64,000 bases of DNA. It comes from Bacteroidota bacterium. Lineage in GTDB: Bacteria > Bacteroidota > Ignavibacteria > UBA10030 > UBA8401. The notes beneath the pieces were generated by a model. The model searched no databases. It was given only the letters and a program-made list of their open reading frames with translations, and was not told where the DNA came from. Below are positions 1 through 64,000 of this stretch, one piece after another. The DNA is taken from positions 1,220-65,219 of the forward strand of contig JAUXTU010000057.1 of the NCBI GenBank assembly GCA_030679145.1, read 5' to 3'. The number at the start of each line of letters is the position of its first letter. Positions within the stretch are counted from its first letter, which is position 1. A program made the position numbers and the translations under genes.

Positions 1-1
1 G

Positions 2-214
2 GAAAAAATCCGTAAAGGTGGCGGTGGTGCAGATATCAGCACCTTAGAAAAATTTGGAACAGTGTTAATTGGACTCAGTCCTGATCCACAGAGATATTTT
101 GACTATCATCATTCTCATAACGATACAATTGATAAGGTTCACCCGCGAGAATTGGAGTTGGGTGCGATTGCAATGGCAATACTTGCTTGGACTATTTCTC
201 AAGACGGCTTATAA
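2..214 (+). CDS. C-terminal fragment of an M28 family peptidase (carboxypeptidase Q-like); 5' truncated by the window edge
   Basis: Frame from nt 2 reads ...GGGGADISTLEKFGTVLIGLSPDPQRYFDYHHSHNDTIDKVHPRELELGAIAM...GL* (TAA 212-214). The YFDYHH..DT.DKV segment is typical of M28 C-termini. Not in the ORF track. Confidence 0.75.
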   Translation, partial: EKIRKGGGGADISTLEKFGTVLIGLSPDPQRYFDYHHSHNDTIDKVHPRELELGAIAMAILAWTISQDGL

Positions 215-235
215 ATTTATTGGTTTTATTAACAG

Positions 236-268
236 AATGGCGATTTTTATATCGCCATTTTTATTTTA
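236..268 (+). terminator. Intrinsic terminator after the M28 gene
   Basis: AATGGCGAT(236-244)/ATCGCCATT(251-259) 9-bp stem followed by a T-rich tract. Confidence 0.65.
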
Positions 269-289
269 AAAAATAATTAAAGAAAAGAC

Positions 290-328
290 TTGACAACATA
301 TCACTAATTAGTTATATTTGAATTAGTA
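290..328 (+). promoter_or_regulatory. Sigma70-type promoter of the marR operon with a candidate MarR operator
   Basis: TTGACA(290-295)-17 bp-TATATT(313-318); perfect palindrome ACTAATTAGT(303-312) in the spacer; extra AATTAGT half-site at 322-328. Confidence 0.65.
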
Positions 329-351
329 ATAATTAACGACGGAGCAACATA

Positions 352-813
352 TTGAAAACGACAGAAAAATACGGAAAAAACGCAGATTTAGCGCTTTCTA
401 TGTGGGTTAAGCTTGCCAGAGCAACCGATACTCTTGCAAGTATAACTGCAAAAGATATTGATACATATGGGTTAACAGTTCCCCAATTTGGAGTGATAGA
501 ATCTCTCGGACATTTGGGACCGATGAAGATCGGCGAGATGTGTTCCAAAAAACTGATGAGCGGTGGGAATATCACCGTTGTTGTAGACAATCTTGAAAAA
601 CAAGGATTGGTAGAAAGAACAAAGGATGAAAACGACCGTCGGGCATATGTTCTCAGGTTAACGACAAAAGGTGAAGAGAAATTCAAGGAGATGTTTCCTA
701 AGCATGCGATGTATGTAGAAAACGTGATCTCTTCAACATTAACGGAAGTTGAACTACAACAACTGTCAGCATTGTTAAAAAAATTAGGATTAGCGTTAAA
801 ACAAAAAAATTAA
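352..813 (+). CDS. MarR family transcriptional regulator (MhqR-like)
   Basis: GLTVPQFGVIESL, winged helix NITVVVDNLEKQGLVER..DENDRR...LRLT.KG; heads the detox operon. Confidence 0.9.
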   Translation: MKTTEKYGKNADLALSMWVKLARATDTLASITAKDIDTYGLTVPQFGVIESLGHLGPMKIGEMCSKKLMSGGNITVVVDNLEKQGLVERTKDENDRRAYVLRLTTKGEEKFKEMFPKHAMYVENVISSTLTEVELQQLSALLKKLGLALKQKN

Positions 814-861
814 ATACTAACAAACACTACATAAACAAAATAAACCAAAAGGAGCCCCACA

Positions 862-1437
862 ATGAAAAAGATTCTTGTATTAATTCTCACAGTAGCAGCA
901 TTAGGTGCCGCACAAAACAAATGGAAGATCGAAAAATCACACAGCAACGTCAATTTTGCTGTTACACATTTGATTGTTTCAGAAGTGACCGGAAAGTTCA
1001 AAGATTTTTCGGGAACGATTGAAAACTCAAAGGAAGATTTTTCTGATATGAAACTTGATATCGCAATCAATGCAAACAGCGTTGATACAGACGAGCCCAA
1101 GCGTGATGGACACTTAAAAGGTCCAGACTTTTTTAATGCGGCTGTTGATAGCATAGTAACATTTAAAAGCACAAAAGTAGAAAAGACCAGCGACGGTAAA
1201 TTTAAAGTAACTGGTGATCTTATGATGCGTGGAGTAACAAGGCAAGTTGTTCTAGATGTTCAATTAAAAGGAAAAACAAAAAATCCTTGGGGGCAGACTG
1301 TTGCAATCTTCAAATCAAATACGACTATTAATCGTACTGAATGGGGATTGAAATGGAATAAAGGTCTTGAAGCAGGTGGATTGCTTGTTGGTGAAAATGT
1401 CGATTTAACGTTCAATGTTGAACTTGTTCAAGGTTAA
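862..1437 (+). CDS. YceI family polyisoprenoid-binding protein with signal peptide
   Basis: WKIEKSHSNVNF, RDGHLKGPDFF, GDLMMRGVT, INRTEWGL; N-terminal MKKILVLILTVAALGAAQ. Confidence 0.9.
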   Translation: MKKILVLILTVAALGAAQNKWKIEKSHSNVNFAVTHLIVSEVTGKFKDFSGTIENSKEDFSDMKLDIAINANSVDTDEPKRDGHLKGPDFFNAAVDSIVTFKSTKVEKTSDGKFKVTGDLMMRGVTRQVVLDVQLKGKTKNPWGQTVAIFKSNTTINRTEWGLKWNKGLEAGGLLVGENVDLTFNVELVQG

Positions 1438-1463
1438 TTAACTTAAAAAAGAAAGAAAATATT

Positions 1464-2021
1464 ATGTCAAACGCAGTAGAAAATATAGATCTTAAAAAAT
1501 CATGGGTAATAGATGTTGCTCATACAAATATTAACTTTACAGTATCACACATGGTCATATCCGAAGTAACAGGGACTTTCAAGGAATTTGAAGGAACTGT
1601 TGTTGCATCAAACGATGACTTCAGTGATGCAGTTATTGATGTGCAGATTAAAGCAAAAAGTATCAATACAGAAAATAGCGATCGTGACAATCATCTTCGG
1701 AGTGTTGATTTCTTTGATGCTGAAAAATATCCTATTTTGACTTTTAAAAGCACTGATATTCAATCAAACGGAAACAGCAAGTTAACTATCACAGGTGATT
1801 TAACGCTTCGAGGAATAACAAAACAGGTCGTTCTTGATACTAAATTCAAAGGCCAAGCAGTCAATCCATGGGGACAGATCGTTGCAGCATTTAAGGCTAC
1901 GACAACAATCAATCGCAAAGAATGGGGATTGGTCTGGAATGCTGCATTGGAAGCGGGTGGATTTCTTGTTGGCGAAAATATTGAATTGAACCTTAATGTT
2001 GAACTTAATCAAGCTAAATAA
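1464..2021 (+). CDS. YceI family protein without signal peptide
   Basis: WVIDVAHTNINF, RDNHLRSVDFFDAEKYP, GDLTLRGITK, INRKEWGL. Confidence 0.9.
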   Translation: MSNAVENIDLKKSWVIDVAHTNINFTVSHMVISEVTGTFKEFEGTVVASNDDFSDAVIDVQIKAKSINTENSDRDNHLRSVDFFDAEKYPILTFKSTDIQSNGNSKLTITGDLTLRGITKQVVLDTKFKGQAVNPWGQIVAAFKATTTINRKEWGLVWNAALEAGGFLVGENIELNLNVELNQAK

Positions 2022-2087
2022 AGCTGCAAAAATGTCGGCAAATATTCATTTTGTTGATCTTTAGAGGTGTTTACTAAAGAGAAAATA

Positions 2088-2120
2088 GCACACTGCGCTG
2101 CTTAAAACGGTGCAGTGTGC
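2088..2120. other. Intergenic stem-loop without a U-tract (possible mRNA stabiliser or processing site)
   Basis: GCACACTGC...GCAGTGTGC inverted repeat between the second yceI and the dioxygenase gene. Confidence 0.4.
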
Positions 2121-2155
2121 ATTTGTGAAACAAGAATGACAATGAAAAAGGCGTT

Positions 2156-3118
2156 ATGAAGAATAAAATTTTAGGAATTCATCACATTACAGCAATGGCG
2201 AGTGATGCTCAACGTAATGTAGATTTTTATGTTTTAGTTCTTGGATTGCGATTTGTTAAAAAATCCATCAATCAGGACGCACCCGACGTGTACCATTTAT
2301 ATTATGGCGATGAGGTTGGAAGTCCAGGAACGGCGATGACTTTTTTCCCGTTTGGACGCGCTTCGCGTGGTACGAGAGGGAATGGTGAAATATCCCGCGT
2401 TGGATTTTCTGTTCCGACAATATCGAAGGATTTTTGGATTAATCATCTTTCAAAAAAAGGTATTTCTTTTTCCGGTCCAGAGCGGAAATTTGAAAATGAT
2501 ATTATGACATTTCTCGACCCAGATGGAATGATGATAGAGCTTGTTTTCAGTGATAAGCAGATATTAAAATTTCCGTGGAAGCAAGGTCCAATTCCTGTAG
2601 AACATGCAATTCGTAATTTTTTTGGAGTGACAATGAATCTGGCTTCATTAGAAGCATCTGCTACAGTTCTTAATGATGTTTTAGGATTTCATTCGGTTTC
2701 CCAAAATGGAAATACGCATCGCTTTTTAGTAGGCGAAGGAAGTGATGAAGCGGCAATAGATATTATTGTTAATCCAAATATTCCGTTTGCGCGCCAGTCA
2801 GCCGGTTCTGTTCATCATATTGCTTGGAGAGCGAAAGATTTTGTGGCGCATGAAGAATGGCAGCGGTTTGTTGAACAAGGTGGACTTTCTCCGACAGAAG
2901 TAATTGATCGTTTCTATTTTCATTCGATCTATTTTCGTGAGCCGGGCGGAGTATTATATGAAATTGCTTCTGATAATCCTGGATTCACTGTGGATGAACC
3001 ACTTGACCAACTTGGAACACACTTAATGCTTCCGCCGTGGTATGAAATACATCGGGAGAAGATTGAGCGGACGTTACCGCCAATTTCAATTCCAACATTT
3101 AATGAAATTTTAAAATGA
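2156..3118 (+). CDS. Ring-cleaving dioxygenase, VOC/glyoxalase family (MhqO/MhqA-like)
   Basis: GIHHITAMA, YHLYYGDEVGSPGTAMTFF, GSVHHIAWR, DRFYFHSIYFREPGGVLYEIASD.PGF. Confidence 0.9.
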   Translation: MKNKILGIHHITAMASDAQRNVDFYVLVLGLRFVKKSINQDAPDVYHLYYGDEVGSPGTAMTFFPFGRASRGTRGNGEISRVGFSVPTISKDFWINHLSKKGISFSGPERKFENDIMTFLDPDGMMIELVFSDKQILKFPWKQGPIPVEHAIRNFFGVTMNLASLEASATVLNDVLGFHSVSQNGNTHRFLVGEGSDEAAIDIIVNPNIPFARQSAGSVHHIAWRAKDFVAHEEWQRFVEQGGLSPTEVIDRFYFHSIYFREPGGVLYEIASDNPGFTVDEPLDQLGTHLMLPPWYEIHREKIERTLPPISIPTFNEILK

Positions 3119-3786
3119 TGAGAGAATTACATATCGTTTCTAAAGAAATTGCTCCTCACAATTCTTCGAAAATATTGATGGATGGAGTAGAGCTAGATAA
3201 AGCTAAGGCAGTGATGATTATGATTCACGGCCGCGGTGCAACAGCAGAAAGCATTTTAGATATTGCTCAATATTTTATTGTTGATGCTGTAACATATATT
3301 GCTCCGCAGGCAAATGGCGGAACGTGGTATCCTTATAGTTTTTTGATGCCGACAGAACAAAACGAGCCCGGAATCACATCAGGGCTGCAAAGAATTTCTG
3401 AGATTGTCGATCATGTAGTGACATCCGGAATTCCCGAACAGAAGATAATGCTTTTAGGGTTTTCACAAGGAGCGTGCCTTTCATTAGAATGGACAGCCCG
3501 AAGTAATAAAAAAATTGGAGCAGTTTTTGGACTCAGCGGTGGTTTAATTGGACCAAATGCAACATTGCGAAATTATTCGGGCACTTTGGAGAATACTTCG
3601 GTGTTTTTAGGTTGCAGTGATGTTGATTTTCATATACCGAAAGAGCGAGTAATTGAAAGTGCGGATATTTTTAAAAAATTAAATGCTTCTGTAACGATCA
3701 CGTTGTATCCGAATATGGCTCACACGGTAAATGATGATGAAATTGATCAAGTTAATTCAATAATGAGAGACGTAGCTAAAAAATAA
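3115..3786 (+). CDS. Phospholipase/carboxylesterase (alpha/beta hydrolase)
   Basis: IHGRG, GFSQG nucleophile elbow, D.HIP and HTV (catalytic Asp/His); ATGA overlap with the dioxygenase gene. Confidence 0.88.
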   Translation: MMRELHIVSKEIAPHNSSKILMDGVELDKAKAVMIMIHGRGATAESILDIAQYFIVDAVTYIAPQANGGTWYPYSFLMPTEQNEPGITSGLQRISEIVDHVVTSGIPEQKIMLLGFSQGACLSLEWTARSNKKIGAVFGLSGGLIGPNATLRNYSGTLENTSVFLGCSDVDFHIPKERVIESADIFKKLNASVTITLYPNMAHTVNDDEIDQVNSIMRDVAKK

Positions 3787-4502
3787 TGTTTATCGTTTAT
3801 CGACATAATGAATTAGTAGCGAATACTGATTTATGGGGAGAGTCCGCTGAGACCTTTTTCGGTTCGGATAATGAAAAATATTTAGGATTCGGAAACCTTG
3901 TTCAACTGAAACGGACATCATTAAAAAATGGTGCAGATCGTGCCCCGATGAAAATTCACAAGAACATAGAGGTCGTTGATATAATTTTGAACGGTTCGGT
4001 TGAATTTCAGGACAGTTCTGGACAAGTATCGTCGTTTCCGGCAAATACGCTGCAGGTTTTGTCTGCAGGAAAAGGTATTTATCAACAAGAGTTTAATTTG
4101 GGCGATACTGTTGTAGAAAAGATCCGGTTGGAATTTTTACCTGATATGTTGAATCAATCGGTGATAAAAACAAAAGCGCTGTTTGATCTGCAGAAAAATA
4201 AAAATTCATTTGTGGAATTGATTTCACCGTCCAATGCATCCTCATTAACAATTCGCCAGCAGGCAGCGGTTTTGCTTGGAGAATTTGCAGTGGATCAGCA
4301 TATTGGTTATAGGTTGAACAATAAAGCTGTCGGTTTATTCGTCTATGTGGTGAGCGGAAAGATTGCCATTCAAAATACAATACTTTCTTCCAGCGAAGCT
4401 GTTGGAATCACTGATGAGGAACAAACAATTTTACACACTTTAGAACCATCTATTTTATTAGTGATTGAAGTTGAATTAGTTGAACAATTGGAGAATTCAT
4501 GA
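3786..4502 (+). CDS. Pirin-family (YhhW-like) bicupin with degenerate metal ligands
   Basis: H..IEVV.I.L.G..E..DS.G and QVLSAGKGI...EFN pirin pattern, plus the C-terminal cupin. Confidence 0.75.
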   Translation: MFIVYRHNELVANTDLWGESAETFFGSDNEKYLGFGNLVQLKRTSLKNGADRAPMKIHKNIEVVDIILNGSVEFQDSSGQVSSFPANTLQVLSAGKGIYQQEFNLGDTVVEKIRLEFLPDMLNQSVIKTKALFDLQKNKNSFVELISPSNASSLTIRQQAAVLLGEFAVDQHIGYRLNNKAVGLFVYVVSGKIAIQNTILSSSEAVGITDEEQTILHTLEPSILLVIEVELVEQLENS

Positions 4503-4795
4503 GAACATTTATGGTCGAGGTACGTTTGCCATTCGATCCACCGCAGGAGTTTTTTACCCTTATTCCATCGCAACGGGCAATGGTGGTAGATCTTCTGACA
4601 AAGAGAAAATTTCTCAGTTATACACTCGCAGCTGACCGATCCAAAGTATGGATTGTAATGCTGGCAGAATCGGAAATTGATGCGCGTGAATTGCTCGAAA
4701 AGCAACCGATGGATAAATATTTCGGTTACACTTTTACGGAACTAATGTTTCATGATATGGCGGGAGCAATGTTCCCGGCAGTTTCATTGAATTAA
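4499..4795 (+). CDS. Small alpha/beta-barrel protein, muconolactone isomerase/YciI-like
   Basis: 98 aa, FMVEVRLP...QRAMV..L...KFLSYTLAADRSKVW pattern; overlaps the pirin stop codon. Confidence 0.55.
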   Translation: MRTFMVEVRLPFDPPQEFFTLIPSQRAMVVDLLTKRKFLSYTLAADRSKVWIVMLAESEIDARELLEKQPMDKYFGYTFTELMFHDMAGAMFPAVSLN

Positions 4796-4800
4796 ACTAC

Positions 4801-5673
4801 ATGAACAGAAAAGAATTTCTGACATTAGCAGCAGCGTTACCTTTTACAGGAAGTGTTATGAATCTCCATGGATTAAAAAATTTAGCAGATGATATCGCCA
4901 AAACCGAACGGATGCCATTACTGTTTGTTGGTCATGGCAATCCGATGAATGCCATTGAAGACAATAAATTCAGTAATAGTTGGAAAGATTTTGGAAAAAC
5001 ACTTCCGAAGCCGACAGCAATTCTATCTGTATCGGCACATTGGCTTACACGAGGGACAAGGGTGACTGCAATGGCAAAGCCAAGAACGATTCATGATTTT
5101 GGTGGTTTTCCTGAAAAATTATTTGCGCAGCAATATCCCGCTCCCGGAGCACCGGAACTAGCAAAAGAAACTCAAGCGCTCGTCACTAAACCGCATATTA
5201 TTCTTGATGACGATTGGGGATTTGACCATGGAACTTGGAGCGTTTTGATTCAGATGTTTCCGAAGGCCGATATCCCGGTTTTTCAGTTGAGCATCGATTA
5301 CAACCAATCAATGCAGTATCATTATAATATAGCTCAACAGTTGCAAGTGTTGCGGGAAAAAGGTGTTCTGATTATTGGAAGCGGAAATATCGTTCATAAT
5401 TTACAGGCAGTAACTTTTAACAGTAATAAACCTTATGATTGGGCATTAGAATTTGATGCCAACATCTCAAAATGGATTGAATCAGGAAATCATCAGGCAA
5501 TTCTCGATTTTCAAAAATTAGGAACACTGGCAAAGTCAGCACATCCAACCAATGATCATTTTTTGCCATTAATGTACGTTCTTGGATTCCAAAATAAGAA
5601 AGATACACCAACATTTTTTAATAATGATTTTGATATGAGCTCAGTTTCAATGAGGTCAGTGATATATCAGTAG
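4801..5673 (+). CDS. ygiD: 4,5-DOPA extradiol dioxygenase (YgiD/LigB family)
   Basis: LFVGHGNPMNAI, SVSAHW, IHDFGGFP, WGFDHGTWS, GSGNIVHNL, AHPTNDHFLPL. Confidence 0.9.
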   Translation: MNRKEFLTLAAALPFTGSVMNLHGLKNLADDIAKTERMPLLFVGHGNPMNAIEDNKFSNSWKDFGKTLPKPTAILSVSAHWLTRGTRVTAMAKPRTIHDFGGFPEKLFAQQYPAPGAPELAKETQALVTKPHIILDDDWGFDHGTWSVLIQMFPKADIPVFQLSIDYNQSMQYHYNIAQQLQVLREKGVLIIGSGNIVHNLQAVTFNSNKPYDWALEFDANISKWIESGNHQAILDFQKLGTLAKSAHPTNDHFLPLMYVLGFQNKKDTPTFFNNDFDMSSVSMRSVIYQ

Positions 5674-5676
5674 TTG

Positions 5677-5720
5677 AATCCTGATCAGGATTTTATCAGG
5701 CCCGCTTACGCGGGTTTTTC
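5677..5720. terminator. Palindrome plus terminator between convergent genes
   Basis: Perfect 16-bp palindrome AATCCTGATCAGGATT(5677-5692), then CCCGC-TTAC-GCGGG-TTTTT(5701-5719). Confidence 0.55.
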
Positions 5721-7056
5721 ATTGAAAGAAATAAAGGCGCACAAATATCAGTGTCCAGCTTCCGATGAGTGTTGCAGAAATTGATACGAAGATAATATTC
5801 TTATTTCTGTTGAACGAAAATTGCCTTTCTCTTATCACTTCTAGAGTATAAGAAGACAGAATGATGAATAAAGGCATAATTGGGATTCGAAATCTTGCAG
5901 CACCAAAAAAAACAAGATGCACCGAGATCCAGAGACATATCAACAATCCAAATAACAGGATGTATTTACTGCTTGTTTCGCTAGAGTATATTAAAGTCCA
6001 AAAGGCTGAAAGGATTATGACCATTGATAGTGTATGAAGAACAATTAAAACCAATGGAGAGAATTCACGATATATCAATAGACTGTTAGTATATTTTTGC
6101 CAGTCAGCTTTAAATTGTAATGAATACTGAAGCGCAAAATCCGGCTCAAAAAAATGCGCAAATTTTAGGCCTGCTAATTTCACTTCCTTTATTGGATTCT
6201 GTAATAAAAAGATAAATCCTTTCTTATACCCCAAAAGTGACTTATCAAACTCTGCCGTTACATATTCCAATGGATTATTTTCAGTAATATATCGATAGGA
6301 TCCATTGGCTTCCTCATTATGTCCGATCCAGAAATTGATTCCTCCGTTGCTTGTCAAAGAAAAATAATCGAATTGAATTTTATTTCTCATCATCCAGGGA
6401 GATAGAAAAAATGTAAAACTGAGCACGATGAATATGTTTCGTTGCAGAACAACCTTCCAAGATCTAAAGCTGATCAATTCCCAAACTATAAATGTTATTA
6501 GAACAACAGGTGCGTTCTGTCGCAATAATGTAAGTATGGCAAACAAACAGCCAATTATTATTTTCCATCGTAAGGAATTTCTTGTTGATTCATTTGTATA
6601 GAGAAAAATTATAACAAGAAAAAATGTTGTAAAAAATATTTCAGATAATAAGAGAGAAACATATAATGCATTTCCCGGAAAAATTGCATAGAGAAATGAT
6701 GCTAAATACGCAGTCCTACTGGAAAAAAGGCGGTTGGCGATTAGAAAAATAAATAGACAACTCAATGTGTCTGAAAACGACTGAATGACACGTATGACCG
6801 TGATGGATTTTCCAAATACAGTAAAACCAAATGCCATAATTGAAGGATATGCCGGAACTCTATACGCTGTTGGGATATTGTTTATTGAAAATCCATTTCC
6901 GGTTTGTAATGATTGCGCAAGTGATAAATATTCTTTCTCATCCATCAACTGGGGAGGAGTAAAATAAAGTGCTATGCAAATACGAATTAGTAAGGCAAGA
7001 CCAAGTATGGTTAGCAATAGACTAAACTGTCGTATTTTTGCGTAATAATTTCTCAT
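5719..7056 (-). CDS. GT39/ArnT-like polytopic membrane glycosyltransferase
   Basis: Many hydrophobic helices; N-terminal DE motif (MDEKEY), P.YP, LLSE, SPWMMRN, ARFRIP. Confidence 0.75.
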   Translation of the reverse strand: MRNYYAKIRQFSLLLTILGLALLIRICIALYFTPPQLMDEKEYLSLAQSLQTGNGFSINNIPTAYRVPAYPSIMAFGFTVFGKSITVIRVIQSFSDTLSCLFIFLIANRLFSSRTAYLASFLYAIFPGNALYVSLLLSEIFFTTFFLVIIFLYTNESTRNSLRWKIIIGCLFAILTLLRQNAPVVLITFIVWELISFRSWKVVLQRNIFIVLSFTFFLSPWMMRNKIQFDYFSLTSNGGINFWIGHNEEANGSYRYITENNPLEYVTAEFDKSLLGYKKGFIFLLQNPIKEVKLAGLKFAHFFEPDFALQYSLQFKADWQKYTNSLLIYREFSPLVLIVLHTLSMVIILSAFWTLIYSSETSSKYILLFGLLICLWISVHLVFFGAARFRIPIMPLFIILSSYTLEVIRERQFSFNRNKNIIFVSISATLIGSWTLIFVRLYFFQ

Positions 7057-7133
7057 TTGTTGTTAATATATGCAAAAACACTCATTGAAATCAGGAGAAA
7101 ATTGTTGTAATTTGATATTACAAACCATAACCG

Positions 7134-8519
7134 ATGACAATCTTACACGAAACGTACAAACAAGTCTTTAATCTACTCCAAGATTTCGCATTTTTGGTAG
7201 ATGGTTCAGCTCATATAATTGATATAAATTCAAAGGTCAAACAGCGGAACTTTACTCATGCAAATCTTATTGACTGCTTTTCTGAGGAAAGTAGAGCCCA
7301 GTTTAAGAGATCATTTCAAGACAAACCAATTACCTTTAGGACAGACTTCTTTTTTTCTGCGAAAGATCATTTATTCACCGAAGTAAATATTACACCACTG
7401 AATACAGAAAGAGAAGCAGTTTTTCTTGTTGTGGTGAAAGATATTACGGTTCAGCATGATAAAGAATTGGATCTTCTTCGTTTCTCTGAAGTGATACATC
7501 GAACGGTGAATCCTATTCAGATAACTAATCCAGAAGGTAAGATCATTTATGTCAACCCCGCGTATGTGAATATCAGCGGCTATTCAAGGGAAGAATTGAT
7601 TGGGAGAAATCCCAGTGTTTTGAATAGCGGTAAACATGGAAGTGATTTTTGGAAAAAAGTTTGGGCGAAGATTCTTACCGGTCAGCAATGGGTTGGTCAA
7701 ATACAAAATAAGCGAAAGTCGGGAGAATTGTTCCATACGGAACTTGTAATTTCTCCTATTGTTGACGAGCAAAAAAAAGTGATAGGATTTATGGGTGCTC
7801 ACAGGGATATTACTGAACAAAAGATCCTTGAACGTCAAGTTGTGCGCTCTCAGAAGATGGAAACATTCGGGACGCTTGCGGCGGGTATAGCACATGAAGT
7901 TGGGAATCCCCTGACATCAATTTCTGCCCTTGTTCAGTTAGTGCAAAGACAATCCAGTGATGATTTTGTGCAAGAGAAACTTGAATTAGTAAAGAATCAG
8001 ATCAACCGCATTTCAAAAATTCTTCGTGAGTTGGTTGATTTTTCCAGACCATCAACCCATGACATTAAAGATGTTAGCGTCAATTTGATCATACGAGAAG
8101 CACTTAATATTGTTCAGTACGGGAAAAAATCTCGCGCAACAGTGTTTGATGTTGCGTTGGAAGAAAATCTATCAATGGTCCACGCTGTTCCGGATCAATT
8201 ATTGCAGGTATATTTGAATATTTTAATGAACGCTGTAGATGCCTGCGAAGGAAAGCGTGGGCAGATTTTTGTTTCGAGTGCGGCTCGTGGAGAGTGTGTT
8301 GAAGCAGTATTTAAAGATAATGGATCGGGAATTTCGGAAAAGAACTTAGGAAAATTATTCGACCCATTCTTTACAACAAAAGAAGTTGGAAAAGGCACAG
8401 GTCTTGGTCTTTGGGTAAGTTTAGGAATTGTCAGAAATTTTGGAGGCGATATTTTTGTAGAAAGCGAAGAAGGAAAAAGCACAACGTTTACAGTACGATT
8501 ACCGGTTAAGGGAGCATAA
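7134..8519 (+). CDS. Cytoplasmic PAS-domain sensor histidine kinase
   Basis: PAS (IYVNPAY..ISGYSREELIGRNP), H-box AHEVGNPL, NA.DA, DNGSGI, FDPFFTTK.VGKGTGLGL; no TM helix seen. Confidence 0.9.
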   Translation: MTILHETYKQVFNLLQDFAFLVDGSAHIIDINSKVKQRNFTHANLIDCFSEESRAQFKRSFQDKPITFRTDFFFSAKDHLFTEVNITPLNTEREAVFLVVVKDITVQHDKELDLLRFSEVIHRTVNPIQITNPEGKIIYVNPAYVNISGYSREELIGRNPSVLNSGKHGSDFWKKVWAKILTGQQWVGQIQNKRKSGELFHTELVISPIVDEQKKVIGFMGAHRDITEQKILERQVVRSQKMETFGTLAAGIAHEVGNPLTSISALVQLVQRQSSDDFVQEKLELVKNQINRISKILRELVDFSRPSTHDIKDVSVNLIIREALNIVQYGKKSRATVFDVALEENLSMVHAVPDQLLQVYLNILMNAVDACEGKRGQIFVSSAARGECVEAVFKDNGSGISEKNLGKLFDPFFTTKEVGKGTGLGLWVSLGIVRNFGGDIFVESEEGKSTTFTVRLPVKGA

Positions 8520-9881
8520 ATGAAAAAAAAGATCTTGGTTGTTGATGATGAAGAGATCATCCGTGACTCAATAAGTTTTGTTCTTGAAAAGGAAGGATAC
8601 ACTGTCCGTAAAGCAGAGAATGGAGCAGTTGCATTAAAGATATTGAACGAAGGTTTATTCGATCTGGTAATCACCGATATTGAAATGCCGGAGCTTCGCG
8701 GACCTGAACTATTGGAAAGAATATCCGAACGTTTTCCGCAAACTTTTGTCATCATCATCACTGCATATGCATCAGTTGAAACTGCAGTTGCCGCAATACG
8801 CAAAGGAGCGTACGATTATCTCCTTAAGCCGATCGAATTCGATGATCTTATTTTTCGTATAAAAAAATTATTCGATTATAAAGAACTTGTCCTTGAAAAT
8901 ACGCTGCTTCGTCAGGAAGTGAACAGGAAATTCGATTTTTCATCCATTATCGGACAAAGCGAAGCAATGAAAAAGATCTTTTCTGATATTCAAAAGGTTG
9001 CACCGACAGAGGGCACAGTATTGATCACCGGAAAGAGTGGAACCGGAAAAGAACTTGTTGCACGCGCAATTCACACACACAGCCGCAGAAGTAATAAACG
9101 ATTTATTGCGATCAACTGTGGAGCAATTGTTGAGACATTGTTTGAAAGTGAATTGTTCGGTCATAAAAAAGGTTCGTTTACCGGTGCCACCAATGATAAA
9201 GATGGAGTTTTAAAGGCCGCTGAAGGTGGGACACTGTTATTGGATGAAATCAGCGAAATGCCTCTGCAGCTTCAGCCAAAATTGCTTCGCGCACTGGAAC
9301 AGCGTGAAATTACTCCGGTTGGAAGTAACGACGTGATCAACGTTAATGTTCGAATTGTCGCTGCAACAAATCGAAATTTAAAGGAAGAAATTGCAAAGGG
9401 GAAATTTCGCGAAGATCTGTTCTATCGTTTAAATGTTGTTGAGATTCATCTTCCGGAATTAAGTGAGCGTTCCGAAGATATTCCATTGCTGGTGAATTCA
9501 TTTATCACGAAATTCCGCGGAGAAATGGGAAAACCGATCAAAGGTATATCCAATCAGGCAATGAGTGCGTTGGTCAATCATCAATGGAAAGGGCAGATTC
9601 GGGAACTGCAAAATATTGTAGAACGTGCGATGATCTTCTGTGAAGCAGAGATGATTGATGTGCAGCATCTGCCGGAAGAGTTACAAGCAAGTGCGCAACT
9701 TTCTGTGATAGATTATTCTTCACAATCATTGAAAGACGCAGTACATATGTTCGAACGTCGTTATATTGAACAAAAGTTAAAACATCACAATGGTGATAAG
9801 GATAAAGTGGCTAAAGATCTTGGGCTTAGCTTGTCAACATTGTATCGAAAATTTGAGGAGCTAGGGATTCCTCTTAAATAA
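8520..9881 (+). CDS. Sigma54-dependent response regulator (NtrC/AtoC family)
   Basis: Receiver (VVDDE, DIEMP), GKSGTGKE, ESELFGH, GSFTGA, LDEISE, C-terminal Fis-type HTH. Confidence 0.93.
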   Translation: MKKKILVVDDEEIIRDSISFVLEKEGYTVRKAENGAVALKILNEGLFDLVITDIEMPELRGPELLERISERFPQTFVIIITAYASVETAVAAIRKGAYDYLLKPIEFDDLIFRIKKLFDYKELVLENTLLRQEVNRKFDFSSIIGQSEAMKKIFSDIQKVAPTEGTVLITGKSGTGKELVARAIHTHSRRSNKRFIAINCGAIVETLFESELFGHKKGSFTGATNDKDGVLKAAEGGTLLLDEISEMPLQLQPKLLRALEQREITPVGSNDVINVNVRIVAATNRNLKEEIAKGKFREDLFYRLNVVEIHLPELSERSEDIPLLVNSFITKFRGEMGKPIKGISNQAMSALVNHQWKGQIRELQNIVERAMIFCEAEMIDVQHLPEELQASAQLSVIDYSSQSLKDAVHMFERRYIEQKLKHHNGDKDKVAKDLGLSLSTLYRKFEELGIPLK

Positions 9882-9977
9882 TCACTACGTGTTTTCCCGA
9901 TGCAATCGGATAGTAATGGTTGCATTAAATATGTATTAAGTTAGAAATATTTAATCACTGCTTTTTAAGAGGTTAAA

Positions 9978-11816
<1,839 letters not shown>

Positions 11817-11828
11817 ATTTTACTGATG

Positions 11829-11852
11829 AATCCCGTTTCGGCGGGATTTTTT
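11829..11852 (+). terminator. Intrinsic terminator after pckG
   Basis: AATCCCG/CGGGATT stem followed by a T-run. Confidence 0.75.
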
Positions 11853-11998
11853 ATTCTCTCCCATGAATAAGAAACATTGTTCAGATTTCCCACCTTTGAA
11901 ATAAAAACCCCATAAATCTGCCGAAAACATCAACATTTTGGCTATTTCATACGGTACACTCTTTGCTTTTATTCTATTAAAGAGAGCGTGGAGGGCAT

Positions 11999-12808
11999 AT
12001 GAAACTGTCAATCCAACATCCGCTTCATTTTAGATTTAACAAAAAAACGAGTATTGCTACTATTGATGCTCCATACTCGGTGCAACAGTTTCACAAAGAG
12101 TTTAAACACTTGCTTGGCTTAAATCTTGAGCGAGGACTGTTAATTTCTGCTCTGGTTCATCTTGCGCTGGTTGGTACATACTATGGGGTTCAATATTACA
12201 AAGAGTTAGATGCTGATGTTCCGGTTGTAAAGATAAGGATATTGAAATACAGCGATCTTGGTCCGCCACCTTCGATCACAAATTCGATGATGGCACCTGT
12301 GATTGGTGTTGCACAAGTTAGCAAGCCGTCTGTAGGAACCCCGGTTCCAGTTCCTGATGCGGAGATCAATCCCGAACAGACAATTGCGACTCAAACAGAA
12401 ATGAGTCAAGTTTCAAGCGAAGTGTTGGACGAGGGTGGCAATGCCGCCGGTGAGTTTAGGATTGAAGATGATGTAAAAATAGAAAATGATGAGCCGGGGA
12501 TGAATGAGTTCACTCCTGTCGAAAAGTCTCCACAAATCGTGTATGCGGAAAAACCGAAATATCCTGATGTTGCAAGGCGTGCAAATATGGAAGGATATGT
12601 TTGGGTAAAAATCCTTGTAGATAAAACTGGAAAACCGAAAAAAGCGGTAGTGATAAAAGAAAGCGGCGGTGAATTGTTCAATGAAGCAGCGGTCAATGCA
12701 GCAATGAAATACCAATTTACGCCTGCAGTGATGAACACTGGACCGGTGACTGTGTGGGTTGCAATAAAATTCAATTTTCAATTGGTCGATAGAAATGGAA
12801 AAGAATAA
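11999..12808 (+). CDS. Energy transducer TonB family protein
   Basis: Single TM helix, Pro-rich linker, TonB C-domain (P.YP..ARRANMEG.V.V...VDKTG, AA..AAMKYQFTPA). Confidence 0.85.
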   Translation: MKLSIQHPLHFRFNKKTSIATIDAPYSVQQFHKEFKHLLGLNLERGLLISALVHLALVGTYYGVQYYKELDADVPVVKIRILKYSDLGPPPSITNSMMAPVIGVAQVSKPSVGTPVPVPDAEINPEQTIATQTEMSQVSSEVLDEGGNAAGEFRIEDDVKIENDEPGMNEFTPVEKSPQIVYAEKPKYPDVARRANMEGYVWVKILVDKTGKPKKAVVIKESGGELFNEAAVNAAMKYQFTPAVMNTGPVTVWVAIKFNFQLVDRNGKE

Positions 12809-13007
12809 TTGAGATAACACCATCAGGTAATTATTAAAAAACATCGCCACAGAGTGAATTTAAAAGATTTTATATAGATTACCGATAATTTGTTTTTCAT
12901 CAACCATTTATTGAAGAAGAATTGGTGTCGTTAAAAAAAATACTTCCAATGTCCATACAAACCATTTCAGGATAAGTTGATCTTCTTAAGGAAGGAATGG
13001 ACCAAAA

Positions 13008-14369
13008 ATGTTTTCATCAATTAATACCGAATTAGAACACTCAACATCATCTCTACAAATGTTAAATTCTTATGGGGTAGAACAAATCAGTATTGAAGAT
13101 GCGGCAGGAATGATTCGTTCCGGCGACAATGTTTATGTCGGCGGAAATGCTGCATCACCTCAAACGTTTTTAACTTTTCTTGCAAAAAGAAAAAATGAGC
13201 TAAGGAATGTGTCTGTTTTTCATATGTTATTAATGGGCAACGATCCATTTGGTGAGAATACTGAACGTGACCATCTTCGACATGTTTCATTCTTTGTTGG
13301 AAATGCAGTCAGAAAAGCAATACAATTTCATTCTGCAGATTATATACCAGTGTTTCTAAGTGAGATACCATCGCTTTTTTACAAAGATATTATCCCTATA
13401 GATATTGTTTATGTAATGGTCTCACCGCCAAATGAAGAAGGTTATGTCAGTCTTGGAGTTGATTGTACGGCTTCAAAAGCGGCAACTGAAAGGGGAAAAG
13501 TGGTCATTGCTCAGATTAATCAAAATATGCCATTTGTTTATGGAGAAGCATTAATACCATTATCAAAATTGAATTATATCGTCGAACATTCAGAGTCCTT
13601 ATGCGAATTAGAAAAACCTGAGATTGGTGAAATAGAACAAAAGATCGCACAAATAATTTCGCCACTTATTGAAGATGGATCAACGCTACAACTTGGGATC
13701 GGCGGAATACCAAATGCAATTATGAGTGCTTTGGATGGTAAAAAAGATCTTGGCGTACATACGGAAATGTTCTCTGATGGATTGATGGAAATGATTCAAA
13801 AAGGAGTTATTACCAACAATAAGAAAACAGTTCATCATGGTCTTTCCATTGCAACATTTATTCTTGGTTCCAAAGCACTCTACGAATTTGTGCACCACAA
13901 CAAAAGGATAAAACTATTGCCGTCTGACGCTACAAATAATCCATTTTTGATTTCGCAAAACGATAAAATGATTTCTATAAATTCTGCAATTGAAGTCGAT
14001 CTAAGCGGGCAAGTATGTTCTGATTCAATCGGGACACAAATATATAGTGGATTTGGCGGACAGCTCGATTTTGTTCGAGGTGCTTCTGCCTCAAAAGGAG
14101 GAAAAGCAATTATAGCATTGCCTTCAATGACAAAGAATGGGAAATATTCTAGAATTGTTCCAACCTTGAAACAAGGGGCCGGAGTAGTTACTACGCGCGC
14201 TGACATACGTTACATTGCCACCGAATATGGGATTGTATCTCTGATGGGAAAGACATTACGCCAGCGCGCCGAAGCGCTTATTTCAATTTCACATCCTAAT
14301 TTTCGTAACGAATTAGAGGAGTGGTTTCGAATTTCCAATCAATCACATCAATCAAAGGAAGAATTGTAA
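13008..14369 (+). CDS. Acetyl-CoA hydrolase/transferase (4-hydroxybutyrate CoA-transferase-like)
   Basis: LQLGIGGIP, LGVHTEM, INSAIEVDLSGQVCSDSIG, SGFGGQLDFVRGA, IATEYG; start codon may be further downstream. Confidence 0.9.
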   Translation: MFSSINTELEHSTSSLQMLNSYGVEQISIEDAAGMIRSGDNVYVGGNAASPQTFLTFLAKRKNELRNVSVFHMLLMGNDPFGENTERDHLRHVSFFVGNAVRKAIQFHSADYIPVFLSEIPSLFYKDIIPIDIVYVMVSPPNEEGYVSLGVDCTASKAATERGKVVIAQINQNMPFVYGEALIPLSKLNYIVEHSESLCELEKPEIGEIEQKIAQIISPLIEDGSTLQLGIGGIPNAIMSALDGKKDLGVHTEMFSDGLMEMIQKGVITNNKKTVHHGLSIATFILGSKALYEFVHHNKRIKLLPSDATNNPFLISQNDKMISINSAIEVDLSGQVCSDSIGTQIYSGFGGQLDFVRGASASKGGKAIIALPSMTKNGKYSRIVPTLKQGAGVVTTRADIRYIATEYGIVSLMGKTLRQRAEALISISHPNFRNELEEWFRISNQSHQSKEEL

Positions 14370-14599
14370 TGTCAGTTGTTGAACAAAAACTTAACGTGTT
14401 GATTGAAGAGCAGAAAGCGATCGAAGTTCTGTCATATGAAGTAGAAAAAGTTCTTTATTATTATGAAGAACATCCGCAATATCCTTTGGATTATAAAAAA
14501 CTCCGTGAGCGTATTCAAGAAGTAAATATACGTTTATCAAAGTTACGCGAGCAAATGCAGCAGCTCGATGTACACCAAAAGAAAGAGTTTTCTAAGTAG
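14369..14599 (+). CDS. Small helical/coiled-coil hypothetical protein
   Basis: ATG at 14369 overlaps the upstream stop (TAATG); 76 aa; sits between two co-oriented genes. Confidence 0.6.
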   Translation: MSVVEQKLNVLIEEQKAIEVLSYEVEKVLYYYEEHPQYPLDYKKLRERIQEVNIRLSKLREQMQQLDVHQKKEFSK

Positions 14600-14607
14600 A
14601 GGAGTTT

Positions 14608-15108
14608 ATGATAGAGGTTAAAAAAATTCTTGTAACAACCGATTTATCAACGGCATCCCACTCTGCAATTGAATATGCAGCATGGCTGTCGAGAAAAGAA
14701 AATGCATCCGTAACATTATTCTATAGTGTTGACAATCTTCCGACAGTTGCATATCATACAGTTGATCTGACGTTCGATAAATTTAGAAATGAAATTTTGC
14801 AACACGAAGTTCAAAGGCTGCAGGATTATGCACAAAAAATAGAATGTTCTTTTCCTAAGAAATTGAATGTTATTATGACCGTAGGAAATGCCGCCCAGAT
14901 GATTGTTCAACAAGCGAAAGAAGAAAAATTCGATATTATTGTTATGAACACTCACGGACGAACCGGCATTCAGCATATACTTCTTGGAAGTGTTGCCGAA
15001 CGAGTTGTTCGAACTGCTGAATGTCCTGTTTTGACAGTCAAATCCGTTTTTCCCGAAAAAGTATCAAAAGCAAAAAGTTTAAAGAAAAAAAATCTCTCCA
15101 AAAAATAA
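14608..15108 (+). CDS. Universal stress protein (UspA family)
   Basis: KILVTTDLS, DIIVMNTHGRTG...LLGSVAERVVR.A.CPVLTV; Lys-rich tail. Confidence 0.92.
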   Translation: MIEVKKILVTTDLSTASHSAIEYAAWLSRKENASVTLFYSVDNLPTVAYHTVDLTFDKFRNEILQHEVQRLQDYAQKIECSFPKKLNVIMTVGNAAQMIVQQAKEEKFDIIVMNTHGRTGIQHILLGSVAERVVRTAECPVLTVKSVFPEKVSKAKSLKKKNLSKK

Positions 15109-15401
15109 TCAATCCCCGCATTTCTTCTAGAATTGTATAGAAATATATATTATGTACTATTTTTCCAATAAATTCTTACAGATATAATAAAACCAGTTTC
15201 GCCAGCCATAAACTTCTAAAAACTTACTGTATTTCTCTCAGTTTCATACATTTCTGATCTATAGATTACAAAAATTATGTAAATGACCAGTAATCACACT
15301 GTTTTTCACTTTCAAGCAGTCTTGTAATACTTCCATTCATTTTATTGAAGTTTATTGTTTTTAGCGTGATAATGATTTATATTTCTACTTATTCTTGAAC
15401 T

Positions 15402-16100
15402 ATGGTCGCTGAAAACATTCAAAATATTAAGGAAAACATAGAAAAAACCTGTCTTAGTATTGGAAGAGAATCTGCAAAAGTAAAATTGATAGCGGTCAGC
15501 AAGACATTTCCGGCTGAAAAAATCTCTGAAGCATTAGTGTCTGGAACGATCGATTTTGGTGAAAATTACGTTCAAGAATTGGTCGATAAACGAAATTTGT
15601 TGTTGGCAAAGAATATCCGATGGCATTTTATTGGTCATTTACAATCAAACAAAGTAAAATACATTGCAGACTGGGTTTATTTGATCCATTCAGTTGATAG
15701 TGAAAGTTTGGCAGAAGAAATTCAAAAGCGTGCAGAGAAAGCAAACAGAATAATCGATATTTTGGTGGAAGTAAATACATCTGAAGAAGCAACAAAATTT
15801 GGGGTGAAACCTGCAAAGGCCATTGAATTATTAAAAAATGTAAGCCAATTTCGTAATATCAATCTCAAAGGGCTGATGACGATTGGTCCATTTACAGAAG
15901 ATAAAAATGCGTCACGCGAATCATTTCGATTGTTAAAATCAATCTTTAATGAAGCGAATAATACTATACTTACAAAAAAACCAATGGACGAACTTTCAAT
16001 GGGAATGACCCATGATTATAAAATTGCCATTGCTGAAGGCTCGACGATGGTGAGAATTGGAACTGCAATTTTTGGTTCACGAATAACCAACATTAATTAA
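15402..16100 (+). CDS. yggS: PLP homeostasis protein YggS
   Basis: LIAVSKT, FGENYVQE, WHFIGHLQSNK, GLMTIG, LSMGMT.DY..AI.EGSTMVRIGTAIFG. Confidence 0.95.
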   Translation: MVAENIQNIKENIEKTCLSIGRESAKVKLIAVSKTFPAEKISEALVSGTIDFGENYVQELVDKRNLLLAKNIRWHFIGHLQSNKVKYIADWVYLIHSVDSESLAEEIQKRAEKANRIIDILVEVNTSEEATKFGVKPAKAIELLKNVSQFRNINLKGLMTIGPFTEDKNASRESFRLLKSIFNEANNTILTKKPMDELSMGMTHDYKIAIAEGSTMVRIGTAIFGSRITNIN

Positions 16101-16112
16101 TTAGGAGGAAGC

Positions 16113-16640
16113 ATGAAACTCACTCCACTTGATATAAAAAAACAAGAATTCAAAAAAGTTCTTCGCGGGTACGATGCTGTGGAAGTCGATGCTTTTTTGG
16201 ATACACTTTCGGCAGAATTTGCTGATCTTCAAAAACAGATCAAAGAGATGAGGGAGCAGGCAATTGAAAGTGAAGTACAGCTTCGTGATTTCAAACAAAA
16301 AGAGCGGGATTTGCAGCAAGTATTGATGCAGGCGCAGGAAAACAGCTCACGGACAATAGAGAATGCGCGAAAAGAAGGGGAACTGATCATTCAGGAATCT
16401 GAATTGAAAGCAAGCCAGATTCTTGATCATGCCCGGATGGAAATAATGCGCGCAAAAGAAGAAGTGACAAATCTGCGTGCAAAAAAAGAAGCTCTTATCA
16501 GCAGACTGAAAGTTCTTTTGAATTCTGAAGTTGAACTGATCAAAGCGCTTGAAGCTGATGAAGAAATGACGAGACGAGATCAAAGCCAAGGTACCGGCAG
16601 AGAACAATTTCAAATTGATGATGTATTAAAAAGATTGTAA
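16113..16640 (+). CDS. DivIVA domain-containing protein
   Basis: [25 protein letters not shown] followed by a coiled coil. Confidence 0.9.
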
Positions 16641-17461
16641 TGTCAACAATACGAGAACAAATACAAGAAGCGTTAAAATTTATTCGTACAAAGAATCAAT
16701 CTAACCCAACAGTTGGAATAATTCTGGGAACAGGACTTGGCGGATTGGTTAAAGAGATCAAGATCGAAACAATCATTGATTATTCCGATATACCGCATTT
16801 TCCTGTCTCCACAGTGGAATCGCATAAAGGGAAGTTAATATTTGGAACTCTTGGCGGAAAAAATATCGTAGCTATGCAAGGACGTTTTCATTACTACGAA
16901 GGATACACGATGCAGCAAGTGACGTTTTCCGTTCGTGTAATGAAATTTCTTGGAGTGAAAACATTGCTGATATCAAATGCAGCGGGTGGCATGAATCCGT
17001 TATTCTCCAAAGGTGACATTATGCTTATTGCAGATCATATCAATCTGCTTGGTGATAATCCATTGATCGGGCATAACGATGATGAACTTGGACCTCGGTT
17101 TCCTGATATGTCTGAACCATATTCAAGAGATTTGATTGCATTAGCTGAAAAAACTGCTCTTGATCTTAAAATACGCTTGCAAAAAGGGGTTTTTGTTGCA
17201 GTTTCAGGTCCGAATTTAGAAACGCGCGCGGAGTATCGTTTTTTACGAGGTATTGGTGCAGACGTCGTTGGAATGTCGACAGTTCCCGAAGTGATAGTCG
17301 CCGTGCATCAATCCATGCAAGTGCTTGGATTTTCAATTATGACCGATGAATGTTTTCCTGATGCATTAAAACCGGTTTCATTACAAGAAGTGATTGCGGT
17401 AGCAAATGAAGCAGAACCAAAATTAACAGCAATTATGAAAGAAGTGGTAGCGAGATTATAG
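16640..17461 (+). CDS. punA: Purine-nucleoside phosphorylase (trimeric type)
   Basis: [46 protein letters not shown]. Confidence 0.93.
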
Positions 17462-20400
17462 ATGTTCAAAGAACTTACTGATAAGATAAATTATTCCGAA
17501 GTTGAAGAAGAAATTTTAAAATTTTGGGAAGAAAATAAAATTTTTGAAGAATCCGTCTCATCACGAAATGGAAAACCTCTGTACACCTTTTATGAAGGAC
17601 CGCCTACAGCAAATGGACGTCCCGGAATTCACCATGTTATGGCAAGAACGTTGAAAGATGCCTTTTGCCGTTACAAAACAATGAGTGGATTTCAGGTGCA
17701 TCGAAAAGCTGGGTGGGATACTCATGGATTACCAGTTGAGATCGAAGTAGAAAAACAGATTGGCATTAAACACAAAGATGAAATTATTGAATATGGTGTT
17801 GAAAAATTCAATAAGGCGTGCCGTGAATCTGTTTGGAAATATAAGGTTGATTGGGAAACAATGACGCGTGAGATGGGATATTGGGTTGATCTCAATGATC
17901 CTTACGTAACATTTCATAACAATTATATCGAATCGATCTGGTGGGCGTTAAAAAAATATTACAGCAAAGATATGATCTATCGCGGATACAAGATTCAACC
18001 GTATTGTCCGCGATGTGAAACCCCACTTTCATCACACGAAGTAGCGCTTGGATATAAAGATGTAAAAGATCCGAGCGTGTACATTAAAATGAAATTGAAA
18101 GATGAGGTCAACACCCATTTTCTTGTGTGGACGACAACACCGTGGACATTGATTTCGAACGTTGCACTTGCTGTTCATCCTACGATAGATTATGTGAAAG
18201 TGGAACTGTTGACGAGCGAGGGAGAAGAAACAAAACCGACCGGTGAATTTCTAATTCTTGCAAAAGCACGTCTGGAAATATTGAAAGAAAAATATTCGAT
18301 CGTTTCTGAATTTAAAGGGAAAGATCTGCTCGGAAAAGAATACGAACGTCTTTTCAATTACCACGAAGTGAAAGAAAAAGGGTGGTACGTTGTCGAGGCA
18401 GATTTCGTTACGACCGATGATGGTTCCGGAATTGTTCACATGGCGCCTGCATATGGTGAAGACGATTATCAGATCTGTCGAAAATTTAATTTACCGACAA
18501 TTCATCCCGTTAATAAATCCGGTGAGTTTGAAGATGCAGTAACAGATTTTAAAGGAAAATTTGTAAAGGATGCTGATGCTGACATCATTCAGAATTTAAA
18601 AGCACGAAACATTCTGTATAGAAAAGAAGCATATCTTCACAGCTATCCGCATTGCTGGCGTTGTTCTTCACCTCTGTTATATTATGCGCGTGACTCTTGG
18701 TATATCCGTACAACGGCATATTCGCAACGGATGATTGAATTGAACAAACAGATCAACTGGATCCCGAAAGAAGTAGGTGAAGGGCGATTTGGTAACTGGC
18801 TTGAAGAAAATAAAGATTGGGCTTTATCGCGCGACAGATATTGGGGAACACCACTTCCAATTTGGGTTTCAGATGACATGAAAGAAATGAAATGCGTCGG
18901 AAGTTTTGAAGAATTGATCGGCGCAGAGTGGCTTGATGAAAACGGAATCCCAACCGGAAAATTCTTCGGTAAAGAAGATTTGAAGACATTGGATCCGCAT
19001 AAACCGACTGTTGATAAACTTGCGTTTAAGACTGTAAACGGAAAGTATCTGAAACGGACTCCGGAATTGATCGATGTTTGGTTCGATTCCGGTGCGATGC
19101 CGTTCGCTCAGTGGCATTATCCGTTTGAGAACAAAGAGATTTTCGACAGCGCATATCCTGCTGATTTTATTTCAGAGGGTATTGATCAAACTCGAGGATG
19201 GTTCTATACATTGCACTCCATCGGAACATTTTTATTCGATAAACCCGCGTATAAGAATGTGCTGGTCAATGAATTGATCCTTGATAAGACTGGACAAAAA
19301 ATGTCCAAAACAAAGGGAAACACTGTTGATCCGTTTACTCTTATCTCGAAATATGGAGCAGATGCAACACGTTGGTATTTGGTATCGCAATCTCCTGTGT
19401 GGCGCACAACATTGTTTGATGAAGATGGAATTGGAGAAGTTCAGAGAAAATTTTTCAGCACATTGGTAAATACATATTCATTCTTTGCATTGTATGCTAA
19501 CATTGATGCATTTGATTTTAGTGAACCTGTCATTCCGATTGCAGAACGATCTGAAATTGATCGCTGGATTATTTCATCTTTGAATACACTCGTTAAAGAG
19601 TATAAACAGTATATGAACGAGTATGATCTGACAAAAGCATCACGTGCAATTACTGATTTTACACTCGATAATCTTTCCAATTGGTATGTTCGTCGAAATC
19701 GTCGTCGTTTTTGGAAAAGCGAAAAAGGAAAAGATAAAACAGCAGCATATCAAACACTCTATGAGTGTCTTGATGCAATTGTAAAAATGGCTGCACCAAT
19801 TGCACCATTTTTGGCAGATGAGATGTTCCGCAACCTGAACACTGCAACGAAGAAAGAAAAATTTTCTTCAGTTCATTTGGCAATGCTGCCCGAAGTAAAT
19901 GAATCAGCAATTGACCCTTCTCTTGAAACGAGAATGGATCGTGCAATAAGAATCGTTGGGCTTGTTCGCGCTATGCGTATGAAATCGAATTTAAAAGTCC
20001 GTCAGCCGCTGAAAAAAATCCTTATTCCTGTAAAGGACCAGACAGAATATCTTTTGTTAAAATCAATTGAAGGAATTATTCTCGATGAAGTTAATGTAAA
20101 AGAAGTGGATGCAAAGATCGATCAGGATATTATTAAATACAAGATTAAGGCAAATTTTAGAGTATTAGGTCAAAAATATGGAAAATTCACGGCGAAAGTA
20201 GCAGAGGGAATTAAACAATTCACGCCAATTCAAATCACCAAGATCAATACCGAAGGGAGAATTGAAATTGTCGTAGAAGAAAAACCTGTTATCATTGTGT
20301 TGGAAGATGTGGAGATCATTGCCGAAGAGATCAAGGGCTGGATGGTTGAATCCGATGGCAAGATCACCGTGGCGTTAGATACAGAGATCACGCCTGAACT

Positions 20401-20662
20401 TCGCATTGAAGGATTCGCCCGAGAATTTGTCAGTCGAATACAAAATCTTCGGAAAGATTCCGGTTTAGAAGTTACGGATAGAATCTCGATCGCATATAGC
20501 TGCGGAGATCAACTTGCAGAAGCACTCTATAAATCTACAGAGTACATCAAAAATGAAACGTTGTCAGTTGAATTGACACGAAAGAATCTTAATGGTAATG
20601 CTGTTAAAGAAGATATTAACGGCGAACAATGCGAGATCAGTATCACCAAAGTGTTGAACTAA
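17462..20662 (+). CDS. ileS: Isoleucine--tRNA ligase (IleRS2 type)
   Basis: YEGPPTANG.PGIHH, GWDTHGLPVE, WTTTPWTL, DWALSRDRYWGTPLP, EGIDQTRGWFY, KMSKT. Confidence 0.97.
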   Translation: MFKELTDKINYSEVEEEILKFWEENKIFEESVSSRNGKPLYTFYEGPPTANGRPGIHHVMARTLKDAFCRYKTMSGFQVHRKAGWDTHGLPVEIEVEKQIGIKHKDEIIEYGVEKFNKACRESVWKYKVDWETMTREMGYWVDLNDPYVTFHNNYIESIWWALKKYYSKDMIYRGYKIQPYCPRCETPLSSHEVALGYKDVKDPSVYIKMKLKDEVNTHFLVWTTTPWTLISNVALAVHPTIDYVKVELLTSEGEETKPTGEFLILAKARLEILKEKYSIVSEFKGKDLLGKEYERLFNYHEVKEKGWYVVEADFVTTDDGSGIVHMAPAYGEDDYQICRKFNLPTIHPVNKSGEFEDAVTDFKGKFVKDADADIIQNLKARNILYRKEAYLHSYPHCWRCSSPLLYYARDSWYIRTTAYSQRMIELNKQINWIPKEVGEGRFGNWLEENKDWALSRDRYWGTPLPIWVSDDMKEMKCVGSFEELIGAEWLDENGIPTGKFFGKEDLKTLDPHKPTVDKLAFKTVNGKYLKRTPELIDVWFDSGAMPFAQWHYPFENKEIFDSAYPADFISEGIDQTRGWFYTLHSIGTFLFDKPAYKNVLVNELILDKTGQKMSKTKGNTVDPFTLISKYGADATRWYLVSQSPVWRTTLFDEDGIGEVQRKFFSTLVNTYSFFALYANIDAFDFSEPVIPIAERSEIDRWIISSLNTLVKEYKQYMNEYDLTKASRAITDFTLDNLSNWYVRRNRRRFWKSEKGKDKTAAYQTLYECLDAIVKMAAPIAPFLADEMFRNLNTATKKEKFSSVHLAMLPEVNESAIDPSLETRMDRAIRIVGLVRAMRMKSNLKVRQPLKKILIPVKDQTEYLLLKSIEGIILDEVNVKEVDAKIDQDIIKYKIKANFRVLGQKYGKFTAKVAEGIKQFTPIQITKINTEGRIEIVVEEKPVIIVLEDVEIIAEEIKGWMVESDGKITVALDTEITPELRIEGFAREFVSRIQNLRKDSGLEVTDRISIAYSCGDQLAEALYKSTEYIKNETLSVELTRKNLNGNAVKEDINGEQCEISITKVLN

Positions 20663-20689
20663 TTTATTGTCAATAATAAAAGGATTGCA

Positions 20690-21223
20690 ATGGCGAAAAA
20701 GACCGCAGTAAAAGCAAAATCCAAAACCAAAACAGTAAAAAAAGTGTCGCGCACAAAGGCATCTTCTGTCAAGACAAAAAAGGTTGCCGTTAAACTGGTA
20801 AAGAAAAAAGCGATCAAAGGGTATGGGGTAAGGGATCTTGAATTTTTTAAGAAGCTCATTCTTGAAAAACGAAAAGAGATTCTTGAAGAATTGATGATCT
20901 TAAAAGAGAGCATGATGGATGTTACCACCGGTGAATATGCGAGTGAAAATTCCACCTATTCAACCCACATGGAACAAGGAACCGATGCCATGGAGCGTGA
21001 GAAAACATTCCTTTTTGCTTCTCGCGAAGGAAAGTTCTTAAACTATCTTGACGATGCCCTGCGTCGAATTGAAAAAGGAACATACGGAATCTGTTTAGAC
21101 TGTATGGACACTCCAAAAGAACTTTGTAAAACGTGTCCGCTGATCCCGAAAGAACGTTTGGAAGCTGTTCCTCATGCTCAATTATGTGTGGAGTGCAAGA
21201 AGTTGAAGAAGGGGATGATGTAA
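20690..21223 (+). CDS. TraR/DksA C4-type zinc-finger protein with Lys-rich N-terminus
   Basis: GTDAMERE...L..ALRRIEKGTYGIC..C...IPKERLEAVPHAQLC..C. Confidence 0.85.
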   Translation: MAKKTAVKAKSKTKTVKKVSRTKASSVKTKKVAVKLVKKKAIKGYGVRDLEFFKKLILEKRKEILEELMILKESMMDVTTGEYASENSTYSTHMEQGTDAMEREKTFLFASREGKFLNYLDDALRRIEKGTYGICLDCMDTPKELCKTCPLIPKERLEAVPHAQLCVECKKLKKGMM

Positions 21224-21225
21224 TT

Positions 21226-21828
21226 GTGAGAGTCATTTTTGTCACTGTATTTATTGTCCTTGCAGATCAACTCACGAAGTTCATGATCAAAGGAATTGAT
21301 ATTCCAATGCTCGATATCTCACTGAAAGGAATGCCGTTGGGGAATTCGATTCCTGTGTTTGGAGATTTCCTTCGGATCACATTCATTGAAAACCCGGGCA
21401 TGGCGTTTGGTATTGAAGTTGTTGACGGGAAGATATTTCTTACACTGTTTTCAATCTTAGCCAGTGTTGGAATACTATTCTATCTTTACATAATGCGAAA
21501 AGAGAAATTATTATTTCGACTCTCATTGGCTCTTATTCTCGGTGGAGCGATTGGCAATCTGATTGATAGGGTTTTTTACGGGGTGATTTACGGTGAATCT
21601 ACACTATTTCACGGTAAGGTTGTCGATTTTATCGATGTCGATTTTTTCAATATCGACTTTTTAGGATTTCAATTGTCCAGATTTTGGGTGTTCAATATTG
21701 CTGATGCGTCAGTATCGATCGGTGTCATCATGATGCTGCTATTTCATCGGTCGTTTGTTGATCAAGACGAGCAACTTCCGGAAATACAATCAACGGAAAC
21801 TTCTTCAGGAACGACACCTTCAGTTTAA
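21226..21828 (+). CDS. lspA: Lipoprotein signal peptidase II
   Basis: DQLTK, NPGMAFG, GGAIGNLIDR, VVDFI, VFNIAD; GTG start at 21226 chosen instead of the track start. Confidence 0.93.
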   Translation: MRVIFVTVFIVLADQLTKFMIKGIDIPMLDISLKGMPLGNSIPVFGDFLRITFIENPGMAFGIEVVDGKIFLTLFSILASVGILFYLYIMRKEKLLFRLSLALILGGAIGNLIDRVFYGVIYGESTLFHGKVVDFIDVDFFNIDFLGFQLSRFWVFNIADASVSIGVIMMLLFHRSFVDQDEQLPEIQSTETSSGTTPSV

Positions 21829-21853
21829 AATGAAATTATTTATTATTGATGTT

Positions 21854-21882
21854 ATGCCCGCCAAAGGCGGGCATCTCTTTTT
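21854..21882 (+). terminator. Hairpin/terminator between lspA and the RluA-family gene
   Basis: ATGCCCGCC-AAA-GGCGGGCAT followed by CTCTTTTT. Confidence 0.6.
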
Positions 21883-21894
21883 CAGGCATTCTCA

Positions 21895-22878
21895 ATGAAG
21901 AATCATTTTGAAATTCGTATTCCACCGGGACAGACAAAAGAACGTTTGGATGTGTATTTGACCGCGCATACGGAAAATGCGACGAGAAACAAAGTTCAGG
22001 AAGCGATCAAGAACGGTGAAGTACTTGTTAATGGAAAATTGGTAAAGCCAAGTTATGTAATTTTAGGAAACGATCTTATCGAAATAAACCTGCACCGTCC
22101 CGATCCGCCGGAAGTGAAAGCAGAGAATATTCCGTTAGAGATAGTGTATGAAGATGATTATCTACTTGTCGTGAACAAACCGGCCGGGATGGTAACACAT
22201 CCGGCGTATAAAAATTATTCGGGAACTCTCGTTAACGCCTTGATGCATCATTCCGAAAAACTTTCTCAGCTTCATTCAGAGGATGATGAAGAATTTGATA
22301 TTGTCCGCCCTGGAATTGTCCATCGGCTTGATAAGGATACAAGTGGATTATTGGTTGTTGCAAAAGATGAAACGTCGCATCAGAAACTGGCGAAACAGTT
22401 TGCAGCAAAAACATCAGAGCGCGAATACAATGCGATCGTGTGGGGAAAATTCAAACAGAAAACGGGAATAATTGATGCTCCGTTAGGTAGAAGTAAAAGT
22501 GACAGAAAGAAAGTAGCAGTTGTTGCAGACGGAAAGAATGCTGTTACTGAGTATGAAGTGATTGAGCAATTTGATTATCTGTCATTAGTAAAACTCCACC
22601 TTCGTACCGGACGAACGCATCAGATTCGTGTTCATCTTTCGCACATTCATCATCCAGTTTTTGGTGATGAAACGTATGGGGGAAGAGAGATCGTTGTCGG
22701 CGGGATTGAAGGGAAGAAGAAAGCTGAAGTGAAAAATCTTCTTGAAATGATGCCACGTCAAGCACTTCACGCAAAAAAACTCGGATTTGTCCATCCTGTC
22801 TCAAAAAAAATGTTGCGGTTTGAAAGTGAATTACCTGAGGATATGCAGATAGTGCTGAAGTTATTGCGAAAGAGTTGA
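21895..22878 (+). CDS. rluD: RluA-family 23S rRNA pseudouridine synthase (RluD)
   Basis: S4 domain, VNKPAGMVTHP, RPGIVHRLDKDTSGL, TGRTHQIRVH, RQALHA. Confidence 0.9.
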   Translation: MKNHFEIRIPPGQTKERLDVYLTAHTENATRNKVQEAIKNGEVLVNGKLVKPSYVILGNDLIEINLHRPDPPEVKAENIPLEIVYEDDYLLVVNKPAGMVTHPAYKNYSGTLVNALMHHSEKLSQLHSEDDEEFDIVRPGIVHRLDKDTSGLLVVAKDETSHQKLAKQFAAKTSEREYNAIVWGKFKQKTGIIDAPLGRSKSDRKKVAVVADGKNAVTEYEVIEQFDYLSLVKLHLRTGRTHQIRVHLSHIHHPVFGDETYGGREIVVGGIEGKKKAEVKNLLEMMPRQALHAKKLGFVHPVSKKMLRFESELPEDMQIVLKLLRKS

Positions 22879-22891
22879 TTTTACAGAAGTA

Positions 22892-23716
22892 TTATTTCTT
22901 CTGTAATTCCAACGCAATACGCTCTAAACTTGGAATAAAATCCATCACAAACACTTCTTCAGTTTGAGTAAGATTTACGGTCGGGGAGACCTCGATTTTT
23001 TTGAAAAGACTGTTTGGTATCTCATTCACTGCTGTGACAATTCCAATCTTAATTCCCGGAGGGAAAGCATTGCTATATTCAGATGTTATAATGGCATCAC
23101 CCACTTTTACATCTAATGTTTTTGCTACATTTTTGAATAGCAGAGTTTTTCCATCCCACGCAATTATTCCATCCACGCGGCTTCGTTGAATTTTAGCACT
23201 TGCTCGAAAGTCCACATTCACAATCATTTGCCCAATAGCATAACCATCGCTTGCAGCCACAACTCTTCCTATTAATCCTTCTCCTGTAACGATAGGATTT
23301 CCGATATGAATGCTATCATCGGTCCCAACATCAATGGTCAATGTATTGCGGAGAAGATTGAAATTCTTTGCGACAACTTTTGCTGATATCAATTCTATAG
23401 CGGACGTTTCCTGTAAAGCGATCATTGAGCGGAGGCGGATATTTTCCAGTCGTGATTCTCGAAGTTGATTTACTTCATCAGCAAGATTAACATTTACTTT
23501 CCGTAATAATTCATTCTCTCGCTGCAGTGCAGTCAAGTTGGGAAGGAATGAAAATGTTTTTTGGATGACACCCAGCGATCCGACAGTCAATGATCTGATC
23601 TGTCGAATTTGTGTATTATCATTGATTACAAGCAGTGCGAGTGATATTGAAACAAGCACAACCAGTAAAACATATTCTTTGAACAGGAAAAAATATTGAT
23701 AGAGACGTTGAATCAT
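22892..23716 (-). CDS. mreC: Rod shape-determining protein MreC
   Basis: N-terminal TM helix, coiled coil ENELLR...ENIRLR, GLIGRV, TSEYSNAFPPGI.IG; follows mreB. Confidence 0.92.
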   Translation of the reverse strand: MIQRLYQYFFLFKEYVLLVVLVSISLALLVINDNTQIRQIRSLTVGSLGVIQKTFSFLPNLTALQRENELLRKVNVNLADEVNQLRESRLENIRLRSMIALQETSAIELISAKVVAKNFNLLRNTLTIDVGTDDSIHIGNPIVTGEGLIGRVVAASDGYAIGQMIVNVDFRASAKIQRSRVDGIIAWDGKTLLFKNVAKTLDVKVGDAIITSEYSNAFPPGIKIGIVTAVNEIPNSLFKKIEVSPTVNLTQTEEVFVMDFIPSLERIALELQKK

Positions 23717-23722
23717 TACCTA

Positions 23723-24748
23723 TTAGTATCGTCTGCTGGTAAGAAGAACTTTTTGATATTTTTCGAGATTCTCAAGAACTCGTCCTGTTCCGCGAACAAC
23801 TGCCGTCAGTGGATCTTCGGCAACGTGAACAGGAAGATTTGTTTCTAATCGGAGTCGCTCATCAAGTCCCTTGATCAATGCACCGCCTCCGGTCAGCATA
23901 ATACCGCGATCAAGTATATCAGATGCAAGTTCCGGAGGAGTTCGTTCCAGCGTCATTTTTACGCCGTCGATAATTGAAGAGATATTTTCATTCAATGCTT
24001 CTCTGATCTCGACTGAACTTGCTTCCGTTGTTTTTGGAATACCATTGACAAGGTCTCGACCTTTTACTTGGATGGTCACTTCTTCTTTCATCGGCATTAC
24101 GGAACCGACTTCGCACTTGATCGCCTCGGCCGTTCGTTCGCCGATAAGAATATTGTGATTCTTTTTAAAGAATTGAATGATTGCATTATTCAGTTCATCG
24201 CCGGCAATACGGATCGATTCTTCATTCACGATTCCAGAAAGAGCGATAACAGCTATTTCTGTCGTTCCGCCACCAATATCGACGATCATATTTCCAACCG
24301 GAGCTTCAACATCCAATCCAATACCGATCGCCGCTGCCATTGGCTCAGCAATCAAATGAACTTCTTTTGCTCCTGCATGTTCTGCTGAATCGCGTACCGC
24401 ACGTTTTTCAACTTCGGTAACACCGCTGGGAACACATACAACAATTCTTCTACTTGGCATCCAACTGGAATGGATCTTCTTAATAAACTCACGCAACATT
24501 CCTTCCGCGATTTCAAAATCCGCGATCACGCCGTCACGCATTGGACGAATTGTACGGATATCGCGATGTGTTCTGCCAAGCATCTCTCTCGCTTCATTTC
24601 CAATTGCAACAATTTTTTTTGTGTTACGATCAAACGCCACGATTGAAGGTTCGTTCAGCACAATGCCTTTGCCCTTCATGTAGATAAGCGTGTTTGCCGT
24701 ACCCAAATCGATGGCGATATCCGCCGAAAAATAATCTAATAAACCCAT
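23723..24748 (-). CDS. mreB: Rod shape-determining protein MreB
   Basis: IAIDLGTANTL, PMRDGVIADF, VDIGGGTTE, LTGGGAL. Confidence 0.97.
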   Translation of the reverse strand: MGLLDYFSADIAIDLGTANTLIYMKGKGIVLNEPSIVAFDRNTKKIVAIGNEAREMLGRTHRDIRTIRPMRDGVIADFEIAEGMLREFIKKIHSSWMPSRRIVVCVPSGVTEVEKRAVRDSAEHAGAKEVHLIAEPMAAAIGIGLDVEAPVGNMIVDIGGGTTEIAVIALSGIVNEESIRIAGDELNNAIIQFFKKNHNILIGERTAEAIKCEVGSVMPMKEEVTIQVKGRDLVNGIPKTTEASSVEIREALNENISSIIDGVKMTLERTPPELASDILDRGIMLTGGGALIKGLDERLRLETNLPVHVAEDPLTAVVRGTGRVLENLEKYQKVLLTSRRY

Positions 24749-24757
24749 AATGATTTT

Positions 24758-26290
24758 TTAATGTTTAAAGTGACGAATTCCAGTAAATACCATTGCAATA
24801 TTATTCTCATCTGCAACTTGGATTACTTCATTATCGCGAATAGAACCTCCAGGTTGGATAACTGCTGTTGCACCCGCATTTACTGCTTCAAGTAATCCAT
24901 CGGCGAAGGGAAAGAAGGCATCAGATGCAACAACACTCCCCTGCAAAGATAGATTACTTTCCTTTGATTTCCATACTGCAATTTTCGACGAATCAACCCG
25001 AGACATTTGTCCCGCGCCAACACCAAGAGTGCGGTCTTTCAAACCATACACAATTGCATTGGATTTTACGTGTTTTGCAACTCTCCAATTGAACATCATT
25101 GCTTCCATTTCATCAGCAGTTGGCCGGCGTTTGGTGACTACTTTTAACTGTTCACTCGAGATTTGGGTTAAATCCTTTGATTGGACAAGCACTCCTCCCG
25201 ATATTGACCGAATATCAAAGCCGCGCGATTCTGTCTTAAGGATTTGAACGATCCGTCTGTCTTTTTTCTTCATCAGAAAATCGAGCACGCCTGGTTCAAA
25301 TAAAGGGGCAAGTATGATCTCTGTGAAGATCTCATTCATCGCTTCAGCCGCTTTCAAATCAAACGGACGATTGACGGCGATGATTCCGCCAAATGGAGCC
25401 TTTGTATCGGTCGCAAATGCTTTGCGATAAGCTTCAGTTAATGAATCTGCACTTCCAACACCACAAGGATTCGTATGTTTAACAATAACAACGGTTGGTG
25501 TTTCAAATTCGCTGACAAGTGCTACGGCAGCATTTGCGTCGATAATATTATTAAACGAAAGTTCTTTCCCGTGTAATTTTTTAAATGTCTCTTCATATTT
25601 ACCATACAACGCTGCTGACTGGTGTGGATTTTCTCCATATCGAAGATCTGCATATTTCTTTAATGAAAATGAAAATGTTTCCGGAAGCGAAGTGTGATCT
25701 GAAGTACGTAAAAGATATTCGGAAATTGTTGTGTCGTAATGTGCTGTATGTTGAAATACTTCTTTCGCCAATTCAAAACAGGTAACTTCACTAATGCATC
25801 CATCGTGGTCTTTCAATTCTTTTAGAACTGATTCATATCGATTATGATTGACGATCACCGCAGTAAACCGATAATTTTTTGCTGCTGAGCGAAGCATTGT
25901 CGGTCCGCCAATATCAATATTCTCAATAGCTTCTTCTAAAGGAACATTCGGCTTTGCAATGGTCTCTTCAAATGGATATAAATTCACTACAACAAGATCG
26001 ATTGGTTGAATATTATGTTGCTCTAACTGCCGGCAATGCGAAGGATTATCAAGCACTGCAAGTAATCCGGCATGGACTGCGGGATGAAGAGTTTTAACTC
26101 TGCCATCGAGTATTTCCGGAAAACCGGTGATCTCTGAAATCTGTTTTACCGGTATATTATTTGATGTTAACAAGCTATAAGTACCGCCGGTGGAAATTAT
26201 CTCTACGTTTGCTTTTTGTAACTCTTTTGCAAATTCAACGATTCCTTTTTTATCTGATACACTGATGAGTGCGCGTTTGATCTTAAGCAA
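24758..26290 (-). CDS. purH: Bifunctional AICAR transformylase/IMP cyclohydrolase
   Basis: [50 protein letters not shown]. Confidence 0.97.
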
Positions 26291-26308
26291 TGCGTAAATT
26301 CCTTTGGT

Positions 26309-26893
26309 TCATATTTTTTCTGAAATTATTTTTATGACTGATGGAAGAAGTTCGTGTTCGATTTTTAATACTTTTGCCGCGAGAGAATCAGGAGTGTCGC
26401 TCGGATCGATGTTGATCTTTTGCTGACGAATAATTTCTCCCCTATCATAATCCTCATTGATATAATGAACCGTTGCACCGGATTCTTTTTCTTTGGCAGC
26501 AATCACCGCATTGTGAACATTCATTCCAAACATTCCTTCACCTCCGTATTTTGGAAGCAGTGCAGGATGAATATTGATAATACGGTTTGGAAACGCACGT
26601 GTAATTGCAGGATCCATTTTTTTCATATATCCGGCTAACACGATGAAGTTCACATTAAATGTTTGAAGTGTTTCGAGAATCTTTTGTTGAAACAAACTCG
26701 AATCTGGAAACTGTCGCTGACTAATGTGAAAAGCCGGAATATTAAAAGACTGCGCAAGAGTTAAAGCACCAGAAGAAGAATTGTTGCTGATAACAACAAC
26801 GATCTTTGCCGGAATTTTTTGATCAGCAATTGCATTATGAAGAGCTTCAAAATTGGAACCTCGACCGGAAGCAAAAATAGCAATATGTAACAC
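26309..26893 (-). CDS. purN: Phosphoribosylglycinamide formyltransferase
   Basis: ASGRGSNFEA, LAGYM, INIHPALLPKYGG, GATVH, YDRG.II. Confidence 0.95.
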   Translation of the reverse strand: MLHIAIFASGRGSNFEALHNAIADQKIPAKIVVVISNNSSSGALTLAQSFNIPAFHISQRQFPDSSLFQQKILETLQTFNVNFIVLAGYMKKMDPAITRAFPNRIINIHPALLPKYGGEGMFGMNVHNAVIAAKEKESGATVHYINEDYDRGEIIRQQKINIDPSDTPDSLAAKVLKIEHELLPSVIKIISEKI

Positions 26894-27020
26894 GCAAAAA
26901 TTCCTTCAACAGAGCAAAACATCCAAAAATCAATACAAATGTAAGCACAATTGCACGGTTTGTCAATGAAAAGCAGTGAAAAATCACTGATTTATCAATC
27001 TTTTTTGCAATTCTATTAGA

Positions 27021-27962
27021 TTAGCGAACGCCCGATTCTAAAAATGTTAAACTATTTTTAGCACTATCAAGTGTTGCACGGATCCCGATCGGGATTGTTA
27101 ATTTTTGGGGAACATGACCATACACGAGCCCAGTTACAACGGGCTTCTTTAAGTTAGCTAGGTAATCATCCATTACCTGCTCAACGGTTAAGAAAGGTTT
27201 TGTTGTATCAGAAGCTTTTACATCAGTCAGCTCACACATGATAACTCCGTTCGCATCATCAAGAATATTTGTAATACGAAGCTGGTTCATCATTCGGTCG
27301 AAACGGTAACTTTCTTCTTCGATCTCTTCAATAAATAACAATGATTTCTTGAAAGAAGGGAGATATTTGCTTCCGGCAAGAGTAACTATCAGAGAAAGAT
27401 TCCCACCGAGAAGTATTCCAGAAGCTTTTCCTTTAACGAGTGATTGCAATTTTCTTTCAGAAGGATTCCGAACGATTCCCATTTTTTTTGTTGAAGTGAT
27501 ACACGCCCAAAAATTTTCTTCTGTGAAGGGATCAATCCCTTTGAACATCTCAACGCCAGCCATTGGGCCGGAAAACGTAATAAGGCCGGTTTTTCTAAAT
27601 ATTGCCAATTGAAGTGCAGTAAGATCACTATATCCAATAAGGATTTTTGGATTTTTTTTAATTACAGAATAGTCTATTAACGGAAGTAAACGAGGCGTAC
27701 CGTATCCGCCGCGAACTGCAATGATTGCTTTTACATCCTTATCCGCAAACATGGTATTAATATCATCTGCTCGTTCTTTGTCTGTTCCTGCAAGGTATCC
27801 ATATATCTTTCGGACATTTTTTCCGAGTTTTACACGATAACCAAGCCGTTCAAGATATTCAGCGCCTTTGGTGATCTTTTCAGGAGCACTGGGAGGACTG
27901 GCAGGAGCGATAATTCCAATAGTATCTCCTTTTTTAAGAGCATAAGGTTTTATTGTTATCAT
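27021..27962 (-). CDS. ldcA: LD-carboxypeptidase (peptidase S66)
   Basis: RGGYG, GYSDLTAL (Ser), GGNL, FIEEI (Glu), YGH (His). Confidence 0.9.
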   Translation of the reverse strand: MITIKPYALKKGDTIGIIAPASPPSAPEKITKGAEYLERLGYRVKLGKNVRKIYGYLAGTDKERADDINTMFADKDVKAIIAVRGGYGTPRLLPLIDYSVIKKNPKILIGYSDLTALQLAIFRKTGLITFSGPMAGVEMFKGIDPFTEENFWACITSTKKMGIVRNPSERKLQSLVKGKASGILLGGNLSLIVTLAGSKYLPSFKKSLLFIEEIEEESYRFDRMMNQLRITNILDDANGVIMCELTDVKASDTTKPFLTVEQVMDDYLANLKKPVVTGLVYGHVPQKLTIPIGIRATLDSAKNSLTFLESGVR

Positions 27963-27964
27963 AA

Positions 27965-28786
27965 TTATTTTTTAATTTCAACTACATGAAAAGTATAAGC
28001 AGCACTGAGTTCAAAACCTTCTGCATTATCTGACAAAGAAAAATTTTTGATACCAAATAATTTTATGGAAAGATCGTCAGTAATATTTGTCTCTAGGCCA
28101 AGTTTTGCGTTTGATAGATGCTGAACAGCAATCCCGCTGTGCCCTCGTCGGCCAGAAGATTGAGCGCGCAAATAAGTTGCTTCACCTACCGGTATGGAGT
28201 ATTCAATCCCATACATAAAAATATCGTGTTGCGAACTGACAAGCGTTGGGTCTCCCAGCACTCCCAAACCGGCATTGATCGTCCACATCCCGACAAAATG
28301 TTTTTGAAATAATAATGAGGAAAAGAAATTCATTTCGTCAATTCCAAGACCAGACTCGTTGCTTGTGTTGGGAAGTTGAATTCCGAAGCGAACTGAAAAT
28401 CCAATTCCTGTTGAATATTCATTTAATACACTAAATTTTGTCCATAATGAAAAATCACCAATATCTGCTGTGGGATTGTTTGTGGTTGTTATTCCAGAAT
28501 TGACTGCAGGATGTCGATTAGTGATATCCAGCAAATTTAACAGCGTTCCGTCAGCTTGAAGTTCAACATATCCGCTGAGTGATATGCCGAATCGCAAATT
28601 TCCGAATTTCCAAAGATTTCCCTCTAAACCTGAAAGGGGGAATGGTTGCTGACGAAAATGAGCGGCTCCTAACTCTATTTGAGCATGTCCTGGTTCTAGA
28701 AGAGTCGGAGATTCAACGGCAAGCAGATGCTGTTGAGAAAAAAGAATTGCGGGGAGGATACAAAGAAGAAGTAAAGTTCTCTTCAA
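27965..28786 (-). CDS. Exported hypothetical protein, possibly an outer-membrane beta-barrel
   Basis: Signal-peptide-like start after TTG 28786 (AGGA RBS upstream); alternating beta-strand patterns. The track start at 28828 falls inside the nuoF terminator. Confidence 0.5.
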   Translation of the reverse strand: MKRTLLLLCILPAILFSQQHLLAVESPTLLEPGHAQIELGAAHFRQQPFPLSGLEGNLWKFGNLRFGISLSGYVELQADGTLLNLLDITNRHPAVNSGITTTNNPTADIGDFSLWTKFSVLNEYSTGIGFSVRFGIQLPNTSNESGLGIDEMNFFSSLLFQKHFVGMWTINAGLGVLGDPTLVSSQHDIFMYGIEYSIPVGEATYLRAQSSGRRGHSGIAVQHLSNAKLGLETNITDDLSIKLFGIKNFSLSDNAEGFELSAAYTFHVVEIKK

Positions 28787-28812
28787 ATTAATCCTATAAT
28801 AAATGAAGGAAT

Positions 28813-28847
28813 AACAAAACGCCGGCAAATTTTGTCGGCGTTTTGTT
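28813..28847 (-). terminator. Terminator closing the nuoA-F operon
   Basis: AACAAAACGCCGGC-AAATTTT-GTCGGCGTTTTGTT inverted repeat just downstream of the nuoF stop. Confidence 0.7.
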
Positions 28848-28857
28848 TATTGTCAAC

Positions 28858-30120
28858 CTATGCAGCTTCTGTTTCTTTATGCTTTACTCGTTGTTCAAAT
28901 TCTTCACGAAACCGTTTTACGAAACTTTGCACAGGCCAAGCGGCTGCATCACCAAGCGCACAAATCGTATTTCCTTCGATTTGATTAGCGACATTCACTA
29001 ACATATCAACATCTTCCGGTCGTGCTTCGTAATGTTCGAAACGGTGGAGCATTTTTTCGAGCCATCCGGTTCCTTCTCTGCATGGTGTACATTGTCCGCA
29101 CGATTCGTGATGATAAAAATGTGCAATGCGTGCTAAAACTCTTACAAGATCTGTATCTTCATCCATCACAATCAATCCTGCTGTACCAACGGATGAACCC
29201 GCAGCCTTCAATGAATCCGCATCCATGTTCACACCATCAAGTTTTTCGCCGCGCAACACCATTGTTGATGATCCGCCGGGAATAACAGCCTTGATTTTTT
29301 TCCCATTCAAAACACCGCCGCCATATTGCAGATCGTTGATCAATGTTAATAAGGGAACACCTGTCGGAATCTCATACACTCCCGGTTTATTGACATGACC
29401 GCTGATTCCAACAAGAATTGGTCCCGGATGTTTTGCAACTCCAATCTTGGAGTACCATTCTGATCCTTTGTTGATGATGAGAGGGATATTCGTCATTGTT
29501 TCAACATTATTGATGGTAGTCGGAGCCGCCCATAATCCTTTTTGTGCAGGGAATGGGGGTTTCATTCGAGGGTAACCGCGGTCACCTTCAAGCGAGTTCA
29601 TCAATGAAGATTCTTCGCCGCAGATATATGCCCCAGCACCTTTGTGCGTATAGATGTTTGTTGAAAATCCTGAACCGAGAATATTTTCCCCAATGTACCC
29701 TTTGGCGTAAGTATCAGCCAATGCTTTGTCAACCATTTTAATCCACTTGCCATATTCACCTCGAATATAGATATACGCTGCAGTAATACCCATTGCGTAA
29801 CAACCGATGATAATTCCCTCGATCATCATATGAGGGTTGAATTCAAAGATCTGCCGGTCTTTGAATGTACCGGGTTCAGATTCATCCCCATTTACCGCAA
29901 GATACTTTGGCTTATCATTTCCCTTCGGCATAAATGACCATTTCATTCCGGTTGGGAAACATGCGCCGCCCCGCCCACGCAGTCCAGATTTTTTTACCTC
30001 ATCAATTACTTCATCCGGCTTCATCGTTAACACTTTCTTTAACGCAGAATATCCGCCGTGCTGTTCGTAAACATCAATGAGTTGGTAATCTTTTATTTCA
30101 GGGAGAATATACTTTTCCAT
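28858..30120 (-). CDS. nuoF: NADH-quinone oxidoreductase subunit F
   Basis: GLRGRGGA.FPTG.KW, NGDESEPGTFKD, GAYICGEE, ESCGQCTPCREG, TICALG. Confidence 0.96.
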   Translation of the reverse strand: MEKYILPEIKDYQLIDVYEQHGGYSALKKVLTMKPDEVIDEVKKSGLRGRGGACFPTGMKWSFMPKGNDKPKYLAVNGDESEPGTFKDRQIFEFNPHMMIEGIIIGCYAMGITAAYIYIRGEYGKWIKMVDKALADTYAKGYIGENILGSGFSTNIYTHKGAGAYICGEESSLMNSLEGDRGYPRMKPPFPAQKGLWAAPTTINNVETMTNIPLIINKGSEWYSKIGVAKHPGPILVGISGHVNKPGVYEIPTGVPLLTLINDLQYGGGVLNGKKIKAVIPGGSSTMVLRGEKLDGVNMDADSLKAAGSSVGTAGLIVMDEDTDLVRVLARIAHFYHHESCGQCTPCREGTGWLEKMLHRFEHYEARPEDVDMLVNVANQIEGNTICALGDAAAWPVQSFVKRFREEFEQRVKHKETEAA

Positions 30121-30155
30121 AATCTCAAATTAAATTCTTGGTAAAAATCCTGTAA

Positions 30156-30620
30156 TTATTTCAAACTTGAAAGTAATTGCATTGTTCTTTCAGGGGTAAG
30201 ATGTTCGTGGTATTCCTCTCCAATTGCAAGCATCGGCGCGCCACCGCATGCCCCCATACATTCAACTTCACTGATCGTGAATTTTCCATCTAATGATGTT
30301 GAACCGAGTTTTGTACCGCAAGCCTTTTCGACAGCCGAGAGAATTTTATCTGAACCGCGCAATAGGCAAGAGACATTAGTACAAACTTCGATATGATACT
30401 TTCCGAGTTTCTTGTCATTGTACATTGTATAAAATGTAACGACACCCATTACGTGAGCGTACGGAACCCCGACAAGATCTCCGATATATTTCATCATCTC
30501 TTGAGAGATCCAGCCTTCTTGTTCTTGTGCAACCCACAGAATTGGAAGGAGGGCAGCTTTTTTTGCGGGATATTTTTTGAATAGAGTTTCTACTTTTTGA
30601 AGATTTTCTTGATTAAGCAT
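30156..30620 (-). CDS. nuoE: NADH-quinone oxidoreductase subunit E
   Basis: CTNVSC...ECMGAC 2Fe-2S ligands. Confidence 0.95.
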   Translation of the reverse strand: MLNQENLQKVETLFKKYPAKKAALLPILWVAQEQEGWISQEMMKYIGDLVGVPYAHVMGVVTFYTMYNDKKLGKYHIEVCTNVSCLLRGSDKILSAVEKACGTKLGSTSLDGKFTISEVECMGACGGAPMLAIGEEYHEHLTPERTMQLLSSLK

Positions 30621-30687
30621 ATAAAGACAGAATGTATGGTAAAAAATAAACTTCCAAAATGGTTCTCACTTCGGAAGTATCAAAAAA

Positions 30688-31944
30688 TTACTTATCAGCT
30701 TCACCCATTACCGGATCGAGACTTCCAAGCACAGCAACAATATCGGATATCATTCCACCCTCAACTAATTGTGAAGTTGATTGTAAATTCATGAATGAAG
30801 GGGAACGGATCTTCAATCTCCAGGGATGACCTTCACCGCGCGACTGGATATAGAATCCAAGTTCACCTTTTGATGCTTCGACTGCATGATATATCTCGCC
30901 AACCGGAGGATTCACTCCAAAATTGATAAGCATAAAGTCGTGGATCAATTCCTCCATTCGCGTATAAATTTGCTCTTTTCTGGGAAGGACTTTCTTTGGT
31001 TCGTTCGCATGCACAATACCGGATGGCATCTTATCTAAACATTGCTGAACAATTTTAACACTTTCTTTTACTTCATTCAATCGCACGTAATACCGAGCAA
31101 GACAATCACCGTCATTAAGAACTGGGATATTAAAATCGAGTTCATTATACACGAGATACGGCTGAGTTCTTCTAAGATCATGTTTAAGACCAACAGCACG
31201 AATATTTGGTCCGCTCATTCCCATTGCAATTGCCTGTTCGCGGGTAATCACTCCAACGCCATCCAGGCGTTCAACAAAAATTCTGTTGGTGTTCAGCATG
31301 GTGATACATTCATTGAACTTTTCCGGGAACTGCTCGATGAATTCTTTGACTGCCGTAATAACTTCTGGTGTCATATCGTGAGCAAGTCCACCGATACGTG
31401 TAAAACTTGTTGTAAAGCGCGCACCGGTCAACAATTCAAAAATATCATACATCTTTTCACGTTCGCGAAATGTCCAGGTAAAGACGGTCAATGCGCCAAC
31501 GTCCATTGCCAATGCACCTATTCCCAATAAATGTGAAGAAATACGAGCCATTTCAGAAATAATTGTTCGGATATATTGTGCTCGTCTAGGTGCTTCAATA
31601 CCGACAAGTTTCTCTACAGCGAGAACGTATGCGGTATTATTCATTAATGGTGAAAGGTAATCAAGTCGGTCGGTGTGGGGAATAAATTCGTGGTAGGAAA
31701 CATTCTCTGCTAGCTTTTCATAGCCACGGTGTAGATATCCTAATTCAGGAATACATGCTGCAACCGTCTCACCATCCAACTTAATTAAAAGACGTAATAC
31801 ACCATGGGTTGCAGGATGCTGCGGTCCCATATTCAAGATCATTTCATTATCGAGCGCATCGTCAAAATAGACGCTGGTGTTTTTATTCTCAAGTGCGGCA
31901 AGTATCCGTTGCTGCCGAACATCCATTGCTTGTTCAATATTCAT
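30688..31944 (-). CDS. nuoD: NADH-quinone oxidoreductase subunit D
   Basis: NMGPQHPATHGVLR, GYLHRG.EK, RLDY, D.VMGEADK. Confidence 0.96.
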   Translation of the reverse strand: MNIEQAMDVRQQRILAALENKNTSVYFDDALDNEMILNMGPQHPATHGVLRLLIKLDGETVAACIPELGYLHRGYEKLAENVSYHEFIPHTDRLDYLSPLMNNTAYVLAVEKLVGIEAPRRAQYIRTIISEMARISSHLLGIGALAMDVGALTVFTWTFREREKMYDIFELLTGARFTTSFTRIGGLAHDMTPEVITAVKEFIEQFPEKFNECITMLNTNRIFVERLDGVGVITREQAIAMGMSGPNIRAVGLKHDLRRTQPYLVYNELDFNIPVLNDGDCLARYYVRLNEVKESVKIVQQCLDKMPSGIVHANEPKKVLPRKEQIYTRMEELIHDFMLINFGVNPPVGEIYHAVEASKGELGFYIQSRGEGHPWRLKIRSPSFMNLQSTSQLVEGGMISDIVAVLGSLDPVMGEADK

Positions 31945-31973
31945 TATGTCAGGGCTCTATTATATAGAAGAAT

Positions 31974-32456
31974 TTATTTTCTGGGAAGCGGAATTGAATC
32001 TGGTACACCCATCATTGGAAAATCTTTTCTCAGCGGGAAGTACTCAAATTCTTCCGGCATATACATTCTGCGCAGATCATCGTGTCCATCGAAAATGATG
32101 CCAAACATATCGTAGGTCTCACGTTCAGGCCAATTTGCTCCAGGCCAAACGGATATTACTGATGGGCAATGCAAATCTGCTTCATCGACAAATACTTTAA
32201 GACGAATGCGATGTTTATATGATAGAGAGTAGAGGTTATATATTATTTCAAAGCGATTTTCTGGAGTATATGCATCTGCACCGCAGATATCGCTGCAATA
32301 ATTGAATAAACCTGCTTCGTCATTCCTTAGGAACGCACAAACATTCAAAATATCTTCTTTTTTAACATGAACAGTGGTTTCACCTCGAAATTCACGAACA
32401 CCAAGAATACTATTGGGGAATTGTGCTTTTAGTTTTTCTACGACAGTAGTCAGCAT
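31974..32456 (-). CDS. nuoC: NADH-quinone oxidoreductase subunit C
   Basis: RFEIIYNL, ANWPERETYDMFGI.F.GH.DLRR, PLRKDFP. Confidence 0.95.
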   Translation of the reverse strand: MLTTVVEKLKAQFPNSILGVREFRGETTVHVKKEDILNVCAFLRNDEAGLFNYCSDICGADAYTPENRFEIIYNLYSLSYKHRIRLKVFVDEADLHCPSVISVWPGANWPERETYDMFGIIFDGHDDLRRMYMPEEFEYFPLRKDFPMMGVPDSIPLPRK

Positions 32457-32489
32457 ATTGGAAGAACCATTCGTACAATGACAAAAATT

Positions 32490-42059: not shown

Positions 42060-42396
42060 ACATGGAGATTTTGAAAACCCTACAAAGTCAGCGTATTCCG
42101 TAGAGCGTTATGAATCAAGTTGGGAACTTGAATACATGAGAAAATTAGAGAGAGACAAAACAGTAGTCAAATGGACAAAGAATCACGGAATTACAATTGA
42201 GTTTATTACTGAAGCGGGAAATAAACGCGGTTACCGTCCTGATTTTTTAGTTGAAAAAGTTGATGGTGTAAAAGAAATCCATGAGGTAAAAGGCACACAT
42301 TTTCTTGAAAATCCTGACACTATTCGAAAACATGAGCGTGCTGGAACTTGGTGCAGGCAACGAGGGATGAATTTCATTGTAGTTACAAAAAAATAA
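42046..42396 (+). CDS. Stand-alone PD-(D/E)xK endonuclease (TnsA N-terminal/Res-nuclease-like)
   Basis: YESSWE..YM..LE, YRPDFLV, EVKG; ATG 42046 with GAAAGG RBS overlaps the helicase end by 14 nt. Confidence 0.8.
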   Translation: MPTSEHGDFENPTKSAYSVERYESSWELEYMRKLERDKTVVKWTKNHGITIEFITEAGNKRGYRPDFLVEKVDGVKEIHEVKGTHFLENPDTIRKHERAGTWCRQRGMNFIVVTKK

Positions 42397-42413
42397 AATA
42401 CTCCAGACAATTT

Positions 42414-42450
42414 AACGCCGAGGCAGGAATGTTCTCGGCGTTTTCATTTT
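42414..42450 (+). terminator. Terminator at the right side of the island
   Basis: AACGCCGAG/CTCGGCGTT stem followed by TTCATTTT. Confidence 0.65.
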
Positions 42451-42521
42451 CTCCTATGCTCAAATACTTGCTCTAATTCAGGATTTTCGTATCTTACCTA
42501 AGAATAATGAGAGGAAATAGG

Positions 42522-43553
42522 ATGCAAAACAACCAATTGGAGGTTACTTCGAAGCAATTTGAAGTGGTGAAAAGTATCGAAGGATTTGTTGATGAGAATC
42601 TTCCCACATTATTGAAACCGATATCTGAAAGCTGGCAGCCGAACGATCTACTTCCGGATATGCGTGCAGACGATTGGCGTGAACAAATTACTGAGTTTCG
42701 AAAGCGAGCGAAATCATTAACGGACGAAGTGCTGGTAGTTCTTGTCGGCGATATGGTAACCGAAGAAGCGTTGCCAAGTTATCAAACATGGCTCAATCGG
42801 TTTGATGGAATTAAAGACCCGACAGGCGATAGCCCTTCACCATGGGCAAAATGGAGCAGAGGGTGGACGGCGGAAGAGAATCGTCATGGCGATTTGTTGA
42901 ATAAATATTTATATCTCACCGGTCGGGTTGATATGCGTTCGGTGGAAACAACAGTACACCATCTTATTACAAACGGATTCAACACAAACTCAGGAAACGA
43001 TCCGTATCTTGGGTTTATTTATACTTCATTTCAAGAACGAGCAACAAAAATTTCACATCGCAATGTCGGTATCCTTGCCAAACGATGCGGTGATGAACAC
43101 CTTCATAAGATCTGTGGATTAATCGCTGGCGATGAAGCACGTCATGAAAAAGCATACAAGCTGTTTATGTCAAAAATCTTTGAAGTTGATCCCGCAAACG
43201 CAGTGTTGGCATTTGCCAACATGATGAAGAATAAAGTAACAATGCCGGCAAGTTTAATGAGCGACGGAAAAGATACTGATCTTTTTTCAAAATTCTCTAA
43301 TGTTGCGCAAAGAATAGGTGTATATACAGCAAAGGATTATTCAAGTATTATTTCAGCATTAGTTGAAGAATGGAAAATTGAAACGCTAAGCGGACTATCT
43401 GATGTTTCTGCAAAAGCGCAAGATTATTTGAGTACACTTGCTTCCCGTTATGAAAAAGTTGCTGAACGTTTGAAAATCAGCGGCTCGCCAAAATTTAGCT
43501 GGATTTTTGATCGCGAAATTGTTCTTGATACGCCAAAAATTCAAATGATATAA
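42522..43553 (+). CDS. Acyl-ACP desaturase (soluble diiron type)
   Basis: TEEALPSY, WTAEENRHG, YTSFQERAT, DEARHE; alternative start at 42507. Confidence 0.93.
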   Translation: MQNNQLEVTSKQFEVVKSIEGFVDENLPTLLKPISESWQPNDLLPDMRADDWREQITEFRKRAKSLTDEVLVVLVGDMVTEEALPSYQTWLNRFDGIKDPTGDSPSPWAKWSRGWTAEENRHGDLLNKYLYLTGRVDMRSVETTVHHLITNGFNTNSGNDPYLGFIYTSFQERATKISHRNVGILAKRCGDEHLHKICGLIAGDEARHEKAYKLFMSKIFEVDPANAVLAFANMMKNKVTMPASLMSDGKDTDLFSKFSNVAQRIGVYTAKDYSSIISALVEEWKIETLSGLSDVSAKAQDYLSTLASRYEKVAERLKISGSPKFSWIFDREIVLDTPKIQMI

Positions 43554-43564
43554 ATATCAGTAGA

Positions 43565-43765
43565 ATGAAACGTAATGAAAAAACAAATTCCGTTTGTCCG
43601 AAGTGTAACACGGTATTTGAGTGCGGAATCTCTGCAGGAAAAAATTCTTGTTGGTGTTTTGGCTATCAAAGTCTTGTGGCACCTGAATATGGCGAAGGGT
43701 GTTTCTGTGAAAAATGTCTAAAAGAGTTTATAGAAAAACAACATGAGCAGAGCACGAGTAAATAA
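43565..43765 (+). CDS. Cysteine-rich CWC family protein
   Basis: CPKC...FEC......CWC.......C.C..CL. Confidence 0.85.
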   Translation: MKRNEKTNSVCPKCNTVFECGISAGKNSCWCFGYQSLVAPEYGEGCFCEKCLKEFIEKQHEQSTSK

Positions 43766-43795
43766 TATTTTCAAATTGATTGTCGATTGTATTCT

Positions 43796-44161
43796 ATGAA
43801 AAAAGTCCTTGTTGTAGATGATGCTGAAGCAAATAGATTGCTTCTTGGAGCTATCCTTAAAAAATTGAAACTATCGGTTGAATATGCTGAAGATGGTGAT
43901 GAAGCAGTTCATAAATTCCTTCAGCTACAGCCCGATGTTGTCTTTATGGATCATATTTTGCCAACTAAAAATGGCGCTGACGCACTGCGGGAAATGAAGG
44001 ATCAGGATATAAAGTTCGTCGGCTTTTTGATGTCTGCATACTCTGACCCGGATCAAATTAAAATTATCTTTGAGTCTTCAGGTGCTGAGGAATTTATCCA
44101 TAAACCGATTGAATTTGTTAAGATTCAGAAATTGTTGAAGAAATACGGCATTATTTCTTGA
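43796..44161 (+). CDS. Single-domain response regulator (CheY-like)
   Basis: VVDD, VFMD phospho-acceptor, MSA, HKP; ATG 43796. Confidence 0.9.
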   Translation: MKKVLVVDDAEANRLLLGAILKKLKLSVEYAEDGDEAVHKFLQLQPDVVFMDHILPTKNGADALREMKDQDIKFVGFLMSAYSDPDQIKIIFESSGAEEFIHKPIEFVKIQKLLKKYGIIS

Positions 44162-44463
44162 TGTTAAAGTCAGTTATTCTTTGCGGCTATGTCAATTTTA
44201 AAAACATGAGATGATTCAATCTTAATTCAGATTCCATTTATTTATACTCTCAACGCGGCCATGATGAAGCGCTCAAAAATAGGTAATCTAAGTAAATAGA
44301 ACTTATAGATATTTTTTTGAAAATCATTTCGAGCAGCATATTATTATATCAGACTTTTTACTCTGAATCCAAAAAGATTGTCTCCCAAGGGTGTGATTTT
44401 TATTGTGCGACATTGTTTGTAATAGTTATTTTCCCGACATTGACTCACTAATCGGAGGTGTTG

Positions 44464-45222
44464 ATGGGACAACAACAACAGATTTTGATCGTGCTCGGAA
44501 TGTTAATTGTTTCAATTGCAGTTTCTACGGGAATAAAAGCATTTCAAGAAAACTCTGAAGCGTTATACCTTTCGCAAATTGAGCAAGATCTCCAATATCT
44601 GGCTACAAAAGCCATGGAATATTATAAATCACCGGAGCATTTAGGGGGTGGCGATAATTCTTTTTCCCGAATTCCAAGTGGAACCACTGATCTGAAAAAA
44701 TATTTTGGAGTAAGTGATAATTCCAGTGGTGGTAATTCTTCTGCAACATATCAAATAACAAGTGCTTCCCCTTCAAGCCTCACCATTCAAGCAGATGGTC
44801 TTATTCCTCTTCGAACAGAAAATTTTCCACGATATACCGTCACGATTACAGGTACTTCATACAAAATAGAAAAGACAAATGTAGCAGCTAGTTCTTCAGA
44901 TTCTCCAGTTACACCAACAACACCGGTTACTCCTGTTGCACCAGTAACTCCAGTTACACCAACAACACCGGTTACTCCTGTTGCACCAGTAACTCCAGTT
45001 ACACCAACAACACCAGTTGCACCAGTAACTCCTGTTGCACCAACAACACCGGTTACTCCAGTAGCACCAGTGACTCCAGTTACACCAACAACACCAGTTG
45101 CACCGGTTACTCCAGTTGCACCAGTCGCTCCAGCTACACCAGTTAAACCTTCTAAACCATCAAAGCCATCAAAACCAGCTAAACCATCAAAGCCAGAAAA
45201 GCCAGAAAAAAAAGGAAAATAA
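44464..45222 (+). CDS. Pilin-like membrane-anchored protein with a Pro-X-X repeat tail
   Basis: GGAGG RBS; N-terminal [23 protein letters not shown] hydrophobic helix; ~110-aa globular part; then 34 Pro-X-X triplets. Confidence 0.6.
44905..45210 (+). repeat. Coding tandem repeat: 34 degenerate 9-bp units with a higher-order 45-bp unit
   Basis: CCAGTTACACCAACAACACCGGTTACTCCTGTTGCACCAGTAACT at 44905-44949 and 44950-44994, then variants encoding PVT/PTT/PVA and later PSK/PEK. Confidence 0.95.
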
Positions 45223-45326
45223 ATGGCTTCAAGTTTTTTTAAATCGATTTATTCACCGACGAAATTTTTGCTTACTATGTGTCTTGAAATATTTAACTGA
45301 ATTTTTAAAAGTCTCATAAGGATACG

Positions 45327-45746
45327 ATGAAACCACTTTATCATTCTCTTTTTAATATTTTTTGGGATGGAGTATTCATTATACTATCGGCTATTCTTTT
45401 ATTTGAACTTCCCGCTTATATTTATGCTCCAACGGATCAGAAATTTATGGATTACCAGCTCTTTCTTATCCCCCTCATCATCTTGAGTATAATGGTTTTT
45501 TATTCTTTAGCACTACGATTTATCGTCATTTATCCATCCGTGGTAGTATTTAAAAAACCATTTGGTCTTACCAATAGAAAAATTTCTATCCCCAAAAAGA
45601 ACATAACACAGGTTGAGATCGAGTTAAACCAACGCCCGAAACTTACGGTGTATCATCATTCTGAAGGGACGTCAATTATTCTCTATGATAATGAAGTGGC
45701 ACAGATTAAAAAAGCCTTTGCACAAATTGACATTAATGTTGACTAA
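45327..45746 (+). CDS. Hypothetical membrane protein (two TM helices plus a small beta domain)
   Basis: Two hydrophobic segments followed by a PH-like strand pattern; AAGGA RBS. Confidence 0.55.
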   Translation: MKPLYHSLFNIFWDGVFIILSAILLFELPAYIYAPTDQKFMDYQLFLIPLIILSIMVFYSLALRFIVIYPSVVVFKKPFGLTNRKISIPKKNITQVEIELNQRPKLTVYHHSEGTSIILYDNEVAQIKKAFAQIDINVD

Positions 45747-45790
45747 TTGATAATTTCATTTACCAATTACAAAGAACACCTTACTTTAGT

Positions 45791-45930
45791 AGAAGCCATC
45801 TCAAAAATGAATTTTTTTGTCATTCCGAACGAAGTGAGGAATCTCGTTTTAATAATTGGAGGTAAAAACGAGGTTTCTCTAGCTGCGCATCTCGAAATGA
45901 CAATGATTAGGTATTTTTGAGAGGGCTTCT
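45791..45930. repeat. REP/MITE-like palindromic element
   Basis: Terminal inverted repeats AGAAGCCATCTCAAAAAT/ATTTTTGAGAGGGCTTCT enclose GTCATTCCGAACGAAGTGAGGAATCT...CGAAATGAC. Confidence 0.65.
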
Positions 45931-46035
45931 TAGATTTTTAGAGATTAAATACATCACCCAAGTATTGAATTTTCACAATAACTTCTTTATTGTAGTATTA
46001 CCAAACATATTCATAAACATATATAGTATCCTAAA

Positions 46036-46401
46036 ATGAAAAAAGCATTAATTGTCGATGATTCCGCTTACAATCGAACTTTGCTTCATGCTATCCTTCG
46101 GAAAAAAGGTCTATCCGTTGAAACTTCCGATAATGGGGAAGATGCAATTGCAAAGTTCACGCTTGTTAAGCCCGATATTGTATTTTTGGATTATATAATG
46201 CCTAAAAAATCCGGTGTTGAAGCATTGAGTGAAATGAAAAAATTGAATCCGGATTTTATTGGTATTATGCTCACATCCATTTCCGCAACGGAAGATGTGC
46301 AAGCGGCGAAAACGGCAGGAGCAAATGGGTATATTCTAAAACCATATGGAGCCGAAAAGATATACGAAGTATTGAAAAAATTTAATCTCATCGAAGAATA
46401 A
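46036..46401 (+). CDS. Single-domain response regulator (CheY-like), module 1
   Basis: IVDD, VFLD, MLTS, LKP. Confidence 0.92.
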   Translation: MKKALIVDDSAYNRTLLHAILRKKGLSVETSDNGEDAIAKFTLVKPDIVFLDYIMPKKSGVEALSEMKKLNPDFIGIMLTSISATEDVQAAKTAGANGYILKPYGAEKIYEVLKKFNLIEE

Positions 46402-46730
46402 TGGTCCCCAATTACGCTTGCCCGACATGCAATAAAAAATATTTTGATCCTCCATTTCTTTGTACCGATTGCGGAACAGAAATGGGGTGGAAATGTTCAT
46501 CGTGCAATCATGGCAATCCGTTAATATACAGACGTTGCGGCAAATGTGGAATGCCGATACCGATGGTGATTGCAGCGATGATAAAAGAAGGAAAACAATT
46601 ACGTATCATCAACATCCCTCAGTACAACGAAACCGATATCGGTGAGTTATTAGAAGAAGGTGAACGGCTCGTTGCCAAAAAAGAAATTCAAACGCTTACC
46701 CAAGTTGACCTTGATAAACTTTTCGAATGA
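46401..46730 (+). CDS. Double zinc-ribbon protein, module 1
   Basis: CPTC, CTDC, CSSC, CGKC; C-terminus TLTQVDLDKLFE; TAATG coupling to the regulator. Confidence 0.8.
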   Translation: MVPNYACPTCNKKYFDPPFLCTDCGTEMGWKCSSCNHGNPLIYRRCGKCGMPIPMVIAAMIKEGKQLRIINIPQYNETDIGELLEEGERLVAKKEIQTLTQVDLDKLFE

Positions 46731-46733
46731 CCT

Positions 46734-48437
46734 ATGTTTAACCGCGAAGATCTTCTCTTTCGAGACTACTGTGTCACCAATAAGATTCTAACGGAAGATC
46801 GTTGGAAACAATTTGTCGATACTGTTACCAATTATGGTATGAACGATGGTTTTTCTAAAGCACTCATTGAATTCAACTTCTTTTCCCCCGAAGATCTTGT
46901 CCACCATATCGGCAAAGCGTTCACACTTCCGGTAATGAAATTATATTCTGAGACAAGTTCTGCACCGCATGAGATGCTTTCCGTTACTTTCATCCGAAAA
47001 CACCGTGTGATCCCGATGTTTTTGTTTGGCAATGAATTGACAGTAGCATTTATTGATCCGCCGTATAAAAATGTGCTTGATGAGCTCGCAAAATTGACGC
47101 AAAAGAAAATTGTTCCGGTTATTTCTGCTGTAAATGATTTTGATGAAACATTGAAGATACAACAAGGCGGATTTGATGAACTAAAACGGATTGCAAGTGC
47201 GATTGATATTCAAAAATTTGATGTAGTTCGAACAGGTGAAAAAGAAGTTGATCGTCTCGAGAAAATCGGAGAATTTCCGCCATTGATCATGTTGATCGAT
47301 GAAATTTTCCTGCGAGCGATCAAGATCGGAGCGAGTGATATTCACATTGAGCCGTTCGAGGATGAATTACGACTTCGGTTCCGGCTTGATGGTGTGTTGC
47401 AGCGTGTCGCTTCCTTTCCGCAAAAAATTGCGGAAGGCATGGCTGCAGTGATCAAGACAAAAGCGGATATGGACATCTTTGAGAAAAAGAAACCTCAAGA
47501 TGGACGTATATCCTTGACGCTTGAGACGCGAGCATTTGATCTTCGTGTAAATTCGCTTCCAACGGTGAACGGTGAGAAGATCGTTCTGCGTATTCTCAAT
47601 AAGAGTTCCATTAATAAAAAGATCAACGATCTCGGGCTTGCTACTCATAATCTTGCAATGCTCAAACATTTGCTGAACCAGCCGAATGGGCTGCTTCTTG
47701 TAACCGGTCCGACCGGAAGCGGGAAAACGACAACATTGTATGCTGCGATCAATCATATCAAATCTGTTGAAAAGAATATTGTTACGGTAGAGAATCCTGT
47801 CGAATATCTTGTTGATACAGTTAATCAGGTGAATGTCGACCCTGACCGCGACTTAACTTTTGCTAGTGCGTTGCGGGCTATTTTGCGGCAAGATCCGGAT
47901 GTAGTTTTAGTCGGAGAAATCCGAGATTCTGAAACGGGAATTACTGCAACGGAAGCCGCGTTGACCGGACATTTGGTGTTGAGTACTCTTCATACAAACG
48001 ATGCGGTTGGTGCAATTCCCCGGTTGATCAATATGGGAGTTCCATCCTATTGGCTTGCACCGGCTTTGATTGGAGTTGTTGCGCAGCGATTGGTACGCAA
48101 GATTTGTGAGTACTGTAAAGATGAATATCAACCGACTGAAGAAGTATTTTATCGAGCCGGTTTAAGTAGTCTTTCAGGAAGAGCACCATTTTATCGTGGA
48201 ACAGGATGTAAAAGATGTAATTTCCAGGGATATAGCGGCAGGCTTGCTATCCACGAAGTGATTATTGTAAATGATGAGATTCAAAACTTGATCTATCAAA
48301 ATGAAACAACTACCAAGATCCGTGAAGCGGCTTTAAAGAGCGGGTTCCGAGATCTTCGTTTTGACGGATTAAAAAAAGTAATTGCCGGTTTAACGACACT
48401 GGATGAGATCCAACGAGTAACCCGTTCAGCATTGTAA
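46734..48437 (+). CDS. PilB/GspE-family secretion ATPase, module 1
   Basis: ASDIHIEP, PQDGR, GPTGSGKTTTLY, RQDPDVVLVGEIRD, GHLVLSTLHTN, C..C/C..C zinc motif. Confidence 0.92.
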   Translation: MFNREDLLFRDYCVTNKILTEDRWKQFVDTVTNYGMNDGFSKALIEFNFFSPEDLVHHIGKAFTLPVMKLYSETSSAPHEMLSVTFIRKHRVIPMFLFGNELTVAFIDPPYKNVLDELAKLTQKKIVPVISAVNDFDETLKIQQGGFDELKRIASAIDIQKFDVVRTGEKEVDRLEKIGEFPPLIMLIDEIFLRAIKIGASDIHIEPFEDELRLRFRLDGVLQRVASFPQKIAEGMAAVIKTKADMDIFEKKKPQDGRISLTLETRAFDLRVNSLPTVNGEKIVLRILNKSSINKKINDLGLATHNLAMLKHLLNQPNGLLLVTGPTGSGKTTTLYAAINHIKSVEKNIVTVENPVEYLVDTVNQVNVDPDRDLTFASALRAILRQDPDVVLVGEIRDSETGITATEAALTGHLVLSTLHTNDAVGAIPRLINMGVPSYWLAPALIGVVAQRLVRKICEYCKDEYQPTEEVFYRAGLSSLSGRAPFYRGTGCKRCNFQGYSGRLAIHEVIIVNDEIQNLIYQNETTTKIREAALKSGFRDLRFDGLKKVIAGLTTLDEIQRVTRSAL

Positions 48438-48453
48438 TCAAAGAAATCAAAAT

Positions 48454-48843
48454 ATGAAAATCGAAGATGTTTCTGTGTTAGTCGTTGATGATTCCGATCA
48501 TATCCGGACATTGTTTGCAATGACGCTTAAAAAGATGGGGATCATTAAAGTGCATTATGCTGCTGACGGCGCAGAAGGGTTGCTCCGTTTCAACAGCGAG
48601 AAACCGACCATTACATTTCTCGACAATATGCTGCCAAAACTTTCCGGTATGGAAGTTCTTAAAGAGATCCGCGCAGTAAAATCTGATGCAATTGTTGTTA
48701 TTGTTTCAGCAGTTTCAAGTATTGAAGTAGTACAGGAAGCGAAACGGAAAGGTGCAAGCTATTACCTTGTGAAACCGTATATGCCTTCAAAGATTGTAGA
48801 TCTCATCCAGAAATTATTGAATGTAGAAGGGAATGCACTATGA
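48454..48843 (+). CDS. Single-domain response regulator (CheY-like), module 2
   Basis: VVDD, TFLD, IVSA, VKP. Confidence 0.92.
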   Translation: MKIEDVSVLVVDDSDHIRTLFAMTLKKMGIIKVHYAADGAEGLLRFNSEKPTITFLDNMLPKLSGMEVLKEIRAVKSDAIVVIVSAVSSIEVVQEAKRKGASYYLVKPYMPSKIVDLIQKLLNVEGNAL

Positions 48844-49160
48844 TGTGTCCTTCGTGCGGGAATGATAATCCGCGCACAACGCCGGATTGTATTACATGTG
48901 GGAACAAGTTAACCGTGATTCGATGTAAATGCGGGTTCTTCAATTCTCTTATGGATTCATTTTGCGGTTCTTGTGGTAAACAATTAATGAAATCCAATAG
49001 CATTTCACGCACACAACGGTATGAATCTGGTTCCAATATCATCGCTCCATTTACAGAACAAGAATTAATGCGTATTGTTGAAGTTCATCAAATGCAGAGT
49101 CAGATAGATCAAAACAGCAATGTGGTATCGCAAATTGATATAGACAAACTTTTCGAATAA
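48840..49160 (+). CDS. Double zinc-ribbon protein, module 2
   Basis: CPSC, CITC, CKC, CGSC; C-terminus VVSQIDIDKLFE; ATGA coupling to the regulator. Confidence 0.8.
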   Translation: MMCPSCGNDNPRTTPDCITCGNKLTVIRCKCGFFNSLMDSFCGSCGKQLMKSNSISRTQRYESGSNIIAPFTEQELMRIVEVHQMQSQIDQNSNVVSQIDIDKLFE

Positions 49161-49165
49161 TCATT

Positions 49166-50860
49166 ATGATCAGAGATGAAGATATCCGTTTGTCAAAATT
49201 CCTTTTTACCAAAGGATATATTGATAAGGTGAAGTTTGACAAATTCAACCGGATGATGGCTGAGGCAGAAGCAAAACAATGTGTTGAAGCGCTTGTTGAC
49301 GGGTTAGGTGTGAATGATGAAATTGTTGGTACCGCAATATCCGAAGAATTTAAGATACCATATGTCACCTTATCTTCTTCACTCATCACTTTAAATAGTC
49401 CATCGTTAAAAGAAGATTTTCTAAAAAAATATCAAGCGCTTCCCATTATCCGAAGCGGTGTTGAACTGACAGTTGCTTTTGTAAACCCGCCGTATAAGGA
49501 TGTACTGGATGAAATGCGGCGTGACGCAAAAGTGTTCGTCGTTCCGGTTGCAGTGAAACGCTCTGCATTTGATGCCATTACTAAGAAGGTTAATATTGAA
49601 GAAGTTAATGAATTTCTCCAGATACCTTCTAAAGTTCAATTGGAAACGTTTGATATAAGCAAGCGCAATAAGGAAAAAATAAATGAACTGCTCAAGTCCG
49701 GGAGGTTACCGAATGCCGATGTACTGATCGACGAGATCATCATTACGGCGATCAAAAGTGGAGCAACAGATGTTTATTTTGAGCCAATGGAGCAAGAATT
49801 TCACGTTCGCTATAATATTGACAGTGTTCTTGAACATGCAATCTCGTTGCCCAAAGAAATGACTGAATCATTGTGCAATGTTATGCGTTCCCGCGGCAGC
49901 CTTAATATGTTTGATAAAAAGAAGGCTCAAGACGGACGATATTCTACAAGCTACGGGAAATTCCAGTTTGATATGCGTGTGAGTACATTGCCGACTGTGG
50001 AAGGTGAACGATTCTCAATTCGCATCCTTAAAAAAAATAACCGCATTGTTGATATCAATGAGATTGGATTCTCTCATGAAAATTTATCGCTTGTACGATA
50101 TCTCCTTAATCGACCGCGTGGGCTTCTTGTAATTGCGGGTCCTTCAGCATCCGGCAAAACAACAACAGTGTACGGCTGTATGAATGAACTTAAAGATTCA
50201 CAAAAAAATATTATTACGGTAGAAAACCCTGTTGAATATCGTTTGGAATTTGCAAGTCAAGTTCAGGTTGATGTTGATCAGAAATTAGATTATGCATCAT
50301 CGATGAGGGCAGTATTGCGCCAGCATCCGGATCTGATCTTTCTTGGTGAGATACGGGACGCTGAAGCCGGAAGCGCCGCAGCCGAAGCGGCATTAACCGG
50401 AACAATGGTTGTTACTACCATTCTTTCCAGTGATGCGCTTTCATGCATTCCAAGAATGACAAATTTTGGAATTCCTCCTTCGTGGCTTGCGTCAACCTTG
50501 AACGGAATTATTTATCAACAGTTGGTCCGTAAAATTTGCACTCATTGCAAAGAGAGGTATAAACCGACCAAACACATGTTGAATGCCGCCGGTCTTCATC
50601 AGTTAGAAGATTCGATCATGTTATATCGCGGTGCCGGATGCGAAGTATGCGGAGGTGACGGACATTTGGGAAGAACGGCAATCCATGAAATATTGGTTGT
50701 TGATGAAGAGCTAAAAGATTTGATCTTCCATCAAGCATCTCCGGTAAAAGTAAAAGAAGCTGCAACTAAAAAAGGATTTGAGTCTATACGATTTGATGCC
50801 GTTAAGAAACTGGTTTCGGGTGTCATTGCACTTGAAGAATATTTACGAGTGATTGGGTAA
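49166..50860 (+). CDS. PilB/GspE-family ATPase, module 2 (divergent His boxes)
   Basis: AQDGR, GPSASGKTTTVY, RQHPDLIFLGEIRD, GTMVVTTILSS, C..C/C..C. Confidence 0.88.
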   Translation: MIRDEDIRLSKFLFTKGYIDKVKFDKFNRMMAEAEAKQCVEALVDGLGVNDEIVGTAISEEFKIPYVTLSSSLITLNSPSLKEDFLKKYQALPIIRSGVELTVAFVNPPYKDVLDEMRRDAKVFVVPVAVKRSAFDAITKKVNIEEVNEFLQIPSKVQLETFDISKRNKEKINELLKSGRLPNADVLIDEIIITAIKSGATDVYFEPMEQEFHVRYNIDSVLEHAISLPKEMTESLCNVMRSRGSLNMFDKKKAQDGRYSTSYGKFQFDMRVSTLPTVEGERFSIRILKKNNRIVDINEIGFSHENLSLVRYLLNRPRGLLVIAGPSASGKTTTVYGCMNELKDSQKNIITVENPVEYRLEFASQVQVDVDQKLDYASSMRAVLRQHPDLIFLGEIRDAEAGSAAAEAALTGTMVVTTILSSDALSCIPRMTNFGIPPSWLASTLNGIIYQQLVRKICTHCKERYKPTKHMLNAAGLHQLEDSIMLYRGAGCEVCGGDGHLGRTAIHEILVVDEELKDLIFHQASPVKVKEAATKKGFESIRFDAVKKLVSGVIALEEYLRVIG

Positions 50861-50883
50861 AAACACGCAAATAGTAAAATTTG

Positions 50884-50911
50884 GGGACGCTCAGAAAGAG
50901 CGTCCCTTTTT
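50884..50911 (+). terminator. Terminator after the second ATPase gene
   Basis: GGGACGCTC-AGAAA-GAGCGTCCC-TTTTT. Confidence 0.75.
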
Positions 50912-50925
50912 ATTTAATGAACTAT

Positions 50926-51870
50926 ATGAATAGAACTGATCGATTATTTGCAATCCTTCTCTATATCCAATCCAATCCTCGATGTCGTGCAGAAGATTTA
51001 GCGAACCGATTTGATATTACTAAGCGGACAGTCTATCGAGATATTTCCGCATTGATGGAAGCTGATGTCCCCGTCATCGGAAAAGCGGGGGAAGGATATT
51101 CAATTGAAGATGGATATTTTCTTCCACCAGTCAGTTTTACAAAGGATGAAGCATTATTACTGATCCTCGGTGCAGATGCTGTGGGACAGCATTTTGATGC
51201 GCAGTATAAAAAAGCGGCACGTTCTGCAGAGAACAAAATTCATGCATCACTTTCAAAAGACCTTAAAAAAGAGGTTGCGTATTTGAAAAGTTATATCAGT
51301 TTTTTTTCCGGCATTAACAGTGAGAAAGGAAAACTGAACGATGCAATGCAGAAGATTCGCCGCGCAATTATGGAAAAGAAAAGTCTTGCATTCCGGTATT
51401 ATAAACGATATTCAGATACCACTGAGCCAATGGTGCGTGAGGTCGATCCGTATGCGGTGATGAACTTTTACGGCAATTGGGCAATGTCCGGTTATGATCA
51501 CCTTCGAAAGGATCTGCGAATGTTCCGGTTGGATAGAATGGAAACAGTGATGGTAACTTCTAAAGCATTTGAACGCCCGAAGAACTTCCGTTTTTCACAA
51601 TTGGCAAAAGAAGATCAATCACAGAAATTTATTTATCAAGTAAAAATTTCGCGTGACATTTTTCGATGGGTAAAAGAACAGCCGCCGTATAAGATCATCA
51701 AGACTCAAACAAAAAAGGATCACGTCATTCTTACGATTGAATCCTCAAATGAAAATTCAATCATTACCTGGCTGATTCGGTGGGGTGATAAAGCTGAGGC
51801 ACTCTCTCCCTCAACATTTCGCGAGAATGTAAAATCTACCCTCTCTAAACTTCTTACAATCTACAAATAA
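50926..51870 (+). CDS. YafY-family HTH-WYL transcriptional regulator
   Basis: MNRTDRL, TKRTVYRDISAL, GEGY, LPPVSFT.DEA, WYL domain (R.VDPY...W...GYDHLRKD.RMFRLDRM); start moved to ATG 50926. Confidence 0.92.
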   Translation: MNRTDRLFAILLYIQSNPRCRAEDLANRFDITKRTVYRDISALMEADVPVIGKAGEGYSIEDGYFLPPVSFTKDEALLLILGADAVGQHFDAQYKKAARSAENKIHASLSKDLKKEVAYLKSYISFFSGINSEKGKLNDAMQKIRRAIMEKKSLAFRYYKRYSDTTEPMVREVDPYAVMNFYGNWAMSGYDHLRKDLRMFRLDRMETVMVTSKAFERPKNFRFSQLAKEDQSQKFIYQVKISRDIFRWVKEQPPYKIIKTQTKKDHVILTIESSNENSIITWLIRWGDKAEALSPSTFRENVKSTLSKLLTIYK

Positions 51871-51906
51871 AGCTCCTTTTCGATTATTTAAAAAGCCTGT
51901 TTCCTG

Positions 51907-51940
51907 CTGACATAGGGTTGTCACACCCCTGTTGTAACTT
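51907..51940 (+). promoter_or_regulatory. Candidate WYL-regulator operator 1 plus -10 box
   Basis: CTGACATAGGGTTGTCACA(51907-25); TAACTT 9 nt downstream. Confidence 0.6.
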
Positions 51941-51976
51941 TATGGTGTCATTTCAAACAAACCGACGGAGGAAATA

Positions 51977-52093
51977 ATGCTATACATAAAAATCCCATTA
52001 GCCCTAGCATATCTCATTCGTAAAATTGCGATTGGGATGACCACTCAAAATAATTATACACAAAGGATGTGGTATGAAAAAAATCGATTATAA
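51977..52093 (+). CDS. Possible 38-aa small protein (below the ORF-track cutoff)
   Basis: GGAGG RBS at 51967-71; MLYIKIPLALAYLIRKIAIGMTTQNNYTQRMWYEKNRL*; overlaps the next start. Confidence 0.35.
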   Translation: MLYIKIPLALAYLIRKIAIGMTTQNNYTQRMWYEKNRL

Positions 52094-52685
52094 AAAAGAA
52101 TTACGTTCTCTTTACGCTCCGTCATCAAAAGAGATTTCCATTGTTGATGTTCCGGCAATGAATTACGTGATGATAGACGGAAAAGGTGACCCGAACACAG
52201 CAAAAGAATATACCGAAGCAATTGAAGCATTATACTCCCTTTCGTACACAATGAAATTTATGGTTAAGAAAGATAAGCCTGGAATTAATTACGGCGTATT
52301 ACCATTGGAAGGATTATGGTGGGTTCCGAATATGGAGGAGTTTAGTGCGCAGCGCAAAGATGATTGGTTCTGGACCGCAATGATTATGCAGCCGGAAGTG
52401 ATAACAAAAGAGATTTTCCGTACCGCGATTGAATCTGTGCGTAAGAAAAAGAATCTTGCTGCAATTGAGAAGGTAAGGTTTGAAAGTTATATTGAGGGAA
52501 AATGTTCGCAGATATTATATTTCGGACATTATAGCGATGAAACTTCAACAATTGCACTGCTGCATAACTTTATTGCTGAAAAAGGATATAAGCGTCACGG
52601 AAAACATCATGAAATTTATTTGAACGATCCGCGAAAAACTGCGGCTGCGAAATTAAAAACAATTATTCGACAGCCGATGCAATAA
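52074..52685 (+). CDS. GyrI-like small-molecule-binding domain protein
   Basis: MIDGKGDPN, AIEALYSLSY, PLEGLWW, W.WTAMI.QP, GKHHEIYLNDPRK. Confidence 0.88.
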   Translation: MKKIDYKKELRSLYAPSSKEISIVDVPAMNYVMIDGKGDPNTAKEYTEAIEALYSLSYTMKFMVKKDKPGINYGVLPLEGLWWVPNMEEFSAQRKDDWFWTAMIMQPEVITKEIFRTAIESVRKKKNLAAIEKVRFESYIEGKCSQILYFGHYSDETSTIALLHNFIAEKGYKRHGKHHEIYLNDPRKTAAAKLKTIIRQPMQ

Positions 52686-52696
52686 ACTTTATGCTA

Positions 52697-52730
52697 CTGA
52701 CATATTGTGGTCACAATTCAATACTATATT
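52697..52730 (+). promoter_or_regulatory. Candidate WYL-regulator operator 2 plus -10 box
   Basis: CTGACATATTGTGGTCACA(52697-715); TATATT 9 nt downstream, the same spacing as site 1. Confidence 0.6.
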
Positions 52731-52768
52731 TACACCAATAAACACCTAATTATCACAAAGGAGAAATA

Positions 52769-53077
52769 ATGCAATCACCCGTTTTTGAAGTTGTCGTATA
52801 TAAAGTACAAGAGGAGAAGCTTAATGCTTTTCTGCAACAGCAACCATTAGCACATAACGCGATCAAACAATTCAAAGGTTTCAAATCATTACATTCACTT
52901 CGTTCATTGGAATCACCCAATACATTTGTCGATTACTGTGAATGGGAATCACACGAAGACGCAGTAAAGGCGAATGAATTGGCAATGAACGCTCCGGAGT
53001 TAAAAATGTTTTTTGAACTTGGAGATGGGGTTATTACATTCGGTCATTATACCTCGGGATTGTTGACAAAGGTTTAA
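52769..53077 (+). CDS. Antibiotic biosynthesis monooxygenase-like dimeric alpha/beta-barrel protein
   Basis: FEVVVYKV, FKGF, FVDY.EWES.EDA. Confidence 0.7.
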   Translation: MQSPVFEVVVYKVQEEKLNAFLQQQPLAHNAIKQFKGFKSLHSLRSLESPNTFVDYCEWESHEDAVKANELAMNAPELKMFFELGDGVITFGHYTSGLLTKV

Positions 53078-53123
53078 CGATATTTTTTAATGCAGCGAGA
53101 ATAATACGGATATTGTAAGAAAG

Positions 53124-53642
53124 GTGATCCTATATATTGCCACAAGTCTTGACGGGTATATCGCCCGTCAAGACGGTGATATTGGTTGGCTCTCATTGGT
53201 AGAGCAGACGGGAGAAGATTATGGATATAACGACTTCATTGCGACAGTTGATACGGTGATCCTTGGCAGAAAGACATACGATAAAGTATTGTCGTTTGGA
53301 ATTGGATTCCCGCATGCGGATAAAGAATGTTATGTGATTACCAGAAGTGAAATTCCGCCGAAAGATAAGATCACTTTCTATAATAAGGATATTAAGGAAT
53401 TGGTTAAAATCCTTAAAAGTAAAACGGGCAAAAATATTTTTGTTGACGGCGGAGCTGAGATCGTTAATGAATTGATGAGACAAAATTTAATTGACGAATA
53501 TATCATCTCGATCATACCAATAGTGTTGGGAGATGGAATTCGTTTATTCAATGGATCGCGTCCGGAGGGGAAAATAACGCTGATCAATTCCAAACAATAT
53601 GAATCGGGATTACTGCAGCTTCATTATTGTAAAGTTCAATAA
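53124..53642 (+). CDS. Dihydrofolate reductase/RibD C-terminal family protein
   Basis: LYIATSLDGYIA, ILGRKTY, IFVDGGA, LIDEY..SIIP.VLGDGIRLF. Confidence 0.9.
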   Translation: MILYIATSLDGYIARQDGDIGWLSLVEQTGEDYGYNDFIATVDTVILGRKTYDKVLSFGIGFPHADKECYVITRSEIPPKDKITFYNKDIKELVKILKSKTGKNIFVDGGAEIVNELMRQNLIDEYIISIIPIVLGDGIRLFNGSRPEGKITLINSKQYESGLLQLHYCKVQ

Positions 53643-53667
53643 TTAATACTTTCGTAAGGGAGTAACT

Positions 53668-54042
53668 ATGGAAACACTGACACCAAATATTTTTGTGAAG
53701 GATATGAATCGAACCATTGAATTCTATACAATGCTTGGGTTTACCGTTACACTCTCTGTTCCAGAAAAAGGAGAATATGACTGGGTAATGATGACGAACG
53801 GAAGCGTTACGATGATGTTCCAAACCTTTGCAAATCTGGGCTCGGAATTGCCGGATGTGAAACGCTCCAATGGTGGATCGTTGATTTTCTACATCAAAAT
53901 GAAACAGATCCGCTCTTTTTTTGAATCGATCAAAGGTAAAGTGTACGTGGTTCAGGAAATTCACAAAACATTCTATGGTGCCACAGAATTCGCCATCAAG
54001 GATTGTAATGATTATATTCTTACGTTTGCTGAAGATGAATAA
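53668..54042 (+). CDS. VOC/glyoxalase-bleomycin resistance family protein
   Basis: LTPNIFV.DMNRTIEFY..LGF, TFYGATEFAIKD.NDYILTF. Confidence 0.88.
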   Translation: METLTPNIFVKDMNRTIEFYTMLGFTVTLSVPEKGEYDWVMMTNGSVTMMFQTFANLGSELPDVKRSNGGSLIFYIKMKQIRSFFESIKGKVYVVQEIHKTFYGATEFAIKDCNDYILTFAEDE

Positions 54043-54067
54043 AATATTTTACTAAAAAGGAAAATCT

Positions 54068-54625
54068 ATGAATAAACATCGATGTGCTTGGTCAGGAACC
54101 GATCCCTTATACAATTTGTATCACGATACTGAATGGGGCATTCCTGTTCACGATGACAAGAAATTATTTGAAATGTTGAATCTTGAAGGAGCGCAAGCTG
54201 GATTAAGTTGGATCACGATCCTGCGCAAAAGGGAAAATTACCGAAAGGCATTTGATAATTTCGATCCCAAGAAGATCGTAAAATATAATGCTAAGAAAAT
54301 TTTATCGTTGATGAAGAATGAAGGAATCGTTCGGAATCGGTTAAAGATTCATTCTGTTGTATCGAATGCAAAAGCATTTTTAGATGTGCAGAAAGAATTC
54401 GGGAGTTTTGACAGCTACATTTGGCAATTCGTTGGAGGAAAACCGATTGTGAACAAACGAAAATCGATTAAAGATATTCCCCCAAAGACGATTGAAGCGG
54501 AAGCAATGAGCAAAGACTTAAAGAAACGCGGCTTTCGTTTCGTTGGTCCAACAATTTGTTATGCGTTTATGCAGGCGTGCGGACTGGTGAATGATCATGA
54601 AGTGAAGTGTTTTCGGTATAAATGA
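54068..54625 (+). CDS. tag: DNA-3-methyladenine glycosylase I
   Basis: RC.W, YHDTEWG.P, LE..QAGLSW.TIL.KR, RNRLKI, FVGPTICYAFMQACG.VNDH..C. Confidence 0.95.
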   Translation: MNKHRCAWSGTDPLYNLYHDTEWGIPVHDDKKLFEMLNLEGAQAGLSWITILRKRENYRKAFDNFDPKKIVKYNAKKILSLMKNEGIVRNRLKIHSVVSNAKAFLDVQKEFGSFDSYIWQFVGGKPIVNKRKSIKDIPPKTIEAEAMSKDLKKRGFRFVGPTICYAFMQACGLVNDHEVKCFRYK

Positions 54626-54679
54626 GGATAATGAAATAATCCGCTTTTCTTGAAACTCTCCAAAAAATTGCGCATTTTC

Positions 54680-54710
54680 AAATAGGGACGTCACATGCGC
54701 CCCTATTTTT
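54680..54710. terminator. Hairpin between tag and hisB
   Basis: AATAGGGACG...CGCCCTATT followed by a T-run. Confidence 0.45.
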
Positions 54711-54713
54711 CTT

Positions 54714-55298
54714 ATGCGAAAATCAAAAATTAAACGAAAAACCAAAGAAACGGATATTTTAGTCTCCGTTGAATTGAATGGAAGCGGAAAATCTTCCATC
54801 AACACAGGAATTGGATTCCTTGACCACATGCTCGATCTTTTTGCCAAACATGGAATGTTCGATCTGACCGTTGTCTGTAAAGGGGATCTCCATGTGGATG
54901 ATCATCACACGACGGAAGATGTCGGCATTGCAATGGCAAAAGCATTTGCTACCGCTCTTGGAGATAAAAAGGGAATTGCGCGATACGGAATGTCTTATGT
55001 TCCAATGGATGAATCTCTTGCCCGATGCGTTGTAGACCTGAGCGGTCGTTCTGCGCTGGTTTTTCATGCAGAATTCAACAGAAAAAAAGTGGGCGATCTT
55101 TCAACGGAAATGATCGAGCATTTCTTTCTTTCATTTGCCGAAAATTTGAAAGCAAATATCCACATTGAAGTGTTGTACGGAAAGAATACTCATCATAAGA
55201 TAGAAGCGATTTATAAATCGTTCGCCCGCGCAATGCGTCAGGCATGTGAAGTTGATCCACGTGTAAAGGGAGTGCTTTCGACTAAAGGAAAACTGTAA
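54714..55298 (+). CDS. hisB: Imidazoleglycerol-phosphate dehydratase
   Basis: TGIGFLDHML, DDHHTTED, VPMDE, N.HHKIEA, STKG. Confidence 0.96.
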   Translation: MRKSKIKRKTKETDILVSVELNGSGKSSINTGIGFLDHMLDLFAKHGMFDLTVVCKGDLHVDDHHTTEDVGIAMAKAFATALGDKKGIARYGMSYVPMDESLARCVVDLSGRSALVFHAEFNRKKVGDLSTEMIEHFFLSFAENLKANIHIEVLYGKNTHHKIEAIYKSFARAMRQACEVDPRVKGVLSTKGKL

Positions 55299-55387
55299 TC
55301 AATGAATAATGAACAATTATCAATTACCAATAAGAGTTGTCAATTAGAGTTCTGTGGTAATTGTTTATTGGTGACTGGTAATTGAAC

Positions 55388-55984
55388 ATGATTGGTATAA
55401 TAGATTATCATTTAAATAATTTACGTTCAGTACAAAAAGCGTTCGAGAAGGTTGGTGCTGAATCATTCATTTCGGATAATGCTGCGGAACTTCGGAAAGC
55501 AGATAAGTTAATTCTTCCCGGCGTTGGAGCATTTGGTCAGGCGATGCTGAATCTGCAGTCGCTTGGATTGGATACGGTAGTGAAAGAGCATGCAGCATCC
55601 GGGAAATATCTTTTGGGAATTTGTCTTGGAATGCAATTGCTTTTTACTAAGAGTTATGAGCTTGGTGATTTCAACGGATTGAATTTGGTGAATGGTGAGG
55701 TAAAGATATTCCCTTCAACGGTCAAAGTTCCGCATATGGGATGGAATCAAGTAGAGATCGTCCGACAATCGCCAATCTTGAACGGAGTTGAGGAAAAGAG
55801 TTTTGTGTACTTTGTCCATTCCTATTTTGTAGAGCCAAAAGAAAATGTAACGTTGACGCAGACAGATTATGGCTTCAAATTTACGTCGATCATAGAGCAA
55901 AATAATATCTTCGGGATTCAATTTCATCCCGAGAAGAGTCAAACAACAGGTCTACAGTTGTTAAAAAATTTTTCCAAACTATAA
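55388..55984 (+). CDS. hisH: Imidazole glycerol phosphate synthase, glutaminase subunit
   Basis: LPGVGAF, GICLGMQ, VPHMGWN, YFVHSY, QFHPEKS. Confidence 0.96.
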   Translation: MIGIIDYHLNNLRSVQKAFEKVGAESFISDNAAELRKADKLILPGVGAFGQAMLNLQSLGLDTVVKEHAASGKYLLGICLGMQLLFTKSYELGDFNGLNLVNGEVKIFPSTVKVPHMGWNQVEIVRQSPILNGVEEKSFVYFVHSYFVEPKENVTLTQTDYGFKFTSIIEQNNIFGIQFHPEKSQTTGLQLLKNFSKL

Positions 55985-55992
55985 TAATTAAA

Positions 55993-56073
55993 TCATTCTT
56001 GCAATACGGAATCTTTGTCACGCCTGTGAACGCTGTCATCCAGTGTTTGGATTCCGGCTTCCACCGGAATGAC
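55993..56073. repeat. REP-like palindromic element (degenerate)
   Basis: GTCACGCC...TCATCCAG...TGGATTCCGGCTTCCACCGGAATGAC; same GTCA...ATGAC frame as the 45.8 kb element. Confidence 0.5.
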
Positions 56074-56111
56074 AATTCAATAAATAGTATCTGAATCTTA
56101 AAGAGCTAATA

Positions 56112-56876
56112 ATGTTACTTATTTTACCAGCAATTGATATAAAAGACGGACGGTGTGTCCGTTTAGTACAAGGTGTTTCCGGTACGGAAAAGATTTATTC
56201 CGATGATCCGGTGCAGATGGCAATTCTGTGGCGCGGAGAAAATGCAAAAACGATCCACGTAGTTGATCTTGACGGAGCATTCGGCGGAGAGATGAAGAAT
56301 CTTGACGTGCTTCGGAGGATGATGAAAGCGGTCGATATTCCAATTCAAATTGGCGGCGGAATTCGTACATATAGTCAGGTGAATCAATTATTTGAAATTG
56401 GTGTATACCGCGTTGTTCTTGGAACCGCCGCAATAGATGACCCTGAACTTGTGGTAAAGTGTGTGAAAGATTTTGGTGCGCGAAGAGTTGTTGTTGGTAT
56501 TGACGCAAAGAATGGCGTCGTGATGACAAAAGGTTGGAAAGAAAATACTGGTATTGAAGCAGTTTCGCTTGCGTTAAATATGAAAGCGCTTGGTGTCTGC
56601 CGTGTTGTGTACACGGATATCTCCCGCGACGGAATGCTCACCGGACCGAATTATGAAGCAATGCAGATAATGGCGCAAAAAACAGGCTTGCGTATTACAG
56701 CATCGGGTGGTGTTTCAGGATACCAGGACCTGATCAAATTACAGGAATTGGAAAAATACGGAGTTGATTCTGTTATTGTAGGAAAAGCACTGTATGAAAA
56801 TCGATTCTCCTGCCAGGCATTGTGGAGAGAGAATGAAAAAGAATTGGACAATCTAGGACCGACGAGAAGAATATAG
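56112..56876 (+). CDS. hisA: ProFAR isomerase
   Basis: PAIDIKDGRCVRL, HVVDLDGA, QIGGGIR, YTDISRDG.L.G, ASGG. Confidence 0.96.
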   Translation: MLLILPAIDIKDGRCVRLVQGVSGTEKIYSDDPVQMAILWRGENAKTIHVVDLDGAFGGEMKNLDVLRRMMKAVDIPIQIGGGIRTYSQVNQLFEIGVYRVVLGTAAIDDPELVVKCVKDFGARRVVVGIDAKNGVVMTKGWKENTGIEAVSLALNMKALGVCRVVYTDISRDGMLTGPNYEAMQIMAQKTGLRITASGGVSGYQDLIKLQELEKYGVDSVIVGKALYENRFSCQALWRENEKELDNLGPTRRI

Positions 56877-57635
56877 ATGCTCGCAAAACGAATTATTCCG
56901 TGTTTAGATGTTGATAAAGGGAGAGTTGTTAAAGGAACGAACTTTCTTGAGTTGATCGATGCCGGCGATCCTATTGAACAAGCAAAGTTTTACGATAGAG
57001 AAGGTGCAGACGAACTGATCTTTCTTGATATCACAGCATCATCCGATAATCGTTCTACAATGATCGATGTTGTTCGGCGAACAGCGGAAGAAGTGTCAAT
57101 TCCATTTACCATTGGCGGAGGAATTCGCACAACGGATGATATGCGTGAAATGCTGAGGAGTGGTGCCGATAAAGTGAGCATCAATACTGCCGCTGTGAAA
57201 AATTCACAAATCATCAATAATGGCGCTGAAAATTTCGGTGTGCAATGTATTGTTGTAGCGATTGATGCTAAAAAAATTGCAGACGATAAATGGAAAGTAT
57301 TTATCCACGGCGGACGAACAGAAACTGAACTCGATGTCATTGAATGGGCGCAAGAATGTGAACAACGTGGTGCGGGTGAAATTCTATTGACAAGCATGGA
57401 CCGTGATGGAACAAAAGATGGTTACGATATTACGCTATTGAAAAAAGTTACCAATGCAGTAAGAATTCCGGTGATTGCAAGTGGCGGCGCTGGTACGTTG
57501 GAACATTTATACTATGCATTCAATGATGCAGATGTTGATGCTGTCCTCGCGGCATCCATTTTTCATTTCCGTCAATTTACGATCAAACAAGCAAAAGAAT
57601 TTTTGCGCTCTAAAAATATTTTAGTGAGAACATAA
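56877..57635 (+). CDS. hisF: Imidazole glycerol phosphate synthase, cyclase subunit
   Basis: [46 protein letters not shown]. Confidence 0.97.
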
Positions 57636-57639
57636 GGAG

Positions 57640-57668
57640 ATGGCCGTCACCTTGATGGTGACGGTCAT
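57640..57668. other. Intergenic stem-loop between hisF and hisI
   Basis: ATGGCCGTCACC-TTGAT-GGTGACGGTCAT. Confidence 0.5.
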
Positions 57669-57680
57669 TTTAAGAAAAAA

Positions 57681-58070
57681 ATGAAACTACTTGACGATGT
57701 CAAATACGATTCCAACGGACTCATTCCTGCAATTGCACAGGATGATAAGACAGGTGATATCTTAATGATGGCATGGATGAATCGTGAGAGTCTGGAAGAA
57801 ACGGTGAAGACGAATCGTGCAGTCTATTTCAGCCGCTCGCGCAAAAAGTTATGGCACAAAGGTGAAGAATCCGGTAATATTCAGGAAGTCAAATCAATCC
57901 ATATTGATTGTGATGCGGACGTGATTCTTCTTCGAGTGCATCAGGTCGGCGATGCAGCATGCCATACCGGACATCGTACGTGTTTCTACCGCGAAGTTAC
58001 AGAAGGCGGAAATGGTTACAGAGAAAAGAGCGATATTGTATTCGATCCGAAAGAAGTTTATAAAAAATGA
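57681..58070 (+). CDS. hisI: Phosphoribosyl-AMP cyclohydrolase (monofunctional)
   Basis: YFSRSR..LW.KGEESG, DCDAD, ACHTG..TCF. Confidence 0.95.
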
Positions 58071-58972
58071 AGATAACCGTCATTGGACATTTTTGCGTCG
58101 ATCTGTTTCATCGATTGGATGGAACAGAGGAGAAAAAACTTGGCGGAATTTTCCATTCCGTTGCCGCGCTGGCAAATGTTGCTGCAGACCGTGATACGAT
58201 ATTTCCGGTATTCGGTGTTGGTGAGACAGAATTCAACGAGGTGAAAAGTGCGCTTGCTCAATATAAGAATATTGACGACAGCGGAATCTTTCAGTTTGTC
58301 GGTGAATCAAATTGCGTTCATTATTTTGACGACAATCCAAACGAGTGTTCGACGAATATTGCAAAACCAATTCCCTTCTTCCACATAAAAAAATATTTGA
58401 ATGTGGACGGCGTATACGTCAATATGATTTCCGGCAAAGATATTACCGTGGATACGATGGATGAGATCCGTTTGGAAGTTCGCGGAAAGAAATGTCCGAT
58501 CCATCTCGACATGCATTGTTTGACACTAAGAATGAATGATGATGGTACTCGTGTCCGTAATCCGATGGCAGATTGGCGGCGATGGTGCTTTATGACCGAC
58601 AGTGTTCAGATGAATGATGAAGAGGCTGTCGGAATTTCTGTAGAGCATTTTAACGACGAACTGCTCGCCAAGCAAATGATTCCGCTGATGGTGAAAGCAT
58701 TCATTATTACGCGGGGGGCAAACGGGGCTACATTATATCAAGAAGAGCATAAACAATTGTTGGAAACAGAGATCGCCAGCGAAGCAAATCCGAACCCCGT
58801 TTCAACGATCGGTTCCGGAGATATTTTTGGAGTTTCATTTCTCTATTCATACTTGAAAAAGAAAAATTATTTTGATGCGGTGACGTTTGCTGAAAAGAGT
58901 TCGGCGCACAGCACAAAGTTTACGTTGGATGAAAAACATGCACAGTTGAAAGCGATGAGAGAACTGCTATGA
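58067..58972 (+). CDS. PfkB family carbohydrate kinase
   Basis: [25 protein letters not shown]. Confidence 0.8.
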
Positions 58973-59880
58973 AGCGAGTGTTGGTGTGCGGAAGCAATGG
59001 ACTGCTTGGGCAGCGATTGGCTTTCGTCTTGGATGGTGAACCAGAATATGAAGTACTACACACGTCACATCAGCGTTCGTTTGTGAGCGAACAGAGTTTA
59101 TTCGATTACACCCAGCTTGATATTTCAAATCGCAGTGATGTAAAAAGTTTGATCTTAAGCTATCGTCCCGATGTTGTTCTTAATGCGGCGGCGATGACGA
59201 ATGTAGATCATTGCGAACGTGAGCGGGAATTGGCGTGGAAGGTGAATGTAACAGGTGTTGAACATCTTGTGGAAGTGTGCAGAAGGATCAATGCAAAACT
59301 GATTCATGTCTCAACTGATTATGTGTTTGACGGAAAGTATGGAAATTATACAGAAGAAGATCGGGCAAATCCAGTCAACTATTACGGGAAAACAAAACTT
59401 GCGGGAGAGAACGTTATCGTTTCCAGCGGAATTGAATATGCAATTCTTCGGACGATCCTTGTCTATGGCCTTGGCGTGAACGTGAAGAACAATTTTGCAT
59501 TGTGGGTTATCAATAATTTGAATGACGGGAAACAAATCCGTTGCGTTGAGGATCAGACAAGTAATCCGACACATGTGCACGATCTTGCAATGGCAATGAA
59601 GAGTGTGATGGAACGAGATCTTAGCGGTTTGTTCCATATCTCCGGACCCGAAACGATCAGCCGATATGATTTTGCAATGAAGGCCGCAGAAATTTTCGGA
59701 TATGACAAATCCTTGATTATACGAATTAAGACTTCCGACCTTGAACCGAGAGCAATTCGTCCAATGAATACGTCATTTCTAATTGATAAAGCGAAAAAAC
59801 AACTTCACTATAATCCAATGAACATAACACAGGGTCTGATGATGATGCAGCAAGATCTAACAGGGATCCATTTGAATTAA
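58969..59880 (+). CDS. rfbD: dTDP-4-dehydrorhamnose reductase-like SDR
   Basis: GSNGLLG, NAAAMTNVD.CE, HVSTDYVFDG, YYGKTK, DQ..NPT. Confidence 0.85.
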   Translation: MKRVLVCGSNGLLGQRLAFVLDGEPEYEVLHTSHQRSFVSEQSLFDYTQLDISNRSDVKSLILSYRPDVVLNAAAMTNVDHCERERELAWKVNVTGVEHLVEVCRRINAKLIHVSTDYVFDGKYGNYTEEDRANPVNYYGKTKLAGENVIVSSGIEYAILRTILVYGLGVNVKNNFALWVINNLNDGKQIRCVEDQTSNPTHVHDLAMAMKSVMERDLSGLFHISGPETISRYDFAMKAAEIFGYDKSLIIRIKTSDLEPRAIRPMNTSFLIDKAKKQLHYNPMNITQGLMMMQQDLTGIHLN

Positions 59881-59881
59881 T

Positions 59882-60682
59882 ATGAAAAAAATTCTCTTCT
59901 TTCCATTTATGCTTACGTTAGCGTTATACTTTGCATCATGCTCATCTTCTGAAAAAACGACCAGTCTTGCTGATTCATTAAAGGCGACATCAAATAAAAT
60001 TTCCAGTAAATTCAAAATGCTTTCTGTTAACGCTCTTCACGGCTTGAAAGAGAAGAACGATGTAAAACAATTTGCTGATTGGATAAAATCTACCGGTGCG
60101 GAAGTTGTTGCAGTGCAACAGATTGAGCGTCCAACCGATTCAAAACCGGGATTTGATGCATACGGTGAATTGTTGAAACGATTGGATATGCGCGGAACAT
60201 TTTCCAAGGCGCGATATTTTCAGGGTTGGGATTCCGGCAATGCATTGTTTTGTATGTATCCACTCTTGCAATCCGATGCGTTTATGCTTCCCACAGGGAA
60301 AGGAAAGGTGCGTCGTGCAATGTCGTTTGCGGTATTTGAGATGGGATTAAGTTCATTGGCATTTGGATCAGCAGATCTTGATGATGAAGAACTTTCTGAG
60401 CGGACAAAACAGGTGTTTGAGATATTATCGATCCAAAAATCAATGAAAGAAGCTCCGATGATCATCGGTGGAAATTTTGGTGAGCCGTCAAAAGGAAAAG
60501 CTGCGACGAAAATGACGGAGAGTTTTTCCTGCGCGAATAGTATCAATGAACAAACGGAGGGATTAGATCAACATATTTATCTCCCTTCAAATGGAAAAAT
60601 GAAAGTGATTTCTGTTGAAAAAAAACAATTCAAGGTTTTTAACACAACCGGAATTCTTGCTACTGTAGAAGTGACACAATAA
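59882..60682 (+). CDS. Endonuclease/exonuclease/phosphatase-fold lipoprotein, apparently catalytically degenerate
   Basis: Lipobox FASC; EEP scaffold (SVN, VVAVQQI, GNALFC.YP, IGGNFG). Confidence 0.65.
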   Translation: MKKILFFPFMLTLALYFASCSSSEKTTSLADSLKATSNKISSKFKMLSVNALHGLKEKNDVKQFADWIKSTGAEVVAVQQIERPTDSKPGFDAYGELLKRLDMRGTFSKARYFQGWDSGNALFCMYPLLQSDAFMLPTGKGKVRRAMSFAVFEMGLSSLAFGSADLDDEELSERTKQVFEILSIQKSMKEAPMIIGGNFGEPSKGKAATKMTESFSCANSINEQTEGLDQHIYLPSNGKMKVISVEKKQFKVFNTTGILATVEVTQ

Positions 60683-60697
60683 GAAAAAAGGAATCGT

Positions 60698-61963
60698 ATG
60701 TTAGATATAAAAGTTATTCGGGAGCAGACTGAACTTGTTAAGAACGGCATTAAAGCAAAGAATGCCGACGATAATATCGATGCAATTCTTGCTCTGGACA
60801 ACCAGCGCCGAACATTGATCGGTGAAGGAGAAACGTTGAAAGCGAAACGGAATGAAGTTTCCGCCAAAGTCGGACAGATGAAAAAATCGGGAGAAGATGC
60901 TTCTTCAGTGATCGAAGAAATGAATTCCGTGAAGACACGAATTCAATTGATTGACGAAGGACTCAAAAGTGTCGAGGAGAAGCTTGAAGAACTGCTCCTT
61001 ACCGTTCCGAACATTCCCCATCCTTCAGTTCCCATCGGACGAACACCGGATGACAATCAAACAATTTTTGAATGGGGAGAAAAATCGAAGAATGATTTTG
61101 AATTAAAACCTCATTGGGACATCACGAATAAACTTGGGATCATTGATTTTGACCGTGGCTCAAAGGTTGCCGGTGCTGGATTCCCATTCTATGTTGGGAA
61201 AGCAGCAATACTTCAGCGAGCATTGATCAATTTCTTTTTAGATCAAGCTGGTGAGCATGGATATACGGAACTTCAGGCACCGATCGTTGTCAATAAAGAT
61301 AGTGCGCGCGGGACTGGTCAAATTCCTGACAAAGAAGATATGATGTACGTTGCAACCAAAGATGAGTTGTATATGATTCCGACCGCAGAAGTTCCGGTAA
61401 CAAATTTTCACCGTAAGGAGACGTTCGAAGAAAAAGAACTTCCGATCAAATATGCAGGATACACTCCTTGTTTTCGTCGCGAAGCAGGTTCATATGGAAA
61501 AGATGTTCGAGGATTGAACCGACTTCATCAATTTGACAAGGTTGAATTAGTAAAATTTGTCCATCCCTCAACTTCGTATGATGAATTGGAATCGTTGCGT
61601 GGTGACGCGGAACGATTACTTCAGCTTCTCGGTTTACCATATCGTGTATTATTGATGTGCACAGGCGATATGGGCTTTACACAAACCAAAAAATACGATC
61701 TTGAAGTATGGGCAGCAGGACAGCAGAAATGGCTTGAAGTCTCTTCCTGCAGCAATTTTGAAACGTTTCAGGCACGCAGGATGAACATCAAGTTCAAATC
61801 CCGCGAAACCGGAAAACAAGAGTTTATTCATACGCTCAACGGATCAGGACTAGCGTTGCCAAGAATTGTTGCCGCCATCATAGAGAACAATCAGACTCCT
61901 GAAGGGAAAGTGATCGTACCGAAAGTATTGCAACAATACACAAAATTTTCAGTGATTGAATAA
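60698..61963 (+). CDS. serS: Serine--tRNA ligase
   Basis: MLDIK.IR, IPTAEVP, FRREAGSYG, RLHQF.KVE, EVSSCSN, TLNGSGLA. Confidence 0.97.
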   Translation: MLDIKVIREQTELVKNGIKAKNADDNIDAILALDNQRRTLIGEGETLKAKRNEVSAKVGQMKKSGEDASSVIEEMNSVKTRIQLIDEGLKSVEEKLEELLLTVPNIPHPSVPIGRTPDDNQTIFEWGEKSKNDFELKPHWDITNKLGIIDFDRGSKVAGAGFPFYVGKAAILQRALINFFLDQAGEHGYTELQAPIVVNKDSARGTGQIPDKEDMMYVATKDELYMIPTAEVPVTNFHRKETFEEKELPIKYAGYTPCFRREAGSYGKDVRGLNRLHQFDKVELVKFVHPSTSYDELESLRGDAERLLQLLGLPYRVLLMCTGDMGFTQTKKYDLEVWAAGQQKWLEVSSCSNFETFQARRMNIKFKSRETGKQEFIHTLNGSGLALPRIVAAIIENNQTPEGKVIVPKVLQQYTKFSVIE

Positions 61964-61969
61964 TTATCA

Positions 61970-64000
61970 ATGGTTACAATAAATAATAAAAATATTTTTA
62001 CGCAAAAGCGTAGCCCATTCATCTATTTGATATCATATTTATTACTTTGTATCGGAACGGCAGAATCACAATGGATTCCAACGAATGGACCTTACGGCGG
62101 CTCAGTATATTCATTAGGTGTTGTCGGAACCAATCTTTTTATCGGAACAGATGTTGGTGTTTTTCACTCCTCCGATTTAGGTGTAAAGTGGGTTAATCTT
62201 AAGCCTAAAGCATTTAAAACTGTTACCTCATTTGTAACAAGTGGATCTAATCTACTCGCGGGAACATCTAATGGAATTTTTCTTTCGTCTGATAATGGTA
62301 AAAACTGGGTTGCTATTAATTCTGGTTTAACCGATTTATCAATCCGTCAGTTATCAACAAACGATACGAATATCTTTGCGGTAACTTATAATGGAACAGT
62401 TTTTCACTCATCAGACAACGGAACATCTTGGGTTATAGCAGAGTCATTGAGTTTTGTTCGTTCAATTGCTATAAAGGGTTCAAGCGTCTTTGCTGGCTCT
62501 TTTGGCGGTCTTATCTATCGATCTACAGATAACGGTGAGCATTGGACAAGCACAAATACAGGTAGCATTTTATCTGTTGAGATACACAAATCAAATATTT
62601 TTGCTGGAACAAACGACGGTCATCTTTTCCGTTCTACCGACAATGGAAATAGTTGGAATGATATAAAAACTTTCATTATTGAAGGGATTGAACCAAAAGT
62701 TGAATTCTTATTTTCGACTGATTCGGATTTATTTGCAGAAGTTAGTGGACATATATTCCGATCTAATGATAGCGGGAACAATTGGACTAAAATAGATTCT
62801 GGATTATCAGATTCCCCTTCAGTTTTTACAATTACTAAAATTGGATCAATACTTTTTGCAGGCACTTATGATCGAGGGATTTTTTATTCTTTAAATAATG
62901 GCGATGAGTGGTTGGTAACTAATTTTGGTTCAAAAACATATGATTTTTCTATAGCCGCAACCAGTTCAAATATTCTTGTCTCAACTGTGGGTGGATTTTT
63001 TCAATCAAAAAATAATGGTGGAGATTGGTCGTTTAATAATTTGGGATTGGTTTCTAATTATTCTGATAAAACCAGAATAATTTCTTCTATCGTAATGAAG
63101 GACTCAAATATTTATCTTGGTACTGATGGTGCTGGAATTTATCGATCTACTAATAACGGTAACAGTTGGATGAGTTTTAGTGAAGGTTTACCAAACACTA
63201 TTATTACTGCTCTTATTATTAAAGATTCAATTATTTTTGCAGGCACGTTAGGGGGCGGAATATATAATTCAACTAACAATGGCATAAATTGGGTTTCATC
63301 TAATATAAGTTTATCTGGTAACGTAGTGAATGCATTTACAATAAAAGATTCGATTCTTTTTGCTGGAACAAACGCTGGTGTGTTTCAGTCGATAAACAAT
63401 GGTAAAAATTGGACAGCAATAAATTCTGGCTTAACATTTTCAAATGTTTCTTCACTTGTTACTAATGGAAATGTTGTCATTGCCGGTACCTATTCTGGAA
63501 TTTTTCGTTCTATAAATAATGGTGCAAGTTGGCTTCCCGCTGATTCTGGCCTATCAGGTTTACAACGAGAAATCTATTGTTTAGCGGCTCATGGTTTAAA
63601 TATATTTGCAGGGGCATTTCGAGGAGGTGTCTTTCTTTCTAGGGATAATGGAATAAGTTGGATATCTTTTGGTGATAGTCTTAGTACAGTGTATAAGGTT
63701 AACTCTTTAGCAATTGATGATAAGAACTTATATGCTGCTTTGGATGAGAATTTGGTTTGGAAAAGATCATTATCAGATGTTTTAACTAATATTTCTTCCT
63801 TGGCAGACCATCCGAGAGAATTTACTTTAGTTCAGAATTATCCCAACCCATTTAACTCGAGTACAAAGATAGTTATTACATTACCATCCCAACATTTTGT
63901 TTCATTAAGGGTATACGATATTTTGGGCAGAGAAGTCGCTTTATTAATAAATGATATTCTTAGCAAAGGAAGTCATGAAGTATCGTTTAAAGCTACAAAC
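61970..64000 (+). CDS. Secreted BNR/Asp-box beta-propeller protein with a T9SS type A sorting domain; 3' truncated
   Basis: ATG 61970, signal-like segment, QWIPTNGPYGG, repeated S.DNG..W; in-frame QNYPNPFN at 63833. Absent from the ORF track, consistent with no stop before the window end. I checked the frame at both ends but not at every codon. Confidence 0.82.
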   Translation, partial: MVTINNKNIFTQKRSPFIYLISYLLLCIGTAESQWIPTNGPYGGSVYSLGVVGTNLFIGTDVGVFHSSDLGVKWVNLKPKAFKTVTSFVTSGSNLLAGTSNGIFLSSDNGKNWVAINSGLTDLSIRQLSTNDTNIFAVTYNGTVFHSSDNGTSWVIAESLSFVRSIAIKGSSVFAGSFGGLIYRSTDNGEHWTSTNTGSILSVEIHKSNIFAGTNDGHLFRSTDNGNSWNDIKTFIIEGIEPKVEFLFSTDSDLFAEVSGHIFRSNDSGNNWTKIDSGLSDSPSVFTITKIGSILFAGTYDRGIFYSLNNGDEWLVTNFGSKTYDFSIAATSSNILVSTVGGFFQSKNNGGDWSFNNLGLVSNYSDKTRIISSIVMKDSNIYLGTDGAGIYRSTNNGNSWMSFSEGLPNTIITALIIKDSIIFAGTLGGGIYNSTNNGINWVSSNISLSGNVVNAFTIKDSILFAGTNAGVFQSINNGKNWTAINSGLTFSNVSSLVTNGNVVIAGTYSGIFRSINNGASWLPADSGLSGLQREIYCLAAHGLNIFAGAFRGGVFLSRDNGISWISFGDSLSTVYKVNSLAIDDKNLYAALDENLVWKRSLSDVLTNISSLADHPREFTLVQNYPNPFNSSTKIVITLPSQHFVSLRVYDILGREVALLINDILSKGSHEVSFKATN

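Follow-up and report, generated by a model that had tools for sequence, protein, structure and literature searches.

FliM-like C-terminal peptides may tie zinc-ribbon proteins to CheY-like receivers in a module with PilB/GspE-type ATPases

What might be bound by a short peptide that closes two otherwise divergent zinc-ribbon proteins? This question arises from a gene cluster in the window, by which we mean the whole 64,000-nucleotide stretch of DNA analyzed; all features described below lie on its + strand. The sequence-only reading had proposed that the double zinc-ribbon proteins ZnR1 (109 aa, 46401..46730) and ZnR2 (106 aa, 48840..49160) are divergent paralogues with a common C-terminal peptide, that this peptide docks the CheY-like receiver encoded directly upstream, and that each ribbon protein acts as an adaptor, a sink, or a phosphatase tether. 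The divergence was borne out, as the two proteins are ~23% identical overall. Translating the two ORF ends confirmed the shared peptide, with TLTQVDLDKLFE closing ORF 46401-46730 (ZnR1; 46692-46730, stop included) and VVSQIDIDKLFE closing ORF 48840-49160 (ZnR2; 49122-49160, stop included). Scored with a matrix built from family tails alone, the docking-type peptides within these ends, LTQVDLDKLFE (46695..46727) and VSQIDIDKLFE (49125..49157), reached 24.7 and 27.1 bits, respectively. A six-frame scan of the 64-kb window with this matrix returned just three positions of at least 10 bits: the two tails and a chance match of 16.5 bits in an unrelated DNA methylase. Because only one other match reached that level, the tail common to ZnR1 and ZnR2 is not a chance resemblance.

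Ahead of the tail, both proteins carry a pair of zinc ribbons, running from Cys7 to Cys49 in ZnR1 (46419-46547) and from Cys3 to Cys45 in ZnR2 (48846-48974). ZnR2, with 32 homologues, passed the Pfam DZR (PF12773) cut-off of 27.3 bits at 27.7 bits, whereas ZnR1 missed it at 22.1 bits with all eight cysteines kept. These eight cysteines were invariant among 11 close ZnR1 homologues, and some family relatives retain a single ribbon. In the AF2 model of ZnR2, the ribbons occupy residues 1-50 and are followed by a disordered linker at residues 53-68 (pLDDT < 50), a helix at residues 73-93, and, set off by a flexible stretch, a separate two-turn helix at residues 98-104 formed by the tail. The model had a pTM of 0.30 and a tail pLDDT of about 59-65, and the tail was not confidently packed on the remaining protein. 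As modeled, the tail looks like a docking peptide.

An amphipathic look-alike had also been proposed upstream of each tail. Both motifs are present and kept in orthologues: YNETDIGELL of ZnR1 (46623..46652) forms a conserved middle helix with the orthologue pattern IPQYxETxIxELLEEGE, and FTEQELMRIV of ZnR2 (49050..49079) begins the predicted helix at residues 73-93, with F71, E75, L76, and M77 invariant in 32 orthologues. However, their likeness to the tail was weak (3.6 and 3.2 bits, respectively, with the tail matrix), and neither has its Q and D. On these grounds, the upstream motif is not supported as a second CheY-docking site; it starts a separate conserved helix.

A tail that is not conserved in homologues had been named beforehand as evidence against docking, and we found strong conservation instead. 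Across about 90 diverse family representatives, mutually 21-40% identical, the tail followed the consensus [VLI][ST]Q[DE][DE][IL]DX[LI]F, with Q invariant, D present in 91%, and F in 98%. The only invariant columns in this comparison were seven cysteines and the tail Q, and after the zinc-binding cysteines, the tail was the best-conserved part of the protein. Within the ZnR2 lineage, IDKLF was invariant across 32 orthologues. By contrast, the linkers varied in length and composition and were of low complexity. In most members, 1-5 residues separate the end of the motif from the C-terminus, and in some, 12 or more residues can follow the tail F. Judging from these alignments, the tail is under strong selection.

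FliM and CheZ supply the two experimentally defined docking peptides for phosphorylated CheY (CheY-P). Their sequences had been quoted correctly in the sequence-only reading, as checked on the E. coli genes (FliM residues 6-15, LSQAEIDALL; CheZ residues 201-209, SQDQVDDLL), and the proposed likeness of the tails to them held up when the tail-only matrix was run on E. coli FliM, CheZ, and eight control proteins. Both peptides came out first. The best FliM site was at residue 6 (LSQAEIDALLN, 16.2 bits, a score with a random-sequence frequency of about 2e-6 per position), and the best CheZ site was at residue 200 (ASQDQVDDLLD, 13.4 bits), while the controls reached 7.6 bits at most. No non-family protein attained 13.4 bits in the 199,014 residues of neighboring genes scanned with the same matrix. 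The family consensus also follows the FliM/FliY/CheZ pattern hydrophobic-S-Q-x-[ED]-[IV]-D-x-L-L, and its position in the family, its linkers, and the AF2 model place the tail as docking peptides are placed, at a protein terminus behind a flexible linker. In the 1F4V structure, CheY contacts FliM residues L6, Q8, I11, D12, L14, and N16 (PMC3774744 Table 3), which correspond to tail positions -2, 0, +3, +4, +6, and +8. The conserved tail positions are -2, Q0, +3, +4, +6, and +7, so by this sequence alignment the CheY-contacting positions of FliM include most of them (-2, 0, +3, +4, and +6).

This likeness is at the level of the motif only. ZnR1 and ZnR2 matched zinc-ribbon models alone in Pfam and NCBIfam, with no FliM middle, FliN, CheC, or CheZ domain, and by their sequences they are not members of the FliM/FliY or CheZ/CheC/CheX families. 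The suggestion of a phosphatase tether gained no support: CheZ has a phosphatase four-helix bundle, but the ribbon proteins contain no phosphatase domain or motif, leaving a CheZ-like catalytic role unsupported, and no CheZ, CheC, or CheX domain occurs in the ribbon protein or its conserved neighborhood.

The receivers encoded beside the ribbon proteins are plausible partners for such a peptide. As the sequence-only reading had stated, a CheY-like single-domain receiver lies directly upstream of each ribbon gene. These are RR1 (121 aa, 46036..46401; Pfam Response_reg, E = 3.9e-25), whose TAA stop shares one base with the ZnR1 ATG, and RR2 (129 aa, 48454..48843; E = 1.7e-23), whose gene overlaps that of ZnR2 in ATGA. 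The nearest solved relatives of RR1 are CheYs (Pyrococcus horikoshii 6er7, 83 bits; Thermotoga maritima 1tmy/4iga, 71 bits), and T. maritima CheY is also nearest to RR2 (1tmy/4iga, 62 bits). RR1 keeps the equivalents of D12, D13, D57, T87, Y106, and K109. In 20 non-redundant receivers from receiver-ribbon-ATPase triads, equivalents of D12, D13, D57, T/S87, and K109 were kept, Y/F106 was present in 19, and V/I95 in 18. By sequence, then, the receivers are CheY-like with their phosphorylation residues intact, and those adjacent to the ribbon genes have the properties expected of a cognate single-domain receiver, namely an intact phosphorylation site and an aromatic switch residue. The triad receivers share with T. 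maritima CheY a basic residue at 115, a non-basic residue at 119, and K122; the complex of that CheY with FliM-N is solved as 4IGA. At the positions of E. coli CheY K119 and A99, the triad receivers instead carry V/L/I and K/Q/R, respectively; therefore, the exact peptide contacts must differ from those of E. coli CheY.

A third stand-alone receiver, RR0 (124 aa, 43787..44161; Pfam Response_reg, E = 1.1e-19), is not paired with a ribbon or ATPase gene. Every double triad has an RR0 gene, placed either upstream behind a gene for a small Cys_rich_CWC protein (66 aa, 43565..43765 in the window; PF14375, E = 6e-8) or downstream before a WYL-domain transcription regulator (50881..51870 in the window; Pfam HTH_11, WYL, and WCX). 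RR0 may be a competitor or a phosphate sink.

The third gene of each triad, 3-6 bases after the ribbon gene in the window, encodes a hexameric-type ATPase of the PilB/GspE family. ATP1 (567 aa, 46734..48437; Pfam T2SSE, E = 9.5e-128, plus MshEN) has all catalytic motifs intact, including Walker A, Walker B, and the His box TGHLVLSTLHTND. By contrast, the corresponding His box of its paralogue ATP2 (564 aa, 49166..50860; T2SSE, E = 8.8e-95, plus MshEN) reads TGTMVVTTILSSD and is without both histidines. This loss is conserved across the ATP2 lineage. Both proteins fell below the NCBIfam equivalog cut-offs for PilB (675.65 bits) and GspE (630.25 bits), scoring 551 and 525.5 bits for ATP1 and 401.8 and 397 bits for ATP2, respectively, which places them by sequence in a divergent subfamily of the T2SSE superfamily rather than among PilB/GspE equivalogs. 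The Pfam MshEN match is confined to residues 80-140 in ATP1 and 62-138 in ATP2. MshEN domains that bind c-di-GMP contain two RLGxx(L/V/I)(L/V/I)xxG(L/V/I)(L/V/I)xxxxLxxxLxxQ motifs (PMC11656802). By eye, the first 60 ATPase residues lack the MshEN RLG and Q residues.

The triad is not peculiar to this genome. In every locus with enough flank, a PilB/GspE-type ATPase gene adjoins the family gene (58 genes in 43 loci), and a receiver gene is likewise adjacent to every family gene with enough flank except in one locus (L036). The loci span Bacteroidota/Ignavibacteria, Myxococcota, Nitrospirota, and KSB1. A CWC homologue lies upstream of the cluster in L001-L006, L008, L009, and L011-L014, and the WYL regulator gene lies downstream in L001, L002, L007, L009, L011-L014, and L031. 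Other DZR proteins, such as the N-termini of large adenylate cyclase/AAA regulators, share the CxxC-CxxC-CxxC-CxxC ribbon pair, but those we compared (P0157, P0121, and Vampirovibrio loci L018, L022, and L025) have neither the middle helix nor the tail and do not adjoin a receiver and a PilB-like ATPase. Neither the homologues nor the loci yielded a natural fusion joining the ribbon module to a receiver or an ATPase, of the kind that would reveal which parts work in cis, and ATP1 and ATP2 have no pilus or secretion genes beside them. Kinase genes are often adjacent to the module, including PAS/GAF-HisKA kinases (L024 and L028), HATPase_c kinases (L115, L116, and L036), and Hpt-containing CheA-like kinases after the ATPase (L046 and L048). 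Because most of these are classical sensor kinases and not CheA, the receivers may fall outside chemotaxis CheYs strictly defined, which are phosphorylated by a CheA encoded with MCP and CheW genes. In the window, no kinase is adjacent to the module, and neither the cognate kinase nor the ATPase-driven machine is encoded.

Since linkage to the ATPase is as constant as linkage to the receiver, gene order cannot tell which of the two partners the tail binds. The tail could instead bind the ATPase, at its N-terminal MshEN-like domain or its hexamer core, which would make the ribbon protein an ATPase cofactor, with the receiver acting on the ribbon domain or on the ATPase directly. Small PilB cofactors such as PilZ and FimX are known (review, PMC11656802), and the stand-alone receivers EmvR (PMC11973254) and DrdR (PMC13507683) regulate PilB directly; receivers can bind PilB without an adaptor. 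The close spacing of the ribbon and ATPase genes agrees with this alternative, and the catalytic part of the ATPase is conserved well enough (mean pairwise identity 0.46) to offer a constant pocket. Yet conservation within the module is lowest in the ATPase N-domain (0.24), a poor fit to a nearly invariant peptide, and the ATP1 and ATP2 types have diverged strongly, to the loss of the His box, while the tails remain nearly identical. This alternative also leaves unexplained why the tail matches two CheY-docking peptides at the residues that contact CheY, and we regard it as unlikely. The receivers, by comparison, have a mean pairwise identity of 0.34, and a constant tail against these two values fits a pairing of the tail with a constant receiver surface and of the variable ribbon and helix with the variable ATPase domain, as far as sequences can indicate.

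It is more doubtful still that the tail is a generic acidic amphipathic helix used for self-association or packing, as in autoinhibition or folding, with its likeness to FliM-N due to convergence. The motif is of a type, the N-capped acidic amphipathic helix, that is found in unrelated proteins too. A PDB profile search with the tail missed FliM and CheZ and instead gave segments of RRM proteins, Hsp70, and lactate dehydrogenase (E = 0.3-2), the window itself held one chance match, and the second conserved helix nearby could pair with the tail. However, AF2 gave no confident packing of the tail, and at 21-40% identity its Q, D, and F were as conserved as the zinc ligands. Such constancy, against linkers of freely varying length and composition, points to a motif that docks to a conserved external partner. 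Least probable of all is recruitment of a factor encoded elsewhere, such as a MinD/FlhG-type ATPase, a kinase, a protease adaptor, or a sliding clamp: FlhG is reported to bind FliM/FliY at the EIDAL region, clamp- and PCNA-binding motifs have a spacing similar to Q-x-x-I-x-x-L-F, a terminal site with Q-x-x-[IL]-x-x-[LI]-F spacing is common to several classes of docking peptide, and the placement of the cognate kinase and the machine outside the window means that distant partners exist, but no such factor is conserved near the module in any locus, a DNA-replication role has no support from gene context, and since further residues can follow F, the C-terminal carboxylate need not be free as it is in a degron.

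On balance, we consider it somewhat probable that each ribbon protein is an adaptor that links a phosphorylatable CheY-like receiver to a PilB/GspE-type motor ATPase. This reading is favored by the conserved motif with its likeness to docking peptides, by the linkage of the three genes, and by receivers that are CheY-like. Of the three roles first proposed for the ribbon proteins, the adaptor thus gains most from tail conservation, FliM/CheZ likeness, and receiver linkage. From sequence comparison, we infer the binding partner, the phosphorylation dependence, and the effect on the ATPase. As we picture it, the protein would comprise one or two N-terminal zinc ribbons, a variable disordered linker, the conserved helix, a short linker, and the terminal two-turn helix bearing the motif. 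Like FliM-N and CheZ-C on CheY, that terminal helix would dock on its cognate receiver, in the alpha4-beta5-alpha5 groove, and receiver phosphorylation would tighten binding. The less conserved ribbon and middle helix would anchor each protein to its own ATPase. The tail would then serve as a fishing line, concentrating phosphorylated receiver at the ATPase and so switching motor activity, assembly, or location. More tentatively, where modules are double or triple, the adaptors could let competing RR0, RR1, and RR2 choose between an active ATPase and its probably inactive, His-box-less paralogue.

Known systems offer partial parallels for such an adaptor. FliM-N captures a phosphorylated single-domain receiver and raises its local concentration at the motor (PMC9126983), and by analogy the ribbon tail may do the same. 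The motifs of FliM-N/FliY-N (L-S-Q-x-E-I-D-x-L-L) and the tail ([VLI]-[ST]-Q-[DE]-[DE]-[IL]-D-x-[LI]-F) are near-identical by position, and both sit at a protein terminus beside a flexible linker. However, FliM-N is N-terminal, ends in L, and is carried by a switch protein of the flagellar C-ring, whereas the tail is C-terminal, ends in F, and is carried by a zinc-ribbon protein of roughly 110 residues, with no FliM, FliN, or CheC domain, in a module with a PilB/GspE-type ATPase. CheZ-C (E. coli residues 200-214) resembles the tail in being C-terminal, acidic, helical, and joined by a flexible linker. For CheY-P, the EIDALL peptide is the route to the flagellar switch, and the adaptor CheF is the route to the archaellum (PMC9126983). 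The logic of CheF appears the same, in that a small adaptor joins CheY-P to the machine of the archaellum's PilB/FlaI-superfamily ATPase (PMC9126983), yet CheF and the ribbon proteins have no sequence relationship. Moreover, the contact of CheF with CheY lies close to the phosphorylation site and is made by a folded dimeric domain; no EIDALL-type peptide in the alpha4-alpha5 groove is involved (PMC9126983). Among PilB regulators, PilZ-FimX, EmvR, DrdR, the PATAN-REC proteins PixG/PixE, and PilG/PilH likewise show small proteins or receivers binding or controlling an extension ATPase, as we propose here (PMC11656802, PMC11973254, and PMC13507683). These contact PilB directly, and none is described with a zinc-ribbon intermediary or a FliM-like peptide; here, by contrast, the ribbon gene is the module's third and obligatory component.

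Stand-alone receivers are among the largest classes of response regulators, with an output known for few, the flagellar switch being the classic case. We found no family annotation or paper describing the receiver-ribbon-ATPase module. Tentatively, the sequences allow that it is a widespread, undescribed output module in which a FliM-type peptide couples receiver phosphorylation to PilB/GspE-family motors. If the tail docks phosphorylated receiver, the FliM/CheZ docking principle would have found a second use, beyond flagellar chemotaxis and with a new carrier protein, and a simple, searchable sequence signature would predict, across several little-studied phyla, which PilB/GspE-type ATPases answer to two-component signaling. 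The module would then be the type IV pilus/type II secretion counterpart of FliM-N in the flagellum and CheF in the archaellum. The pairing of intact and His-box-less ATPases also raises the question of whether pseudo-ATPases act as motor regulators. The module may therefore represent an undescribed way to wire two-component signaling to such motors, one that recurs in several phyla.

A three-gene unit occurs twice in tandem on the + strand of the window, each copy encoding a single-domain CheY-like receiver, a double zinc-ribbon protein, and a PilB/GspE-family ATPase. Unit 1 comprises RR1 (46036-46401), ZnR1 (46401-46730), and ATP1 (46734-48437), and unit 2 comprises RR2 (48454-48843), ZnR2 (48840-49160), and ATP2 (49166-50860). 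The genes of each unit are packed for translational coupling: receiver and ribbon genes overlap, in TAATG for RR1/ZnR1 and in ATGA for RR2/ZnR2, and 3 and 5 bases precede the ATP1 and ATP2 genes, respectively. A third lone receiver, RR0 (43787-44161), is encoded 5' of the double unit, and all close relatives of the window organism likewise have both the double unit and RR0. A small Cys_rich_CWC protein upstream (43565-43765) and a WYL/HTH regulator downstream (50881-51870) are also kept with the double module in relatives. The window has an insertion of two genes (44458-45222 and 45327-45746) between RR0 and RR1; they are missing from the closest relatives (L003, L004, and L006), in which RR0 lies directly 5' of RR1. 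The product of the first is a 254-residue protein whose N-terminal helix is hydrophobic and pilin-like (...AMEYY) and whose C-terminus carries PSK and TPVTPVAPV-type repeats in a tandem array (44903-45205 at the DNA level). The second encodes a 139-residue membrane protein, and neither product has a Pfam or NCBIfam match. Also upstream of the module are the N6_N4_Mtase and ResIII genes of a type III restriction-modification pair (38062-42059).

Translation confirmed the C-terminal tail peptides of the two ribbon proteins (NSNVVSQIDIDKLFE and KEIQTLTQVDLDKLFE), with positions 46692-46730 reading TLTQVDLDKLFE and positions 49122-49160 reading VVSQIDIDKLFE, each up to the stop codon. ZnR1 and ZnR2 are indeed the divergent paralogues that the sequence-only reading described (~23% identity), and the tail they share is conserved in every close homologue of ZnR1 (n = 11) and of ZnR2 (n = 32), with IDKLF invariant across the latter set. 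A profile search covering 1.84 billion representative proteins recovered ~100 full-length representatives of 100-125 residues, nearly all with the same terminal motif. When 90 representatives 21-40% identical to ZnR2 were aligned, the only invariant columns were seven cysteines and the tail Q (90/90), the tail D and F being present in 82 and 88 of the 90, respectively. The tail logo of this set is [VLI][ST]Q[DE][DE][IL]DX[LI]F, then G or E, and the motif typically ends 1-5 residues before the C-terminus. Between ribbons and tail are low-complexity linkers of variable length and a conserved helix, [ST]xx[DE][LI]xEL[LI]. Helix and tail are both retained in single-ribbon relatives, which keep the first ribbon only (L029, L031, and P0188) or the second only (the third copy in L016). 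An AF2 model of ZnR2 places the ribbons in residues 1-50 (pLDDT ~72-77), disorder in 53-68, a helix in 73-93, and the tail in a separate short helix (98-104), although the mutual arrangement of these parts is undefined given a pTM of 0.30. We regard the tail as almost certainly a conserved docking motif.

To place the tail among known docking peptides, a position-specific scoring matrix was built from 81 family tails only and scanned on real E. coli K-12 proteins, in line with the earlier comparison to FliM-N and CheZ-C. The top position in FliM (334 aa) was residue 6 (LSQAEIDALLN, 16.2 bits) and in CheZ (214 aa) residue 200 (ASQDQVDDLLD, 13.4 bits); these two sites are the classical peptides that dock CheY-P. 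Eight further E. coli proteins from the same loci reached a maximum of 7.6 bits, and no score of 13.4 bits occurred among non-family proteins of the fetched loci (199,014 residues). In random sequence, the frequency per position is ~2e-6 at 16 bits and ~5e-6 to 2e-5 at 12-14 bits. Within the window, the only chance match was VTQDRINRLVE at 39172, in a methylase (16.5 bits). In the Protein Data Bank, the N-terminus of FliM is present only for Salmonella FliM. A profile search of that database with a 13-column tail alignment did not return FliM or CheZ; it gave generic helix starts in RRM proteins, Hsp70, and lactate dehydrogenase (E = 0.3-2). These generic matches and the methylase match indicate that the motif type is not unique. 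What is significant is that the docking sites of FliM and CheZ were both matched.

The likeness extends to individual contacts. In the CheY-FliM structure 1F4V (PMC3774744, Table 3), FliM L6 contacts A90 (backbone O) and I95 of CheY, Q8 contacts V108 (backbone N), I11 and L14 each contact I95, A99, and Y106, D12 contacts K119, and N16 contacts Y106 and K122. Counting from the conserved Q as position 0, L6, Q8, I11, D12, L14, and N16 correspond to tail positions -2, 0, +3, +4, +6, and +8, and the most conserved tail positions fall among those matching FliM contact residues. At the motif level, the tail shares the features that were tested for docking peptides of the FliM-N/CheZ-C class, whereas at the whole-protein level the ribbon proteins fall outside the FliM, FliY, and CheZ families.

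The receivers encoded immediately upstream proved CheY-like, as had been proposed: the nearest solved relatives of RR1 and RR2 are true CheYs, with Spo0F next. These include Pyrococcus horikoshii 6er7 and Thermotoga maritima 1tmy and 4iga, the last a complex with the FliM N-terminus. Also among the nearest are 6ekg and 6ekh, two entries of the Methanococcus protein that carry the title "Chemotaxis protein CheY". Across 20 non-redundant module receivers, the phosphorylation residues are intact (equivalents of D12, D13, D57, T/S87, and K109), while 19 have the switch aromatic Y/F106 and 18 have V/I95. The position equivalent to E. coli K119, the partner of FliM D12, is V/L/I in module receivers, while K/R occupies position 115 in 18 of the 20 and position 122 in half. 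T. maritima CheY follows this pattern too (R115, A119, and K122), so the absence of K119 is no argument against FliM-type docking. RR0 has the same groove residues as the other module receivers and could conceivably act as a sink or competitor.

The association of receiver, ribbon, and ATPase genes extends well beyond the window. We collected 29 loci from one genome per species; metagenomes scanned with a narrower alignment (A7) gave 80 fetched loci, 19 of them with true family members, and the total came to 58 family genes in 43 loci. Named taxa span several phyla, namely Bacteroidota/Ignavibacteria, Myxococcota, Nitrospirota, and candidate division KSB1, and the source annotations read "hypothetical protein" or "zinc ribbon domain-containing protein." Every family gene with sufficient flank has a PilB-like ATPase gene directly downstream, and a receiver gene is adjacent to all of these except the one in L036, which is preceded by a histidine kinase gene. 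The usual order is receiver-ribbon-ATPase, with ribbon-ATPase-receiver in L019 (Myxococcota) and L114 (Thermodesulfovibrio). In one "Bacteroidetes bacterium" genome, the receiver-ribbon-ATPase unit occurs three times in tandem (L016:7190-14481), and the third ribbon protein, which has lost the first ribbon, ends in LNQDEIDKFFAQL. No pilus or secretion structural genes were adjacent in any locus. The ribbon part alone also occurs in the N-termini of 1100-1300-residue proteins (Vampirovibrio and cyanobacterial loci L018, L022, L025, and L026; P0157 and P0121), which have neither the tail nor the module context; P0157 and P0121, judged by eye, resemble adenylate-cyclase/AAA-type regulators. Among the best 150 representatives and 60 word-index matches, no fusion of the ribbon module to a receiver or ATPase was found, and the long matches were cyclase or AAA proteins with only the ribbons in common.

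Kinases often neighbour the module. L024 and L028 are flanked by PAS/GAF-HisKA-HATPase kinases, some of which also contain a receiver domain. In L115 and L116, an HATPase_c kinase gene comes before the receiver, ribbon, and ATPase genes, and two GC-rich soil loci encode Hpt + HATPase_c CheA-like kinases directly 3' of the ATPase (L046:2519-4288 and L048:4285-6252). The module is thus connected to different kinase types in different loci. In the window, no kinase neighbours the module; the sole other two-component genes (7134-9881), a pair encoding a sensor kinase with PAS and HisKA domains and a sigma-54 activator of the NtrC type, lie ~36 kb away with no evident link. At a metagenomic locus, a receiver-GGDEF diguanylate cyclase fusion gene (L032:4994-6004) overlaps the ribbon gene start, and a stand-alone receiver gene follows the ATPase, which hints that the module there is linked to local c-di-GMP production for an MshEN-type N-domain.

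ATP1 and ATP2 belong to the PilB/GspE superfamily, yet neither reaches the NCBIfam equivalog cut-off for PilB or for GspE. ATP1-type proteins retain Walker A, Walker B, and the His box, whereas both His-box histidines are lost in the ATP2 lineage (TGTMVVTTILSSD vs. TGHLVLSTLHTND in ATP1). This loss is conserved, being found in ATP2 itself (49166-50860) and in L016:10321-12015, L016:12787-14481, L029:10201-11895, and L031:10250-11944. The L029 ATPase has in addition lost the lysine of Walker A, and its Walker B is degenerate; in the KSB1 locus L028 both Walker B and the His box are degenerate. ATP2-type and degenerate ATPases may be pseudo-ATPases, inactive or with a regulatory role, that pair with an active paralogue.

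The main rival to receiver docking is that the tail binds the ATPase, and gene order fits either partner alike. However, the N-terminal 180 residues of the ATPase are the least conserved component of the module (mean pairwise identity 0.24; the receivers have 0.34 and the catalytic part 0.46), and comparing the conservation of this domain with that of the receiver surface gives only a mild preference for the receiver. We lean toward the alpha4-beta5-alpha5 face of the receiver as the partner of the tail. A clamp- or PIP-box-like reading was set aside on gene context. Of the roles first suggested for the ribbon protein, that of adaptor is favoured, while a phosphatase tether was rejected because CheZ, CheC, and CheX domains are absent from the protein and its conserved neighbours. 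As a second docking site, the upstream look-alikes were rejected on their scores of only 3.6 and 3.2 bits; they are without the Q and D and form the start of the separate conserved helix. A membrane-targeting helix or C-terminal degron was rejected, given the acidic tail and the tolerated residues past F.

As an adaptor, the ribbon protein would use its near-invariant tail, like FliM-N and CheZ-C, to dock on the phosphorylated receiver at its conserved alpha4-beta5-alpha5 face, while the lineage-specific ribbon and middle helix would grip the lineage-specific ATPase. The receiver would thereby be concentrated at the motor, comparable to the tethering role of FliM-N and to the archaeal adaptor CheF (PMC9126983), and might affect the ATPase. 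The stand-alone receivers EmvR (PMC11973254) and DrdR (PMC13507683) bind PilB and alter its ATPase activity. In the literature searched on pilus and secretion ATPase control, including a review of PilB cofactors (PMC11656802), we found neither a zinc-ribbon adaptor nor a FliM-like peptide, and the full-length ribbon protein is covered by no Pfam or NCBIfam model. On this reading, an established docking principle would operate on a new carrier, directed at a different class of motor.
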